This document shows, piece after piece, positions 1 through 64,000 of a stretch of 64,000 bases of DNA (positions within the stretch are counted from its first letter, which is position 1; every line of letters begins with the position of its first letter). The DNA comes from Alphaproteobacteria bacterium. GTDB taxonomy: Bacteria > Pseudomonadota > Alphaproteobacteria > Sphingomonadales > Sphingomonadaceae. Where the stretch lies: contig QBLU01000012.1 in assembly GCA_003241875.1 (NCBI GenBank), forward strand, positions 757-64,756, written 5' to 3'. The position numbers were made by a program, and so were the translations under genes. The notes beneath the pieces are model-generated. The model had not been told where the DNA came from, made no database searches, and saw nothing but the letters and a program-made list of their open reading frames with translations.

Positions 1-311
1 AAGTGGCGCTTGCCGGTGCCATGGTCCTCCTCCAGCAGTTCGGTGCCGAGGATGTCGCTCGGCATCAGGTCGGGGGTGAACTGGACGCGGCGGAATTCGA
101 GCTCCAGCGCCTGGCCGAGCGAGCGGACGAGGAGGGTCTTGCCGAGGCCGGGGACGCCTTCGAGCAGGCAGTGGCCGCCGGCGAGGAGCCCGATCAGCAG
201 TTGTTCGACGACATCCTCCTGCCCGACGATGGCCTGGGCGATGGCGGCGCGCAGGTCGTCGAGCCGGGCGAGCCGGGCCTTGATCTGGGATTCGGTGACG
301 GCGTCGGGCAT
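1..311 (-). CDS. MoxR-family AAA+ ATPase, N-terminal part (runs off window start)
   Basis: Manual translation of the minus strand from ATG at 311: MPDAVTESQIKARLARLDDLRAAIAQAIVGQEDVVEQLLIGLLAGGHCLLEGVPGLGKTLLVRSLGQALELEFRRVQFTPDLMPSDILG. Walker A GVPGLGKT and RVQFTPDLMPSD are MoxR hallmarks. Not in the supplied ORF track. Confidence 0.93.
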   Translation of the reverse strand, partial: MPDAVTESQIKARLARLDDLRAAIAQAIVGQEDVVEQLLIGLLAGGHCLLEGVPGLGKTLLVRSLGQALELEFRRVQFTPDLMPSDILGTELLEEDHGTGKRH

Positions 312-325
312 CGGGGCTCCAGATC

Positions 326-1024
326 TCAGCTATTCAGGGCGTACATGACGATATTGACCGCAAATTTCGTATTGTCTTCGGCGAGGAAGCGCTTGTTGCG
401 CCAATCGTAATCCCATTCGCAGCCGTAATCCTTGTTGCTGTAGAGCACGCCCAGCCGGCCATCGATGGTGATGCCCTTGAGGTAGTCGTGGACAAGGTCG
501 TCGCCCCAGCCGTTCAGCTCGAAGCCGGTGGCGGGCGGCGCGTCGAACTTGAAGAAACTGGTCAGCAGCGGGTGACGGGGCGGCAGTTTCTTCAGCGCAC
601 TGGCGCCGAAGATGCGCGCCATCTCGGCCTCGAACGACTTGGCAAACAGGCCGTCGAGATCGTGGTTGCAGTCGTCGACGAAGACGAAGCCGCCGTTCCT
701 GACATAGCGTTCGAAATTGCGGCGCTCGGCCGCGTCGAATTCGACCAGCTTGTGGCCGGCGAGGTAGCAGAAGGGCGCGGTCAGCACGGCGGGATCGGAC
801 AGGGCGACGACATGTTCGCGCGGGTCGACGCGCAGATTGGTATAGTCGATCAGCGCGGTGATGACGTTCGACGGCATGCGCTGATCGACGTCCCAGTCGC
901 CCGAATTGTAGCGGAGCCGGGTGAAGCGGAAGTCGTAGGGGAGTGCGGGCGCCGCCGCCGGCAGCAATGCCGCGGCGACGGCGGCAGCGCCAAGACGCAG
1001 GAAACGGGCGCGGGAGATCATCAC
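326..1024 (-). CDS. DUF4159-family protein with N-terminal export signal (Tat-like)
   Basis: FRFTRLRYNSGDWD, YVRNGGFVFVDDC and SNKDYGCEWD motifs; hydrophobic N-terminus with SRARFL; typical position between tldD/pmbA and moxR. Confidence 0.8.
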   Translation of the reverse strand: MMISRARFLRLGAAAVAAALLPAAAPALPYDFRFTRLRYNSGDWDVDQRMPSNVITALIDYTNLRVDPREHVVALSDPAVLTAPFCYLAGHKLVEFDAAERRNFERYVRNGGFVFVDDCNHDLDGLFAKSFEAEMARIFGASALKKLPPRHPLLTSFFKFDAPPATGFELNGWGDDLVHDYLKGITIDGRLGVLYSNKDYGCEWDYDWRNKRFLAEDNTKFAVNIVMYALNS

Positions 1025-1040
1025 CGCGCCCGCAGCACCC

Positions 1041-2375
1041 TCAGACCGCGTCCGACAGCGAGGTGAAGGTGAAGTCGCGCAGCTTCATCGGCGGGATCAT
1101 CATCACCATCTCGGCCTCGTCGTCGCCGACGCGGATCGGCTTGCCGAGCTCGTCGATGTTGTTGAGCATGATGATCGGCGATTCGTTGAAGCGGAAGTTC
1201 TTCAGCGGATATTTGATCTGGCCGTTCTCGATGAAGAAGGTGCCATCGCGGGTCAGCCCGGTCAGCAGCACGGTCTGCGGATCGACCATGCGGATGTACC
1301 AGGTGCGGGTGACGAGGATGCCGCGTTCCGTGCTGCGGACGAGATCGGCGGTGGAGCGGGTGCCGCCGGCCATCAGCAGATTGCCGGCCTGGCCGACCGG
1401 GCGCTTGCCCTGTTTCTGGGCCCAGAAGCGCGAATAGTTGAGGTTGGTGATCTTGCCGCCGTCGACCAGCGCCATTTTCTCGCGCGGCACGCCGTCCTCG
1501 TCCCACGGCATCACCGGGGCTTCGGGGTGCCAGGGGTCGGTGGTGAAGCTGACGCGCGGGTCATAGACCTGCTCGCCGATCTTGTTGCCGCCGCCCTTTT
1601 TCGACAGGAAGCTGCGGCCCTCGTCGGCCTGGCGGGCGTCGAAGAAGCGCATCATGAACGAGATCAGCCCGGCCGCCGCGGCGGGTTCGAGGATGACGGT
1701 GTACTTGCCGGGCTCGAGCGCGCGGGCCTCGGCGGAGGCGCTGGCCTTGCGCATCGCGGTGCGGATTTCGGTGCCGGCGTCGAAGCTGGTCGAATCCTGC
1801 AGGTTGCGCGCCACCCAGCCCGAGCCGCGGCCATCGGCGGTGCGGACGGTGCAGGTGTAGTCGAGCGTCGTGCCGGTCTGGTAGCCATAGTTGCCGCGGC
1901 TGTTGGCAAAGGCGACGAAGCGGTTGGTGTCGCTGAGGAAGCCGGCGGCGACGAGCTTTTCGGCCTTGCACGGCGCGATCGAGGCGTTGGCGACCTTGGC
2001 GCGATATTCGGGCGTGATCGCGGCGGTGGCGGCGCTGAAGGTCGGGCTGGCCCGGTAGGTCTGCTTGCCGACGGCGGGGACGAATTCCGGGTTTTCCGGC
2101 GCCAGCTTGGCGAGATCCTCGGCGCGGCGGACGACGCGTTCGAGCGCCGCATCGTCAAAGGCGTTGATCGTCGCGATGCCGACGCGCTTGCCATAGGCGA
2201 CCTGCACCGACAGCTGGGTATCGGTGACGATGCCGCTGGTCGACACGTTGTTGAGGGCAAAGCGGATGTTGCCGGTGGTGGTGCCGGTGATCTGCGCCGT
2301 GCATTCGTCGGCTTTGGACATGGCGACGACCTTCAACAGGATCGCCTTCAGCTCGGCTTCGGTGGGAAAGCTCAT
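1041..2375 (-). CDS. TldE/PmbA-like subunit of the TldD/PmbA peptidase family
   Basis: GNIRFALN, LEPGKYTVILEP, RGILVTRTWYIR, TGLTRDGTFFIENG and NFRFNESP motifs; no HExxxH. Confidence 0.88.
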   Translation of the reverse strand: MSFPTEAELKAILLKVVAMSKADECTAQITGTTTGNIRFALNNVSTSGIVTDTQLSVQVAYGKRVGIATINAFDDAALERVVRRAEDLAKLAPENPEFVPAVGKQTYRASPTFSAATAAITPEYRAKVANASIAPCKAEKLVAAGFLSDTNRFVAFANSRGNYGYQTGTTLDYTCTVRTADGRGSGWVARNLQDSTSFDAGTEIRTAMRKASASAEARALEPGKYTVILEPAAAAGLISFMMRFFDARQADEGRSFLSKKGGGNKIGEQVYDPRVSFTTDPWHPEAPVMPWDEDGVPREKMALVDGGKITNLNYSRFWAQKQGKRPVGQAGNLLMAGGTRSTADLVRSTERGILVTRTWYIRMVDPQTVLLTGLTRDGTFFIENGQIKYPLKNFRFNESPIIMLNNIDELGKPIRVGDDEAEMVMMIPPMKLRDFTFTSLSDAV

Positions 2376-2398
2376 GGGTCTGGTCTCCTGCGCCGCAA

Positions 2399-4033
2399 TC
2401 AGCCGAGCGAGCGGGCGGTGTTGATGACGTTGATGCCGTTGAAACGGGCGGTCGACGAGCCGTGGCTGACCGCCGACGACTGCGAGGGCTGGCCCTTGCC
2501 GTCGAAGAACGAACCGCCGAGACGATAGTCGCTTTCGTCGCAGACGGCGCTGCAGGCGTTCCAGAATTCCGGGGTGCGGATCTGGTAGGCGACATCCTCG
2601 ATCTGGGCGCCGAGCTTGCCGTTCTTGATTTCATAGAACAGCTGGCCGCCGAACTGGGCGTTGTAGCGCTGCTGGTCGATCGAGAACGAGCCGTCGCCGA
2701 CGATGTAGATGCCGTTCTCGACGTCGGCGATCATGTCGGCGACGCTCAGCTTGGCCTTGCCCGGCAGCAGCGAGACATTGGCCATGCGCTGGAACTGCAC
2801 GCTGGCCCAATTGTCGGCGTAGCAGCAGCCATCGGATTCGGTCTTGCCGAGGATATGCGCCTGGTCGCGGATCGACTGGTAATCGACGAGCTTGCCGTCC
2901 CTGATCAGGTCCCAGCGCTTGGTCTTCACGCCTTCGTCGTCATAGCCGACATAGCCGAGGCTGCCGACCTGGACCTTGTCGGCGACGATGTTGACCTTGT
3001 CGCTGCCGTACTGGAAATTGGCGGTGCGCTTGTCGAGCGTCGCAAAGCTGGTGCCGGCGTAGTTCGCCTCATAGCCGAGCACGCGATCGAGCTCGAGCGG
3101 GTGGCCGACCGATTCATGGATGGTCAGCCAGGTGTGCGACGGATCGAGGACGAGGTCGTACTTGCCGGGCTTGACCGACGGCGCCGTCAGCTTGGCGCGG
3201 GCCTGCTTGGCGGCGGCGATGGCGTCGGCCTTCATGTCATAGCTGTTGCCATAGTTGACGACGCCGTTCGGCGACACGAAACGGTCCGCCGGCTTGCCGT
3301 CGAGATATTCGAAGCCGCGGCCCATCGGCGCCGACAGCTCGGCGCGGGTGCGAAACTTGCCGCTGGCCTTGTCGATCGCGGTCACCGTCATCGGCGTCCA
3401 GATGCGGTGCACGTCCTGGTCGATGTACGACCCGTCGGTGCTGGCGAAATACTTCTGTTCGTTGACGAGGAACAGGATCGAATTGACGAAGTCGGCGCCG
3501 GCGGCCATCGCCGCGGCGTTGACCTGCAACAGCATGTCGACCTTGTCCTTGATCGGCACTTCCATCGAATTCTTGACGATCGGCGTCTTCCACGACACCT
3601 CGCCGACGCCCTTGACCGGGGCGAGCTGGACCGGCGCCGTCTGGCTGCCGGCATTGGCCTTGGCGATGGCGGTGGCCTGGCGGGCGGCGGCGGCGACGCC
3701 ATCGCTGCTCATGTCGTTGGTGGCGGCAAAGCCCCAGGCGCCGTTGGCGACGACGCGGACGCCGACACCCGTCGATTCGGTGTTGACGACGTTCTGCACA
3801 TTGGCTTCGCGGGTGACGACGAACTGGCGCAGGTAGCGGCCGATGCGGACGTCGCAATAGGTGGCACCGGCGCCGGTGGCGGCGGCAAGCGCGGCGTCGG
3901 CCAGACGCTTCTTGATGGCGACGTCCATCGTCGATTGCAGCGCTTCGGCGGCGATGACCTTGCCGAAGGCGGCGGGGACCACGAGGCCGCCGCCGACCAG
4001 GCCGGTGATTGCCAGGAAATCACGTCTCAACAA
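2399..4033 (-). CDS. TldD-family metallopeptidase with twin-arginine signal (paralog 1)
   Basis: HESVGH metal motif; LRRDFL Tat motif; start re-picked at TTG 4033 (GGAGA RBS upstream), giving 544 aa, the same length as paralog 2. Confidence 0.88.
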   Translation of the reverse strand: MLRRDFLAITGLVGGGLVVPAAFGKVIAAEALQSTMDVAIKKRLADAALAAATGAGATYCDVRIGRYLRQFVVTREANVQNVVNTESTGVGVRVVANGAWGFAATNDMSSDGVAAAARQATAIAKANAGSQTAPVQLAPVKGVGEVSWKTPIVKNSMEVPIKDKVDMLLQVNAAAMAAGADFVNSILFLVNEQKYFASTDGSYIDQDVHRIWTPMTVTAIDKASGKFRTRAELSAPMGRGFEYLDGKPADRFVSPNGVVNYGNSYDMKADAIAAAKQARAKLTAPSVKPGKYDLVLDPSHTWLTIHESVGHPLELDRVLGYEANYAGTSFATLDKRTANFQYGSDKVNIVADKVQVGSLGYVGYDDEGVKTKRWDLIRDGKLVDYQSIRDQAHILGKTESDGCCYADNWASVQFQRMANVSLLPGKAKLSVADMIADVENGIYIVGDGSFSIDQQRYNAQFGGQLFYEIKNGKLGAQIEDVAYQIRTPEFWNACSAVCDESDYRLGGSFFDGKGQPSQSSAVSHGSSTARFNGINVINTARSLG

Positions 4034-4178
4034 GGCATTTCTCCACCAGCACGAGCCCCGGAGCGGAGCCGGCTGCCCAAGGATTGCAGACAAGCGATGC
4101 CGGCGGCGGCGCGGGCCGACGACGATTTTCGTTGCTGGCGACAGTCATCGCCGACCGACCCGACCGCGTCAATCGCCA

Positions 4179-4446
4179 AGGGTCAGGACCTGCTAAATCC
4201 ATGGCCCGGCACGCTTCGAGGCAGCCCGCCACGAGTGAGTGAGCGCAGTGGCGCACCTTTTGGGTGCGCCCAAGCGAAGCGAGCGCTGTGGCGGGCTGCC
4301 TCGAAGCGCCCTTCGGGTGAGGCAGAGCGGCAAAATGGCGTCGTCGAGCGCGCTTGCCGGGGGCGAAGCCCCGGCTGCGCACGCTCTCCTAGCCATTTTA
4401 CCGCTCTGCCTCATGACGGGCCATGGATTTAGCAGGTCCTGACCCT
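4179..4446. mobile_element. MITE-like non-coding element with 30-bp perfect terminal inverted repeats and nested internal inverted repeats
   Basis: AGGGTCAGGACCTGCTAAATCCATGGCCCG at 4179-4208 is the exact reverse complement of 4417-4446. Internal IRs: 4212-4232/4288-4308 (21 bp perfect) and 4321-4339/4392-4410 (1 mismatch). CA dinucleotide on both flanks. Confidence 0.65.
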
Positions 4447-4453
4447 CATACAG

Positions 4454-6088
4454 TTACCCGAGCGAACGTGCTGTATTTATGACATTGATGCCGTCGAAGC
4501 GCGCCGTGGCGGAGCCGTGGCTGACCGCCGAGGATTGCGACGGCTGGCCCTTGCCGTCGGAAAAGGTGCCGCCGAGACGATAGTCGCTGGCGTCGCAGAT
4601 CGCGGTGCAGGCGTTCCAGAATTCGGGCGTCCGCATCTGGTAGGCGACGTCCTCGATCTGGGCGCCGAGTTTGCCGTTCTTGATCTCGTAGAACAGCTGG
4701 CCGCCGAACTGGGCATTGTAGCGCTGCTGGTCGATCGAATAGGAGCCGCGGCCGAGCATGTAGATGCCGTTTTCGACCTGGCCGATCATGTCGGCGACGC
4801 TCAGCTTGGCCGTGCCGGGTTCGAGGCTGACATTGGCCATGCGCTGGAACTGCACGCTCGACCAACTGTCGGCATAGCAGCAGCCGTCGGACGCGGTCTT
4901 GCCGAGGATATGGGCCTGGTCGCGGACCGACTGGTAGTCGACGAGCTTGCCGTTGCGAATGAGGTCCCACTTCTTGGTCTTCACGCCCTCGTCGTCATAG
5001 CCGACATGGCCCAGGCTGCCGACTTCGGTCTTGTCGGCGGTGAAATTGACCTTGGCGCTGCCGTACTGGAAACCGGCGTCGCGCTTGTCGATGGTGGCAA
5101 AGCTGGTGCCGGCGTAATTGGCCTCATAGCCGAGCACGCGATCGAGCTCGAGGGCGTGGCCGACCGATTCATGGATAGTCAAAAAGGTGTGCGAGGGGTC
5201 GAGCACCAGGTCGTACTTGCCGGGCTTGACCGATGGCGCGGTCAGCTTGGCGCGGGCCTGTTTCGCCGCGGCGATGGCGTCGGCCTTCATGTCGTAGCTG
5301 GTGCCATAGGCGACGACCCCGTTGGGCATCTCGTGGCGGCCGATGGCAGCGCCGTCGAGGAATTCATAGCCCATGCCCATCGGCGCCGCGAGGCTGTTCC
5401 GTGTGCGGAACTTGCCGCTGGCCTTGTCGATGGCGGTGGCGGTGAACGGCGCCCAGATGCGGTGGATGTCCTGGTCGATGTACGAGCCGTCGGTGCTGGC
5501 GAAATATTTCTGCTCGTTGATGAGGAACAGCGTCGAGTTGATGAAGTCGGCGCCCGCCGCCATCGCCGCGGCGTTGACCTGGAGCAGCATCTCGACCTTG
5601 TCCTTCACAGGCACGGCCATGCCGTTCTTGACGATCGGCGTCTGCCAGGCGACCTCGCCGACGCCCTTTTGCGGGGCGAGGCGGACGGGCTCGGTCTGGC
5701 TGGCGGCGTTGGCGCGGGCGATGGCGGTGGCCTGCCGCGCGGCGGTGGCGACGCCGTCGCTGCTCATGTCGTTGGTGGCGGCGAAACCCCAAGCGCCATC
5801 GGCGATGACGCGGATGCCGACGCCCGAGGATTCGGTGTTGACGACGTTTTCGACATTGGCTTCGCGGGTGACGACGAACTGGCGCAGGTAACGGCCGATG
5901 CGGACGTCGCAATAGCTGGCGCCGGCGCCGGTCGCGGCGGCGAGCGCGGCATCGGCCAGGCGCTTCTTGATGGCGACGTCCATCGTCGATTGCAGCGCCT
6001 CGGCGGCGATGACCTTGCCGAAGGCGGCGGGGACCACGAGGCCGCCGCCGAAAAGCCCGGCCACGCCCAGGAAATCACGTCGCAACAC
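4454..6088 (-). CDS. TldD-family metallopeptidase with twin-arginine signal (paralog 2)
   Basis: MLRRDFL Tat motif; HESVGH; collinear and highly similar to 2399-4033. Confidence 0.9.
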   Translation of the reverse strand: MLRRDFLGVAGLFGGGLVVPAAFGKVIAAEALQSTMDVAIKKRLADAALAAATGAGASYCDVRIGRYLRQFVVTREANVENVVNTESSGVGIRVIADGAWGFAATNDMSSDGVATAARQATAIARANAASQTEPVRLAPQKGVGEVAWQTPIVKNGMAVPVKDKVEMLLQVNAAAMAAGADFINSTLFLINEQKYFASTDGSYIDQDIHRIWAPFTATAIDKASGKFRTRNSLAAPMGMGYEFLDGAAIGRHEMPNGVVAYGTSYDMKADAIAAAKQARAKLTAPSVKPGKYDLVLDPSHTFLTIHESVGHALELDRVLGYEANYAGTSFATIDKRDAGFQYGSAKVNFTADKTEVGSLGHVGYDDEGVKTKKWDLIRNGKLVDYQSVRDQAHILGKTASDGCCYADSWSSVQFQRMANVSLEPGTAKLSVADMIGQVENGIYMLGRGSYSIDQQRYNAQFGGQLFYEIKNGKLGAQIEDVAYQMRTPEFWNACTAICDASDYRLGGTFSDGKGQPSQSSAVSHGSATARFDGINVINTARSLG

Positions 6089-6150
6089 TCATCGTCTCCC
6101 ATCGCTTGCGGTAGCGACAAGGGTCGCTTTCAGTTTCGTTGAACCACAAA

Positions 6151-6259
6151 CCCGCTCAGGCTGAGCTTGTCGAAGCCGTGTCGCAGGGCGCCTGAGCTTG
6201 TCGAAGCCGTGTCGCAGGACGGTGCTCGCTGGGGCTTCGACAAGCTCAGCCTGAGCGGG
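6151..6259. repeat. REP/REPIN-like palindromic repeat, family A
   Basis: 27-bp terminal IR CCCGCTCAGGCTGAGCTTGTCGAAGCC / GGCTTCGACAAGCTCAGCCTGAGCGGG with an internal duplicate of CTGAGCTTGTCGAAGCCGTGTCGCAGG; related copies at 49081 and 58252. Confidence 0.85.
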
Positions 6260-6309
6260 TCAATGAGTGCAACCAATCCTAGCGGCACTTCGCCGGTCCC
6301 GCAAACGCG

Positions 6310-6345
6310 CAGATGCCGGCTGCCCGCGCGGGCAGCCGGCATCTG
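6310..6345. terminator. Perfect 16-bp GC-rich hairpin downstream of the TonB-dependent receptor gene
   Basis: CAGATGCCGGCTGCCC-GCGC-GGGCAGCCGGCATCTG; no U-tract, so terminator function is uncertain. Confidence 0.45.
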
Positions 6346-6392
6346 GCCGACATGGTGCCCGGGGACGGCAGGCCGTGCCCCGGGCAGCAGGA

Positions 6393-9300
6393 TCAGAAGC
6401 GCATGATCGCCTGCACCGTGTAGCGGCGACCCAGCGCGTCATAGGTCGACGGGAAGGTGTTGCCGCTGTTGAACAGCGTGCTGCCGACCGACGCGCCGAC
6501 GATCGGCGGCAAGCGGTTGAACAGATTGTTGACCGTGCCGATCAGCGTCAGGTTGGGCAGCACGTTCACCCGGCCGGTCAGGTCGAAATAGTGATAGGCC
6601 TTGATGCGGCGGAACCGCTCGTCGACGACGCAGCCATCGGGATCGGCACCCGTCGGATCGGCGCAACCGGAATCGATGGCGGCGGCGACATCCTCGTTGA
6701 ACTGCTGCGGTTCGAAACGGACCGGATCGATGTAGCGCCACAGCACCGAGACATCGAAGCTGTCGAACCCGAAGGTGGTGCGCAGCGACGACTGGAACTT
6801 GGGCTGGATCGAGCCGGTGAACGAGCAGTTCGGCGAATAATAGCCGACGCAGTCGCGGCCAGGCGAGGACGGCGAGGCCTGGAACGATGAATCGAGGGTC
6901 AGGTTGGCGTTGCCGACGATCGCCAGCTTGGCAAAGCCGACGCTGGTCGAATAGCTGATCGAGCCGTCGATACCGCGGGTGAAGATGCGGCCGGCGTTGG
7001 TGGTCGGCAGCGGCAGGCCCGGCGTGGTGTCCGGCGGACCGTCGAGGCCGCCCGTCGCCGGGTTGCGCCGGATGGCAAGGCAGGCCGGATTGGTAACGCT
7101 GGCAGCGCTGAGGTTGTTGAAGCAGGCGCCGACGACGTCGCCCGGCAGGGCCGAGGTGATCGCTTCGTTGACCCGGATGTCGTAATAGTCGGCGGTGATG
7201 GCGAGGCCGGGCACGAAGCTCGGCTGCCAGACGACGCCGGCCGTCCACGTGTCGGCCTTTTCCGGACGCAGGTTGGTGTTGCCGCTGAACACGGCATTGG
7301 CTTGCGCCGCGGTCGGGTTCTCGATGCCGCCGATGCTCGCCACCGGCGCGCCCTGGGCGAGGCAGACGGCGCCGAGGGCGGCGTTCGTTGCCGGGCCGGA
7401 ACCGGCGCAGGGATCGATGCCGAGGTTGGTCAGGCCGACGGTCGCCGGGGTGAACAGTTCACCGATGTTCGGCGCGCGGACGGCGCGGCTGTAGTTGCCG
7501 CGGACCTTGAGCCCGGCACCGATGCCCCAGCTGCCGCCGGCCTTCCAGGTGAAGGCGTCAAAGCTGGGATTGCCCGGCGCGTCGACATTGTACTGCGAGT
7601 AGCGGGCGCCGGCTTCGAGCGTCAGGTTCTCGAAGAACGGCCGGTCCTGCAGCAGCGGCGCGATGATTTCGCCATAGACTTCCTTGACGGTGTAGGCGCC
7701 GGTGATGTTGGGGGCAGCGCCGCCGGCACCGCCGAGTTCGCCCGGCGTCTGCGACAGCAGGTCGGAGTTCTGTTCGGCGGTGTACTTGCGATATTCACCA
7801 CCGATGGCGAAGCCGATGGCGTCGGATGCGGTCGGCAGCGCAAAGCCGAGGTCGCCGCTGACCAGCCCGCGGACCTGGGCGAGGGTGGTGCGGACGGTCG
7901 AGGTGCTCTGCGCGGTCAGGAAGTTCGCGGCCTCGGGCGAGATCGAGCCGCCGGGGCCGAAGAAGTCGACCGGCACGCAGCCGTTGGTGGGATCGAGGCA
8001 GGTCGTCGGATCGGTCGTTAGCAGCGACTGGCGCACCCGCGACGTCAGCGCATAGCCGCTGATGGTCTGGATGTTCTCGCTTTCGCCATAGCTGCCCGAC
8101 AGGTCCCAGTTGATGGAGTCGGTGACCTTGCCGCGCAGGCCGGCGCGGAAATCGAAGATGGTGGTGCGGAAGTCGCTCTGCCGCGGCCCAAGCTCGGTGG
8201 TGCGGCGCGCGAGGCCGGTTTCCACCGTGCGGTAGTTGGGATCGGTCGGATCAACGGCGGTGGCAGCCGCGGCGCATTCGCCGGGGGTGAACAGCGGCAC
8301 GTAGGTGCCGGCGGCGCCGGTGTTGCGGGCGCAGAGCTGGCTGCGCAGGCCGGCGGGGAGGAACGGGTTCGACAGCGGGATCGTCACGTTGGAGCCGAAC
8401 GAGCCCGACGGCGCGACGATCGTCGACACGGTGTTCCTGGAGAACAGGCCGCGGCTGTAGACCTCGACGGCGTCGCTGATTTCATAGCGGGCCTGGCCGA
8501 ACATGTTGAAGCGTTCGAACGGGGTCTGGAAGGCATTGAAGGGGTTGAAGTTGAACGGCGCGTACAGGTTGCGGCCGAGACCGGTCGCGGGATCGATCTG
8601 CAAGTTGCCGTTGGGGACTGCGGGGTTGGTGGAGGGCAGGCCGGTTGCCGGATCGATCGGGCGCGCGCCGGTGAAGCGCGACGGGATCGCGGTGCCCGAG
8701 CCGCCGGTGACGCCAAGGTAGCTGTCGAGGTTCTCGGCGCTGAAGTCGCGGGCGCCCTGGAAGACTGCATCGCTGCGCTGATAGCCGATCGACAGGGTGG
8801 CATTGCCCTTGCCGTCCTCGAAATTGGCACCGATCGTCGCGTCGGCGCGGAAGCTCTGGCCGTCGCCGGCTTCGGTCAGGCCGTTCGACAGCTGCAGCTC
8901 GACGCCGGTGAAATCCTGGCGGGTGACGAAGTTGACGACACCCGAGATGGCGTCGGCACCATAGGTGGTCACGGCGGCACCGGTGAGCGCATCGACGCGC
9001 TGGATCAGCGCCAGCGGGATGTTGTTGAGATCGACGACGCCGCCGAGGCCGGCGGGCGTGATGCGGTTGCCGTCGAGCAGGACGAGGTTGCGGTTCGACC
9101 CGATGCCGCGAAGATCGACGAACGAGGCGCCGCCGTTGCCGTTGTTGACCGCCGAACCGATATTCGGAACGACACCCGGGATGTCGCGGAGGACTTCTTC
9201 GGCGACGTTGGAGGCGCGCAGCTGGATGGTCTCGGCCGTGGTCACGGTGACCGGCTGCGACGAGATGAGGTTCGGGTTGCGGATCAGCGAGCCGGTGACG

Positions 9301-9485
9301 ACGATGGTGCCTTCGTCATCGGTGGCGCCGACGGCGGCGGCGGTCGTCGGCTGGGCGCCGGCGGTGGCCGGTACGTTTTCCTGCGGCGCGCCCTGGGCCA
9401 GGGCCGGGCCGGCGAGCAGCGCCAGCGCCAGCGTCGCGGCGCTGCACTTCAGCGTCGAACGGAGAGGGGGAGAGTACGCAACCAC
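6393..9485 (-). CDS. TonB-dependent receptor (large, sphingomonad/Caulobacter type)
   Basis: Signal peptide ...ALLAGPALAQ; TIVVTGSLIR TonB-box/plug region; VDLRGIGSNRNLVLLDG; C-terminal YDALGRRYTVQAIMRF. Start re-picked at GTG 9485 (AAAGGA RBS). Confidence 0.92.
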   Translation of the reverse strand: MVAYSPPLRSTLKCSAATLALALLAGPALAQGAPQENVPATAGAQPTTAAAVGATDDEGTIVVTGSLIRNPNLISSQPVTVTTAETIQLRASNVAEEVLRDIPGVVPNIGSAVNNGNGGASFVDLRGIGSNRNLVLLDGNRITPAGLGGVVDLNNIPLALIQRVDALTGAAVTTYGADAISGVVNFVTRQDFTGVELQLSNGLTEAGDGQSFRADATIGANFEDGKGNATLSIGYQRSDAVFQGARDFSAENLDSYLGVTGGSGTAIPSRFTGARPIDPATGLPSTNPAVPNGNLQIDPATGLGRNLYAPFNFNPFNAFQTPFERFNMFGQARYEISDAVEVYSRGLFSRNTVSTIVAPSGSFGSNVTIPLSNPFLPAGLRSQLCARNTGAAGTYVPLFTPGECAAAATAVDPTDPNYRTVETGLARRTTELGPRQSDFRTTIFDFRAGLRGKVTDSINWDLSGSYGESENIQTISGYALTSRVRQSLLTTDPTTCLDPTNGCVPVDFFGPGGSISPEAANFLTAQSTSTVRTTLAQVRGLVSGDLGFALPTASDAIGFAIGGEYRKYTAEQNSDLLSQTPGELGGAGGAAPNITGAYTVKEVYGEIIAPLLQDRPFFENLTLEAGARYSQYNVDAPGNPSFDAFTWKAGGSWGIGAGLKVRGNYSRAVRAPNIGELFTPATVGLTNLGIDPCAGSGPATNAALGAVCLAQGAPVASIGGIENPTAAQANAVFSGNTNLRPEKADTWTAGVVWQPSFVPGLAITADYYDIRVNEAITSALPGDVVGACFNNLSAASVTNPACLAIRRNPATGGLDGPPDTTPGLPLPTTNAGRIFTRGIDGSISYSTSVGFAKLAIVGNANLTLDSSFQASPSSPGRDCVGYYSPNCSFTGSIQPKFQSSLRTTFGFDSFDVSVLWRYIDPVRFEPQQFNEDVAAAIDSGCADPTGADPDGCVVDERFRRIKAYHYFDLTGRVNVLPNLTLIGTVNNLFNRLPPIVGASVGSTLFNSGNTFPSTYDALGRRYTVQAIMRF

Positions 9486-9962
9486 TGGCAATATCCTTTG
9501 CAAAGCAAACCGAAACGCGCACCGCCGGCAACGAAAGGGCCGACGCAGGAGCGCCGGACCAGGCCGTGAAGCTGGGCGCAAAATTCGTCCCAACGGCCAC
9601 GAAGTAAAGTCCCTATTCAGTTTTGAGGAAATATGACGGGCAATGTTGCACGCAAGTCACAGTATTCATCGCGGATATGCAACAATTGCCTTAATGAAAT
9701 GAACTATATTTGTCCTTCGACGACGGCGAGTTTTGCAGTTATTGTCGTTACGGGGTAAAAACACGGCAAGGACAGCGTTTCCCAGCATCGCCACGCCGGG
9801 ATATAGGAATTTGTCTTCGCTGGAAGTCGCGGCGGAATTATATTGCCGCGCAGCCGATATCGTGACTGGGGCGCCCCCGAAAAACCTGCCGATCGATTGA
9901 CAGTCGGCCGGGAATGGCGCCAGATCGCCTTATCCAACGATAGTTGAGGCAGGGGGTCGGCG

Positions 9963-10484
9963 ATGGCACGCGGTGTGAAGTTCTGGCACGGCGACATGGT
10001 CGCCAACACGGTGTTCCCGCTCGAAAACAACTACAGCCAGGCCAACAAGGCCGACCAGGGCATCTGCACGGCCGCGGCGCTGGCCTGGTGTCGCGCCTCG
10101 CTGAAGCTCGGCCGCTTCGTGAACAGCTGGGCGGAGATCGGCACCACCGTCCACAACCTCAACATCGTCATGGCAACGCTGCGGCATCTCGATGCCAATC
10201 CGGTGGCGCAATGCGAGCTTGCCGGGGTCCGGGCGCTGGGGGGTGATCGCACCTGCGCCGGCATCGAGGAGGCGATGACCAACATCAAGCCGTCCGAATA
10301 CGGGATCGGCCTGTTCTGGAACAGCTATCACACGATGGCGTTCGGCTACAGCCACCTGCAGAAGGACTTTTTCGACATGAACTATGGGCTGTTCAGGTCG
10401 AAATACACCGCCGGCATCAAGGCCAAGGTGCAGGAACTCTATGGCGACGACATCATCGGCTACCGCCTCATCGGCAAGCTGTAG
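9963..10484 (+). CDS. Small stand-alone YopT/AvrPphB-like (peptidase C58) papain-fold cysteine protease
   Basis: Predicted triad C35 (QGICTAAALAW), H123 (YHTMAF), D138 (FFDMNYGLF); His-Asp spacing of 15 and the FFDxNxG motif match the C58 signature. Confidence 0.72.
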   Translation: MARGVKFWHGDMVANTVFPLENNYSQANKADQGICTAAALAWCRASLKLGRFVNSWAEIGTTVHNLNIVMATLRHLDANPVAQCELAGVRALGGDRTCAGIEEAMTNIKPSEYGIGLFWNSYHTMAFGYSHLQKDFFDMNYGLFRSKYTAGIKAKVQELYGDDIIGYRLIGKL

Positions 10485-10519
10485 CGCCGCCGGGCGTCTG
10501 CCGCCGGCGGCGCGACGCC

Positions 10520-12469
10520 CTACAGCTGCATCGCCTCCAGGCTGTCGAGCGGAATGAAACGCGGGGCCGCGGGCTCGGCGCCTTCCTGCGGGCGGAACAG
10601 CGGGTCGGCGGCGGCATAGGCCGAAAAATCATGGCCGGTGGCATCGGCGAGGTCGGTCACCGCGATCTGGAAGGTGCGATATTCGCCGAGCACGATGCCC
10701 TCCATCGCCTCGGTGCGGCTGCGGCGTTCAAGCAGGTCGCGGATCAGCTGGCCCTGGCTGAGCAGATAGGCGGTGGCGCGCAATCTGGTGCCGGTCTCGT
10801 CGAGCGTCGCCACCAGCTTCCAGTATTCGAGCGGCACGGTGGCGCCGTCGATGACCGGGTCGTCGGGGCCCAGGATCGGCCCGGTGAACACCGAGGCGAG
10901 GAAGCCGCCGGTGCGGGCATTGTCGAGGATGTAGTTTTCCAGCCCCTGCCACAGCAGCTTGCCCTGGTTGAGCTGCGAATGCTGCGGCGCGGCGTTGACG
11001 TAATGGAAGGTGTCGTCGTTGGCGAGCTGCGCCGATCCGCCCCAATTGGGGTCCTCGCGGCGCACCAGATGGCCGCGGTCGATCTCGGCATCGGCAAAGT
11101 TGGTCGACCCGAGCTGGATGGCGGCGGGGATGCGCAGGTCGGCGAACCACTTGTCGCGGCCGCGCTTGATGCGCACCGTCTTCTGGCCGTCGATGTTGAC
11201 CGCGGTCATCAGCGGCACCTTGGCTTCGGCGGAATATTTGACGCCGAAATGGGTGTAGCGCAGCTCGCCCGGCTCCTTGGGCTTGTCGGACGGCCTGGCA
11301 AGGCCGGTGGCGAGCGCCGGCGCCAGTTTTGGCCACGGCGTCGCGACCTTGCCCTTGCCGAGGAACTTGGTTGCAAAGCCCTTGCGGCCTTTGAAGAAAT
11401 CGGCGGCATGGCTGCCGTCGGCGAGGCTTTCGGTGGTCGCTTCAGCGCGGGCGCCACCGCCCGGCACCGCGACCGCCCTGCCCTTGAGCAACGCCTTCAG
11501 CGTCTCGACGCCGACGGCGCTGTTACCCTGGCCGAAGACGCCGGCGAAATGCAGGCCGACGACCTTGCCCGATTCCAGGCTGATCAGCGGCGATCCCGAA
11601 TTGCCGCCGAGGCTCGTGCAATCGTGCATCAGCAGCGTCTGGCCGGTCAGCGCCTGGGTGACGCGGCCCGGCGCCAGGCGCTTCACGTCATACAGGTCGC
11701 GGAAATATTTCTCCTGGGCGCCGGGATCGTTGCGGGAGTCGCGCGCCGGATAGCCGATCAGCGTCACCAGCTCGTCGAAGCCTGCTTCCTTGTCGGCGAG
11801 CGGCAGCGGCGACGGCTTGACCGGCGCGGTCGTCGCGACGCGCAGCAGCGCGCAATCGGCGGCGAGGTCGTCGGCGAGATATTCGATGGCGACGATCTGC
11901 ACGGTGTGGCTGGCACTGCCGCCGCTGCTGCCGTCTTCCTCGCGGAAATCGATGGCGATGCCTTGCCGGGCGCCGCCGGGGCTGCGCAGGAACACGCCGC
12001 TGCCGTTGGCGGCGCGCTGCGCGACCAGCTTGGCGACGTGGCGATTGGTGATGATGATGTCGCCGGTGGCGCGGCGATCGACGACCCAGCCGGTGCCGCC
12101 CCAGCGCATCGTCGAATTGACGAATTCGACGCGGCCGACCGACGGGATGTATTTCTGCACGCCGATGATCTTGGCATCGGCGCCGGGCAGGTCGGGCAGC
12201 GGCTCGAGCACGACCTGGTCGTTGCGGATCAGCAGCGGCGGCCGCCCGGTCAGCCGCACGATGGCTTCCAGCGCCGGCAGCGGCAGCAGGCTTTCGAGCT
12301 CGGCGGCGTCGCGTCCGGTGGTCGTCTCGATCTCGACCGGCAGCTCGGCGGCGACGGCGGGCGGCACGTTGCCGGCGGCGAGCCGGGCATTCACCGCCTC
12401 CACCATCTTGGGGGTCAACAGCCCGCGCAGGGTTTCGCGGCGTTCGGTGGTGTCGGCGGCGTCAGACAT
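10520..12469 (-). CDS. Trypsin-like serine protease fused to DNA/RNA non-specific (EndoG/NucA-type) endonuclease
   Basis: Protease triad ITNRHVA / ADCALL / GGNSGSP; nuclease DRGHLVRR...ANDDTFHYVNAAPQH..LNQG..WQGLE. Start at ATG 12469 with AGGAG RBS, overlapping the upstream stop; 649 aa. Confidence 0.9.
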   Translation of the reverse strand: MSDAADTTERRETLRGLLTPKMVEAVNARLAAGNVPPAVAAELPVEIETTTGRDAAELESLLPLPALEAIVRLTGRPPLLIRNDQVVLEPLPDLPGADAKIIGVQKYIPSVGRVEFVNSTMRWGGTGWVVDRRATGDIIITNRHVAKLVAQRAANGSGVFLRSPGGARQGIAIDFREEDGSSGGSASHTVQIVAIEYLADDLAADCALLRVATTAPVKPSPLPLADKEAGFDELVTLIGYPARDSRNDPGAQEKYFRDLYDVKRLAPGRVTQALTGQTLLMHDCTSLGGNSGSPLISLESGKVVGLHFAGVFGQGNSAVGVETLKALLKGRAVAVPGGGARAEATTESLADGSHAADFFKGRKGFATKFLGKGKVATPWPKLAPALATGLARPSDKPKEPGELRYTHFGVKYSAEAKVPLMTAVNIDGQKTVRIKRGRDKWFADLRIPAAIQLGSTNFADAEIDRGHLVRREDPNWGGSAQLANDDTFHYVNAAPQHSQLNQGKLLWQGLENYILDNARTGGFLASVFTGPILGPDDPVIDGATVPLEYWKLVATLDETGTRLRATAYLLSQGQLIRDLLERRSRTEAMEGIVLGEYRTFQIAVTDLADATGHDFSAYAAADPLFRPQEGAEPAAPRFIPLDSLEAMQL

Positions 12470-15400
12470 GGGACGTGACTCCTGTGAGGATGGCGAGCGG
12501 GGGGACAAAGGCCGAGGGAATGTCGTGGTCGAGCAGGGCGCCGGCGCGGGCGAGCGGGTCGGGCAGGGCGGCGACGATGCCGAGCACCCGGGTGTGGCGG
12601 CGTTGCAGCCGGGACAGCAGCCCGGGGCCGTCGCCGGCGGGATCCCACAGCGCCAGCTGCCGCATCGCCCAGTCGGCGGGATCGTCGAAATCGGCGAGTT
12701 TCTGGACGCGGCGCCGGATGATGCTGTCGGCGCCGCCGCCGCGCCCGTCCCCGCCCACATCCGGGCCGAGCCAGCCCGGCGGCGGCGTGTCGTACGACCA
12801 GCGGCCGGCGACGGTGCGGCGCCAGCGTTCGGCGGCGGCGGCGAGGGTGCCGAGATCGGGGTCGCGGTGGCGCCAGGCCTCGGCGCCGGCCCATTCGGCG
12901 AACAGGCCGAGCCCGGCGATGCCGGCGATGGGGTTGCCGGCGACCGGGCCGAGCCCGAGCGGCGAGCCCGAAAACAGCCCGCCGGCCTGGGCGAGCCGGG
13001 CGTCGGCGGCGCGCGCCGCGTCGATCAGCCGGTCGTTGCCGCGCAGCACGGCGAGGTTGGCGGCGATGATCGGATAGGGCGACAGCGCCACCAGCATCTG
13101 CGGGTCGTTCCATTCGATCGCCGCCGCGGATACCAGCCCGCGCGCGCCGAGCCGTTCGCGCACGACGCCAAAGGCATGGGCGGTCGCCGGCGCCTGGCTG
13201 CGGCGGCCGTCGGGCGCGGCGATCCAGGTGTCGAGCGCGGCCGCCACCGCGTCGCCGTCCTTCGACGACCACAGCGGCTCCTGGCGATGGCCATTAGCGG
13301 CGAGCACAAAGGCCAGCGCCCCCTGGCGGGCAAGCGGCCCGGCGTTGCGCATCGCCTCGGCGATCAGCCGGTCGATGCCAGGCAGGGCGAACATGCGCAG
13401 CAGCCGCGGCCGGGTGAATTCGGACCGGATCTCCAGCCGGGCGATGGCGAGCTGCAACGGGAGGCCGAAGACTTCGCCATCGTCGCGGACCAGCCGGTCA
13501 CGCTCGGCGAACATGCGCCGGGCGCGGTGCCAGCGGCCCGAGCGCCAGTAGAAGGCGCGGATGGCCATCGCCGCCGGCTGGCGCGGATCGAGGCCGCCGG
13601 CGGCCGCCATCTGGTCGACGACGAACTGGCCCTCGGCCCAATCCTCGCGGTCGATGAGGGTGAGGACCTCGGCCGCCAGCGCGGCGTCGTCGACCGTTGG
13701 TGCGGCGGCTTCGAGGACGCTGTCGCCGCCCTTGCGCAGCTTCGACGACCGGCGCCCGGCGGCGCCGGCAACGAGATCCTGCGCCACCGGCGGCAGCTCG
13801 GCGAGCATTGCCGGCTCGAACTGCTGCGCCACTGCGGTGGGGATCGCCGGGCGGGCCGGGCGAAAGCGCATCAGCTGTAGCCGGTGATAGGCGGCATCGA
13901 CGTCGGAGCGGGGGTCGCTTTGCCGCGCGAACCAGGCGGCGGCGGCGGCATCGACCCTTTCGCACAGCCTCGGCTGGTCGCGGTAGAGCAGGGGCAGCAG
14001 GATGGCGCGCATGTCGCTGCGATGGATGACGAAATCGCGGGCGACGGGATCGCGCTGGACGAGCCACAACTGGCCCGCCAGCGCGTTGAACAGCGCTTCG
14101 GCCCGGCCCGCGGCGAGGCGCGGCATGCCGAGCGCCGGCGCCAGCACATCGCCGAGGAAGCCGGCGCTGATCCGGCGTGCGAGCAGGCCGGGGTGGGCGA
14201 GCCGGCGCAATTCGGGGTCGTCGATCCGCGACAGCAGGATGCGGTAGAGGAACGCCGCCGCCACATCCTTGTCGATCGCGCCCTGCGGCAGTTCGCCGAC
14301 GCCATGGTCGCGGACCACGGTGGCGGCGAGGCGCAGCACCAGCGGGTTGCCGTCGGCGAGGTTGGCGATGGTCGCATGCGCCGCCGCCGGCACCTCGAGC
14401 CGGGTCAGCAACGCCTCGGTCGCCGGCGCATCGAGGCCGTCGAGCGGCACCGCCAGCCCGACCCGGCCGGGAGCGCTGTCGAGCGCGGCGCCGCGACCGG
14501 CGGCGAGCACGGCGAGCGGCCGCAGCCCGGCCGACAGCAGCGTGTCGAGCCAGCGGAACAGCCGCTCGGGATGTTCCTCGCCGCGGGCGCGCAGCACTTC
14601 GACGGTGTCGAGCACCAGCAGCACCGGCCGCCCGGAGGCGCGCACCGCGTCGCCGATCGCCGCGGCGAATTCGGGCGGCACGCTGCCGCGGCTGCTGTTG
14701 CCATAGCTTTCCTCGCCGCGGGTGACGCTGGCGGCGCGCAGCCGGGCGTCGAGCACCGGCTTGCCGGCGTCGCCGAGCCGGTCGGCGACCTGGCGCGCCA
14801 GCTCCATCGTCAGCCCGAGCAGGTCGTTGACGTCGAGGCCGGCACGGTCGAAATCGAGCCGCACGACGATGCACCCGTTGGCATCGGCGACGCTCGCATT
14901 TCCGGCTTCCGCAACACCGGCATCGCCGACGCGGCCGGTGACTTCCTCCAGCAGCGTCGATTTGCCGATGCCGGGGTTGCCGGCGATGTAGGCGGCGCGC
15001 ACCGGCAGCGCGACGAGCGGCTTTTCGAGCCAGGCGATCAGCGCCGCCGTCTCGCCTTCGCGCCCGAAGAAACCGCGCGCCTCGAATCCGCGGCGCCGCG
15101 CCTGGCGGTCATGGCGGGAGAGCGCCTGGCGGGCGTCGACGAGGCGGGCGCCGGCGGGGGCCGGCGGGCCGGCGCGGTCGAGCGCGGCGACGATGCGCTC
15201 GATGAGCGGGCGATCGGGCGTCGGCGCCGCGAGCGCCTGGGCGATGGCCGCGTCGGTGAAGGCGCCGTCCCCGGCCAGCGCCGCCAGCAGGTCGGCGGCG
15301 GGCAGGTCGGGGTCCTGGCTGCGGCGCTCGGCAACGGCGGCGAGCAGCTCGGCGCGGGTCGTCAGCTGCCGGTCGAGCACGAAGCGCCGTTCGCCGCTGC

Positions 15401-15611
15401 GGATCAGCCAGCGGGTGCCCCGGGGGCTGCCGGTGTCGAGATCGGTGTCGCAGGCGGCGGCGAGCGCCGAGGCGACCTGGGTGGTCAACCCCGCCCCACT
15501 GACAGCAGCCGCACGCAGCGCGGCGATCGGCTCGAACGGGCCGGACAGCGCCGCATAGCGTTTGGCGCGGATGACATAGGGGACGACATCTGGATCGAGC
15601 GGGCCGCTCAT
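12462..15611 (-). CDS. STAND-class (AAA_16-like) P-loop NTPase, 1049 aa
   Basis: GFFGREGE pre-Walker motif; Walker A GNPGIGKS; Walker B LLVLDTVEVL; GNPLVLRLAA (GxP); helical, partly TPR-like C-terminal region. Start at ATG 15611 in an ATGA overlap with the upstream stop. Confidence 0.85.
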   Translation of the reverse strand: MSGPLDPDVVPYVIRAKRYAALSGPFEPIAALRAAAVSGAGLTTQVASALAAACDTDLDTGSPRGTRWLIRSGERRFVLDRQLTTRAELLAAVAERRSQDPDLPAADLLAALAGDGAFTDAAIAQALAAPTPDRPLIERIVAALDRAGPPAPAGARLVDARQALSRHDRQARRRGFEARGFFGREGETAALIAWLEKPLVALPVRAAYIAGNPGIGKSTLLEEVTGRVGDAGVAEAGNASVADANGCIVVRLDFDRAGLDVNDLLGLTMELARQVADRLGDAGKPVLDARLRAASVTRGEESYGNSSRGSVPPEFAAAIGDAVRASGRPVLLVLDTVEVLRARGEEHPERLFRWLDTLLSAGLRPLAVLAAGRGAALDSAPGRVGLAVPLDGLDAPATEALLTRLEVPAAAHATIANLADGNPLVLRLAATVVRDHGVGELPQGAIDKDVAAAFLYRILLSRIDDPELRRLAHPGLLARRISAGFLGDVLAPALGMPRLAAGRAEALFNALAGQLWLVQRDPVARDFVIHRSDMRAILLPLLYRDQPRLCERVDAAAAAWFARQSDPRSDVDAAYHRLQLMRFRPARPAIPTAVAQQFEPAMLAELPPVAQDLVAGAAGRRSSKLRKGGDSVLEAAAPTVDDAALAAEVLTLIDREDWAEGQFVVDQMAAAGGLDPRQPAAMAIRAFYWRSGRWHRARRMFAERDRLVRDDGEVFGLPLQLAIARLEIRSEFTRPRLLRMFALPGIDRLIAEAMRNAGPLARQGALAFVLAANGHRQEPLWSSKDGDAVAAALDTWIAAPDGRRSQAPATAHAFGVVRERLGARGLVSAAAIEWNDPQMLVALSPYPIIAANLAVLRGNDRLIDAARAADARLAQAGGLFSGSPLGLGPVAGNPIAGIAGLGLFAEWAGAEAWRHRDPDLGTLAAAAERWRRTVAGRWSYDTPPPGWLGPDVGGDGRGGGADSIIRRRVQKLADFDDPADWAMRQLALWDPAGDGPGLLSRLQRRHTRVLGIVAALPDPLARAGALLDHDIPSAFVPPLAILTGVTSHV

Positions 15612-17380
15612 ATGACGGCCTTGAACATGGCGCGGACGGCCGGGCGCAGGCGCTCGGCGACCTGGCGGGCGGCCCAGGGGCTGTAGATGCCGTTGACTTC
15701 GTCGAGGCCGGCGAGGCCCATCTGCACCAGCTCGGCGACGCGTTCGGCCGAGGGCGACTTGCCCGCCGCCGCCGCCGCATCGGCGAGGAACAGCCGCACG
15801 TCGCTTTCGCCGAAGCCGGTGACATAGTCGGTCATCAGGCCGGGCGCGCCGATGTCGGGCGGGTTGGGCGGCGTCTGGAATTCGAGGCCGGGGATGGCCA
15901 CCGCCTCGAAGCCGGCGACGACGAGGCGCAAATTGGGCAGTTTCAGCGCCTGGTCGATGAAGCCTTCGAGTTCGGCGCGCATGGCATCGCCAAAGGCGAT
16001 CGCCGGATGGTCGATGAACAGCCAGAGCTGGCGGCCGACCGCGGCGGCCGTGGCGTCGAGCGCGGCGGCGGCGCGGCGGCCGCGATCGGCGCCGACGGCT
16101 TCGGGTGCGCTCTGTCCGGCGGCGACGCCCGGGCGATCCTCGATGGCGGCGCATTCGAAGCCGACCGCGGCGGCGCGGCGCAGGATGTCGTTGGCCAGGT
16201 CGGGGATCAGCGTTTCGAAGCTGATGCGGCACTGCCGCGTGTCGGGGCTGCGCGCCGTCATGCGGTCGAGCATGGCGAAGGAAAAGGCGAGGCCGGCGAG
16301 ATTGCCCGCCGCATCGGCGCGCTTGACGCGGATGCCGCGCACCCGGCCGTTGCCGCGGGCCAGCGCAAAGGCCTCGAAAAACGACTGGCGGCCGATGACG
16401 AACTCGCCATCGGGGGTGCCGTCGAGCGACCACATCCGCGGCGGTGCCAGGTCGGTGGTAACGACCGGCAGGATCCTGTCGTAGAATTTCGCCGTCGGCA
16501 CCAGCCGCCCGCCGTCGCGCCAGCCCTTGCCCTGGTGGATGCCGGCAAGGGTCAGCGTCGCATCGAAGCAGCCGCCGCCCGACGAGCCGCCACGGGTTTC
16601 GACGCTGTGGCCCCAGCGGCTGGTCAGGCGCGGGATCTTGGCCAGGCTGCCGATGCCGATGCCCTTGTCCTCGCCGTCGGGATAATGGACGACGATGACG
16701 GCGGCGCGGCGGCTGTAGGCGCCGGGTTTTGTCGGCAGCGGTGCCGATCCCATCAGCGCGCCGGCGGGGCGGGCGAGCCGGATGATGGCATAGTCGTTGT
16801 TGTCGCCGAACAGCGTGTCGTCGCGCGGCAGCCGGCTGGCGGCCTCGTCGGCGGTGGTCGGCGAGGCGACCAGCGGCGGCATCACCGCGTCGATCGAGCG
16901 GCCGTCGGACAGCAGCACGGTGACCTTAGACCAGGGTTCGGCGACCATCGTCGGGGTCGCGGCGAGGACATGGAAGGCGGTCAGCACCGTCGTCGGGCCG
17001 ACCAGCACGCCCGATCCCATGACGACGCCGTCGCGCAGGATGCGGCAGCGAAAGGCGGCGGCGCGGGCGAGGAAGGCGGCGGCCTTGACCGGATCGAGGT
17101 TCGATGCGGCGAGGTCCACCGCGCCGAACGCGGCGCCGCCGAAATCGATGGCGACACCGCGCACGCTGAGCGCCCGGGCAAAGGAATCGACGAGGTTGCG
17201 GCCCTGCAGCTGTTCGACCCAGAAGTCGCCGGGCGGCCGCCCGAACATCTGTGCCGCCGCGGTCAGCCCCGCCGCCTCCAGCCGCGGCCCGGTCGCATCG
17301 AGCATGACGGCGCCGAGCGCATCGGCGGCGACATCGGGGTGCGAATCGATCGCCGCGGCAATGTCGGCGGCCTCCCACAT
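15608..17380 (-). CDS. Trypsin-like serine protease with N-terminal helical domain and C-terminal degenerate (inactive) STAND-like domain
   Basis: GSGVLVG..VLTAFHV / NDYAIIRL / GGSSGGGCF triad intact. The C-terminal FVIGRQSF...LWLFIDHP follows STAND topology but has no GK[ST] Walker A. Confidence 0.78.
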   Translation of the reverse strand: MWEAADIAAAIDSHPDVAADALGAVMLDATGPRLEAAGLTAAAQMFGRPPGDFWVEQLQGRNLVDSFARALSVRGVAIDFGGAAFGAVDLAASNLDPVKAAAFLARAAAFRCRILRDGVVMGSGVLVGPTTVLTAFHVLAATPTMVAEPWSKVTVLLSDGRSIDAVMPPLVASPTTADEAASRLPRDDTLFGDNNDYAIIRLARPAGALMGSAPLPTKPGAYSRRAAVIVVHYPDGEDKGIGIGSLAKIPRLTSRWGHSVETRGGSSGGGCFDATLTLAGIHQGKGWRDGGRLVPTAKFYDRILPVVTTDLAPPRMWSLDGTPDGEFVIGRQSFFEAFALARGNGRVRGIRVKRADAAGNLAGLAFSFAMLDRMTARSPDTRQCRISFETLIPDLANDILRRAAAVGFECAAIEDRPGVAAGQSAPEAVGADRGRRAAAALDATAAAVGRQLWLFIDHPAIAFGDAMRAELEGFIDQALKLPNLRLVVAGFEAVAIPGLEFQTPPNPPDIGAPGLMTDYVTGFGESDVRLFLADAAAAAGKSPSAERVAELVQMGLAGLDEVNGIYSPWAARQVAERLRPAVRAMFKAVI

Positions 17381-17386
17381 CGCCGG

Positions 17387-18628
17387 TCAGGCATTCCAAG
17401 CCAGCGGGAATCGTTCGGGAACGCCGCTGCGCAATTCGACCGGCGCGGTGGGATGCAGGCCGGGCAGCAGCAGCAGTTGCCGGACGATCTCGCCGAGCAT
17501 CGGCCGGGCGATGGCGCGGCCGAGGCATTCGTGGATGCCCTGGCCGAAGGTGAAATTGTCGCCCTGCGCGCGGTGCGGGTCGAAACGGGTCGGATCGGGG
17601 AAGCTCGCCGGGTCGGACATGGCGCTGTGGGTCATCGCCAGCACGGTGGTGCCGGGCGGGATCATCTGCGCGTGCGGCGTACCGCCGGCGACCTGGGTGG
17701 CGCGGTGGCAGGTGCGGAAGAAATAGGGGAAGGCCGGGCGGAAGCGCAGCGCCTCCAGCGCGACGCCGTCGATGGCTTCGGGCGGGGCGGTGCGGGCGAG
17801 GTGCTGCGCCTCGGCGAGGGCTTCGGGGCGCGAGAACAGCTCCGCCATGACATTGTTGACGCAGTGGTTGGTCGTCTCGACGGCACCGATCAGCAGCCCG
17901 CCGGCGTTGAACAGCACCTTCTTGACGCCGAACTTGACGCCATCGGAAAAGGAAATCTGCAGCAGCCGCGTGATCGGATCGTCACCGCCGAGCCCCAGCT
18001 TCACCGCGATCGAGCGGCGCAGCACCAGCCGGCCGATGAACAGGCCAAGCCGGATGCTGCTGCGTTCGCGCCCGGCGGTGATCTCCGCCGATCGTGCCGC
18101 GCTCTGGCCGTCGAACGGCTGGTTGTGGAAGGCGTCCTGCTGGTTCCAGTAGGACCATTCGATAAGGTCGGCGGGGTCCTGGCCGTCGAGGCCGAAGAAC
18201 TGCTGCACCATGTCGACCGGCACCTGGCGGCTGAGCGCGGCGGGCACGTCGATCTGGCCGTTGGCCGCCATCAGCAGATTGGCGGTGCGATCGGCGACCC
18301 AGCTGCGGATTTCGGGAATCTGCTCGAAATCGAGCACCGCCTTCATGATCGATTTTTCGCGCCAGTGGTTGGCGGTATCGTCCTGCGCCATGAAGTAATC
18401 GCCCTGCTTGGGCTTGTAGAGATCGACGCCGAAATCGGCGTGGCGGCGCAGCACCAGGGCGCAATCGGCGTGGCGGAAGACCAGGGTCAGCTCGGGCAGC
18501 ACGATCACCGGCCGCTGTTCGCGGACCTCGGCAAAGAACGGGTGGGGTTCCTGCCGCATCCAGCCGCGCACCAGCGGCCAGCGTTGGGCCGCCGGCGTGG
18601 CGTCGAGCCGTTCGAGATAGCCTGTCAT
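17387..18628 (-). CDS. Cytochrome P450
   Basis: I-helix GLLIGAVETT; ExxR (EALR); FDPHR; heme motif FGQGIHECLG. Confidence 0.93.
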   Translation of the reverse strand: MTGYLERLDATPAAQRWPLVRGWMRQEPHPFFAEVREQRPVIVLPELTLVFRHADCALVLRRHADFGVDLYKPKQGDYFMAQDDTANHWREKSIMKAVLDFEQIPEIRSWVADRTANLLMAANGQIDVPAALSRQVPVDMVQQFFGLDGQDPADLIEWSYWNQQDAFHNQPFDGQSAARSAEITAGRERSSIRLGLFIGRLVLRRSIAVKLGLGGDDPITRLLQISFSDGVKFGVKKVLFNAGGLLIGAVETTNHCVNNVMAELFSRPEALAEAQHLARTAPPEAIDGVALEALRFRPAFPYFFRTCHRATQVAGGTPHAQMIPPGTTVLAMTHSAMSDPASFPDPTRFDPHRAQGDNFTFGQGIHECLGRAIARPMLGEIVRQLLLLPGLHPTAPVELRSGVPERFPLAWNA

Positions 18629-18646
18629 GTCCTGCCCCCGCAGCGT

Positions 18647-20437
18647 CTAGAGCGATTTCAGATATTCGAGCAGCGCCTGGCGCTGGGCTTCGGTGAGCTT
18701 GGCCACCCCGTATTCATGGCCTTCGCTGCCGTTGCCGGGGATCGCGAAGCCGTCGGCGGCCTGGGTGGCAAAGCGGAAGCTGTTGCCGGGCGCCGTGGCT
18801 TCCGTGCGATAGCCGACCTTGACGGGATCGTACTCGCGGGTGCCCATCATGAACGCCTTGGGCCGCTGCGCCGCCGGCAGCAGCAGGTCGTACAGCGTTG
18901 GCACCGAGCCGTTGTGGAGGAAGGGCGCCGTCGCCCAGATGCCGTCCAATGGCCGCGCCTTGTAGGCCATGTGCGGGCTGCCGGACTTGTAGCAGGCGTC
19001 GAGGACCAGCGGCCGCATGTCGGGCGCCTCCTCGATGACGACGCGCGGGGCACCGCCGCCGCCGAAGAACACCTTGGCGGTCTGGCCGATGATCTGGCCC
19101 TTCTTGCCGATCAGCGCGCCCTTGACGGTGGTTTCCAGCATCTCGGCGATCGGAGCTTCGGCGCCGAACTTTTCGCCGCTGCCGATATAGCCCTTGGTGG
19201 TGCCCTGCAGATTGCCGGTGGCGGATTTGTAGGTGATGGCGTTGCACGCCATCCATGGGTCGGTGGCGTTCGGCCCGGGTTTCAGCGGGATCATCGCCGC
19301 CTTCTGGAATTCGCCCGGGTCCTTCTTGTGGCAGCCCTCGCAATCGGCGGCGAACAGCGCCTTGCCGGCGGCGACCTTGGCCGGGTCGAGCGCGCCGAAG
19401 TTGGCCGGCCAGGCCGGCGACTTCAAGGAGACGAGCTGGGTTTCGAGGCGGATGAGATTGTCGGCCTGGACGCTGGATTTGTAGCCGCCGAGCCCGCCGC
19501 CCGGTGTCACCGTGATGTCGCCGAAGACGCCGATGACCTCGCCGGCGTTGCGGCCGAGCGCGCCGTAATCGAGGTAGCGGTTGCCGCCCAGCGACAGCCG
19601 CTGGTTCTGGGCGATGCCGTTCCACTGCAGCTTGTCGAAGCGGTGGATGTCCCAGATGTGCGGATAGCTGACCGGGGCGTCGGCGGGGTTGCGGGTCGGG
19701 CTGGCGGCACCGGTGAACAGCGCCACCTTGTTGAAGATGTGGCCAAAGGCGTCGACGCGGCCATAGCCATAGCGCAGCGGCGTCTTGTTCATGTCCTCGA
19801 CGCGGTCTTCCCAGGCGAGCAGCCTGGCCAGCGCGGCGCGCAGCAGGGTGCGGTTGCCGGGCGCGTCCTTGCTGCCGAGCGCCGCCTTGGCGAAACGGTC
19901 CCATTTTTCGGAGCCGTCGGGGGCGTTGACGGTGGCGCGCACGGCAGCGTCGAGGTCCTCGACAAAGGTCTGATAATCGAACAGCGCCGGGCCGCCGTCG
20001 ACGCGCATCGCCTTGCCCTGGTAGGTCAGCTCGGCGGTGTGGCAGGCCGAACAGTTCATCCCGACCCATTTTTCCTTCGGCCCCTGGCCGGCGAACCAGC
20101 GCAGTTTCGAATTGGCGAGATTGCTGTCGTCACTGTCATCGACGACGAGTCCGATCGGCAGCCGGTCGCTGTTGGGGCGCGGCAGCAGCCGCCACTGGGC
20201 GATGGTATCGGGGCCGAGGAAGGGCTTGGCCGCGTCAGGCTGTTCGAGCGCCAGCATCCAGGCCAGCGGCATCAGCCGGGAGCCCTGCGTCGCCGAATAC
20301 CAGGCCGATTGCTGCTGCGGCGACCAGTTTTGCCAGCCGGCCTGCGGCGCCGCATTGGAATAGGAGGCACAGGCCGCGATGGTCGCAGCTGTCGATAATG
20401 TTGCCAAAGCCTTGAGTATCAAAACGCGGTCGACCAT
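18647..20437 (-). CDS. Di-heme cytochrome c lipoprotein, RoxA/MauG/CcP-like
   Basis: Lipobox TIAAC; two CxxCH motifs (CSACH, CEGCH); YGYGRVDAFGHIFN; YKARPLDGIWATAPFLHNGSVPTLYDLL; GGGGAG RBS. Confidence 0.85.
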   Translation of the reverse strand: MVDRVLILKALATLSTAATIAACASYSNAAPQAGWQNWSPQQQSAWYSATQGSRLMPLAWMLALEQPDAAKPFLGPDTIAQWRLLPRPNSDRLPIGLVVDDSDDSNLANSKLRWFAGQGPKEKWVGMNCSACHTAELTYQGKAMRVDGGPALFDYQTFVEDLDAAVRATVNAPDGSEKWDRFAKAALGSKDAPGNRTLLRAALARLLAWEDRVEDMNKTPLRYGYGRVDAFGHIFNKVALFTGAASPTRNPADAPVSYPHIWDIHRFDKLQWNGIAQNQRLSLGGNRYLDYGALGRNAGEVIGVFGDITVTPGGGLGGYKSSVQADNLIRLETQLVSLKSPAWPANFGALDPAKVAAGKALFAADCEGCHKKDPGEFQKAAMIPLKPGPNATDPWMACNAITYKSATGNLQGTTKGYIGSGEKFGAEAPIAEMLETTVKGALIGKKGQIIGQTAKVFFGGGGAPRVVIEEAPDMRPLVLDACYKSGSPHMAYKARPLDGIWATAPFLHNGSVPTLYDLLLPAAQRPKAFMMGTREYDPVKVGYRTEATAPGNSFRFATQAADGFAIPGNGSEGHEYGVAKLTEAQRQALLEYLKSL

Positions 20438-20536
20438 GACGCTCCCCCGGTGGTGGTTGCAATCTGTTGGCGCGACTCGATCTTGTTTTTCGGGGAGTTT
20501 ACAGGCTTCGTTGCGCTGCGCAACGAGGTTGGCGAA

Positions 20537-20669
20537 CTCCCTCCCCCTTGAGGGGAGGGCGACTCGGCGCCAGCCGAGCGGGGTGGGGGTTTACGAGCGA
20601 CGACGTTGGGGACCCCCACCCCGCTCGCGCGAGCGCGAGTCGCCCTCCCCGCAGGGGGGGGGGAGGGGG
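20537..20669. repeat. Palindromic intergenic repeat, family C (CCCTCCCC...GGGGAGGG type)
   Basis: Hairpins CCCTCCCC-n-GGGGAGGG at both ends, with GGGTGGGGGT/ACCCCCACCC inverted arms; contains a G10 run at 20654-20663; a related hairpin is at 36783. Confidence 0.65.
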
Positions 20670-22427
20670 TTACTTCTTCGCCTTCTCTGCCGCGATGAAC
20701 GCCCGCATCTCGCTTTCCATTACCGGCAGCGGCACCGATCCCATCGCCAGCAGCGCGTCGTGGAACGGGCGCTGGTCGAAGCGCGGGCCGAGTTCGGCCT
20801 CGGCCTCGGCGCGCAGTTTGCGGATGCGCATCTCGCCGAGCTTGTAGGCCAGTGCCTGGCCGGGCCAGCTGATGTAGCGATCGACCTCGATCTCGACATC
20901 GCGCTGCGACAGGGCGGTGTGGCCGGCGAGATAGTCGATGGCGCGTTGGCGGCTCCAGCCCATTGAATGAATGCCGGTGTCGATGACCAGCCGCACGGCG
21001 CGCCACATCTCGAAGGTCTCGCGGCCGAACTCCTCGTAGGGCGTCTCGTACAGGCCGAGTTTGGTGCCGAGCCATTCGGTGTAGAGGCCCCAGCCTTCGC
21101 CATAGCCGGAAAAGTACGTCTCGCGGCGGAAGGCCGGGCGCGGCGGCGCCTCAAGGGCCAGCGCCGCCTGGAAGCTGTGGCCGGGCACGCATTCGTGCAG
21201 CGTCAGCGCGGTCAGCGCATAGAGCGGCCGCGACGGCAGGTCATAGGTGTTCATCAGGCACGCCTCGAGCCCGCCGCGGCCCGAGGTGTAGATCGGCGCG
21301 ATGGCATCGGGGACGGGCAGGATGGTGAAGCGATAGCGGGGCAGGGTGCCGAACACGTCCTTCAGCTTGCCGTCCATGCGCTTGGTCACATAGGCCGAAA
21401 AGCCGAGCAGCTCGCGCGGCGTCTTGGCATAGAATTGCGGGTCCTGGCGCAGGAAGGCGAGGAATTCGGCGAAGCTGCCCTTGAAGCCGGCATCGGCCAT
21501 GGTCTTGCGCATATCGGCGTCGATGCGGGCGACTTCCGACAGGCCGATCTGGTGGATCTGCTCGGACGTCAGGTCGAGCGTCGTGTATTCGCGGATCTGC
21601 GCCTGGTAGAAGGCCTTGCCGTCGGGCAGGTCATGGGCGGCGATCGTCGTCCGCGTTTTCGGCATGTATTCGGTGCGCATGAAGGCGAGCAGCCGGGCAT
21701 AGGCGGGGGCGGCGATGCCGGCGATGACCTGGCGCGCCTCGGCGCGCAGCGCTGCCTGTTCGGCCGCCGGCATGGCGTCGGGCAGGCGCTTGAAGACGTC
21801 GTACAGCGGGTTGCTGTCATCGGTGGCGGTGAACGGCACGATGGTGGCGTCGCGGCCCTCCAGCCCGACGCGCGGCACCGAATAGCCGCGGGCGAGACCG
21901 GCGCGCATGTTGGCGACATTCTCGTCGAACCAGCGCGGCACTTCGCGCAGGCGGTTGAGATAGCGGCGATATTCGGCCGCGGTCGAATAGGCGGCATAGG
22001 GCTTCAACTCCCCCCAGAAGAAGGTGTCGCTGTTGAGCGGCGCCTCATAGGTGCGGAAGCGGATGTTGGCGGTTTCGGCCTGGAGGGCGGTGCGGAAGAC
22101 GGCCAGGTTGATGCGGCCTTCGTTCGACAATTCGGCGGCCGGGATGGCATCGGCGTCGGCGAGCACCTTGCTCCAATAGGCCAGGCGCCGGGCGTAGGCG
22201 GCGGGCGTGGCGGCGGGCAGATGGTCGCCGGGGCGCGAGCGCGGACCCTCCTCGATCTCGGCGAACTCGGCCTTTCGCCATTTCCATTCGGCGGCGTAGA
22301 GCGCGTTGGCGCGGGCCTCCGCCGGTGACGTGGCGACGACGACGGGTGCGTCCGGGGCGGCGGCGGCGGGCGCCGCAATGGCCAGCAGTGCAGCGGCGAT
22401 TGGCGACCATGCCGAATTTTTGGCCAT
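20670..22427 (-). CDS. DUF885-family exported protein (putative metallopeptidase)
   Basis: Signal peptide; LTLHECVPGHSFQ (HExxPGH), GYGEGWGLYTE and EVDRYISWPGQALAYKLG motifs. Start re-picked at ATG 22427. Confidence 0.88.
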   Translation of the reverse strand: MAKNSAWSPIAAALLAIAAPAAAAPDAPVVVATSPAEARANALYAAEWKWRKAEFAEIEEGPRSRPGDHLPAATPAAYARRLAYWSKVLADADAIPAAELSNEGRINLAVFRTALQAETANIRFRTYEAPLNSDTFFWGELKPYAAYSTAAEYRRYLNRLREVPRWFDENVANMRAGLARGYSVPRVGLEGRDATIVPFTATDDSNPLYDVFKRLPDAMPAAEQAALRAEARQVIAGIAAPAYARLLAFMRTEYMPKTRTTIAAHDLPDGKAFYQAQIREYTTLDLTSEQIHQIGLSEVARIDADMRKTMADAGFKGSFAEFLAFLRQDPQFYAKTPRELLGFSAYVTKRMDGKLKDVFGTLPRYRFTILPVPDAIAPIYTSGRGGLEACLMNTYDLPSRPLYALTALTLHECVPGHSFQAALALEAPPRPAFRRETYFSGYGEGWGLYTEWLGTKLGLYETPYEEFGRETFEMWRAVRLVIDTGIHSMGWSRQRAIDYLAGHTALSQRDVEIEVDRYISWPGQALAYKLGEMRIRKLRAEAEAELGPRFDQRPFHDALLAMGSVPLPVMESEMRAFIAAEKAKK

Positions 22428-22549
22428 GCGATGCGACTCCCCCGCCCGGCGGTGTGGCAGGCGCGGCGCCATCGGTATCCGCCGGCGGCGGCGCGTCAAC
22501 CCGGCGACCGCTACGCACATGAAATTTCCGTGGCACACACCGCCGCGGC

Positions 22550-22578
22550 CTTGACCTTGTTCCTGCCCGGTTACATAT
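22550..22578 (+). promoter_or_regulatory. Putative sigma32 (RpoH)-type promoter of groESL
   Basis: CTTGAC-N18-CATAT upstream of the CIRCE. Confidence 0.5.
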
Positions 22579-22590
22579 GCCGCCTTACTG

Positions 22591-22617
22591 CTGGCACTCG
22601 CATCCGTTGAGTGCCAA
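22591..22617. promoter_or_regulatory. CIRCE element (HrcA operator)
   Basis: CTGGCACTC-N9-GAGTGCCAA directly upstream of groES. Confidence 0.92.
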
Positions 22618-22649
22618 CAGTCAGATTCGCAACAAAAGTGAGGGCTACA

Positions 22650-22937
22650 ATGACGTTCCGTCCGCTCCACGACCGCGTGCTCGTGCGCCGTGTCGAAGCC
22701 GAAGAAAAAACCGCCGGCGGGATCATCATCCCCGATACCGCGAAGGAAAAGCCGCAGGAAGGCGAAGTCGTCTCCGTCGGCACCGGTGCGCGCGGCGATG
22801 ATGGCACCGTCCATCCGCTCGAGGTCAAGGCCGGCGACAAGATCCTGTTCGGCAAATGGTCGGGCACCGAGGTCAAGGTCGGCGGCGAAGACCTGATCAT
22901 CATGAAGGAAAGCGACATTCTCGGCATCCTGGGCTGA
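22650..22937 (+). CDS. groES: Co-chaperonin GroES
   Basis: [10 protein letters not shown]...[10 protein letters not shown]...KESDILG. Confidence 0.98.
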
Positions 22938-22966
22938 AGCCCGAAGCCAAGAACGTCAGCAGATAA

Positions 22967-24631
<1,665 letters not shown>

Positions 24632-24656
24632 AGGTCCACGCCGACCAGACGAAAAG

Positions 24657-24689
24657 AAGGGGCCGTGGCGGATGCCACGGCCCCTTTTT
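24657..24689 (+). terminator. Rho-independent (likely bidirectional) terminator after groEL
   Basis: AAGGGGCCGTGGC-GGAT-GCCACGGCCCCTT followed by Ts and preceded by an A-rich run. Confidence 0.85.
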
Positions 24690-24709
24690 CGTTCGGCGTA
24701 TCGAACCGC

Positions 24710-25015
24710 TTACTGCGGCATGGTCGACGACGTCGTCGACGTCGTGCCGTCCGTGCCCATCGTGTCGCTGGGCATGGTGCCATCGGCCGGCATCGTCGTG
24801 GTGTCGGTCGGCGCGGTCGACATCGTGTCCGACGTCATGCCGCCGGTCGCGGGGTCGCCCATCGTCGTGTCGCCGACGGTGCCGGTGCCGGTCATCGCAT
24901 CGGTGGTCGTGCTCGTGGTCGTCGTCGTCGCGCTGTCGTCGCGCTTCTCACCGCAAGCGGCGAGCGGCAGGGCGGCGGCGGCGAACATCAGGGTGGCAAT
25001 CTTGGCAGTGCGCAT
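24710..25015 (-). CDS. Small Thr/Met/Asp-rich low-complexity lipoprotein
   Basis: MRTAKIATLMFAAAALPLAAC lipobox, GGGAG RBS; mature part is almost only T, M, D, G, S, P. Confidence 0.75.
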   Translation of the reverse strand: MRTAKIATLMFAAAALPLAACGEKRDDSATTTTTSTTTDAMTGTGTVGDTTMGDPATGGMTSDTMSTAPTDTTTMPADGTMPSDTMGTDGTTSTTSSTMPQ

Positions 25016-25064
25016 ATCGGGGCTCCCGTTTCTCAGTTTGTATTGCAGCAACGAAGCCCCGACA

Positions 25065-25233
25065 GCGCAATCGGTTCCTTCGCGGCGCCCGGCAGCGCCA
25101 TTCCGCCGCGCTATTGTTCGGCGTCGTTTGCAGGCTGTGATGCCGGCTCGGACACGGGTTCGGGTGCAGGCGCCGACGCTGACTCGGGCACGGCGGCCGG
25201 CGCTGCCGGGCGCCGCGAAGGAACCGATTGCGC
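25065..25233. repeat. Perfect 35-bp inverted repeat with 99-bp spacer
   Basis: GCGCAATCGGTTCCTTCGCGGCGCCCGGCAGCGCC (25065-25099) is the reverse complement of 25199-25233. Confidence 0.85.
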
Positions 25234-25327
25234 GAGGCAGGACAGGAGGCAGAGAGCGGGGATGCGCATCATGCCGGTTCGATAGCGCAGGGTTGCGCCG
25301 CGGGATAGACACCGGCAGGCTGCGCCA

Positions 25328-25951
25328 ATGGGGCTCTACAGCGAACGCATCTTTCCGTGGCTGCTCGACCGGGCGCTCGGCCATCCGCGCATCGAGGCGC
25401 GGCGCGCGGCGCTGGTCGGCCAGGCGCGCGGCGATGTGCTGGAGATCGGCTTCGGCACCGGGGCGACCTTGCCCTTCTACGATCCGGCCGGCGTCACCAG
25501 CCTGACCGTCGTCGAGCCATCGGAGGGCATGAACCGGCGCGCCGCGGCGCGCCTGGCCGCCGCCCGGGTGCCGGTGACCAGCGTGCCGGGCATGGGGGAG
25601 GGGCTGCCCTTTGCCGACGCCCGCTTCGATTGCGTCGTCACCTGCCTGACCTTGTGCAGCGTCACCGATGTGCCGCAGGTGCTCGCCGAGATCCGCCGCG
25701 TGCTGAAGCCTGGCGGGCAGTTCCTGTTCCTGGAACATGTGTTGAGCGACGATCCCGGCCGGGGCCGCTGGCAGCGCCGGCTGACGCCGCTGCAAAAGGT
25801 CGTCGGCGTCGGTTGCCATCTCGATCGCGACACCGCGGCAATGGTGCGGACGGCGGGCTTTGCGCTCGGCGCGGTGCCACAGGAGATCGAGCCGGCGTTC
25901 GGCGGGCTGGCGCCGCTGCTGCCGGTCATTGCGGCGGCGGCGGTGCGCTAG
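25328..25951 (+). CDS. Class I SAM-dependent methyltransferase
   Basis: VLEIGFGTG motif I; LPFADARFDCVV; LKPGGQFLFLEH. Confidence 0.9.
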   Translation: MGLYSERIFPWLLDRALGHPRIEARRAALVGQARGDVLEIGFGTGATLPFYDPAGVTSLTVVEPSEGMNRRAAARLAAARVPVTSVPGMGEGLPFADARFDCVVTCLTLCSVTDVPQVLAEIRRVLKPGGQFLFLEHVLSDDPGRGRWQRRLTPLQKVVGVGCHLDRDTAAMVRTAGFALGAVPQEIEPAFGGLAPLLPVIAAAAVR

Positions 25952-25964
25952 GGGCGGGCGTCCT

Positions 25965-26073
25965 TGTCACGCCAGTGCAGGCGGGGGCCCATGGCCCGCA
26001 AGTTTTGCCGCGGCGGTTGCACGCGTGCGGCGAAGTTCGTGGTTCATGGGCCCCGGCCTTCGCCGGGGTGACA
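25965..26073. repeat. REPIN-like doublet, family B (GTCAC-CCCGGCG.AGGCCGGGGCCCATG)
   Basis: Imperfect inverted arms TGTCACGCCAGTGCAGGCGGGGGCCCATG / CATGGGCCCCGGCCTTCGCCGGGGTGACA between convergent genes. Confidence 0.75.
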
Positions 26074-26074
26074 G

Positions 26075-26914
26075 TTATTGGGGTGGCGGCGGTGCGACGG
26101 GCGCGGGCGTGGCTGCGGGCGCGTCCGCGGGTGCCGGCGCATCGGCCGGCAGTTCCTCGCTGCCGTCCTCCGACGGGTCATAGGGCGCGTTGCCGTCCCA
26201 GATGGCGTTCTTGCGGCTTTGCAGATAGGCTGATTTCACCAGCGTATACTCATCGAGGCTGCCGGCGAGCAGGGCGTCGCCGCCCTGGTCGCTGATGCGG
26301 GCGCGCAGGTTGACGAGGCGCAGCGAGATCTGGCCGGCGCGCCAGAAGATGCTGGGGCTGAACGCCGCGTCGCGCGCGAAATCCGCCGGGTTGAGCACGA
26401 AATCGAAGCCGAGGCCAAAGCTGTCGCGCAGCGTCGACGGGCCGAACAGCGGCAGCATGACATAGGGGCCGGACTTGATGCCCCAGTGCGCAAAGGTCTG
26501 GCCCCAGTCCTCGGGCTCTTCCGGGCGGCCGAGATCGGTGGCGTTGTCGGAAAGCCCGCCGACACCGATGGTGGCGTTGATGAGAAAGCGATCGACCGAG
26601 CGGAAGGCCTTGCTGATCTTGCCCTGCAGCAGGTCGTTGAGGAAGTTCAGCGGCTCGTTGTAGGTATTGTAGACATTGGTGACGCCGTGGCGTGCGGCGA
26701 TCGGCACGACGGTGCGATAGGTTTTCGCCGCCGGCCGCAGCGCATATTTGTCGACGCGCTTGTTGAAGGCATAGACCTTGCGATTGGTCGCTTCCCAGCG
26801 GTCGGCCTCGGCAACCTCCAGCCCGCCGGCGCGGGGTGTCGCGCAGGCACCGAGCGGCAGCAGGGCGAGCAGCGGCAACGCGGCGGCAGGCGCCCGAAAA
26901 CGGAGAAACATCAA
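26075..26914 (-). CDS. mlaA: MlaA/VacJ family lipoprotein
   Basis: Lipobox LGAC; DRWEATNRKVYAFN; RFLINATIGVGG; EDWGQTFAHWG..GPYVMLPLFGPSTLRD. Confidence 0.93.
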   Translation of the reverse strand: MMFLRFRAPAAALPLLALLPLGACATPRAGGLEVAEADRWEATNRKVYAFNKRVDKYALRPAAKTYRTVVPIAARHGVTNVYNTYNEPLNFLNDLLQGKISKAFRSVDRFLINATIGVGGLSDNATDLGRPEEPEDWGQTFAHWGIKSGPYVMLPLFGPSTLRDSFGLGFDFVLNPADFARDAAFSPSIFWRAGQISLRLVNLRARISDQGGDALLAGSLDEYTLVKSAYLQSRKNAIWDGNAPYDPSEDGSEELPADAPAPADAPAATPAPVAPPPPQ

Positions 26915-27011
26915 GACCCTTTCGCACCCGCGTCATAGCGCTCGCACATTTTGGCGGTCCGGGGCAAGCGGCGCGGCCGCGCAGGCCGTCGCATATCGCG
27001 CCATGCGTTGC

Positions 27012-27039
27012 TTGACACATATAAAGATATCTTTATGTC
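27012..27039 (+). promoter_or_regulatory. Sigma70 promoter overlapped by a palindromic operator (SahR/SamR-type site)
   Basis: TTGACA at 27012-27017; perfect palindrome ATAAAGATATCTTTAT at 27021-27036, just upstream of the regulator-metF-metH operon. Confidence 0.75.
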
Positions 27040-27048
27040 CTTTTCGCA

Positions 27049-28014
27049 ATGCAGGCGTTGCTTTCCATTTTCAGGGCGTTGGCGGATCCGAGCCGGGTCC
27101 GCATCCTGCTGCTCGTGCGCCGCATGGAGCTGTCCGTCGGCGAATTGGCCGCGGTGCTGGCGCAAAGCCAGCCGCGGGTGTCGCGCCATATCCGCATCCT
27201 CGCCGACGCCGGGCTGGTGCAGCGCGCCAAGGAAGGCGCCTGGGTGTTCGTTCGGCTCGGCGAGGCGGCGATCTGCGCGCCGGTGCTCGCCGGCATCGAT
27301 GCACTGGCGGCGGACGCCGGGGAGGCCGACCAGGCGCGGCTGGCGGCGGTCCGCGCCGAACGCGCCGCCGCTGCCGATGCCTGGTTCGCCGCCCATGCCG
27401 CCGACTGGGATCGCGAACGCGCGCTGCACATCGCCGAATCGGATGTCGAGGCAGCGATCGCCGCCGCGCTGGCGCCGGGGGACCTCGGTGTTCTCGTCGA
27501 TGTCGGCACCGGCACCGGCCGCATGATCGAACTGCTCGGCCCGCAGGCGCGGACGGCGCTGGGCATCGATCGCAGCCCCGAGATGCTGCGGCTGGCGCGC
27601 GGCCGCATCGAGGCATCGGGCCTGGCCCATGCCGAGGTGCGTCGCGGCGACATGTATGCGCTGCCGCGCGCCGCCGGCAGCGTCGACACCGTGGTGCTGC
27701 ACCAGGTCCTGCATTTCGCCGATGATCCGGTCGCCGCCATCGCCGAATCGGCGCGGGTGCTGGCGCCCGGCGGGCGCTTGCTGGTGGTCGATTTCATGCC
27801 GCACGGCCGCGAGGAGCTGCGCGCCCAGCAGCGCCATGTCCGACTGGGCTTCGGCGATGACCAGGTCTGCGGCTGGATGACCGCGGCCGGGCTGGAGGCG
27901 CAGGTGGCACGGCGCCTGCCGCCGCCCGATGCCGACAATCTGCGGGCGCTGGGCGTCACGCTGTGGCTGGGCCGTCGGCCCGCTGCGACTTCGCTGGAAA
28001 GGAAGGCGGCATGA
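27049..28014 (+). CDS. ArsR-family HTH fused to SAM-methyltransferase-like domain (SahR/SamR-type methionine/SAM regulator)
   Basis: ALADPSRVRIL..SQPRVSRHIRILADAGLV HTH; LVDVGTGTG SAM motif; first gene of the metF-metH operon. Confidence 0.88.
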   Translation: MQALLSIFRALADPSRVRILLLVRRMELSVGELAAVLAQSQPRVSRHIRILADAGLVQRAKEGAWVFVRLGEAAICAPVLAGIDALAADAGEADQARLAAVRAERAAAADAWFAAHAADWDRERALHIAESDVEAAIAAALAPGDLGVLVDVGTGTGRMIELLGPQARTALGIDRSPEMLRLARGRIEASGLAHAEVRRGDMYALPRAAGSVDTVVLHQVLHFADDPVAAIAESARVLAPGGRLLVVDFMPHGREELRAQQRHVRLGFGDDQVCGWMTAAGLEAQVARRLPPPDADNLRALGVTLWLGRRPAATSLERKAA

Positions 28015-28952
28015 CCGCAAATCTCGATACCGTCGCCGAGGCGGCGCGCGCGCTCAACCCGTCGCTCTATGCCGACCTGCCGGGCGACATCGCCGTCAGC
28101 TTCGAATTCTTCCCGCCCAAGACCGCGGCGATGGAGGCGACATTGTGGGAATCGGTGGAAACGCTGAAGCCGCTGGCGCCGCGCTTTGTCTCGGTGACCT
28201 ATGGCGCCGGCGGATCGACCCGCGAACGCACCCATTCGACCGTCGCCCGCATCGCCCGCGAGACGCAGATCCCGGCCGCCGCGCACCTGACCTGCGTCGA
28301 TGCCAGCCGCGCCGAGATCGATGCCGTCGCCGATGCCTATTGGCAGGCCGGGGTTCGCCATATCGTTGCGCTGCGCGGTGATCCGCCGGCCAAGGATGCG
28401 CGCTTTGCGCCGCACCCCGATGGCTATGCCACCGCCGCCGATCTCGTGGCCGGGCTGAAGCGCGTGCATGATTTCGAGGTTTCGGTCAGCGCCTATCCCG
28501 AGGTCCACCCGGAGGCGCGCGACGCCGCCGCCGATCTCGACGCCTTCAAGTCGAAGCTCGACGCCGGGGCGACGCGCGGCATCACGCAGTTCTTCTTCGA
28601 GCCGGAGACTTTCTTCCGCTTTCGCGATCGTGCCGCCGCCGCCGGCATTTCCGCCGAGATCGTGCCGGGCATCCTGCCGGTGACCAACTTTGCCAATCTG
28701 CAGCGCATGGCCGGGCCGTGCGGCACCGCGGTGCCGGCGTGGATGGCGAGGCTGTTCGAAGGGCTCGACGACAAGCCGGCGGCGCGGCAGCTGGTCGCCG
28801 CCAGCGTGGCGGCCGAACAATGCCGGCGGCTTTATGCCGGCGGTGTCCGCCATTTCCACTTCTACACGCTCAACCGGGCCGAACTGGCCTATGCCATCTG
28901 CCACATGCTCGGGGTGCGCCCCGTCGCAGCCCCGCTGGAAATCGCCGCATGA
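28011..28952 (+). CDS. metF: 5,10-methylenetetrahydrofolate reductase
   Basis: SFEFFPPKT; SVTYGAGGSTR; ALRGD; HFYTLNR; ATGA overlap with the upstream gene. Confidence 0.97.
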   Translation: MTANLDTVAEAARALNPSLYADLPGDIAVSFEFFPPKTAAMEATLWESVETLKPLAPRFVSVTYGAGGSTRERTHSTVARIARETQIPAAAHLTCVDASRAEIDAVADAYWQAGVRHIVALRGDPPAKDARFAPHPDGYATAADLVAGLKRVHDFEVSVSAYPEVHPEARDAAADLDAFKSKLDAGATRGITQFFFEPETFFRFRDRAAAAGISAEIVPGILPVTNFANLQRMAGPCGTAVPAWMARLFEGLDDKPAARQLVAASVAAEQCRRLYAGGVRHFHFYTLNRAELAYAICHMLGVRPVAAPLEIAA

Positions 28953-29995
28953 CCATCGCCGAGCGCCTCCGCGCCGAAGCCGCCAAGCGGATCCTCGTCA
29001 AGGACGGGCCCTATGGCACCGCCATCCAGGCGCTCGGCCTGACCGAGGCCGACTACAAGGGTGAGCTGGCGTTGCCGATGGACCAGAAGGGCAACAACGA
29101 CATGCTCAACCTGACCCGGCCCGACGACATCGCCGGCGTCTGCAACGCCTATATCGGTGCCGGTGCCGATGTGCTGGCGACCAACACCTTCAACGCCAAC
29201 CGCATTTCGCAGGCCGATTACGGCGCCGAGCACCTGGTCGGCGACATCAACCGCGCCGCCGCCGGCATCATCCGGCGCTGCGCCGATGCGGCGACCGCCG
29301 CCGATGGCCGGCCGCGCTTTGTCGCCGGCGCGCTGGGGCCGACGAACAAGACGCTGTCGTTGAGCCCGCGGGTTTCCGACCCGGGCTTCCGCGAGGTCGA
29401 TTTCGACGGCGTGAAGGCGGTGTACCGCGAGCAGATCGATGCGCTGGTCGAGGGCGGCGTCGACATCATCCTGATCGAGACGGTGTTCGACACGCTGAAC
29501 GCCAAGGCCGCCGCCTTTGCCGCCGCCGAAGCCGCCGAGGCGCTGGGCCGCGAGCTGCCGGTCATGCTGTCGATGACGCTGACCGACCTGTCGGGCCGCA
29601 ACCTGTCGGGGCAGACGGTCGAGGCCTTCTGGCATTCGATCCGCCACGTGAAGCCGCTGACCGTCGGCCTCAACTGCTCGTTCGGCGCCACCGAACTGCG
29701 CCCGCACGTCGTCGCGCTGGCCAAGGTCGCCGACACGCTGATCCAGGTCTATCCCAACGCCGGGCTGCCCAACGATCTCGGCGAATATGACGAAGAGCCG
29801 GCGACCACCGGGGGGCTTGTCGGTGACTGGGCCGCGACCGGCCTCGTCAATATCGTCGGCGGCTGCTGCGGCACCACGCCGGCGCATATCGCCGCGATGG
29901 CGCGCGAGGTGGCGAAATATCCGCCGCGCCAGGTTCCCGGTGCGTACCCGGCGCTGCGCCTGTCCGGCCTCGAAGCCTTTAGTTTCGCCGCATGA
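28949..29995 (+). CDS. metH: B12-dependent methionine synthase, homocysteine-binding module (split MetH)
   Basis: DGPYGT; ATNTFNAN; GLNCSFG; PNAGLPN; [11 protein letters not shown]. Confidence 0.93.
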
Positions 29996-32724
29996 CCGGT
30001 CCTATCGCCAATGCCGCGCTGCCGGTCGACGACGAAGTCCTCGCCTCGCTGTCGCCGCCGTACGAGCCATCGCCCGAGGACCGCCGCGAGGCCGCCCAGG
30101 TCGCGCAGTTCATCAACATCGGCGAGCGCACCAACGTCACCGGCTCGGCGGCGTTCAAGAAGCTGATCCTCAACGGCGATTATGCCGCCGCGGTCGAGGT
30201 GGCGCGCAGCCAGGTCGAGAACGGCGCCCAGATCATCGACGTCAACATGGACGAAGGGCTGCTCGACAGCGAATTCGCCATGGTGACCTTCCTCAAGCTG
30301 ATCGCCGCCGAGCCCGATATCGCGCGGGTGCCGGTCATGGTCGACAGCTCGAAATGGACCGTCATCGAGGCCGGGCTGAAGTGCATCGCCGGCAAGGGCA
30401 TCGTCAATTCGATCAGCCTGAAGGAAGGCGAGGGCCCGTTCCTCGAACACGCCCGCAAGGTCATGCGCTATGGCGCCGCCGCGGTCGTCATGGCCTTTGA
30501 CGAAAAGGGCCAGGCCGATACGGCGCAGCGCAAGGTCGAGATCTGCGAGCGCGCCTATCGCCTGCTGGTCGGCATCGGCTTCGAGCCCGCCGACATCATC
30601 TTCGACCCCAACATCTTTGCGGTAGCGACGGGCATCGAGGAGCACAACAACTACGGCAACGACTTCATCGCCGCGACCGCCGAGATCCGGCGCCGCTGCC
30701 CGCACGCCCATATCTCGGGCGGCGTGTCGAACCTGTCGTTCAGCTTCCGCGGCAACGAACCGGTGCGCCGCGCCATGCATTCGGTGTTCCTGCTCCACGC
30801 CATCCGCGCCGGCATGGACATGGGCATCGTCAACGCCGGGCAGCTCGACGTCTATGATGCGATTCCGGAGGAACTGCGCGAGGCCTGCGAGGATGTCGTC
30901 CTCAACCGCCGCGACGACAGTACCGACCGGTTGCTGGCCATTGCCGACAAGTACAAGGGCGACGGCAAGGTCGCCGAAAAGGCCACCGACGAATGGCGCC
31001 TGCTGCCGGTCGCCAAGCGGCTCGAGCATGCGCTGGTCAAGGGCCTCGACGCGTTCGTCGTCGAGGATACCGAGGAAGCCCGGCTGCTCGCCTTCAACAG
31101 TGGCGGTCGCCCGATCGATGTCATCGAAGGGCCGTTGATGGACGGCATGAACGTCGTCGGCGACCTGTTCGGCAGCGGCAAGATGTTCCTGCCCCAGGTG
31201 GTGAAATCGGCCCGCGTGATGAAGAAGGCGGTGGCGCACCTGCTGCCGTACATCGAGGCCGAAAAGCTCGCCGGGCCCGAGGGCGCATCGTCGTCGAAGG
31301 GCAAGATCGTCATGGCGACGGTCAAGGGCGACGTCCATGATATCGGCAAGAACATCGTCGGCGTCGTGCTCCAGTGCAACAATTTCGAGGTCATCGACCT
31401 CGGCGTCATGGTGCCGTTCCAGACGATATTGCAGGCCGCCAACGACGAAGGCGCCGACATGATCGGCCTGTCGGGACTGATCACGCCGTCACTCGACGAG
31501 ATGGTCACCGTCGCTGCCGAGATGCAGCGCGCCGGCATGACCATGCCGCTGCTGATCGGCGGCGCCACCACCAGCCGCGTCCACACCGCGCTGCGCATCG
31601 CGCCGGCGTACAAGGGCCCGGTCATCCATGTCCTCGACGCCAGCCGCGCCGTCGGCGTCGCCGGCACGATGGTCAGCGACACGCTGAAGGACGAGCTCGT
31701 CACTGCCACGGCGCGCGAGTACGAGGATATCCGCGTCAAGCGCGCTGCCGGCGGGCAATCGGCGCTGGTCACGATCGACGCGGCGCGGGCCAATGGCTAT
31801 CGCCCCGATTTCGCCACCCGGCCGCCGGTGCGCCCGGCATGGACCGGGGTGCGGACCGTCGATGACGTGACGATCGAGGAGCTGATCCCCTATATCGACT
31901 GGACGCCGTTCTTCCAGGCGTGGGAGCTGGCGGGCAATTTCCCGGCGATCCTGACCGATGACGTGGTCGGGGCCAGCGCGACGGCGCTGTACGACGACGC
32001 CCAGGCGATGCTGGCGCAGATCGTCGGCGAAGCCTGGCTGCGGCCGCGCGGCGTGGTGGCGATCTGGCCGGCCCGGCGTGATGGTGACGATGTCGTGGTC
32101 TTCGAAGGCGACAACAGGGCCGAGGAACTTGGCCGTTTCCCCTTCCTGCGGCAGCAGATCGCCAAGCGCGAAGGCCGGCCGAACTCGTGCCTCGCCGATT
32201 TCGTCTCGCCCGATGGCGACTGGCTCGGCGGCTTTGCAGTGACGGTCGGGGAGGGCATCGACACCCATTCGGCGCGGTTCAAGGCGGCGCACGACGATTA
32301 CCAGGACATCTTGCTGAAGGCGCTGGCCGACCGGCTGGCGGAAGCCTTTGCGGAGCGGCTGCATGAGCGGGTGCGGCGCGAATTCTGGGCCTATGAGACG
32401 GGGCCGCAGCAGTCCAACGAGGACCTGATCAAGGAGAAATACAGCGGGATCCGGCCCGCCCCGGGCTATCCGGCGTGCCCCGAGCACAGCCTGAAGCGGA
32501 CACTTTTCGAGCTGATGGCGACCACCGAGCGCACCGGCATCACGCTGACCGACAGCTTCGCCATGCTGCCGACGGCGGCGGTGTCGGGCTTTTACTTCGC
32601 CCACCCCGAAGCCAGCTATTTCGGCGTGGCGCGCATCGGCAAGGACCAGCTCGGCGATTATGCCGAGCGGCGCGGGATCGACCTGGACACGGCGGAGCGC
32701 TGGCTGCGGCCTAACCTGGATTAG
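29992..32724 (+). CDS. metH: B12-dependent methionine synthase, folate/cobalamin/activation modules (split MetH)
   Basis: [10 protein letters not shown]; GDVHDIGKN cobalamin motif; [12 protein letters not shown]. Confidence 0.96.
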
Positions 32725-32760
32725 GGGTGGGGCGGGCCCCGTGCGCCGGAGCTTCTGGGC

Positions 32761-32788
32761 CATGGGCCCCGGCCTGCGCCGGGGTGAC
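32761..32788. repeat. REP-like unit, family B (single intact arm)
   Basis: CATGGGCCCCGGCCTGCGCCGGGGTGAC, identical to 58802-58829. Confidence 0.75.
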
Positions 32789-32798
32789 TGCCAAGGTC

Positions 32799-33224
32799 TC
32801 AGCCCCCTGTCATCGTCGCGCTCACCCGGGCACTGTCGATCAGCCGGATCGTCGAGATGCCCTTGGCGAGTACCTTGCCGGCGGCATCGAGCAGCCGGCC
32901 TTCGGCGAACAGCGTCCGGCTGCCGCCGCTTTCGATCCAGCCTTCGGCGATGACGAGGCCGGGGTTGGTCGGCGCGAAATAGCTGATCTTCAGGTCGAGC
33001 GAGATCGGCACCCGGTCCATGCCGTGCTTGGCCATGACCGCGTGCGCCATGGCGGCATCGATCCAGCCGGCGACGAAGCCGCCCTGGGCGACGCCGCCGC
33101 TGTGGCACATGTGCAGGCCGCACAGATATTCGATCGCGGCGTCGCCGGGCTCGAAGCGGATGATGCGCTGCTGGCCGAGCGTATCGGGCAGGCTGCCGGA
33201 AACCGGTTCGGCGATGTTGATCAC
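32799..33224 (-). CDS. PaaI-family (hotdog-fold) thioesterase
   Basis: HSGGVAQGGFVAGWIDAAMA; LDLKISYFAP. Confidence 0.85.
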   Translation of the reverse strand: MINIAEPVSGSLPDTLGQQRIIRFEPGDAAIEYLCGLHMCHSGGVAQGGFVAGWIDAAMAHAVMAKHGMDRVPISLDLKISYFAPTNPGLVIAEGWIESGGSRTLFAEGRLLDAAGKVLAKGISTIRLIDSARVSATMTGG

Positions 33225-34087
33225 GAAGCGGGGGCCAGCTTGTCCTGGGTCTTCGTGTCGAAATCGCTGGCGTCGTGGCGTTCGTGGAGCTGGCTCGACG
33301 GCTCGCCCTGGACGCGGTTGACCATGCGGCCGCGCTTCACCGCCGGGCGGGCGGCGATCTGGTCGGTCCAGCGCAGCACGTTGGTGTATTCGTGGACGGC
33401 AAGGAACTCGGCGGCGTCATAGATCACCCCCTTCACCAGCGCGCCATACCAGGGCCAGATGCCCATGTCGGCGATGCTGTATTCGCTGCCGGCCATATAT
33501 TCGTTCTCGGCCAGGTGGCGGTCGAGCACGTCCAGTTGCCGCTTTACCTCCATCGCATAGCGGTCGATCGGATATTCCATCTTCGACGGGGCGTAGGCGT
33601 AGAAATGCCCGAAGCCGCCGCCGAGGAAGGGCGCCGCGCCCATGTGCCAGAACAGCCACGACAGGGCGGCGGTGCGGCTCGCCGGATCGGTCGGCAGGAA
33701 GGCGCCGAACTTTTCCGACAGGTAAAGCAGGATCGCGCCCGATTCGAAGACGCGTTGTGGCGGCGAGACGCTGTGGTCGACCAGCACCGGGATCTTGCTA
33801 TTGGGATTGGCGGCGACATAGCCGCTGCCGAACTGGTCGCCATTGCCGATGTTGATCAGCCAGGCGTCGTACTCGGCGCCGGTATGGCCGGCGGCGAGCA
33901 GCTCCTCGAGCATGACCGTCACCTTCACGCCGTTGGGGGTGCCGAGCGAATAGAGCTGCAGCGGGTGCTTGCCGACCGGCAGTTCCTTGTCATGGGTGGC
34001 GCCGGCGACGGGGCGGTTGATGTTGGCGAAGCGGCCGCCGTTCTCCTTGTTCCAGCTCCAGACCTTGGGGGGGACATATTGGGCCAT
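33221..34087 (-). CDS. yghU: Glutathione-dependent disulfide-bond oxidoreductase YghU (GST family)
   Basis: YVPPKVWSW...FANINRPVAGATH; LYSLGTPNGVKV; HERHDASDF. Start re-picked at ATG 34087. Confidence 0.93.
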   Translation of the reverse strand: MAQYVPPKVWSWNKENGGRFANINRPVAGATHDKELPVGKHPLQLYSLGTPNGVKVTVMLEELLAAGHTGAEYDAWLINIGNGDQFGSGYVAANPNSKIPVLVDHSVSPPQRVFESGAILLYLSEKFGAFLPTDPASRTAALSWLFWHMGAAPFLGGGFGHFYAYAPSKMEYPIDRYAMEVKRQLDVLDRHLAENEYMAGSEYSIADMGIWPWYGALVKGVIYDAAEFLAVHEYTNVLRWTDQIAARPAVKRGRMVNRVQGEPSSQLHERHDASDFDTKTQDKLAPAS

Positions 34088-34158
34088 CGGGAAAACCTTT
34101 CGCGCATGAACGGGGATATGCCCCTTGCTAGCGCGGCACCCGGCGCCGCGACAGCATG

Positions 34159-35406
34159 TTATTCTTGGGAGGCCGCAAGCAACCAGTTGCGCACCGCAGG
34201 GTCGCTGGCGAGGCCGGCGGCGGTGCGGGCGGCGTCGCGCGCGCCTGCGGTATCGCCGGCGCGGCGCAGCACATGGGCGCGGGCCGCCCACCACGGCTGG
34301 TAGCCGGTGCAGCGGGCCGCCAGCGCATCGAGGTCGGCGAGCGCCGCCGCCACGTCGAGCGCCGCCAGCGCCACGGCGCGGCCGACGCGGGCGCCGGTCG
34401 ATGGCGCGGTCGCCAGCAGCAGGTCGTAGAGCGCCAGCAGCGGCCCCGGATTGGCGGTGCCGGTCAGCACGGTCTCGGTGTGGAGCGACTGGATCGCCGC
34501 CTCGATCTGGAAGCGGCCGGGGGTGCGGAACCGCGCCGCCGCGCGCAGCAGCGCCTCGGCCTCGGCCAGCATCGCCGCGTCCCAGCGGCGCGCGTCCTGC
34601 GCCAGCAGCGGCACGAAGCCGCCGGCGGCATCGCGCCGGGCCGGGCGACGGGCCTCGCAGAACAGCATGAGCGCAAGCAGGCCGAGCGCTTCGGGATCGT
34701 CGGGCATCAGCTCGCCGAGCAACCGTGCCAGCCAGATCGCCTCCCCGGCGAGGCCCTGCGCCTCGGCCACCGCCGGCACATCGTCGTGGGCGGTGCCATA
34801 GGCGGCATAGATGGCGGCGAGCACGGCGGCGCGGCGCGGGGCGAGCTGATCGGGCGCAGGGATGGCAAAGGCGATCCCGGCGTCGCGGATGCGGGTCTTG
34901 GCGCGGACCAGCCGCTGGCTCATCGTCGCCGGCGCGACGAGGAAGCTGGCGGCGATGCGCGCGGCGTCGAGGCCCAGCACCGTCTGCAGCATCAGCGGCG
35001 CCTGCACGCCGGCGTCGATGGCGGGGTGGGCGCAGACGAACAGCAGCTGCAGCCGGGCGTCGCCCAGCGGCATCGGGGCTGTGCTGTCGCGTTCGTCCTG
35101 GAGCATGGCCATGGTTTCGGCTCCCGCAGAGGCAGTGGCGCCGCGGGCGCGGGCGTGCCCCAGGTTGCGGCGCGCCGCGGTCAGCAGCCAGGCGTCGGGA
35201 TTGTCGGGGACGCCGCGTTCCGGCCAGGTAGCGAGCGCCGCCGCCAGCGCCTCGGCGAGCGCATCCTCGGCGGCGGCAATGTCGCGGCTGCGGCTGGCGA
35301 GCAGCGCCAGCAGCCGGCCATAGGAGGTGCGCGCCGCCTGTTCCGCCGCCTGCCGCGCCAATGGCGCGGCAGGCGTTTCGGCAGGGCGGCGCGCCGCCCC
35401 GGTCAT
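34159..35406 (-). CDS. ECF sigma factor with C-terminal TPR-like extension (ECF42/DUF6596 type)
   Basis: SYGRLLALL..DIAAAEDALAEA..WPERGVPDNPDAWLLTAARR; LQLLFVCAHPAI; TMSQRLVRAKTRI; GRFQIEAAI; YQPWWAARA. Coupled to a YciI/DGPF gene. Confidence 0.9.
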   Translation of the reverse strand: MTGAARRPAETPAAPLARQAAEQAARTSYGRLLALLASRSRDIAAAEDALAEALAAALATWPERGVPDNPDAWLLTAARRNLGHARARGATASAGAETMAMLQDERDSTAPMPLGDARLQLLFVCAHPAIDAGVQAPLMLQTVLGLDAARIAASFLVAPATMSQRLVRAKTRIRDAGIAFAIPAPDQLAPRRAAVLAAIYAAYGTAHDDVPAVAEAQGLAGEAIWLARLLGELMPDDPEALGLLALMLFCEARRPARRDAAGGFVPLLAQDARRWDAAMLAEAEALLRAAARFRTPGRFQIEAAIQSLHTETVLTGTANPGPLLALYDLLLATAPSTGARVGRAVALAALDVAAALADLDALAARCTGYQPWWAARAHVLRRAGDTAGARDAARTAAGLASDPAVRNWLLAASQE

Positions 35407-35762
35407 GGCCCCGGCGGGTTCGGCATGACCGGGCGGATCTCCACCGAGCCGGCGGTGGCGCAAGGCGCGCGCGCCGCCCATTCCAGCGCCGCGTCGAGGT
35501 CAGGCACGTCGATGATGACATAGCCGCCGAGCTGTTCCTTGGTGTCGGCGAACGGGCCATCCTCGACCGCCCATTTGCCGTCGGTGATCCGCAGCGTCGT
35601 CGCCGTCGCCGGCGGCATCAGCGCATTGCCGCCGCGCATCACGCCAGCTGCCGCCATGGCACCCATATAGGCGGTCCAGGCGCCCCAATAGGCAGGCGCA
35701 TCGGCGGTTTCGCCGCGCGCCATCTCGGCCGGGGTTTCGAGGAAGAGCAGTGTATATTCCAT
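35403..35762 (-). CDS. YciI/DGPF-family protein
   Basis: EDGPFADTKEQLGGYVIIDV.DLDAALEWA; GSVEIRP. Confidence 0.92.
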   Translation of the reverse strand: MEYTLLFLETPAEMARGETADAPAYWGAWTAYMGAMAAAGVMRGGNALMPPATATTLRITDGKWAVEDGPFADTKEQLGGYVIIDVPDLDAALEWAARAPCATAGSVEIRPVMPNPPGP

Positions 35763-35838
35763 CGGTCGCATCCTTTCGGGTTCGCAAGGGGCTGGCAATC
35801 CCCTTCCGGCGCGCGGAAAATGCCGGCGCCTGACAGGA

Positions 35839-35866
35839 TGAGCGGCGGATTTGGCGGATTTCGACA
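35839..35866 (-). promoter_or_regulatory. Candidate ECF42-type autoregulated promoter
   Basis: Minus strand TGTCGA-N16-CGCTC upstream of the yciI-ECF operon; the -35 matches the ECF42 TGTCGA motif, the -10 is imperfect. Confidence 0.45.
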
Positions 35867-35963
35867 ATCCGGGCGGCTGTTTTTCGAATAGGCGCGGAAG
35901 CATGCCGGCATTGAACGCCGGCCGCGGCTGCGTTAAGCTTTCGGCAACCAGGGAGTGGCGAGC

Positions 35964-36773
35964 ATGGCGACCATCCTCGACAATCGTGGCGTCGATCATC
36001 GGGGCTTTACCGGGCGGGGCGACGACGGCTTTTTCCTGCGTGCGGCCTTCGGCATGGCCGCCGTCATCGCCGCCGGCTTTTCGCTGCAGCTGGCGATGGG
36101 GCGATCGAGCTTTGCCTCGCCGCCGCTGGTCCATGCCCATGCCATCGTCTTCATGGGCTGGGTGGCGCTCTACCTCGCGCAGAACTGGTTCGTCGCGACC
36201 GGCAACCGCGCCATGCACCGCCGACTCGGCTGGCTGGCGACCGGCTGGGTCGTCGCCATGGTGGTGCTCGGCTTTGCGGTGACGCTGGCGATCGTCCGGC
36301 GCGGGCAGGTGCCGTTCTTTTTCCAGCCGGTGCAGTTCCTCGTCTTCGATCCGCTGTCGGTGCTGACCTTTGCCGGGCTGACGGCGGCGGCGGTGGCGCT
36401 GCGCCGGCAGACCGACTGGCACCGGCGGCTGCATTTCTGCGGCATGTCGATGCTGCTCGGGCCGGGCTTTGGCCGGCTGCTGCCGATGCCCCTGATCGCG
36501 CCCTGGGCGTTCGAGGCGACGTTCGTGGCGACGCTGATCTTCCCGATCATCGGCGTCGTTGCCGACCGGCGCCGCCGCGGGCGCGTCCATCCGGCCTGGG
36601 GCTGGGGCATCGGCACGATGGTGGCGACGCTGCTGCTGGTGGAGGTTATCAGCTACAGCCCGGCGGGGACGGCAATCTATGACCGGGTGACTGCCGGGAC
36701 GCCGGGCGCCGCGGTGTCGCCGCTGGCGTTTCCGCCGCCGCCGGGGAACGGGCGCGTAACCGGGAGAACATGA
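35964..36773 (+). CDS. Conserved multi-pass membrane protein of unknown function
   Basis: About six hydrophobic segments; HAHAIVFMGW, HRRLGW, WHRRL and HPAW motifs. Confidence 0.75.
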   Translation: MATILDNRGVDHRGFTGRGDDGFFLRAAFGMAAVIAAGFSLQLAMGRSSFASPPLVHAHAIVFMGWVALYLAQNWFVATGNRAMHRRLGWLATGWVVAMVVLGFAVTLAIVRRGQVPFFFQPVQFLVFDPLSVLTFAGLTAAAVALRRQTDWHRRLHFCGMSMLLGPGFGRLLPMPLIAPWAFEATFVATLIFPIIGVVADRRRRGRVHPAWGWGIGTMVATLLLVEVISYSPAGTAIYDRVTAGTPGAAVSPLAFPPPPGNGRVTGRT

Positions 36774-36782
36774 GCCGATTGA

Positions 36783-36807
36783 CTCCCTCCCCGCAAGGGG
36801 GAGGGAG
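36783..36807. terminator. Hairpin between convergent genes (family C repeat core)
   Basis: CTCCCTCCCC-GCAAG-GGGGAGGGAG. Confidence 0.55.
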
Positions 36808-36820
36808 GATGTGTCAGCCG

Positions 36821-38035
36821 CTAATCGTCGAGCGCTGCATAGACCATGGTGCGGACCTCGCGGCGGACCGGATAGGTGCTGCTCGGGATCAGCTGGGTCA
36901 TGAACAGGCCGACGAGGTCCTCGGCGGGGTCGACCCAGAAGAAGGTGCTGGCGGCGCCGCCCCAGAAGGCATCGCCTTCGCTGCCCGGCATCAGCGTGGC
37001 GGCGGCATTCATCGTCGTCGCAAAGCCGAGGCCGAAGCCGATGCCGTCGTACGCGGCCTCGGAAAACAGCGATTTCGACATAGCGGCGATGCTGCTGTTG
37101 CCGGGCAGGTGGTTGGCGGTCATCAGGTCGAGCGTCTTGCGGCCGATGTAACGGTGGCCGTCGGCGGTGCCGCCGTTGAGCAGCATCTGGGCGAACTTCA
37201 TGTAATCGCCGGCGGTCGAAACGAGGCCGCCGCCGCCCGAGATGAAGCCGGGAGGCGCGAGGTAGCTACTGCCCTGGCAATCGTCCTGCAGGTCCATGGT
37301 GCCGGCGCGGTTGGGCTGGTAGCAGCTGGCGAGGCGATGGCCCTGGCCGTCGCGGACGTGAAAGCCGGTGTCGACCATGCCCAATGGCTTGAACAGGCGA
37401 TCGGACAGGAAATCCTCGAACTTCTGGCCCGACACGACCTCCACCAGCCAGCCGCAGACATCGGTCGCGACCGAATAATTCCAGCTGTCGCCGGGCGAGA
37501 ATTCCAGCGGAATCTTGGCCAGCGCGGCGATCATGTCGGGCAGGGTGCCGGCCTTTTCGATCTCGCCGATCTTTTCGCGGCGATAGGCTTCGTCGACATT
37601 GGTGCGCAGCTGGAAACCATAGGTCAGTCCGGCGGTGTGGCGGAGCAAGTCGACGACCTGCATCGGCCGCTTCACCGGGGTGGTCTGGAAGCCCATGCGC
37701 TGGGTGCCGGCGGCGAACACGGCGAGGTTCTTCCATTCCGGAATGTAGCGGTGGACGGGGTCTTCGAGCGCGATCTTCGCCTCTTCGACGAGCATCATCA
37801 GCGCCACCGAGGTGATCGGCTTGGTCATCGAATAGATGCGGAAGATGGTGTCCTCGGCGATGGCGGTGCCGCGCTCGACATCGGCGTGGCCGGTCATCCC
37901 CAGATGGGCGATGTCGCCGTGGCGGGCGAACATGGTCAGCGTGCCGGGCAGCTTGCCGGTAGCGACGTATTTGTCGTTGAGGAAGCGATCGATGCGCGCC
38001 AGGCGCTCCGGCGAGAAGCCGAGTTCATCGGGCAT
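36821..38035 (-). CDS. Serine hydrolase, beta-lactamase class C/esterase family
   Basis: FRIYSMTKP (SxxK); LLRHTAGL; WNYS; GGGGLVSTAGDY; WGGAAST. Confidence 0.92.
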   Translation of the reverse strand: MPDELGFSPERLARIDRFLNDKYVATGKLPGTLTMFARHGDIAHLGMTGHADVERGTAIAEDTIFRIYSMTKPITSVALMMLVEEAKIALEDPVHRYIPEWKNLAVFAAGTQRMGFQTTPVKRPMQVVDLLRHTAGLTYGFQLRTNVDEAYRREKIGEIEKAGTLPDMIAALAKIPLEFSPGDSWNYSVATDVCGWLVEVVSGQKFEDFLSDRLFKPLGMVDTGFHVRDGQGHRLASCYQPNRAGTMDLQDDCQGSSYLAPPGFISGGGGLVSTAGDYMKFAQMLLNGGTADGHRYIGRKTLDLMTANHLPGNSSIAAMSKSLFSEAAYDGIGFGLGFATTMNAAATLMPGSEGDAFWGGAASTFFWVDPAEDLVGLFMTQLIPSSTYPVRREVRTMVYAALDD

Positions 38036-38047
38036 GGGGCGGGGTCC

Positions 38048-38269
38048 TTACAGGGTCGGCTGGTCGAAACGGCGCGGGCTGATCTCGCCGTGCAGTTTCA
38101 GGATGGCGTCGCTGCCGGCGGTCTTGCACAGGCCGGGCACCAGGCCGTGGACGATGCATTTCGCCGCCGCGACCGCCAGCCGCCCGGCGACGCCGAAGGC
38201 CGCGCCCATGTGTTCGAAATAGCTTTCGTTCACGGCGCGGGGGTGATCGACGAACAGGCGGGCGAACAT
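38048..38269 (-). CDS. Small DUF6356-like protein
   Basis: HPRAVNESYFEHM...CIVHGLVP.L..TAGSD pattern. Confidence 0.7.
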   Translation of the reverse strand: MFARLFVDHPRAVNESYFEHMGAAFGVAGRLAVAAAKCIVHGLVPGLCKTAGSDAILKLHGEISPRRFDQPTL

Positions 38270-38314
38270 CGCTGGCAGCCTCCAAGACTTTGCTGCCGCC
38301 TTATTCCCCAGAAA

Positions 38315-39757
38315 TCACGCCGCCGCCAGCCCGGCAAAGCGCGCCCGGCCGCCCATCAGGCGATTGAGCAGCAGCGCGACGGCGATGCAGGCGATGAGGG
38401 TCACCAGCATCAGGTGGATGTAATGGACGGGCGTCCACACCCAGGTGAAGACGGCGTAAAGCCCGACGCCGAAGCCTAGCGCGGCCATCACGGCACCGGC
38501 CTTGACGCCGCGGAACACCAGCCCGACGATGAAGGCCGACAGGATCGGCATCGACAGTAGGCCGTTGAGTTGCTGGACGAGGTTGATGATCGACACGGTG
38601 CCGGCATAGACCGGGACGAGCGCGATCGAGACGATGACGAAACCCACCGAAATCAGCGTGTTCAGCCGCCGCACATCGGGGTTGGCGTCGATATAGCTTT
38701 CGTGGATGTCGCAGACATACAGCGTCGTCGTCGAATTCAGGATCGACGTATAGTGGGTCAGCACCGCCGCGCACATGAAGGCGGCAAAGGCGCCCGACGC
38801 CCAGGCCGGCATGACCGCGGCGACGACCCGCCCATAGGTGGCATCGCCGGTGACGCCGAACAATTTATAGGCGGCGACACCCGGCAGCACGACGATGGCC
38901 GGCACGATCAGGATGCGGATGATGCCGGCGGCGAACACGCCCTTTTGGCCTTCGCGCAGATTGGGTGCCGCCATGGCGCGCTGGGTGATGGTCTGGTTGG
39001 TCGACCAGTAAAACATCTGGATGAAGATCATGCCGGTCAGCAGCGTCGGCCAGGGGATGGGGGAGTCTGGCCCGCCGGCCATGCTCAGGCGCTCGGCGGG
39101 GATGCCGTCGAACGACCAGCCGATCGCCGACATGGCGAGGAACACCACCGCCAGCGCGCTGCCGAGCACGCCGACGCCGGCGATCGTGTCGTAGACGGCA
39201 ACGGCGCGCAGGCCGCCCAATATGGCGTAGAGCGAGCCGACGATGCCGAGCGCCGCGGCCAACGGCAGCAGCGGCAGGTCGACCCCCGAGACGGTGCGCA
39301 GGAACAGCGCGCCGGTATAAAGCGCGATCGGCAGGTAGATGAGGATGTTGCCGGCGAGGAACAGGGCAGAGACCAGCGCGCGCAGATGCTTGGAGCCGTA
39401 TTTCTTCTGCAGCAGCTCGGTCGTCGTCGTGCAGTTGTTGCGATAATAGATCGGCAGGAAGATCAGCGCCAGCATGGCGAGCCCCGCCACCGCTGACAGC
39501 TCCCACCAGGCCAGCAGCAGCATCTGGTTGCCGTTCATGCCGACCAGTTGCTCGGTCGACAGGTTGGTGAGCGTGATCGAGCCGGCGATGAACGGCCAGG
39601 TCAGGCCGCCGCCGGCGAGGAAGAATTCGCGATTGCTGTTGGTGCCGCGGCCGCCGGTCTCGCCCGCCGCGCGCGCCATACGGCGGGTCTGCCACCAAGT
39701 CGCCGCCGCCATCAGCACGGTCAGCGCTGCGAACACACCGATCTGCACGCTATTCAA
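38315..39757 (-). CDS. Sodium:solute symporter (SLC5/SSS) family transporter
   Basis: EFFLAGGGL; SITLTNLSTEQLVG; YWSTNQTITQRAMAA; SILNSTTTL; about 13 TM segments. Confidence 0.9.
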   Translation of the reverse strand: MNSVQIGVFAALTVLMAAATWWQTRRMARAAGETGGRGTNSNREFFLAGGGLTWPFIAGSITLTNLSTEQLVGMNGNQMLLLAWWELSAVAGLAMLALIFLPIYYRNNCTTTTELLQKKYGSKHLRALVSALFLAGNILIYLPIALYTGALFLRTVSGVDLPLLPLAAALGIVGSLYAILGGLRAVAVYDTIAGVGVLGSALAVVFLAMSAIGWSFDGIPAERLSMAGGPDSPIPWPTLLTGMIFIQMFYWSTNQTITQRAMAAPNLREGQKGVFAAGIIRILIVPAIVVLPGVAAYKLFGVTGDATYGRVVAAVMPAWASGAFAAFMCAAVLTHYTSILNSTTTLYVCDIHESYIDANPDVRRLNTLISVGFVIVSIALVPVYAGTVSIINLVQQLNGLLSMPILSAFIVGLVFRGVKAGAVMAALGFGVGLYAVFTWVWTPVHYIHLMLVTLIACIAVALLLNRLMGGRARFAGLAAA

Positions 39758-39845
39758 CTGGCGCCCCCCTGAATTTTGCCCGCCGGCTTTGCCTGCAAAG
39801 TTGCACGCCGGCGGCGGTCGCGCTAGGTGCGGCGACGGCTGGTCG

Positions 39846-39921
39846 GGGCGATTAGCTCAGTTGGTAGAGCGCTTCCTTTACACGGAAGATGTCGGCGGTT
39901 CGAGCCCGTCATCGCCCACCA
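39846..39921 (+). tRNA. tRNA-Val (TAC)
   Basis: GGGCGAT acceptor stem pairs with ATCGCCC; anticodon arm CTTCC-TTTACAC-GGAAG; TTCGAG T-loop; encoded CCA. Confidence 0.97.
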
Positions 39922-40186
39922 GGCGTCCGACCAGAGCGTCGAGGGCCTGTCCGAGAGCCTGTCCCAGAGCCTGTCATAGTGTTGCTGCAGCGCAACAACG
40001 GCCGACCAATTGCAGCCGAAAATGCGCTGCCGCCACCAATGTCACAATCGCATTATGGCGCTGCAACAAATCCGTCATATAGCGCGCCCAAAGGGACCAT
40101 AACGAGTCGGGGCAGACGAGTCCGGTCCAGTTTGCTCGTCACATTTGCTTGTCATCTTGCCATCTTCGAACAGGGGTTTTCCGTCC

Positions 40187-43100
40187 ATGCGTCATCTTCG
40201 TATCGGTTGTGCCATCGCGGCACTGGTCGCCCCGGTTGCAATTCACGCCCAGGAAACCGCCTCGGCGATTCGCGGCCAGGTCAACACCAGCGCCGGCGCG
40301 CCGGTCGCCAATGCGACGGTCGTCATCACCCACACCCCGTCGGGCACCCGCACCACGCAGACGACCGATGCCAGCGGCGGCTTCAATGCCACCGGCCTGC
40401 GTCTCGGCGGCCCGTACAGCGTCGCCGTCACGGCCGATGGCTTTGACCCCGCCGACGAAACCGTGGCCAACCTCGCCGCCGGCACGCCGCAGCGCCTCGA
40501 AGTCATCCTCGCCAACGTCGGTGAGACACTGGTCGTTTCCGCTAGCCGCCAGCGCTCGTCGATCACCATTGCCAGCGGTCCTGCCACGGTGCTGACGGCG
40601 GAGGACATTCGCGGCATTTCCACCGTCAATCGCGATATCCGCAACCTGGCCGTGCGCAATCCGCTGGTCTCGCTGGATCCCAGCAACGGCGGCGCCATCT
40701 CGATTGCCGGCCAGAACAACCGTTTCAACCGCATCACCGTCGATGGCATCCAGTTCGGCGACCCGTTCGGCCTCGAAGCCGGCGGCCTGGCTTCGGCCCG
40801 CGGCCCGGTACCGCTCGATGCCATTGCCGAGTTTTCGGTCGAAGTCGCACCGGTCGATATCCAGCAGGGCGGCTTCCAGGGCGGCGCCATCAATACCCAG
40901 CTGAAATCGGGCGGCAATGATTTCACCGCGCAGGGCTTCTTCACCTATTCGTCGGACAGCCTCGCCGGCTCCAAGACCCGCGGGATCGATCGCCCGCGCG
41001 ACTTTGAATCGAAGATCTTCGGTGCCCAGCTGACCGGTCCGATCATCAAGGACAAGCTATTCTTCGCGGTCACCTGGGAACGGCTGCGTGACGCGACGCC
41101 GTCAGCGGTGCAGGCTATCGACTTGGGTATCAGCCAGACCGAAATCGACCAGATCAACTCGATCGCCGACAGCCGCTATAACTTCGATGCTGGCCAGGTC
41201 GCGGACAATGTCGAAGAGCGCGACGACAAGGTCGTCGCCAAGATCGACTGGAACATCGCCGACGGCCACCGCGCCGCCTTCACCTATATCTACAACGAGG
41301 GCAATCTGCTCGCCGGCCAGACCGGCACGAATGAAATCAGCAACCCTAACCCGACCTTGGCGCTCTTCTCCAACAACTATAACCAGGGCTCCGTCAACCA
41401 TTACGGCGTCTTCCAGCTCAACGACCAGTGGAGCGACAGTTTCTCGACCCAGCTGCGCGTTAGCTACAATGACTACGTCCGTCTGCAGGAGCCGTTCGGC
41501 CAGAAGGATTTCGGCCAGTTCCAGGTCTGCCTGCGTCCGGGGTTGACCACCGGTTCGGCCAACCCGGCCTGCCCGCAGAGCGGCACGGGTGTTGCTGCGG
41601 TTCGTCGCATCCAGTTCGGCCCTGATGCTTCACGCCAAGCCAACGAGCTTTCGGCGCAGACGCTGGGCATCGAGTTTCAGGCGCAGCTGAAGATGAACAA
41701 TCATACCGTCAAGTTCATCGCGGAACGCCGCGGCCAGGATTTCAACAACCTGTTCGCGCAGAACGTCTCGGGGAGCTTCCGCTTCGACTCTATCGACGAC
41801 CTTGCAGCCGGTCGCGCCAACCAGTTGGTGTACTCGGCACCGCTGCGTGGTGATATCGACACCGTGCGCGCGCTGTTCTCCAACAATGTTTACACTTTCG
41901 GCCTGCAGGATGTGTGGGATGCGACCGACACGCTGACCCTGACCGCCGGCTTCCGCTGGGACCTGTACCAGACTCCCGACCGGCCGCTGTTCAACGCCAA
42001 TTTCCTGGCGCGCCAGGGCTTTGCCAACAATGCTTCGCTGAACGGCCGCCAGGTCTTCCAGCCGCGGGTTGCGGCATCCTGGAAAGCCAGCGACAGGCTG
42101 CGCGTCCGTGGTACCGCCGGCCTGTTTGCCGGTGGCAACCCCAACGTCTGGATATCGAACAATTATTCGAATCCTGGCCCAACACTGGGCACGGCCACGG
42201 TGGCGCGCGCCCTCAACGGCACCTTTGCAATCACCGGCGTCAACACCGCCGGCCTGACCCCAGCGCAGATTCAAGCCCTTGGCGCGGCGACGCTGAACGG
42301 TGTCAGCGGTGGCACCGGCGTTCCCGAGGCGCTGCGTGCCCTCATCACCGGCGCCGGCTCGGCGGCGGCGACGACCAACTCGCTCGACCCCAATTTCCAG
42401 ATCCCGTCGCAGTGGCGCGTGTCGGGTACCGTCGATTATGCCGCGAACCTCGGCTTCCTTGGTGACGACTGGAACTTCGGTGCCGATGTCGTCTGGTCGC
42501 GGGTCAAGAATGCATTGACTTATACCGACCTGCGCTCGGTACCGAACACGGTGCAGGGCACGACGCCCGACGGCCGGGCGCGCTACCAGGCCTTCGACAT
42601 CAGCGCCGGCTCCAACACCGACCTGTTCCTGACCAACACCGACCGGGGCTACAGCTGGAATATTGTCGCGCGCGTCGACAAGAGCTGGGAAAACGGCTTC
42701 TTCATGGGCGCTGCCTATACCTTCCAGCGTTCCAAGGACGTGAACTCGGGCACCTCGTCGACGGCGGGCTCCAACTATGGGAACGCCGCGTCAGGCTTCG
42801 ATCCCAACAACGGGGCTTATGGCACGTCCAACTATCAGGTTGATGACGCCTATCGCCTGAACGTCGGTTTCGACAAGGAGCTGTTCGGCGACAACAAGAC
42901 TCGGATCGAGCTGTTCTTCAACAGCCGCGCCGGTCAGCGCTTCAGCTACACTTTTGCCGACAACACCACCAACCCTGCCACGAGCAATCGCTCGGCAGTG
43001 TTCGGAACACAGTCGTTCAACAATCGCTACCTCATCTATGTGCCCAATGTGTCATCACCGACCGCCGATCCGCTGGTTCAGTACCAGGGCGAAATTCGCA

Positions 43101-43564
43101 ATGCGCAAGGCGTCGTCACCACGCCTGCGTTCGACTTCGCCAGCTTCCAGCAGATTGTCCAGAACGGTCCGCTTGCCAAATACCAAGGGCAGATCGCGCC
43201 GAAGAACATTGGCCGTGCGCCGCGGTTCAACAAGCTTGACCTTTCGATCAAGCAGGAGCTGCCTTTCATCATCGGTGGCAAGATGGAAGTTTTCGCCGAC
43301 ATGGAAAACGTGCTGAACTTTATCGACAGCAACTGGGGCTCGCTGCGTCAGGTAGCGTTCCCCTATTATGGCACGCTGGTGAACGTCGGCTGCGTGCCGA
43401 CTGGTGCACTCAACACGGCACCGGTGAACACGGCGCCGAGCCAGGCTTGCGGCCAATATCGGTACAGCAATCGTTCGGGTTCGACGGTGACCGAGCCTGC
43501 GCAAGCGTTGATCCAGAACCCGTCGCTCTGGGGTATCCGGGTCGGCGCTCGGGTGCGGTTCTAA
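40187..43564 (+). CDS. TonB-dependent receptor, Oar-like, with carboxypeptidase-regulatory-like N-terminal domain
   Basis: Signal peptide; IRGQV...GLRLGGPYSV; NRFNRITVDG; GGAINTQLKSGGN; C-terminal GIRVGARVRF. Confidence 0.92.
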   Translation: MRHLRIGCAIAALVAPVAIHAQETASAIRGQVNTSAGAPVANATVVITHTPSGTRTTQTTDASGGFNATGLRLGGPYSVAVTADGFDPADETVANLAAGTPQRLEVILANVGETLVVSASRQRSSITIASGPATVLTAEDIRGISTVNRDIRNLAVRNPLVSLDPSNGGAISIAGQNNRFNRITVDGIQFGDPFGLEAGGLASARGPVPLDAIAEFSVEVAPVDIQQGGFQGGAINTQLKSGGNDFTAQGFFTYSSDSLAGSKTRGIDRPRDFESKIFGAQLTGPIIKDKLFFAVTWERLRDATPSAVQAIDLGISQTEIDQINSIADSRYNFDAGQVADNVEERDDKVVAKIDWNIADGHRAAFTYIYNEGNLLAGQTGTNEISNPNPTLALFSNNYNQGSVNHYGVFQLNDQWSDSFSTQLRVSYNDYVRLQEPFGQKDFGQFQVCLRPGLTTGSANPACPQSGTGVAAVRRIQFGPDASRQANELSAQTLGIEFQAQLKMNNHTVKFIAERRGQDFNNLFAQNVSGSFRFDSIDDLAAGRANQLVYSAPLRGDIDTVRALFSNNVYTFGLQDVWDATDTLTLTAGFRWDLYQTPDRPLFNANFLARQGFANNASLNGRQVFQPRVAASWKASDRLRVRGTAGLFAGGNPNVWISNNYSNPGPTLGTATVARALNGTFAITGVNTAGLTPAQIQALGAATLNGVSGGTGVPEALRALITGAGSAAATTNSLDPNFQIPSQWRVSGTVDYAANLGFLGDDWNFGADVVWSRVKNALTYTDLRSVPNTVQGTTPDGRARYQAFDISAGSNTDLFLTNTDRGYSWNIVARVDKSWENGFFMGAAYTFQRSKDVNSGTSSTAGSNYGNAASGFDPNNGAYGTSNYQVDDAYRLNVGFDKELFGDNKTRIELFFNSRAGQRFSYTFADNTTNPATSNRSAVFGTQSFNNRYLIYVPNVSSPTADPLVQYQGEIRNAQGVVTTPAFDFASFQQIVQNGPLAKYQGQIAPKNIGRAPRFNKLDLSIKQELPFIIGGKMEVFADMENVLNFIDSNWGSLRQVAFPYYGTLVNVGCVPTGALNTAPVNTAPSQACGQYRYSNRSGSTVTEPAQALIQNPSLWGIRVGARVRF

Positions 43565-43963
43565 GCCGAAGCGCGGCCACGCGTAGCGAGACGATTGCGC
43601 AGCAATCGCCTGCTACGCGCGGACTCGCGCAAGGCCGGACGGCGAGCGAAAGAGGGCGCCCCAGCAGGGGCGCCCTTTTTTGACTCGTCCGACGGCGCGG
43701 CCTGGCCGCGTTCTTTCTGGCTTTGTTCACTGAGGCGCCGCGGACTCGGCGGCTCGGCCGCCGGCCGCATCCCCAGCGCTATTTGGAAGTCACGAAGGCA
43801 GGAAGTCACGAAGGCAGGAAGCGCATGGGCAAAGCCCATGCTGGCGTCGGACGGGTTCGGTCGGGGTACCCGACCGCCCCGCCGGCCGGTCTTGCGCGAG
43901 TCCGCGCGCAGCAGCGAATTGCTGCGCAATTCTGCCGCTGCGCGTGGCCGCGCTGCGCCTTAA
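43562..43963. repeat. ~400-bp intergenic element with ~85-bp imperfect inverted arms, internal terminator hairpin and 16-bp tandem repeat
   Basis: Left arm from 43562 (AGCGCGGCCACGCG...GCGCGGACTCGCGCAAG) is mirrored up to 43963; AAAGAGGGCGCCCC...GGGGCGCCCTTTTT hairpin near 43650-43681; GGAAGTCACGAAGGCA x2.3 at 43785-43821. Confidence 0.75.
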
Positions 43964-44436
43964 TCCACCGGCACCCCCGGCCGGCTCAGCGCCGTCCTGA
44001 TCACGAAACTCGTCTTGACGCTCTCGACATTCGGCGCCGGGGTCAGCGCGCTGGTCAGGAACTTTTGGAACTCCTGCAGGTCATGCGCGACGACCTTGAG
44101 GATGAAATCAATCTCGCCGTTGAGCATGTGGCATTCGCGGACCTGGGGCAGGGCGGCGACATGGTCCTCGAAGGCCTTGAGGTCGGCCTCGGCCTGGCTG
44201 CGCAGCGACACCATCGCGAACACGGTGATGCCATAGCCCAGCGCCTGGGCGTCGAGATCGGCGTGATAGCCGTGGATGGTGCCGTTTTCCTCCAGCGCCC
44301 GCACGCGGCGCAGGCAGGGCGGCGCGGTCAGCCCGGCGCGTTCGGCGAGCTCGACATTGGTGATGCGTCCCTCGGCTTGCAGATGGCGGAGAATGACACG
44401 GTCGATATCGTCGATTGGCAACCTTGAACGGTGCAT
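43960..44436 (-). CDS. Lrp/AsnC-family transcriptional regulator
   Basis: IDDIDRVIL.HLQAEGRITNVELA; PCLRRVRALEE; ECHMLNGEIDFILKVV. Confidence 0.95.
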   Translation of the reverse strand: MHRSRLPIDDIDRVILRHLQAEGRITNVELAERAGLTAPPCLRRVRALEENGTIHGYHADLDAQALGYGITVFAMVSLRSQAEADLKAFEDHVAALPQVRECHMLNGEIDFILKVVAHDLQEFQKFLTSALTPAPNVESVKTSFVIRTALSRPGVPVD

Positions 44437-44598
44437 CCGTGAAACTCCACGTCTCTGTAATGACCTTGCTCAATAACAATATTACCGAAACGCGCAAGTC
44501 TGCTTGTCCAATATAAGCTGGGATGCGACCGTCGCGGGGGGTGCAAAATGTTGCGCCAGCGACTAACTACAGGGCTGTCCAACGCAGGAAAATCGACC

Positions 44599-45603
44599 GT
44601 GCCCGAAACCCGTCATGTCCGTGTCTTGATCATCGGCTCCGGCCCCGCCGGCTATACCGCCGCGGTCTATGCCGCCCGTGCGGCGCTTAACCCGGTGCTC
44701 ATCCAGGGGTTGCAGCCCGGCGGCCAGCTGACCATCACCACCGAGGTCGAGAACTGGCCCGGCGACACCAGCGTGCAGGGCCCCAACCTGATGGTGCGTA
44801 TGGCCGAACAGGCGGCGCATGTCGGCACCGAACTGGTCAGCGACATCGTCACCCGCGTCGACACCAGCCGGCGGCCGTTCAGCGTCGAGACCGATTCGGG
44901 CCAGACCTGGCTTGCCGACACGCTGATCATCTGCACCGGCGCCCAGGCGCGCTGGCTCGGCATTCCTTCGGAAACGCGGTTTCGCGGCTTCGGCGTGTCG
45001 GCCTGCGCGACCTGCGACGGTTTCTTCTTCCGCAATCGCACCGTGGTCGTCGTCGGCGGCGGCAACACCGCGGTCGAGGAGGCGATGTTCCTGACCAATT
45101 TCGCGTCGAAGGTGCATCTCGTCCATCGCCGCGACGAACTGCGCGCCGACAAGACCAACCAGGCGCGGCTGTTCGCCAACCCCAAGATCGAGATGCACTG
45201 GAACGCCGAGATCGCCGAGGTCGAGGGCAGCGCCGATCCGCTGACCGTGACGGGCGTCGTGCTGCGCGATACCGGCACCGGCGCCACCCGGCCGCTGGCG
45301 GCGGACGGCCTGTTCATCGCCATCGGTCATGTCCCGGCGACCGAGCTGTTCGTCGGCCAGCTGGCGATGGACGACGAGGGCTATCTGATCACCGCGCCCG
45401 ATTCGACCGCGACATCGGTGCCCGGCGTGTTTGCCGCCGGCGATGTGAAGGACAAGATCTACCGCCAGGCGGTGACGGCGGCGGGCATGGGCTGCATGGC
45501 GGCGCTGGAGGCGGAACGCTTCATGGCGCACGGGCTGCACGGTGCCAACGGCGTCGACGAGGAGGCGCTGGACGCAGCCGATGTGGACGCAGCGGCGGCG
45601 TGA
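44599..45603 (+). CDS. trxB: Thioredoxin-disulfide reductase
   Basis: IIGSGPAG; GGQLTITTEVENWPG; SACATCDG; GGGNTAVEEA; YRQAVTAAGMGC. Start probably GTG 44599. Confidence 0.96.
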   Translation: MPETRHVRVLIIGSGPAGYTAAVYAARAALNPVLIQGLQPGGQLTITTEVENWPGDTSVQGPNLMVRMAEQAAHVGTELVSDIVTRVDTSRRPFSVETDSGQTWLADTLIICTGAQARWLGIPSETRFRGFGVSACATCDGFFFRNRTVVVVGGGNTAVEEAMFLTNFASKVHLVHRRDELRADKTNQARLFANPKIEMHWNAEIAEVEGSADPLTVTGVVLRDTGTGATRPLAADGLFIAIGHVPATELFVGQLAMDDEGYLITAPDSTATSVPGVFAAGDVKDKIYRQAVTAAGMGCMAALEAERFMAHGLHGANGVDEEALDAADVDAAAA

Positions 45604-46520
45604 ACCTCGACTGGGAAAAGCTGCGCCTGTTCGAGCTGGTCGCCGAGGCCGGCAGCTTTACCGAGGCGGCGCGGCGCCTGCACATGAGCCAGCCGGCGCT
45701 GAGCCGCCAGATCGGCGCGCTCGAGGACCAGATCGGCGCCAAGCTGTTCCATCGCCACGCCCGCGGCCTCGCCATGACCCACGAGGGCGAGCAGCTGCGC
45801 GCCGCCACCCACGACATGCAGGACCGGCTGGAGCGGACGCGCCAGGCCATCGATGCCTCGCGCGACCGGCCGACGGGCGAGATCCGGCTGACCACCACGG
45901 TCAGTTTCGGCTCCACATGGCTGGCGCGGCAGCTCGGCGATTTTCTCGACCTTTATCCCGACATCAACGTCAGCCTGCACCTGACCGATCTCGACGTCGA
46001 CCTGGCCAAGCGCGAGGCCGATGTGGCGATCCGGTTCCACCTGCCGTTCCAGGCCGAGCTGGTGCAGAAGCCGCTGCTGCCGATCCGGCATTTCCTGTGC
46101 GCGTCGCCGGACTATCTCTCCCGCCATGGCGTGCCCAAGACCGTTGCCGACCTCGATGCCCATCGCCTGATCGCCTATGGCGACACCGCGCCCGAGTTTC
46201 TGAAGGGCATCAACTGGGCGCTGCAGCTTGGCCATGAAGGCGCCCCGCGCACCGCGGCGCTGACCATCAACAACAGCCATGGCGTGCTGCAGGCGGTGGA
46301 GGCAGGCGCCGGGATCGCCGCGCTGCCGAGCTATCTCATCCGCTTTTCAGGCAGGGTGAAGGTCGTGCTGCCGGAAATCGAAGGCGCGGTGTTCCGCACC
46401 TATTTCACCTATCCGGTCGAGCTGCGGCGATCGCTGCGCGTCGCGGCGCTGCGCGATTTCCTCGTCGAGCGGATGACGCCCGCGAATCTCGATATCGATG
46501 GTCACGCGCTGGGCGCATGA
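45600..46520 (+). CDS. LysR-family regulator, LsrB/VtlR-like by sequence and trxB linkage
   Basis: LDWEKLRLF..VAEAGSFT.AA...SQPA.SRQI HTH; LFHRHARGL; GTGA overlap with trxB. Confidence 0.92.
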   Translation: MNLDWEKLRLFELVAEAGSFTEAARRLHMSQPALSRQIGALEDQIGAKLFHRHARGLAMTHEGEQLRAATHDMQDRLERTRQAIDASRDRPTGEIRLTTTVSFGSTWLARQLGDFLDLYPDINVSLHLTDLDVDLAKREADVAIRFHLPFQAELVQKPLLPIRHFLCASPDYLSRHGVPKTVADLDAHRLIAYGDTAPEFLKGINWALQLGHEGAPRTAALTINNSHGVLQAVEAGAGIAALPSYLIRFSGRVKVVLPEIEGAVFRTYFTYPVELRRSLRVAALRDFLVERMTPANLDIDGHALGA

Positions 46521-46562
46521 GCACGCCATGCGGCCGCGAGCCCCATGCGCTGGACGGCCGTT

Positions 46563-46577
46563 ATGCGCTGGGCGCAT
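46563..46577. promoter_or_regulatory. LysR-type T-N11-A palindromic box about 65 bp upstream of the predicted sRNA start
   Basis: ATGCGC-TGG-GCGCAT, with partial copies near 46504 and 46545; promoter-like TGCACA-N17-TAATTA at 46601-46629. Confidence 0.6.
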
Positions 46578-46634
46578 GGCTGGGCTGCATTATTGTGCGG
46601 TGCACAATCATGAACCGAAAGCCTAATTAAACCG

Positions 46635-46826
46635 TGTGGCCGTCACCGACGGCGCTACATCCGGCAATGTCCTCCCCGACATGCGGATGCATGGTTACCG
46701 CGGCCGCCCTCCCCTGATTGGCCCCGGTGACCGACCCGCGCGCCGGCACCCCTTCCCCCCTCGGGTCAGGCGCCGCGGGTCACATATTCGGGCCGGGCCT
46801 GCCATGCGCAGGCCCGGCCCTTTTTT
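46635..46826 (+). ncRNA. Candidate trans-acting sRNA with three C-rich anti-Shine-Dalgarno loops (AbcR/alpha-r15- or cuckoo-like)
   Basis: Hairpins with loops CTCCCC (46672-77), CCCTCCCC (46707-14) and CTTCCCCCC (46752-60); strong terminator 46790-46826 with T6. Confidence 0.65.
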
Positions 46827-46910
46827 GTGTCCGGCCCCGATCGGGGTGATCGGTCGAAAGCTATGGTTGCCCCGTCACCGCTTGATGCGCTACGCCGTCG
46901 CGGCCGGGCC

Positions 46911-46984
46911 GGGCCTGTAGCTCAACGGTAGAGCCGGCCGCTCATAACGGCTAGGTTGGGGGTTCGAATCCCTCCGGGCCCACC
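46911..46984 (+). tRNA. tRNA with CAT anticodon (probably Ile2/lysidine type, alternatively elongator Met)
   Basis: GGGCCTG/CGGGCCC acceptor stem; GGCCG-CTCATAA-CGGCT anticodon arm; TTCGAAT T-loop; ends ACCG, so CCA is not fully encoded. Confidence 0.9.
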
Positions 46985-46986
46985 GG

Positions 46987-48018
46987 TTGTTGCTGAAGGA
47001 GTGGCCCCTGTCCGACCTGCCGCCAACTGCCCCGCCGGTGGCCGATGCCCTGCGCGGTGATGCGGCGCCGCCGCGGGCCAATCTGAAGCAATGGCTGGGG
47101 GCGCTGCTCGGCCTGGTCGTGCTCGGCCTGGCGATCTGGGGCCTCAACATGATCGCCGGGCAGGTGACGCTCGAGGAGATCATGGCCGATGTCCGCGCGA
47201 CGCCGAGCCACCTGATCGTCGCCGCGGCGCTGTCGGCGGCGGCGTCCTATGTCGTCCTCGTCGGCTATGACTGGCTGGCGACGCGGCATCTCGGCTATGA
47301 ACTGCCCTGGTCGACGCTGGCGGCGGCGAGTTTCGCCAGCTTCACGATGAGCCACACGCTGGGGGTGACGGTGCTGACCGGCGGCACCGTCCGCTATCGC
47401 ATCTATACCCGCGCCGGGGTGCGCGCCGCCGATATCGCCATGATCATCCTGTTGTGCGGCTGGACCTTCTGGCTCGGCATCGTCGCCGTCGCCGGGCTGG
47501 GGCTGGTCATCTCGCCCGACCTGGCGACGCCGTTCAAGGACCTGGCGCCGAGCGCCGAGCGCTGGGCGGGCGCCATCCTGCTCGCCGGCACGCTCGGCTA
47601 CCTGGCGCTGGCGGCGCTGTGGCGGCGCGAATTCCGGGTGTGGCGGTACACATTCTATATCCCCGATGGCCGCGAGACGGTGCTGCAGATCGTCGTCGGC
47701 GCCATCGACCTGGCCTTTGCCGGCGGTGCGCTCTATCTCCTGCTGCCCGACACCGGGGCGCCGGGGCTGCTGACCTTCCTGACCATCTATGCCGTCGCCA
47801 TGGTCGTCGGCGCGCTCAGCCACTCGCCGGGCGGGCTCGGCGTGTTCGAAGGCGTCATCCTGCTGCTGATGCCCGAGGCACCCAAGGCCGGAGTGCTGGC
47901 GGCGCTGGTGATGTTCCGGCTGATCTACACCTATATCCCGTTCCTGCTCGGCCTGCTGGTTATTGCCGTCACCGAATGGCAGGCGCTGCGGGCGCGTCGC
48001 CGAAATGCGATGACCTGA
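46987..48018 (+). CDS. MprF flippase-like / lysylphosphatidylglycerol synthase TM-domain protein (start uncertain)
   Basis: GYDWLA; LTGGTVRYRIY; SHSPGGLGVFE; FRLIYTYIP; no cytoplasmic aminoacyl-transferase domain. Confidence 0.8.
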   Translation: MLLKEWPLSDLPPTAPPVADALRGDAAPPRANLKQWLGALLGLVVLGLAIWGLNMIAGQVTLEEIMADVRATPSHLIVAAALSAAASYVVLVGYDWLATRHLGYELPWSTLAAASFASFTMSHTLGVTVLTGGTVRYRIYTRAGVRAADIAMIILLCGWTFWLGIVAVAGLGLVISPDLATPFKDLAPSAERWAGAILLAGTLGYLALAALWRREFRVWRYTFYIPDGRETVLQIVVGAIDLAFAGGALYLLLPDTGAPGLLTFLTIYAVAMVVGALSHSPGGLGVFEGVILLLMPEAPKAGVLAALVMFRLIYTYIPFLLGLLVIAVTEWQALRARRRNAMT

Positions 48019-48102
48019 GTGAAGCCTATCTATTCATTGGGTTAGTACGGGTATAAGCGGATGCCGGCATGTCGCGGGGGCGGCGACGTGGTGGGGGCGA
48101 CC

Positions 48103-49053
48103 ATGGGCATGAAGCTGAAGCTGGACGACGAGCATGGCCGCCTGGCGGCGCTCGGCCGCTATGACATTCTCGACACCGCGATCGAGGAGGAATTCGAACA
48201 GATCGTCCAGCTGGTGCAGCAGGTATTCGGCATGCCGATGGCCGCGGTGACGCTGGTCGATGCCGACCGGCAATGGTTCAAGGCGCGGCGCGGGCTCGGC
48301 GTGGCCGAAACGCCGCGCAGCATGGCATTTTGCCACCACACCATCGCGGCGGCCGATGGCCTGGCCGTCGAGGATGCGGCGAACGACCCGCGCTTTGCCG
48401 ATTCGCCGCTGGTCGTCGGCGACCCCAATATCCGCAGCTATCTCGGTGCACCGCTGCGCACCCCCGACGGCTATCAGGTCGGCGCGCTGTGCATCATCGG
48501 CAAGGAAAGCCGGCGGTTCTCGATCACCGACCGCGAGATCTTGCAGCGTTTCTCGGATGTCGTCGTTTCGCAGATGGAACTGCGGCAGATGGCGAGCACC
48601 GACAGCCTGACCGGGCTGTTGACGCGCCGCGCCTTTGACCAGGCGATGTTCGATGCGCTGGCGCGCGGCACCAGTTCCGCCGTGCTGCTGATCGACATCG
48701 ACCATTTCAAGCAGATCAACGACCGCCTTGGCCATGCCGTCGGCGACGAGGTGCTGCGGGCGGTGACGGCGACGATCGAGGCGGCGGGGCCGTTCGGCGC
48801 CGTCGGCCGGGTCGGCGGCGAGGAATTCGGCGTGCTGCTGCCCGGTGGCGACGGCGCGCCGGCGATTGCCGAGGCGGTCCGCCAGGCGGTGGCGGCGATG
48901 GCGGTGCCGGGGCAGCCGGGGCTGGCGGTCACCGTCAGCATCGGGCTGTCGATGGCCGGCGCCGGCGAGACGACGGAATGCTGGATGAAGCGCGCCGACG
49001 ATGCGCTGTATGCGGCAAAGCGTGGTGGCCGGGATCGCGTCTGCGCAGGCTAG
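48103..49053 (+). CDS. GAF-GGDEF diguanylate cyclase
   Basis: RLAALGRYDILDT...FCHHTI GAF domain; DIDHFKQINDRLGHAVGDEVL; RVGGEEF. Confidence 0.93.
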   Translation: MGMKLKLDDEHGRLAALGRYDILDTAIEEEFEQIVQLVQQVFGMPMAAVTLVDADRQWFKARRGLGVAETPRSMAFCHHTIAAADGLAVEDAANDPRFADSPLVVGDPNIRSYLGAPLRTPDGYQVGALCIIGKESRRFSITDREILQRFSDVVVSQMELRQMASTDSLTGLLTRRAFDQAMFDALARGTSSAVLLIDIDHFKQINDRLGHAVGDEVLRAVTATIEAAGPFGAVGRVGGEEFGVLLPGGDGAPAIAEAVRQAVAAMAVPGQPGLAVTVSIGLSMAGAGETTECWMKRADDALYAAKRGGRDRVCAG

Positions 49054-49080
49054 CCGGGGCGGCTGCGTTGAATCGTGGAT

Positions 49081-49188
49081 CCCGCTCAGGCTGAGCTTGT
49101 CGAAGCCGTGACGCAGGGCGCCTGAGCTTGTCGAAGCCGTGTCGCAGGGCGGCGCTCGCCGGGGCTTCGACATGCTCGGCCTGAGCGG
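49081..49188. repeat. REP/REPIN-like palindromic repeat, family A
   Basis: Near-identical to 6151-6259, including the internal duplication. Confidence 0.85.
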
Positions 49189-49210
49189 ATCAGTTCGAAT
49201 GCAGTCAACG

Positions 49211-49894
49211 CTAGAGCAGCCGCGCCTGCTGCGTCGCCAGGGCATTGGCGGCGTGTGCCTGCCACGCCGGGGTCAGGCCCGGCAGCGTGACCAGTTCGGC
49301 GAGCGCCTCGGCGGCTTCGGCCTTGCCGCCGATGACGTGAACGAAGCGGGCCACCGTCCAGCCGGGATTGTGCCGTTCGACGACATCGTGGGAATCGCCG
49401 GCGGCGACGATGCCGGGTTCGAGCACGCGATAATACCAGCCGCAGCGCGCCGACCGGGTCATCGCCCGCGCCAGCTTTGCCGTGCCGTGGACGGCGGTGA
49501 AGGTCGCGCAGGGTTCACGATGCTGGGCGACCTGCAGCAGCGCCGTGCCGGCCCGAATCATGTCACCGATGCAGACGCTGGCTTCGTCGAGGCCGAGGAT
49601 CACCAGGTTCTCGCCCATGGCGCCCGGGACGAACTGTTCGGCACGATCGGCAAATTCGGCGCGCCAGCCGTCATAGCCCGACGCCGGATAGCCATAGACT
49701 GCCTTTTCAAGGCCGCCGTGCCAGCGCCGGTTGACCTGGGTGTCACCATCGAGCCCGAGCGGACGCACCGCCACCGGGCCATCGACCGGCGTCTTGAAAT
49801 AGGCGGTGACGAGATCGGCGCCGCGGCGACCGGCGCCGGGCAGCGGGGCGGGGCGGCCGACACGGACGGCGGCGATGGTGCCGGATGCGATCAT
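49211..49894 (-). CDS. MOSC-domain protein (YiiM-like)
   Basis: HGGLEKAVYGY; GAMGENL; LQVAQHREPC; CGWYYRVLEPG. Start probably ATG 49894. Confidence 0.9.
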   Translation of the reverse strand: MIASGTIAAVRVGRPAPLPGAGRRGADLVTAYFKTPVDGPVAVRPLGLDGDTQVNRRWHGGLEKAVYGYPASGYDGWRAEFADRAEQFVPGAMGENLVILGLDEASVCIGDMIRAGTALLQVAQHREPCATFTAVHGTAKLARAMTRSARCGWYYRVLEPGIVAAGDSHDVVERHNPGWTVARFVHVIGGKAEAAEALAELVTLPGLTPAWQAHAANALATQQARLL

Positions 49895-49968
49895 CTTGCC
49901 TCTTGCATTTCCCGGCGACGTCTCTGACATTGCTGGCTGTGTTCAACAATACGAAAGGAGGTGATCGG

Positions 49969-50034
49969 ATGTCTCATTGTCACACGTTACGGTCCGGTGC
50001 GTTGGTGGTTGCGGTGGGAATCGCAACGGTCTGA
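49969..50034 (+). CDS. Candidate 21-aa small protein MSHCHTLRSGALVVAVGIATV
   Basis: Preceded by AAAGGAGGTGATC (49954-49966), fully complementary to the 16S 3' end; followed by two hairpins including a terminator. Confidence 0.45.
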   Translation: MSHCHTLRSGALVVAVGIATV

Positions 50035-50070
50035 ACTCAGCGCCATCTCCGGTTCGTAAACCGGCAATGT

Positions 50071-50102
50071 GAAGGCCGTCGGGGCAACCCGGCGGCCTTC
50101 TT
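50071..50102 (+). terminator. Rho-independent terminator (probably bidirectional)
   Basis: GAAGGCCGTCGGG-GCAA-CCCGGCGGCCTTC-TT. Confidence 0.75.
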
Positions 50103-50133
50103 GCATGGTCGGTCCGGCGTGGTCCGAACGAGG

Positions 50134-50910
50134 CTATCGCCCCTTCCACTCGGGCTTGCGCTTCTGGGCAAAGGCCAGTGGGCCTTCCTTCAGATCCTCG
50201 CTGCGCCACAGCGCGGCCACCGCCGGGTGCTTCATCTGGCCCTCATAGGCTTCCTGCAGCGATGCGGTGTCGAGGCTGCGGGCGACGACCTGTTTCGAGG
50301 CGCGAATCGACATCGGCGACAGCGCGCAGATCTGCGCCGCCAGTGCCCGTGCCGCATCGAGCAATTCCGCCTGCGGCACCACGGCATGGACGAAGCCGAG
50401 CGCGACGCCTTCCTCCGCGGGGACGCTGCGCCCGGTCAGGATCATGCCCATGGCGCGCTTGACGCCGATGGTGCGTGGCAACCGGTGCAGGCCGCCGGCC
50501 AGCGCAGCCAGGCCGACCTTGGGCTCGGGCAGGGCAAAGGTCGCGTTGTCGGACGCGATGATGATGTCGCAGGCCAGCGCGATTTCGAAGCCGCCGCCCA
50601 TCGCGACGCCGTTGACCGCGGCGATCACCGGCTTGTCGAGGTCCCAGCGCGAGGTCAGCCCGGCAAAGCCCGTCGGCGGCACCGTCACGGCATTGCCCTC
50701 CGCCTGCCAGCGCAGGTCGTTGCCGGCGGAAAAGGCCCGCTCGCCGGCGCCGGTGATGATCGCCACCCAGAGCTCGGGATCGGCGGCGAAATCGTCGAAG
50801 ATCTGCGCCAGCTCGGCATTGGCCGGCGGGTGCAGCGCGTTCATGCGATCCGGGCGGTTGATGGTGACGATCAGCGTGTGACCCTCACGCGTGGCGGTGG
50901 CATGTTCCAT
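50134..50910 (-). CDS. Enoyl-CoA hydratase/isomerase (crotonase) family protein
   Basis: INRPDRMNAL; AFSAGNDL; KPVIAAVNGVAMGGGFEIALACD; FALPEPKVG; EGPLAFAQKRKPEWKG. Confidence 0.95.
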   Translation of the reverse strand: MEHATATREGHTLIVTINRPDRMNALHPPANAELAQIFDDFAADPELWVAIITGAGERAFSAGNDLRWQAEGNAVTVPPTGFAGLTSRWDLDKPVIAAVNGVAMGGGFEIALACDIIIASDNATFALPEPKVGLAALAGGLHRLPRTIGVKRAMGMILTGRSVPAEEGVALGFVHAVVPQAELLDAARALAAQICALSPMSIRASKQVVARSLDTASLQEAYEGQMKHPAVAALWRSEDLKEGPLAFAQKRKPEWKGR

Positions 50911-51014
50911 GGCGATGTTCCCCGTTGCTGTGCCGGCCGTGTCTGGCAGCGGCGGCGGGGCGGCGCCATGCACGAAAAGGCGAGGGGGCGGGCAGCACAC
51001 CGGCACCAGACGCG

Positions 51015-51250
51015 AAAATGCCCGGGTGCGGCAGCGCACCCGGGCATTCCCGTGACGAGACCTCTTATCCTGGAAACCACTTCACCGGAGTGGACAAAGC
51101 CCCCAATCCCCATCCGGCGAGCGCTACCCCTTGCGGGGCGCAGCATGGTTTCAGGCCGTAAGGCCGTTCTCCGTGAAGACCGGCTTTCGCCTTGTCTTGG
51201 TGATTCTGTTAGGCCGTTCCGCGTCCCAAGTCACTGACTTACGGCAGTGA
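51015..51250 (-). ncRNA. Unidentified structured RNA candidate ending in a terminator
   Basis: On the minus strand: GGC-GAAA-GCC and GCGCCCC-GCAA-GGGGTAGCGC tetraloop hairpins, further stems, and a 14-bp terminator hairpin plus U4 at 51015-51048. Confidence 0.45.
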
Positions 51251-51390
51251 ACGTGTCGCTTCATTGCACTTCCCTGCCGACTGTGGCGGCGTTGCAACAG
51301 CCCCTGCGGTGGCGCCGCTGATTGCACCGGGCCGTGGCCATGCTACACGCGCCCGGCAGCGGCCGCTTGCCGCCATCGAAAGACCAGACA

Positions 51391-52704
51391 TTGCGCCTCT
51401 CCCGCTATTTCCTGCCGGTCCTCAAGGAAACCCCCGGCGACGCCCAGGTCGTCTCGCACCAGTTGATGCTGCGCGCCGGCATGATTCGGCAGACCGCCGC
51501 CGGCATCTATGCCTGGCTGCCGCTCGGGCTGCGCGTGCTGAAAAAGATCGAGCAGATCGTCCGCGAGGAGCAGGATCGCGCCGGCGCCATCGAGGTGCTG
51601 ATGCCGACGATCCAGTCCGCCGAGCTGTGGAAGCAGTCGGGCCGGTATGAAGCCTATGGCCCCGAGATGCTGCGTATCATCGACCGACACGACCGCGAGA
51701 TGCTGTTCAGCCCGACCGCCGAGGAGCTGTTCACCGTCATTTTCCAGAATGGCGCCAAAAGCTATCGCGACCTGCCGCGCAACCTCTACCAGATCCAGTG
51801 GAAATTCCGCGACGAGGTCCGCCCGCGCTTTGGCGTGCTGCGCGGCCGCGAGTTCCTGATGAAGGACGCCTATAGCTTCGATGCGGATTTCGCCGGGGCG
51901 CGGCACAGCTATAATCGCATGTTCATCGCCTATATGCGTACGTTCGCCCGCATGGGCCTTCACGCCATCCCGATGCAGGCGGACACCGGCCCGATCGGCG
52001 GCGACCTGAGCCACGAGTTCATCGTGCTGGCACCGACCGGCGAGAGCGATGTGTTCTACCACGAAAATTGGGAAAAGGGCCGCGATACCGACCATATCGA
52101 TGCCGACGATGCCGGCGCGCTCGAGGCCTATATCGATGGCCTCAACGCCGATTATGCCGCCACCGATGAAAAGCGCGATGCCGCCGCCGAGGCTGTGGCC
52201 GGGGCGGCACTGAAGCAGTCGAAGGGCATCGAGGTCGGCCAGGTCTTCTATTTCGGCGACAAGTACACCAAGGCCATGGGCGTGACGGTGCAGGGCCCCG
52301 ACGGCCAGCCGGTGACGCCGCTGATGGGCAGCTATGGCATCGGCGTGTCCCGCCTGATGGGCGCCATCATCGAGGCCTGCCACGACAAGGACGGCATCAT
52401 CTGGCCCGAGGCCGTGGCGCCGTACAAGGTCGCGCTGATCAACCTGCGCGCCGATGATGCCGCCTGTGCGGCGGCGGCCGATGGCCTGTATGCCCGGCTG
52501 ACCGCGGCGGGTGTCGAGGTGCTCTATGACGATCGCGACGAGCGTGGCGGCGCCAAGTTCGCCACCGCCGACCTGATCGGGCTCCCATGGCAGCTGGTCG
52601 TCGGGCCCAAGGGCATCGCCAATGGCGTCGTCGAGCTGAAGCGCCGCGGCGGCGACAAGACCGAAGTCGGCATCGACGCGGCGGTGGAGCAGCTGACCGC
52701 GTGA
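51391..52704 (+). CDS. proS: Proline--tRNA ligase (short alphaproteobacterial type)
   Basis: [14 protein letters not shown]; [13 protein letters not shown]; [13 protein letters not shown]; GIEVGQVF; [12 protein letters not shown] start at 51391. Confidence 0.97.
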
Positions 52705-53948
52705 TCACCCGCTATGAACGCATGATCGCGCGGCGGTATCTGCTGCCCGGGCGCGGCGAGGGGTTCATCTTCCTCGTCGCGTCGATCAGCCTGATCGCCG
52801 TGGCGCTGGGCGTCGCGGCGCTGATCGCGGTCATGTCGGTGATGAACGGTTTTCGCGCCGAATTGTTCGATCGCATCCTGGGGCTCAACGGCCATGCCGT
52901 CGTCCAGGGCTATGGCGGGCGCATCGAGGCGTGGCAGCCGCTGCAGGCGCGGTTGAAGGCGCTGCCCGGCGTCACCAGCGCGACGCCGCTGATCGAACAG
53001 CCGCTGATGGGCAGTTTCGGCGGCCGCGTCGAGGGTGTGCTGGTGCGCGGCATGACGCTTGCCGACATCAACGGCACGCCCGTCATTGCCGACAATGTCG
53101 TCGCCGGCACGTTGCGGAACCTGCAGCCCGGCAGCAACACCGTCGCCATCGGCGCGCGGCTGGCGGAAGCGCTCGGCGCCCGCATCGGCGACCAGATATC
53201 GCTGATCAATCCGCAGGGCGAGTCGACGCCGTTCGGCACCGTGCCGCGCATCGTCGCCTATCGCATCGTCGCGGTCTTCGAGGTCGGCATCTTCGATTAT
53301 GACAAGGCCTTTGTCGTCATGCCGATGAGCGACGCGCAGACGCTGCTAAGGCTCGGCGACGCCGTCGGCATGGTCGAGGTGATGACCGTCGATCCCGACC
53401 GCGTCGGGCAGATCCTGGCGCCGATCGGGCCGAGCATCGCCGGCCAGGCCATCGTCAGCGACTGGAAATCGACCAATTCGGCGTTGTTCTCGGCGCTGGT
53501 CGTCGAGCGCACGGTGATGTTCTGGGTGCTGTCGATCATCATCCTCGTCGCCGTCTTCAATATCTTGTCGTCGCTGATCATGCTGGTCCGCGCCAAGACC
53601 CGCGACATCGCCATCCTGCGCACCATGGGCGCCAGCCGCATTGCGCTGATGCGGGTGTTCATGACCGTCGGCACGCTGATCGGCGGGCTCGGCATCGCGC
53701 TCGGCTGCGTGCTCGGCTTTGCACTGCTGGCGTTCCGCGGCCCGATCGTGTCGGGGGTGTCGGCGATGACCGGCACCAATATCTGGGACCCGTCGGTCCG
53801 CTATTTGACCGAGCTGCCGGCCAAGACCGACCCGATCGAGGTTGTCGGCATCGTCCTGCTGGCGCTGCTGCTGTCGTTCCTGGCGACGCTGTATCCGGCG
53901 TGGAAGGCGGCGAGCACCGATCCCGTGCAGGTGCTGCGCTATGAATAG
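52701..53948 (+). CDS. lolE: Lipoprotein-releasing ABC transporter permease LolC/LolE
   Basis: SVMNGF; [28 protein letters not shown]; [10 protein letters not shown]. Confidence 0.92.
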
Positions 53949-54621
53949 CCCGGTGCTGCAGGTCGAGGGCCTGCGCCGCAGCTTCACGCAAGGCTCGACG
54001 ACGATCGAAGTGCTGAAGGGCGTCGACCTTGGCGTCAACGCCGGCGAGATCGTCGCGCTGCTGGGGCCGTCGGGATCGGGCAAGTCGACGATGCTGCAAG
54101 CGGTGGGACTGCTCGAGGGCGGCTTCCAGGGCGCCATCAGCATCGCCGGGGAGCGGGTCGAGGCGCTCGACAATGCGGGCCGCACGCGGGTGCGGCGCGA
54201 CCGGCTGGGGTTTGTCTACCAGTTTCACCACCTGCTGCCGGATTTCAGCGCCCGCGAGAATGTCATGCTGGCGGGGCTGGTCGCCGGGCGGTCCGAAGTG
54301 GCCGCGTCGGCGCGTGCCGACGAGCTGCTGACCGCGCTCGGCCTCGGTGACCGGCTGAGCCATCGGCCGTCGCAGCTGTCGGGTGGCGAGCAGCAGCGCG
54401 TCGCCGTGGCGCGGGCGCTGGCCAACAAGCCGGTGCTGGTGCTCGCCGACGAACCGACCGGCAACCTCGACGAGGCGACCGCGGCCAAGGTGCTGGCGGA
54501 GTTCCTGGCGCTGGTGCGCGGGCAGGGCAGCGCCGCGCTGGTGGCGACCCACAATCTCGCGCTGGCGAAGCAGATGGACCGGGTGGTGACGTTGCACGAG
54601 GGGCGGCTGGCGACCATTTGA
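53941..54621 (+). CDS. lolD: Lipoprotein-releasing ABC transporter ATPase LolD
   Basis: GPSGSGKS; [13 protein letters not shown]; [10 protein letters not shown]; ADEPTGNLD. Confidence 0.93.
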
Positions 54622-54686
54622 CTTTGCCGTGGATAACTCCGCCGCCGGGCCTTCCCGGAATCGCCCGAAAGCCCCATCATCCGACC

Positions 54687-57600
54687 ATGCGATCGCCGAA
54701 GCCTTTTTCGACCAGCGCCCATGCCGGCTTTGTCCATCTGCGCCTGCAATCGGCCTATTCGATGCTGGAGGGCGCGATCCAGCCCGAGGACCTGGCGAAG
54801 GCGTGCCGGCGCGGATTGTTCCCGGCGGCGGGGCTGGCCGATCGCGGCAACATGTTCGCGGCGATGGATTTTTCCTATGCCGCCAAGGATGCCGGGGTCC
54901 AGCCGATCATCGGCGCCATGGTCGCTGTCGAGCGGCCGGGATCGCGGACCGCGCTGACCCGGCCGGTCAACGACTGGCTGGTGCTGCATGCCCAGGACAG
55001 CACCGGCTATGACAATCTGATTTCGCTGGTCAGCCAGGCGCATCTTGGCGTCGATCCGACCGAGGAGCCGCATCTGCTGCTGGCCGACCTCGAAGGGCGG
55101 ACCGACGGCCTGATCTGCCTGACCGGCGGTGCCGATGGCGCGCTGGCGCGATTGCTCGCCGATGGGCAGCCGCATGAGGACTATGCCGCGGCGCTGATGC
55201 GGCTGTTTCCGGGGCGGCTGTATGTCGAGATCAGCCGTTCGGGCGAGCCGATCGAGCAGCGGTCGGAGGCCGGGTTGCTGCGGCTGGCGACGGCGCACGA
55301 CCTGCCGATCGTTGCCACCAACCCGGTAAAATTCCTCGATGAACGCGTCCATATCGCGCATGACGCGCTGCTCTGCATCGCCGATTCGGCCTATGTCGAG
55401 GCCGAGGAGCGGCGCCGGTCCAACCCGCAGCACCGGCTGAAATCCGCCGACGAGATGCGCAAGGCCTTTGCCGACTTGCCCGAGGCCATCGCCAACACCG
55501 TCGTCGTCGCCCAGCGCTGCGCGGTCGCGGCGCCGTCGCGCAAGCCCATCCTGCCGCGCATGGCCACCGATGGCATGAGCGAGGACCCGGCGCTGGTCGC
55601 CGCCGCCGAGGCCGGGCTGGCCAAGCGGCTGGCGACGCTCGGGATCGATGGCGAGGCGGCGACACCCTATCGCGAGCGGCTGGCGTTCGAGCTCGGCGTC
55701 ATCAACGCCATGGGCTTTCCGGGCTATTTCCTCATCGTTGCCGACTTCATCGCCTGGGCCAAGGAACATGGCATCCCGGTCGGGCCGGGCCGTGGTTCGG
55801 GTGCCGGCTCGGTCGTCGCCTGGGCGCTGACCATCACAGACCTCGATCCGCTCGAACACGGCCTACTGTTCGAACGCTTCCTCAATCCCGACCGCGTGTC
55901 GATGCCCGACTTCGATATCGATTTCTGCGAAACGCGGCGCGTCGAGGTAATCAAATACGTCCAGCAGCGCTATGGCCGCGACCAGGTCGCGCAGATCATC
56001 ACCTTCGGGAAGATGAAGGCGCGCGCCGTGCTCAAGGACGTCGGCCGCGTGCTGCAGATGCCCTATGGCCAGATCGACCGGCTGGCCAAGATGGTGCCGA
56101 GCCACCCGACCGACCCGTGGACGCTGGCGCGGACGTTGGGGCAGGGCAAGGACAAGGACGGCAAGCGCTATCCTGGCCTGCCCGAGTTCATCGCCGAGCG
56201 CGACCGCGATCCCAAGGTCAAGCGGCTGATCGAGATCGCATTGCAGCTGGAAGGCTTGCCGCGGCACAGTTCCACCCATGCCGCCGGCGTCGTCATCGGC
56301 GACCGGCCGCTCAGCCAGCTGGTGCCGCTGTACCGCGATCCGCGATCGGACATGCCGGTCACCCAGTTCGAAATGAAGGCGGTCGAAAAGGCCGGGCTGG
56401 TCAAGTTCGACTTCCTCGGGCTGAAGACGCTGTCGGTGCTCGACCGCGCCGCCAAGCTGCTGGCCAACCGCGGCATCACCGTCGACTGGAACACGCTGCC
56501 GCTCGATGATCCCGCGGTGTTCGCGCTGCTGGCGCGGGCCGATACGGTCGGGGTGTTCCAGTTCGAATCGGAAGGCATGCGACGGGCGCTCGGCCAGGTC
56601 CGGCCCGATTGCTTCGGCGACATCGTCGCGCTCGGCGCGCTCTACCGGCCGGGCCCGATGGACAATATCCCGAGCTTTGCGGCGCGCAAGCATCGCCGCG
56701 AGGCGGTGGCGCTGCTGCATCCGTTGATGGAGCCGATCCTGCGCGAGACCTACGGCATCATCGTCTACCAAGAGCAGGTGATGCAGATCGCCAGGACGCT
56801 GGCCGGCTACAGCCTCGGTGAAGCCGATCTGCTGCGCCGCGCCATGGGCAAGAAGATCCACGCCGAGATGGTGGCGCAGAAGGAGCGCTTTGCCGAAGGC
56901 GCCGCCACCAACGGCATCGAGAAGGACACCGCGTCGGCGATCTTCGACCTGGTGCTGAAGTTCGCCAACTATGGCTTCAACAAGTCGCACGCCGCCGCCT
57001 ATGCGCTGGTCAGCTACCAGACCGCTTGGTTGAAGGCGCATTACCCCCAGGAATTCTATGCCGCGTCGATGGCCTATGACATCGACAATACCGACCGGCT
57101 GGCGGCATTTTCGGAGGATGCGCGGCGCAGCGGCGTGACCGTCCTGCCGCCATGCATCAACGCCTCGCAGGCCGATTTCACCGTGGAGCAGCAGGGCGAG
57201 AAATTCGTCGTCCGCTATGCGCTGGCGGCGCTGAAGAATGTCGGCGAGCGGGCGATGGAGGTCGTCGTCACCGGGCGCGGTCCCGGCTATGCCTCGCTGC
57301 CCGAATTCTCGAAGCGGGTGGACCCCAAGCTGCTCAACAAGCGGCAGCTGGAGAGCCTGATCGCCGCCGGCTGCTTCGACGGGATCGAGCCCAATCGCGC
57401 CGGGGTGCACATGCTGGCGGAGGCGATCCTCGGCACCGCGCAGGCGGCGGCGGCGGCGCGCGAATCGGCACAGACGGCGCTGTTCGGGGAGAGCACGGAC
57501 CAGGGGCTGGCGATGCTGGTGCCCAACGCAAGCTGGACGCTGGCCGAGACGATGGCGCAGGAAAAGGAGGCGTTCGGCTTCTACTTCTCCGGCCATCCGG

Positions 57601-58232
57601 TCGAGGCGTGGCGGCCGGTGCTCGATGCGCAGGGCGCGCTGAGCTTTGCCGAGGTGGCGGCGCTGCCGACCCTCGGCGGCGGCGGCAAGCGCGGCGTCGT
57701 CATGGCCGGGCTGATCGAGGAGATCCGCTGGCGGACGCCGCAGAACGGCGGCTCCGGGCGGGGCAGCAACCGCTATCTGCTGATCACCCTGTCGGACCGG
57801 TCGGGCCAATATGTCGCCAGCTGTTTCGACGAGGACACCCAGGCGCGGCTGGAGGCGGTGGCCGGGGATTCGCCATCGGTGCTGGTCCAGGCCGAACTGA
57901 TGTGGCGGGAGGGCGAGGACGTGCCGCGGGTGACGCTGCGCGGTCTTACCTTGCTCTCGGACATGGCGAAACGCGCCCGCGGGCGGCTGGTCGTCGGCAT
58001 CGGCGACGCCGGCGAGGTGCCGCAGCTGGCGGCGCTGGTGACCGATGCGCGCGGCAAGGGTCGCGGCGAACTGGTTGCCGAAGTGCCGACGGCGGCCGGG
58101 GTGGCGCGGGTCTGGCTGGGCCGCGACTATCTGCTCGATGCCGAATTGATGGCGCGGGTGGCACGGGCGTTCGGCGCGGAGCGGGTGGCTTCGGAGGTGC
58201 TCGATCCGCCGCGACTGGCGCTGGTCGGCTAG
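54687..58232 (+). CDS. dnaE: DNA polymerase III alpha subunit
   Basis: FVHLRLQSAYS PHP domain; GPGRGSGAGS; PDFDIDF; KFDFLGL; YGFNKSHAAAY. Start uncertain (54618 or 54687). Confidence 0.97.
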   Translation: MRSPKPFSTSAHAGFVHLRLQSAYSMLEGAIQPEDLAKACRRGLFPAAGLADRGNMFAAMDFSYAAKDAGVQPIIGAMVAVERPGSRTALTRPVNDWLVLHAQDSTGYDNLISLVSQAHLGVDPTEEPHLLLADLEGRTDGLICLTGGADGALARLLADGQPHEDYAAALMRLFPGRLYVEISRSGEPIEQRSEAGLLRLATAHDLPIVATNPVKFLDERVHIAHDALLCIADSAYVEAEERRRSNPQHRLKSADEMRKAFADLPEAIANTVVVAQRCAVAAPSRKPILPRMATDGMSEDPALVAAAEAGLAKRLATLGIDGEAATPYRERLAFELGVINAMGFPGYFLIVADFIAWAKEHGIPVGPGRGSGAGSVVAWALTITDLDPLEHGLLFERFLNPDRVSMPDFDIDFCETRRVEVIKYVQQRYGRDQVAQIITFGKMKARAVLKDVGRVLQMPYGQIDRLAKMVPSHPTDPWTLARTLGQGKDKDGKRYPGLPEFIAERDRDPKVKRLIEIALQLEGLPRHSSTHAAGVVIGDRPLSQLVPLYRDPRSDMPVTQFEMKAVEKAGLVKFDFLGLKTLSVLDRAAKLLANRGITVDWNTLPLDDPAVFALLARADTVGVFQFESEGMRRALGQVRPDCFGDIVALGALYRPGPMDNIPSFAARKHRREAVALLHPLMEPILRETYGIIVYQEQVMQIARTLAGYSLGEADLLRRAMGKKIHAEMVAQKERFAEGAATNGIEKDTASAIFDLVLKFANYGFNKSHAAAYALVSYQTAWLKAHYPQEFYAASMAYDIDNTDRLAAFSEDARRSGVTVLPPCINASQADFTVEQQGEKFVVRYALAALKNVGERAMEVVVTGRGPGYASLPEFSKRVDPKLLNKRQLESLIAAGCFDGIEPNRAGVHMLAEAILGTAQAAAAARESAQTALFGESTDQGLAMLVPNASWTLAETMAQEKEAFGFYFSGHPVEAWRPVLDAQGALSFAEVAALPTLGGGGKRGVVMAGLIEEIRWRTPQNGGSGRGSNRYLLITLSDRSGQYVASCFDEDTQARLEAVAGDSPSVLVQAELMWREGEDVPRVTLRGLTLLSDMAKRARGRLVVGIGDAGEVPQLAALVTDARGKGRGELVAEVPTAAGVARVWLGRDYLLDAELMARVARAFGAERVASEVLDPPRLALVG

Positions 58233-58251
58233 CGCCATTGCAAGGATCGGA

Positions 58252-58340
58252 CCGCTGAGGCTGAGCTTGTCGAAGCCCGGCCGTGATGCGTCCCCCGAAC
58301 CGTCCCCCGAACCGGCTTCGACAAGCTCAGCCTGAGCGGG
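58252..58340. repeat. REP/REPIN-like repeat, family A
   Basis: CTGAGCTTGTCGAAGCC...GGCTTCGACAAGCTCAGCCTGAGCGG arms; spacer carries CGTCCCCCGAAC x2. Confidence 0.8.
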
Positions 58341-58352
58341 TTCCTGGTGCCT

Positions 58353-58519
58353 TCACGGCATTTGTACCTGCAACTGCGGTTCGCTGCGCAGGATCTTCGC
58401 CATCGGCCTTTGGCGAGTTCGTCGACTTCGGCGCGGCAGCGGCCTTTCTTCCCGGCCTTCGCGACACAGGCGGGGTACACGGCGGCGACGCTCAAGGCGT
58501 AGATGCGGCGGCTGGGCAT
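58353..58519 (-). pseudogene. DUF2200-family pseudogene with large internal deletion and frameshift
   Basis: MPSRRIYALSVAAVYPACVAKAGKKGRCRAEVDE is joined directly to LAKG, then a frameshift gives MAKILRS; GGAG RBS upstream. Confidence 0.7.
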
Positions 58520-58722
58520 GAGGGCGCTCCCGGTTGGTGGGGCATCATGGCATGTGGCGGCAGTGCCGAAATCCATCAAAAGTCGCGAAAGTCACCGTGT
58601 CAGGATGGCGTGCAGCCAAGATATATCTTGGGCCGCGAGGGGTTGTCGTTGCTGGCAATGTCAAAGAGCGGATTGCTATCCCGCATAACCAAATGGGAGA
58701 TAATGTCAACGTGGGTTTGCCT

Positions 58723-58831
58723 CTGTCAACCCGGCGCAGGCCGGGGCCCATGGCCCACACTCTTCGGCGCGGGCGGTGCTTAACTCCCGCAGCCTGTGGT
58801 TCATGGGCCCCGGCCTGCGCCGGGGTGACAG
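58723..58831. repeat. REPIN-like doublet, family B
   Basis: CTGTCAACCCGGCGCAGGCCGGGGCCCATG / CATGGGCCCCGGCCTGCGCCGGGGTGACAG inverted arms. Confidence 0.8.
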
Positions 58832-58899
58832 GGAGGGGTGCGCTGCCGGTTCAGCGATACGGTGACAGGGTGGGGTGCGCTGCTGGTTCAGCGATACGG
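58824..58899. repeat. 37-bp tandem duplication covering the 3' end of the ABC1 gene and the REPIN end
   Basis: GGTGACAGGG[A/T]GGGGTGCGCTGC[C/T]GGTTCAGCGATAC at 58824-58860 and 58861-58897. Confidence 0.85.
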
Positions 58900-60234
58900 C
58901 GCCAGCAGGGCTGCCATGTCGATGTTGGCCTGCAGGCGGTTGCCGAGCAGGTAGATGCCGCCGAACTTCCTCTGCAGGAACAGCGTGTCGATCGGCGGGA
59001 TGTGCCAGAAATCCCGGTCTTTCGCGATATCGAGGCCGCGGTCGCGCATGTCGCCGAGCATGTCGCCCATGACGAAATCGAAGCGGCCGGTGGCGCGCAG
59101 CGGCTGCATGCCCTGTTCGAACATGGTGATGATGCTGTCCTGGTGGCGTGCCGGCGTGTCGGGGCCGAAGAAGCCGATGTCCTGCATCGCCGCCTGCAGC
59201 ATAGGCCGGGCGGTGGCCTGGTCCGCGGCGAGGCCGGCGATCATCAGCCGGCGATAGCGGTCGGCGATCTCCGGACCGAAGCGGCGGGTGGCGCCGAAAT
59301 CGAGCAGCACCAGCCGGTCGGCCTCGTGATCGTAGCGGTAGTTGGCGAAATTCGGGTCGGTCTGCATGACCTGCCAGTCGAACAATTCGCGCAGCAGCAG
59401 CCCGATCAGCAGCGTCATGATGCGGTCGCGGGTGGCCTGCGGGGCGTCGTCGAGGCTCTCCACCGCGACACCGCGGACATAGGACATCGCCAGCACGTCG
59501 CGGGTCGTCAGGTCGGCGTGCAGCGCCGGCACGGTGAAATCGGCGGAATCGGCGAGCAGCGCGCCGAATTCGGCGAGGCAGCCGGCCTCGCGCTGGTAAT
59601 CGGCTTCCTCGTGAAGCTGGCGCTTGGCCTCCGACAACATCGGCGCCAGGTCGATGGCGGCGGGGACGAGGCCCGACAGGCGGATCAGCGTGGCGACATT
59701 GTCGACGTCGCTGTCGATGCTCTGCCGCACGCCGGGATACTGGATCTTGATGGCGAGGTCGCGGCCGTCGCGGGTCTGGGCGCGGTGGACCTGGCCGATC
59801 GAGGCGGCGGCGATCGGCCGGACGTCGAAGCGGGCGAAGCGTGCCCGCCAGCCCCGGCCCCAACTGGCATCGAGCACCGATTCGAGCTGTTTCGGCGGCA
59901 TGTGCTGGGCATCGGCGCGCAGCCGGCCGAGGATGTCGCCGAGTTCGGGCGGCAGGAACTCGGCGCCGCCCATCGACATCAGCTGGCCCATCTTCATCGC
60001 GGCACCGCGCAGATTGGCGAGCTGGCTGGTGATGCGGGTGGCGTTGGCGGGGGTGAGCAGCAGGCCGGCGACCGTCGGGCGCTTGCCCTGCGCCAGTTGG
60101 CGGGCACCGCCGCTGATCAGGCTGCCGGCGACACCGGCGCCCATGCTGCCGAAGGCGGCGAGGCGTGACAGCCGGCCACGGGGGACGGCGCGACCCCGGG
60201 ACTTGGCAGGGTTGGGGGGCAGGGGAGGCGCCAT
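58888..60234 (-). CDS. ABC1/AarF/UbiB-family atypical kinase
   Basis: LRGAAMKMGQ; IAAASIGQVH; AIKIQYPG; EADYQREA; QTDPNFANY; LLDFGA. Confidence 0.93.
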   Translation of the reverse strand: MAPPLPPNPAKSRGRAVPRGRLSRLAAFGSMGAGVAGSLISGGARQLAQGKRPTVAGLLLTPANATRITSQLANLRGAAMKMGQLMSMGGAEFLPPELGDILGRLRADAQHMPPKQLESVLDASWGRGWRARFARFDVRPIAAASIGQVHRAQTRDGRDLAIKIQYPGVRQSIDSDVDNVATLIRLSGLVPAAIDLAPMLSEAKRQLHEEADYQREAGCLAEFGALLADSADFTVPALHADLTTRDVLAMSYVRGVAVESLDDAPQATRDRIMTLLIGLLLRELFDWQVMQTDPNFANYRYDHEADRLVLLDFGATRRFGPEIADRYRRLMIAGLAADQATARPMLQAAMQDIGFFGPDTPARHQDSIITMFEQGMQPLRATGRFDFVMGDMLGDMRDRGLDIAKDRDFWHIPPIDTLFLQRKFGGIYLLGNRLQANIDMAALLAPYR

Positions 60235-60291
60235 TGGTCGCACTTAGGCCATCGCGGCGCGGCGGCAATGTGTCACGATGACCGCCGGCGT

Positions 60292-61230
60292 TCAGACATC
60301 GGGGTTGAACACGCTCCAGCCCATCGCCTGGGCGAGGTGCTCGAGCGCCTCGGTGCCGCGCAGGCTGTTGCCCTGTGGCGACAGGCCGGGCGACCAGACG
60401 GCGATGCTGGCGCGGCCCGGGGCAATGGCGAGGATGCCGCCGCCGACGCCGGATTTGGCCGGCAGCCCGACGCGAAAGGCGAATTCGCCCGAGGCGTCAT
60501 AGTGGCCGCAGGTCAGCATCAGGGCATTGATGCGGCGGGCGCGTTCCGGCGGGACGATGGTCTGGCCGCTCGCCGGATCGACGCCGCCATGGGCGAGGAA
60601 GCGCCCGGCGCGGGCCAGTTGCCGGCACGACATGGCGATGGCGCATTGGTGGAAATAGACGTCGAGCGTCGCCGCCACCGGGCCGGTGATGGTGCCGAAG
60701 GCGCGCATGTAGTTGGCGAGCGCGGCGTTGCGGAAACCGGTGGCGGCCTCCGAACCGGCGACGGCGCCGTCGACGGCGATGTTGTCGTCGCCGGCGAGGC
60801 GGCGGACCAGCCGCAGGATGTCGCCGATCCCGGCGCCGTCGCTGTCGGCGCGATTGGCGATGAGATCGGTGACGGCGAGGGCGCCGGCGTTGATGAACGG
60901 GTTGCGCGGCCGGCCCTGTTCGAGCTCGAGCTGGATGATCGAATTGAAGGCGCTGCCCGATGGCTCGCGACCGACGCGATCCCAGACCCGGTTGCCGCAG
61001 CTGCCGAGTGCCTCCACCAGTGCGAAGACCTTGCTGACCGACTGGATCGAAAAACACTGGTCGGCATCGCCGGCGACATGTTCGGTTCCATCGGCCGTTA
61101 TCACCGCCAGGCCGAAGTGATCGGCGGAGACCTTGGCGAGTTCCGGAATATAGTCGGCGACGCGGCCGCGTTCGGGCTGCGCCGCCATGCGGGCGGCGAT
61201 TTCGACGACCAAGGCTCCGATGTCGGTCAT
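60292..61230 (-). CDS. glsA: Glutaminase
   Basis: VADYIPELA; [10 protein letters not shown]; [10 protein letters not shown]; NPFINAGA; [22 protein letters not shown]. Confidence 0.96.
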
Positions 61231-61375
61231 TCTGCGCCCCCTGTCGCCCTACCATGCCGCATCGGCGGGGCACTCGACAATCGCCGTCCTTTCGGCAAAA
61301 TATGAGTGGCACTTGAAACGTGCGTAGTGTAGGACCGCACTTAAGAAGCGCCGAGGGCGTCAGTGGGAGAGTGAT

Positions 61376-62707
61376 ATGGCGAGCCAGCATACCCTGTCGC
61401 GTGAAGAAGCGCCGCCGCAGTGGCCGCTGCCGCCGCGGATCCGCCCGGCGCTCGCCGATCACCAGCCGGGCACGCTGACCGCCTATCTGCAGGCGGCGCC
61501 GCTGGACGAAGTCGATATCGCCGATCCGCTGTGGTGGGAAACCGATACGCACTGGACGTTCTTCAAGCGGCTGCGCGACGAGGCGCCGATCCATTTCACG
61601 GCGCTCAACAAGGAACGCCACCGCGGCTATTGGTCGGTGACGCGCTGGGCCGACATCATGGCGGTCGACACCAACCACCAGGTGTTTTCGTCGGATGCGC
61701 ATCTGGGCGGCATCACGCTGTTCGACATGGACAGCGATTTCATCATGCCGATGTTCATCGCCATGGACCAGCCGAAGCATGACGTGCAGAGGAAGGCCGT
61801 CAACCCGATCGTATCGGGCCAGAATCTCGCCGATTTCGAGGGGCTGATCCGCAGCCGCACGCAGGAGGTCCTCGACGGCCTGCCGCGCGGCGAGGTGTTC
61901 GACTGGGTCGACAAGGTTTCGATCGAGCTGACCAGCCGGATGCTGGCGACGCTGTTCGATTTCCCGCAGGAACATCGCCGCAAGCTGACCTATTGGTCCG
62001 ACATTGCCACCGCCGATCCCGAAGTGCCCGGCAATCTGCAGAAGGAGGAGCGCCAGGCGGTGCTGCTCGGCATGCTGCAGGAATTCATGGGCCTGTGGAA
62101 CGAACGGGTGAACGATCCGGAGCCCAAGGGCGACTTGATCTCCATGCTCGCGCACAATCCGGCGACGCGGAACATGCCGCCGATGGAGTTCATGGGCAAT
62201 CTCGTGCTGCTGATCGTCGGCGGCAACGACACGACCCGCAACTCGATCACCGGCGGGCTGTATTTCCTCAACAAGAACCCGGCCGAATACGCCAAGCTGC
62301 GCGCCAATCCCGAGCTGATCGAGCCGATGGTGTCGGAGATCATCCGCTACCAGACGCCGCTGGCGCACATGCGGCGCACGGCGCTGGAGGACACCATCCT
62401 CGGCGGCCAGCACATCCGCAAAGGCGACAAGGTCATCATGTGGTACGTCTCGGGCAACCGCGACGAACGGGCGATCGAGAACCCCGATGCCTTCATCATC
62501 GACCGGCCGCGCGCCCGCCAGCATATGTCGTTCGGTTTCGGCATCCACCGCTGCGTCGGCAATCGCCTGGCCGAGCTGCAGCTGAAGATCCTGTGGGAAG
62601 AGATCGTCAAGCGCTTCGACACGATCGAGGTGGTGGCGGAGCCGGAACGGGTGCCGTCGGCTTTCGTCAAGGGCTACAAGTCGCTGATGGTCCGTATCCC
62701 GGCCTGA
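61376..62707 (+). CDS. Cytochrome P450, CYP153-like (alkane/terminal hydroxylase type)
   Basis: MFIAMDQPKHDVQR; LLIVGGNDTTRNS; EIIRYQTPLAHMRR; HMSFGFGIHRCVG. Confidence 0.92.
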   Translation: MASQHTLSREEAPPQWPLPPRIRPALADHQPGTLTAYLQAAPLDEVDIADPLWWETDTHWTFFKRLRDEAPIHFTALNKERHRGYWSVTRWADIMAVDTNHQVFSSDAHLGGITLFDMDSDFIMPMFIAMDQPKHDVQRKAVNPIVSGQNLADFEGLIRSRTQEVLDGLPRGEVFDWVDKVSIELTSRMLATLFDFPQEHRRKLTYWSDIATADPEVPGNLQKEERQAVLLGMLQEFMGLWNERVNDPEPKGDLISMLAHNPATRNMPPMEFMGNLVLLIVGGNDTTRNSITGGLYFLNKNPAEYAKLRANPELIEPMVSEIIRYQTPLAHMRRTALEDTILGGQHIRKGDKVIMWYVSGNRDERAIENPDAFIIDRPRARQHMSFGFGIHRCVGNRLAELQLKILWEEIVKRFDTIEVVAEPERVPSAFVKGYKSLMVRIPA

Positions 62708-62735
62708 TTTCAACGCATTATCTGCAGGACCAGCA

Positions 62736-63056
62736 ATGGCAACGATCACCTATGTCGAATTCAACGGCACCGAGCACGCCGTGCAGGTCGCCGACGGCGT
62801 CTCGCTGATGGAGGGCGCGCTGGGCAATGGCGTGCCCGGCATCGACGGCGATTGCGGCGGCAATGCCGCCTGCGCGACCTGCCACGTCTATATCGACCCG
62901 GCGTGGGAAGCGAAGACCGGCGAAAAGTCGGAGCTGGAATGCGACATGCTCGACCTGGCGGACGGGCTGCAGGACAACAGCCGGCTGGCGTGCCAGATCA
63001 AGGCTTCGGCGGATCTCGACGGGTTGATCGTGCGGATGCCGGCGACGCAGCACTAG
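62736..63056 (+). CDS. Putidaredoxin/adrenodoxin-type 2Fe-2S ferredoxin
   Basis: DCGGNAACATCH; SRLACQI. Confidence 0.95.
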   Translation: MATITYVEFNGTEHAVQVADGVSLMEGALGNGVPGIDGDCGGNAACATCHVYIDPAWEAKTGEKSELECDMLDLADGLQDNSRLACQIKASADLDGLIVRMPATQH

Positions 63057-63308
63057 CGCAGCGCCGCGCGCGCGCGGGCCGCGCGCCGACAGGCGCAAGC
63101 TCGGCCAGCGGGGCGGGTGGCTGGGCCGCCCGACCCCGTCTGACGTCACGGCGCGGTTTTGCCGCGACGCTTTTCCCCTGTCGGCGCGCTGCATTGCACG
63201 CCGGGCGCTCGCGGCAGGGCACCGCGACCGATTGTCGTTGTTCATCCGAATGGACAGTTCATGCGTTGCGACATTAACTCGTTGTCATCTGCAAAAGGAA
63301 CACGTCGC

Positions 63309-64000
63309 GTGCGCACCCTGTTTTTTGCCCTGCTAACCTCCGCATCCCTGATCTCCACCTCCGCCTGTGCCGCGCCGGTGGCGCAGGGCGCGCCCAATGT
63401 TCCGGACTTCAAGCCGGCCTTTGCCGGGCAGACCCGCGCGACCAAGGTCGCCAGCAGGACGGCGCCGGCGGTAACGGAGATCGCGACGGGGCTGAACAAG
63501 CCCTGGGGGCTGGCGTTCCTGCCCGACGGGCGCATGCTGGTCAGTGAAAAGGCGGCGGGCTCGCTGCTGATCATCGACAAGGACGGCAAGAAGTCAGCAC
63601 CGGTTTCGGGCCTGCCGCCGGTCGTGGCGCGCGACCAGGTCGGCATGATGGGCGTCGCGGTACCGGGCGACGGCCATGTCTATTGGACCTATGCCGAGCC
63701 GCGCGGCGACGGCCTGGGCCTGGCGGTGGCGCGCGGCAAGCTCGGCGGCAGCGCCGCGGCGCCGGCGATGACCGATATCCAGGTGCTGTTCCGCATGCAG
63801 CCGACGATCACCTCGACGAAGCATATCGGCGGCCGGCTGGTGTTCCCCGCCGATGGCACGATGTTCGTGACGCTGGGTGAGCGGTCGGTGATGGAAGGCC
63901 GCGTGCAGGCGCAGAACCTCGACAGCCATTTCGGCAAGATCGTGCGGATCAATCGCGACGGCTCGTTGCCCAAGGACAACCCCTGGGCGGGCGACAAGAC
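63309..64000 (+). CDS. PQQ-dependent aldose/sugar dehydrogenase (GSDH/YliI-like), N-terminal part
   Basis: Manual translation from GTG 63309: MRTLFFALLTSASLISTSACAAPV...GLNKPWGLAFLPDGRMLVSEK...HIGGRLVF..DG.MFVTLGER...AQNLDSHFGKIVRIN.DGS.PKDNP; runs off the window end. Confidence 0.9.
   Translation, partial: MRTLFFALLTSASLISTSACAAPVAQGAPNVPDFKPAFAGQTRATKVASRTAPAVTEIATGLNKPWGLAFLPDGRMLVSEKAAGSLLIIDKDGKKSAPVSGLPPVVARDQVGMMGVAVPGDGHVYWTYAEPRGDGLGLAVARGKLGGSAAAPAMTDIQVLFRMQPTITSTKHIGGRLVFPADGTMFVTLGERSVMEGRVQAQNLDSHFGKIVRINRDGSLPKDNPWAGDK

Follow-up and report, generated by a model that had tools for sequence, protein, structure and literature searches.

LsrB/VtlR and its small RNAs (sRNAs) have been studied as regulators of symbiosis and virulence in rhizobia, Agrobacterium and Brucella. 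In the Rhizobiaceae the order divergent lrp, trxB, lsrB and sRNA gene has been described (PMC7486931), and LsrB of Sinorhizobium meliloti is an activator of AbcR1 (PMC8844928) and also of NfeR1, an RNA with three seeds (PMC10746234). The VtlR/LsrB consensus, GCAT-N3-TG-N3-T, occupies positions -61 to -49 of the S. meliloti abcR1 promoter, PabcR1 (PMC8844928, PMC7486931), while the box through which LsrB turns on NfeR1 transcription has the form T-N11-A, ends in GCAT and lies at about -72 to -60 (PMC10746234). AbcR RNAs repress ABC-transporter mRNAs in an Hfq-dependent manner, by pairing at the ribosome-binding site. SorX (RF02784) of Rhodobacter likewise depends on Hfq to repress the mRNA of an ABC transporter; unlike the lsrB-linked sRNAs, it originates in the 3' UTR of a gene of the OmpR type. 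In a 2025 paper, LsrB was called unique to the Rhizobiales (PMC11975290).

The window analysed here comprises 64,000 nucleotides of the genome of a sphingomonad of the Sandarakinorhabdus/Polymorphobacter type, and its segment 46634-46826 is, by structure and conservation, a real, unannotated regulatory RNA gene. The features of the locus are compiled in Table 1. The order divergent lrp, trxB, LysR gene and sRNA matches that of the fetched Rhizobiaceae loci, where lrp, trxB and lsrB are followed by tandem ar15 copies and where the divergent lrp upstream of trxB-lsrB recurs in Rhizobium and Hoeflea; the synteny with trxB-LysR on which the earlier note had built its proposal is thus found in both groups. 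The reading frame of trxB ends in a TGA that shares bases with the GTG at which the LysR gene starts (GTGA), and the latter is translationally coupled to trxB. Among PDB structures the LysR protein matches A. tumefaciens LsrB best (9HH1, E 3.5e-77), with 263 bits as against 96.6 for the next LTTR, and in the reverse search with A. tumefaciens LsrB as query it was the only match in the source genome. None of the NCBIfam models reaches its cut-off on this protein. It is closest to the characterised LsrB among LTTRs, occurs in one copy in the genome and shares an operon with trxB; judged by its sequence, it is an LsrB/VtlR orthologue. The regulator of AbcR1 carries the redox pair Cys144/Cys273 (A. 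tumefaciens numbering), whereas the source-genome LsrB lacks it, with Val142 and Thr at these places. Cysteine occupies both redox positions in 4/4 Rhizobiaceae sequences; among 65 non-rhizobial orthologues it stands at position 144 in three and at position 273 in three.

Table 1. Features of the lsrB-sRNA locus, with positions numbered from the first nucleotide of the window.
Feature	Position	Strand	Details
Lrp/AsnC-family regulator gene	43960-44436	-	Pfam AsnC_trans_reg and HTH_24; divergent from trxB
trxB, thioredoxin-disulfide reductase	44548-45603	+	NCBIfam TIGR01292, 396 bits, over cut-off
lsrB/vtlR orthologue (LysR-type regulator)	45600-46520	+	306 aa, one Cys
Degenerate operator duplicate in last lsrB codons	46503-46520	+	CACGCGCTGGGCGCATGA, encoding H-A-L-G-A-stop
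Palindrome ATGCGC-N3-GCGCAT (ATGC-N7-GCAT, T-N11-A)	46563-46577		centre at about -66; putative site of LsrB recognition
GCATGGCTGGGCT	46574-46586	+	fits VtlR/LsrB consensus GCAT-N3-TG-N3-T; about -62 to -50 from predicted start
Second palindrome TTGTGC-N3-GCACAA (T-N11-A)	46593-46607		30 bp from the first; overlaps -35
Core promoter (predicted)	46601-46629	+	-35-like TGCACA 46601-46606, N17, -10 TAATTA 46624-46629
sRNA gene	46634-46826	+	about 190 nt; covariance model match 169 bits
Predicted sRNA 5' end	46634-46637	+	
5' hairpin GCCGUC-ACC-GACGGC	46639-46653	+	compensatory changes in 5 of its 6 pairs; cells 99.6% paired
Stem-loop 1 (SL1)	46658-46689	+	loop CUCCCC 46672-46677, seed 1; 12/12 pairs covary
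Stem-loop 2 (SL2)	46693-46732	+	loop region CCCUCCCCUGAU 46707-46718, seed 2; 8/9 pairs covary
Stem-loop 3 (SL3)	46733-46781	+	loop CUUCCCCCCUC 46752-46762, seed 3
A/U-rich single-stranded linker ACAUAUUC	46782-46789	+	between SL3 and terminator
Intrinsic terminator	46790-46826	+	13-bp stem (12 G-C) 46790-46820, loop CAUGC, U6 46821-46826
tRNA-Met	46911-46984		3' of sRNA; MprF-like flippase gene also downstream

The predicted fold, a 5' hairpin followed by three stem-loops and a 13-bp terminator with U6, lies where the earlier note had drawn it. Its minimum free energy of -113.6 kcal/mol compares with -85.6 +/- 4.7 for shuffles (z = -5.9), and none of the 200 shuffled sequences folded as well. 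An alignment of 10 sequences had displayed covariation at 22 of the 53 pairs; with 48 distinct homologues, double-sided (compensatory) changes were found at 43/53, so that the conservation and covariation of the stems in related genomes for which the note had asked are there. Across these homologues 93% of the cells are paired, against 33-49% with slid partners as control, and the covariation score of 0.549 stands against 0.06-0.11 in the slid controls. Helices 5 and 6 of SL3 covary at 10/13 pairs, and the terminator helix, identified by a terminator scan and followed through the 48 homologues, is 99.7% paired with 8/13 pairs covarying. While the stems change, the C-rich anti-Shine-Dalgarno loops that had been noticed in the single sequence are conserved at 77-79% C and about 0% G: the SL1 loop is 77% C with 0% G, that of SL3 79% C, that of SL2 C/U-rich in every homologue, and CUCCCC is kept in 48/49. 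The seeds consist of C and U only (CUCCCC, CCCUCCCC and CUUCCCCCC), and the 3' end of the 16S rRNA reads ...CACCUCCUUUCU. The linker ACAUAUUC stays A/U-rich in the homologues and is a possible Hfq contact; an hfq gene is present in the source genome (contig C14, 68151-68351). A 94-codon open reading frame that overlaps the RNA and runs through the terminator into the tRNA was rejected as coding, because close relatives differ by indels that are not multiples of three.

The sRNA is single-copy in the genome. Of 75 related genomes, which span Sandarakinorhabdus, Polymorphobacter, Glacieibacterium, Sphingoaurantiacus and Sphingosinicella, about 70 have it immediately 3' of the LysR gene; at these loci the matches of the covariance model lie 55-150 nt past the LysR stop. 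When this model, R1, was run over 300 genomes of the family, all seven matches with E <= 1e-9 lay beside the LysR gene, six of them with trxB in the fetched stretch. Matches with E > 4e-8 were not beside lsrB and corresponded to gene 3' ends and terminators; they were dropped as homologues.

The box ATGCGC-N3-GCGCAT, which had been placed about 65 bp upstream, holds the VtlR/LsrB consensus. Across 49 homologous promoters its ATGC and GCAT halves are essentially invariant and their spacing is fixed, both where they fall within coding sequence and where they do not. ATGC-N7-GCAT also occurs downstream of lsrB in 3/3 Rhizobiaceae, 12/20 order-level and 8/20 class-level loci, and PabcR1 of Sinorhizobium alkalisoli contains ATGC-N7-GCAT-GGCTG with the GCAT at -61 to -58. 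In most relatives the operator doubles as coding sequence for the LsrB C-terminus (..HALGA-stop), and because it overlaps the last lsrB codons there, its conservation could partly reflect coding; the ATGC and GCAT halves are invariant also where the box is non-coding. In the source genome the operator segment is duplicated, and the coding copy is without the ATGC half-site. Taken as a footprint, these alignments would refine the LsrB operator to ATGC-N7-GCAT-RGCTG.

The promoter proposed by the earlier note, TGCACA-N17-TAATTA, has both boxes in place, and its reading stands in part: the -10 is upheld, although it is better read as CTAATT (46623-46628), of the alphaproteobacterial type, and the supposed -35 falls within a second palindrome, likewise conserved. 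The homologues display (c/g)TAnAT in the -10 column; the alphaproteobacterial sigma-70 consensus is CTTGAC-N17-CTATAT (PMC8844928). A generic sigma-70 scan of the region returned no promoter, in keeping with one that has a poor -35 and depends on an activator. A sigma-54 promoter in GCTGGGCTGCA was considered and rejected by inspection, the GG-N10-GC spacing being unmet. The second palindrome is conserved in most of the 49 promoters, and its exact form TTGTGC-N3-GCACAA occurs at this single site in the genome; it is probably an LTTR activation site.

The extended motif ATGC-N7-GCAT-RGCTG has two occurrences in the 3.8-Mb genome. The other one shows identical promoter architecture and lies 5' of a conserved 46-aa open reading frame, of which 20 copies were found in 25 genomes of the genus; the shared type of promoter, including the second palindrome, precedes nearly all of them, three of the 20 being without the exact upstream palindrome. 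The product matches no Pfam family. The VtlR regulon, which consists of an sRNA and a small protein, is mirrored by this pair of promoters, and the 46-aa frame is a candidate second member of the LsrB regulon.

How closely this RNA approaches the described ones can be judged from several sides. No Rfam family matches it at the gathering cut-off, and at E <= 10 the segment 46450-46920 gave chance-level matches only, with SorX as the best (18.9 bits, E 0.044) and alpha-r14 not among the families returned. The ar15 model (RF02345, gathering 40 bits) found no match at gathering, at E <= 10 on 46450-46920 or genome-wide; as positive control it scored 92-123 bits on the tandem copies that follow lsrB in Sinorhizobium, Rhizobium and Hoeflea. 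It also gave no match over 300 genomes of the class, a run that is uninformative, the named controls having been silent too. The AbcR-like counterpart postulated by the earlier note is therefore just that, a counterpart and by this test no family member: position, operator and the C-rich type of seed agree, and the Rfam ar15 match is missing. Like AbcR1 of Sinorhizobium, Agrobacterium and Brucella, the sRNA is encoded right after trxB-lsrB/vtlR in a locus that opens with the divergent lrp, it shares the operator ATGC-N7-GCAT holding GCAT-N3-TG-N3-T at an equal distance (about -61 to -49), and C-rich single-stranded anti-Shine-Dalgarno seeds and an intrinsic terminator are common to both; the regulon of the AbcR1 regulator also has a small open reading frame. 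On the other hand, AbcR1 measures about 112 nt with three helices, against about 190 nt and five helices here, carries one loop seed and one linker seed instead of three loop seeds, occurs in tandem copies rather than singly, and lacks the second palindrome over the -35, which is specific to the present lineage. Neither AbcR seed, M1 (CUCCCA, in the first hairpin loop) or M2 (GUUCCC, in the linker), is found in 46634-46826; CUCCCC is the AbcR2 variant of M1 (PMC5461406).

NfeR1 (alpha-r14) of Sinorhizobium likewise consists of hairpins that present an anti-Shine-Dalgarno motif in unpaired regions while the stems differ, and the layout of three hairpins with three seeds resembles NfeR1 as much as AbcR. 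The seeds of NfeR1 are three identical copies of the ultraconserved CCUCCUCCC, one per hairpin, a motif found in none of the three loops of the window, which carry three different C-runs; the present RNA has an extra 5' hairpin, and nfeR1 does not adjoin lsrB. Further lsrB-linked sRNAs, uncurated, in other alphaproteobacterial families share the position after trxB-lsrB, the ATGC-N7-GCAT box and the succession of a 5' hairpin and anti-Shine-Dalgarno hairpins. They end in a conserved module ACGUCUCCCAGACGU-GAAGCCUCCCUGUUAGAC-terminator, to which the SorX model (gathering score 46.6) gives at most 43.2 bits, whereas the sRNA described here is without this SorX-like 3' module and has a third C-rich hairpin in its place.

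From these features of the locus it follows that the RNA can be regarded as a counterpart of AbcR1/NfeR1 in a lineage without an earlier description of the circuit. More precisely, we favour, with a probability of roughly 0.7, an independently transcribed, trans-acting RNA, activated by LsrB and blocking Shine-Dalgarno sites, which is the counterpart of rhizobial AbcR1 with the layout of NfeR1. LsrB, made next door, would bind the ATGC-N7-GCAT-GGCTG palindrome near -66, would probably occupy the second palindrome, at the -35, as well, and would recruit RNA polymerase to the weak sigma-70 promoter. The 13-bp/U6 terminator would stop transcription and is probably the end of the lsrB mRNA as well. 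The three C/U-only loops would then mimic the anti-Shine-Dalgarno sequence of the 16S rRNA and pair with G-rich Shine-Dalgarno regions of mRNAs, and translation initiation would be blocked, probably with the aid of Hfq. As to the presumed targets, for which the earlier note had suggested TonB-receptor or transporter mRNAs, perfect seed complementarity of at least 8 nt between -30 and +6 of 3,067 crude gene calls was found 96 times, compared with 85 for reversed control sites, and a target scan by duplex energy was dominated by GC-rich stems and a REP-like repeat, with no target class coming forward.

The terminator that would close the lsrB mRNA lies behind the RNA and none lies between the two genes, and lsrB transcripts must run into the RNA, because in most relatives the lsrB stop lies within the box, about 58 nt upstream. 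One may ask, then, whether the molecule has no promoter of its own and is a structured 3' UTR of trxB-lsrB, either processed, as with SorX, or acting in cis on the stability or termination of that mRNA; SorX-type 3'-UTR sRNAs do exist in alphaproteobacteria. We consider this unlikely, given that the -10, the palindrome in the -35 region and the LsrB box keep a fixed spacing in 49 species, even where all of it is non-coding, that a like promoter drives the unlinked 46-aa frame, and that the rhizobial equivalent possesses a mapped LsrB-dependent promoter of matching geometry. The processing route and a promoter proper to the RNA may coexist.

A different question concerns what the loops do. With three near-equivalent, strongly conserved loops per molecule, no specific target class from our own scan, and an abundant genomic repeat, GGGGAGGG, whose roughly 120 copies have a G-rich arm perfectly complementary to the loops, they might serve as a protein-binding site or a sponge, for example by soaking up G-rich RNAs such as transcripts of that repeat or by titrating an RNA-binding protein, instead of repressing particular mRNAs. 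That is distinctly improbable in view of AbcR1, AbcR2, NfeR1 and SorX, characterised RNAs alike in regulator and seed type, all of which pair at ribosome-binding sites, and no protein that binds C-rich loops is known in the group. Very remote, finally, is a role in cis, as leader or processing signal, for the tRNA-Met or the MprF-like flippase gene, or a mere chance GC-rich fold or repeat with no function of its own. A tRNA-Met does follow the RNA in several relatives and GC-rich genomes fold well by chance, but the strong terminator with U6 separates RNA and tRNA-Met, the downstream neighbour varies with the genus whereas lsrB is constantly linked, the covariation is far above the controls, and the RNA is not repeated in the genome.

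Returning to the LsrB-activated, trans-acting RNA, its mechanism is of a known kind. What it adds is that free-living freshwater sphingomonads, too, have an LsrB regulator, an operator at matching distance and an anti-Shine-Dalgarno sRNA at matching position, with a second promoter of this type before a small open reading frame. The sRNA family, of about 70 species, is unannotated and invisible to Rfam, and covariance model R1 is ready for its annotation. It is a tentative and somewhat doubtful extension that the circuit, with LsrB acting on an anti-Shine-Dalgarno sRNA behind lsrB and on a small-protein gene, is ancestral to the Alphaproteobacteria and no speciality of the Rhizobiales, the RNA having later been rebuilt as a trivalent Shine-Dalgarno mimic. 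If so, the RNA of Sandarakinorhabdus/Polymorphobacter would have lost the SorX-like 3' module and gained the third seed hairpin, and such a trivalent mimic could dampen translation broadly or work as a sponge, instead of regulating a few transporters. LsrB outside the Rhizobiaceae, being essentially free of cysteine at the redox positions, would on the same supposition need a signal other than thiol oxidation. As a natural test case, the locus bears on two questions: what LsrB senses without its redox cysteines, and how seed loops come and go in the evolution of sRNAs.

Sequence reading and folding of the segments 46630-46830 and 46634-46832 found the promoter-like boxes, the palindrome, the 5' hairpin, the three stem-loops and the terminator of the predicted sRNA where an earlier note had placed them, as compiled in the table. 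The fold reaches -113.6 kcal/mol, compared with -85.6 ± 4.7 for same-sequence shuffles (z = -5.9). A generic sigma-70 scan of the region reported no promoter, and an Rfam search of it matched no family.

Features of the sRNA locus, its promoter and the second promoter (block numbering from 46634, where the model match begins)
Feature	Position	Basis or remark
Lrp/AsnC regulator gene, divergent	43960-44436, minus strand	
trxB	44548-45603	TIGR01292 above its cut-off
LysR-type regulator gene	45600-46520	GTG start overlaps trxB stop
Palindrome ATGCGC-N3-GCGCAT	46563-46577	sequence reading of 46300-47100
Promoter-like TGCACA, 17 nt, TAATTA	46601-46606 + 46624-46629	
5' hairpin, 6 bp	46639-46653	folding
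Stem-loop 1, loop CUCCCC	46658-46689	folding
Stem-loop 2, loop CCCUCCCC(UGAU)	46693-46732	folding
Stem-loop 3, loop CUUCCCCCCUC	46733-46781	folding
A/U-rich linker		between stem-loop 3 and terminator
Terminator, 13 bp (12 G-C pairs), then T6	46790-46826	terminator scan
tRNA-Met, beyond sRNA	46911-46984	
MprF-like flippase-domain gene		after tRNA-Met
ATGC	-71 to -68	conserved block, 49 promoters
GCAT	-61 to -58	conserved block, 49 promoters
GCTG	-56 to -53	conserved block, 49 promoters
TTGTGCAnTGCACAA	-41 to -27	conserved block, 49 promoters
(c/g)TAnAT	-12 to -7	conserved block, 49 promoters
46-aa ORF MKVILQDYEPRQRPFGDAEQKTKPMVRKPRLRLNPVGSDNRLFHAL	G000:C20:36119-36256, minus strand, locus L126	
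46-aa ORF promoter, ATGC-N7-GCAT-RGCTG / TGCAGTGCACAAT / -10	C20:~36290-36368	

BLAST of the region against genomes of the genus returned homologues that are 69-85% identical and, aligned in the correct orientation, have conserved promoter blocks and terminator and variable stems; RNAalifold recovered all five helices from ten sequences, with 22 of 53 pairs compensated. A covariance model built from the homologues (R1) gave one sense match in the window's own genome (G000), so that the sRNA is single-copy, and a plus-strand match 55-150 nt past the LysR stop in ≈ 70 of 75 LysR loci of named genomes, in Sandarakinorhabdus, Polymorphobacter, Glacieibacterium, Sphingoaurantiacus and, weakly, Sphingosinicella. 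Family-wide matches with E > 4e-8 were rejected as homologues: none adjoins lsrB, and inspection revealed gene 3' ends and terminators. Conservation and covariation of the stems in related genomes, on which the earlier note had beforehand staked its proposal, are present: in 48 distinct homologues, their alignment being fitted to the model, 43 of the 53 pairs show double-sided changes, 93% of cells are paired (33-49% with partners slid by 1-3 columns), and the covariation score is 0.549 versus 0.06-0.11 in controls. Despite the changing stems, C still makes up 77-79% of the three loops and G is virtually absent from them, with CUCCCC present in 48/49 homologues; two-hairpin versions occur in genome G019, Glacieibacterium and Sphingosinicella. 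That the window carries a real sRNA gene is very likely.

The order lrp(-), trxB, lsrB, sRNAs is common to the window and the Rhizobiaceae control loci, in line with the synteny proposed earlier. By sequence, the adjacent LysR is the LsrB/VtlR orthologue: against all PDB sequences it scored 263 bits with A. tumefaciens LsrB (9HH1) and 96.6 bits with the next LysR-type regulator (LTTR), and 9HH1 as query gave exactly one match in G000, the sRNA-adjacent gene. The closest LysR loci, judged by organism names, place G000 in the Sandarakinorhabdus/Polymorphobacter group of the Sphingomonadaceae. LsrB has been called unique to Rhizobiales (PMC11975290); the 9HH1 query found one orthologue (42-54% identity) in 153 of 301 sampled alphaproteobacterial genomes, and orthologues at 44-59% identity also occur in further families of that GTDB order, while within the Sphingomonadaceae many genera are without one. 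The redox pair of A. tumefaciens LsrB, Cys144/Cys273 (PMC11975290), is kept in 4/4 Rhizobiaceae sequences of the LsrB alignment (L049-L188); Val/Thr occupy these positions in the window's LsrB, and Val/Ile and Val/Thr, respectively, in non-rhizobial orthologues with few exceptions, and most of these orthologues have no cysteine or just one. Since the redox cysteines are mostly absent outside Rhizobiaceae, the thiol switch looks like a rhizobial speciality.

The VtlR/LsrB consensus GCAT-N3-TG-N3-T lies at -61 to -49 in S. meliloti PabcR1, upstream of a CTTGAC-N17-CTATAT-type promoter and with tandem T-N11-A motifs (PMC7486931, PMC8844928). The LysR box that had been noted at about -65 contains this consensus at the published distance, as GCATGGCTGGGCT at 46574-46586, the right half of the palindrome, ≈ -62 to -50 from the predicted start at 46634-46637. 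In Sinorhizobium alkalisoli, ATGCGCGCACGGCATGGCTGACAT precedes the lsrB-adjacent ar15 copy with GCAT at -61 to -58, and the extended motif ATGC-N7-GCAT-GGCTG is common to both at equal distance. In an ungapped stack of 49 promoters, the left block doubles as code for the last LsrB residues (..HALGA-stop) in most relatives, and is equally invariant where non-coding (S. limnophila, genome G008, the window). Two palindromes lie 30 bp apart, with centres near -66 and -36. Paired sites so spaced are classical for the recognition and activation sites of LTTRs, and by analogy the two palindromes may be read as such.

As to the surrounding sequence, the 3' end of lsrB shows a local duplication (46503-46520 and 46563-46579), both copies derived from the operator-bearing segment, the coding one degenerate (ACGC for ATGC) and the downstream one a perfect palindrome; a like tandem duplication is seen at loci L057 and L118. 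Elsewhere in the genome the palindrome TGTGC-N3-GCACA occurs just once (G000:C45:75930-75942, TTGTGCAGCGCACAC), in a divergent intergenic region without an ATGC-N7-GCAT partner.

ATGC-N7-GCAT-RGCTG occurs at two sites in the whole genome, the sRNA promoter and C20:36368, with equal spacing to TGATGCAGTGCACAAT and to the -10. Downstream of the latter is a 46-aa ORF (MKV...EPxxxP...RLFHAL) with a good Shine-Dalgarno sequence, kept in 20/25 genus genomes and without a family in a Pfam search; an sRNA-type promoter precedes nearly all copies, three lacking the exact upstream palindrome. The direct VtlR regulon likewise comprises the AbcR sRNA and small hypothetical proteins (BAB1_0914, BAB2_0512, Atu1667), and because the second site mirrors it, the motif gains independent support as a real operator. 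The 46-aa ORF is, from its promoter sequence, probably a second LsrB regulon member, and dependence of the sRNA on LsrB is likely.

It can be envisaged that LsrB binds the operator and activates the sRNA promoter, and that the three loops, which resemble the 16S rRNA 3' end (CACCUCCUUUCU), would prevent initiation by base-pairing with Shine-Dalgarno regions rich in G, a mode of action demonstrated for AbcR1, AbcR2 and NfeR1 (PMC8844928, PMC10746234). The A/U linker and U-tail would recruit Hfq, whose gene is present in G000; the terminator would also end the lsrB mRNA, so that some sRNA may come from processing. A crude target scan of G000 gave 96 candidate sites versus 85 for the reversed control and named no targets; a REP-like repeat with GGGGAGGG, ≈ 120 copies genome-wide, confounds energy ranking. 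Repression by anti-SD pairing is, by analogy, somewhat more probable than not, and for the overall explanation, an LsrB-dependent anti-SD sRNA, we estimate a probability of about 0.7.

The repeat itself reads CCCTCCCC-N3-5-GGGGAGGG, then CGACTCGCG..CGCGAGCGGGGTGGGGG (window 20540-20558 and 36786-36804), and is often found at contig ends; where a copy immediately precedes a start codon, as some do, the Shine-Dalgarno sequence is buried in a perfect hairpin. The sRNA loops are complementary to the G-rich arm of the repeat. At L026 (G286:C7) and L027 (G287:C12), the 3' UTR just past the stop of an ammonium-transporter-like gene has predicted hairpins exposing UUCUCCUCUCCUUUCCCC and CCUCC loops, then a strong terminator; in these other Sphingomonadaceae, which are without lsrB, an anti-SD sRNA may be derived from this 3' UTR.

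With regard to known RNAs, the Infernal check suggested earlier went against AbcR membership: the ar15 model (RF02345) did not match the window's sRNA and scored 92-123 bits on the tandem AbcR copies that follow lsrB in three Rhizobiaceae, so that, with a working positive control, the defining model places the sRNA outside ar15. The AbcR hexamers CUCCCA and GUUCCC (PMC5461406) are also absent. It resembles LsrB-activated NfeR1 (alpha-r14; PMC10746234) in that its hairpins vary in their stems and expose anti-SD loops, but the seeds of NfeR1 are identical CCUCCUCCC, whereas those of the window's sRNA differ. The papers searched did not describe a sphingomonad AbcR-like RNA. In other families, sRNAs 50-300 nt past the lsrB stop (L148-L165, same order; L166-L185, same class) begin with a 5' hairpin GAUGUUGCGACGCAGCAUC, continue with anti-SD hairpins and end in a conserved 3' module ACGUCUCCCAGACGU-GAAGCCUCCCUGUUAGAC-terminator, and L162, L164 and L180 carry tandem sRNA copies; the ATGC-N7-GCAT palindrome lies behind lsrB in 12/20 order-level and 8/20 class-level loci. 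The module scored 43.2 bits (E 1.5e-7; gathering threshold 46.6) with the model of SorX, an Hfq-dependent repressor of potA ABC-transporter mRNA. The window's sRNA has lost the module (18.9 bits) and carries a third C-rich hairpin. Judged by sequence comparison, it is an uncurated, class-wide sRNA linked to lsrB that was remodelled in this lineage, a further form of the known LsrB-dependent anti-SD type outside Rfam ar15.
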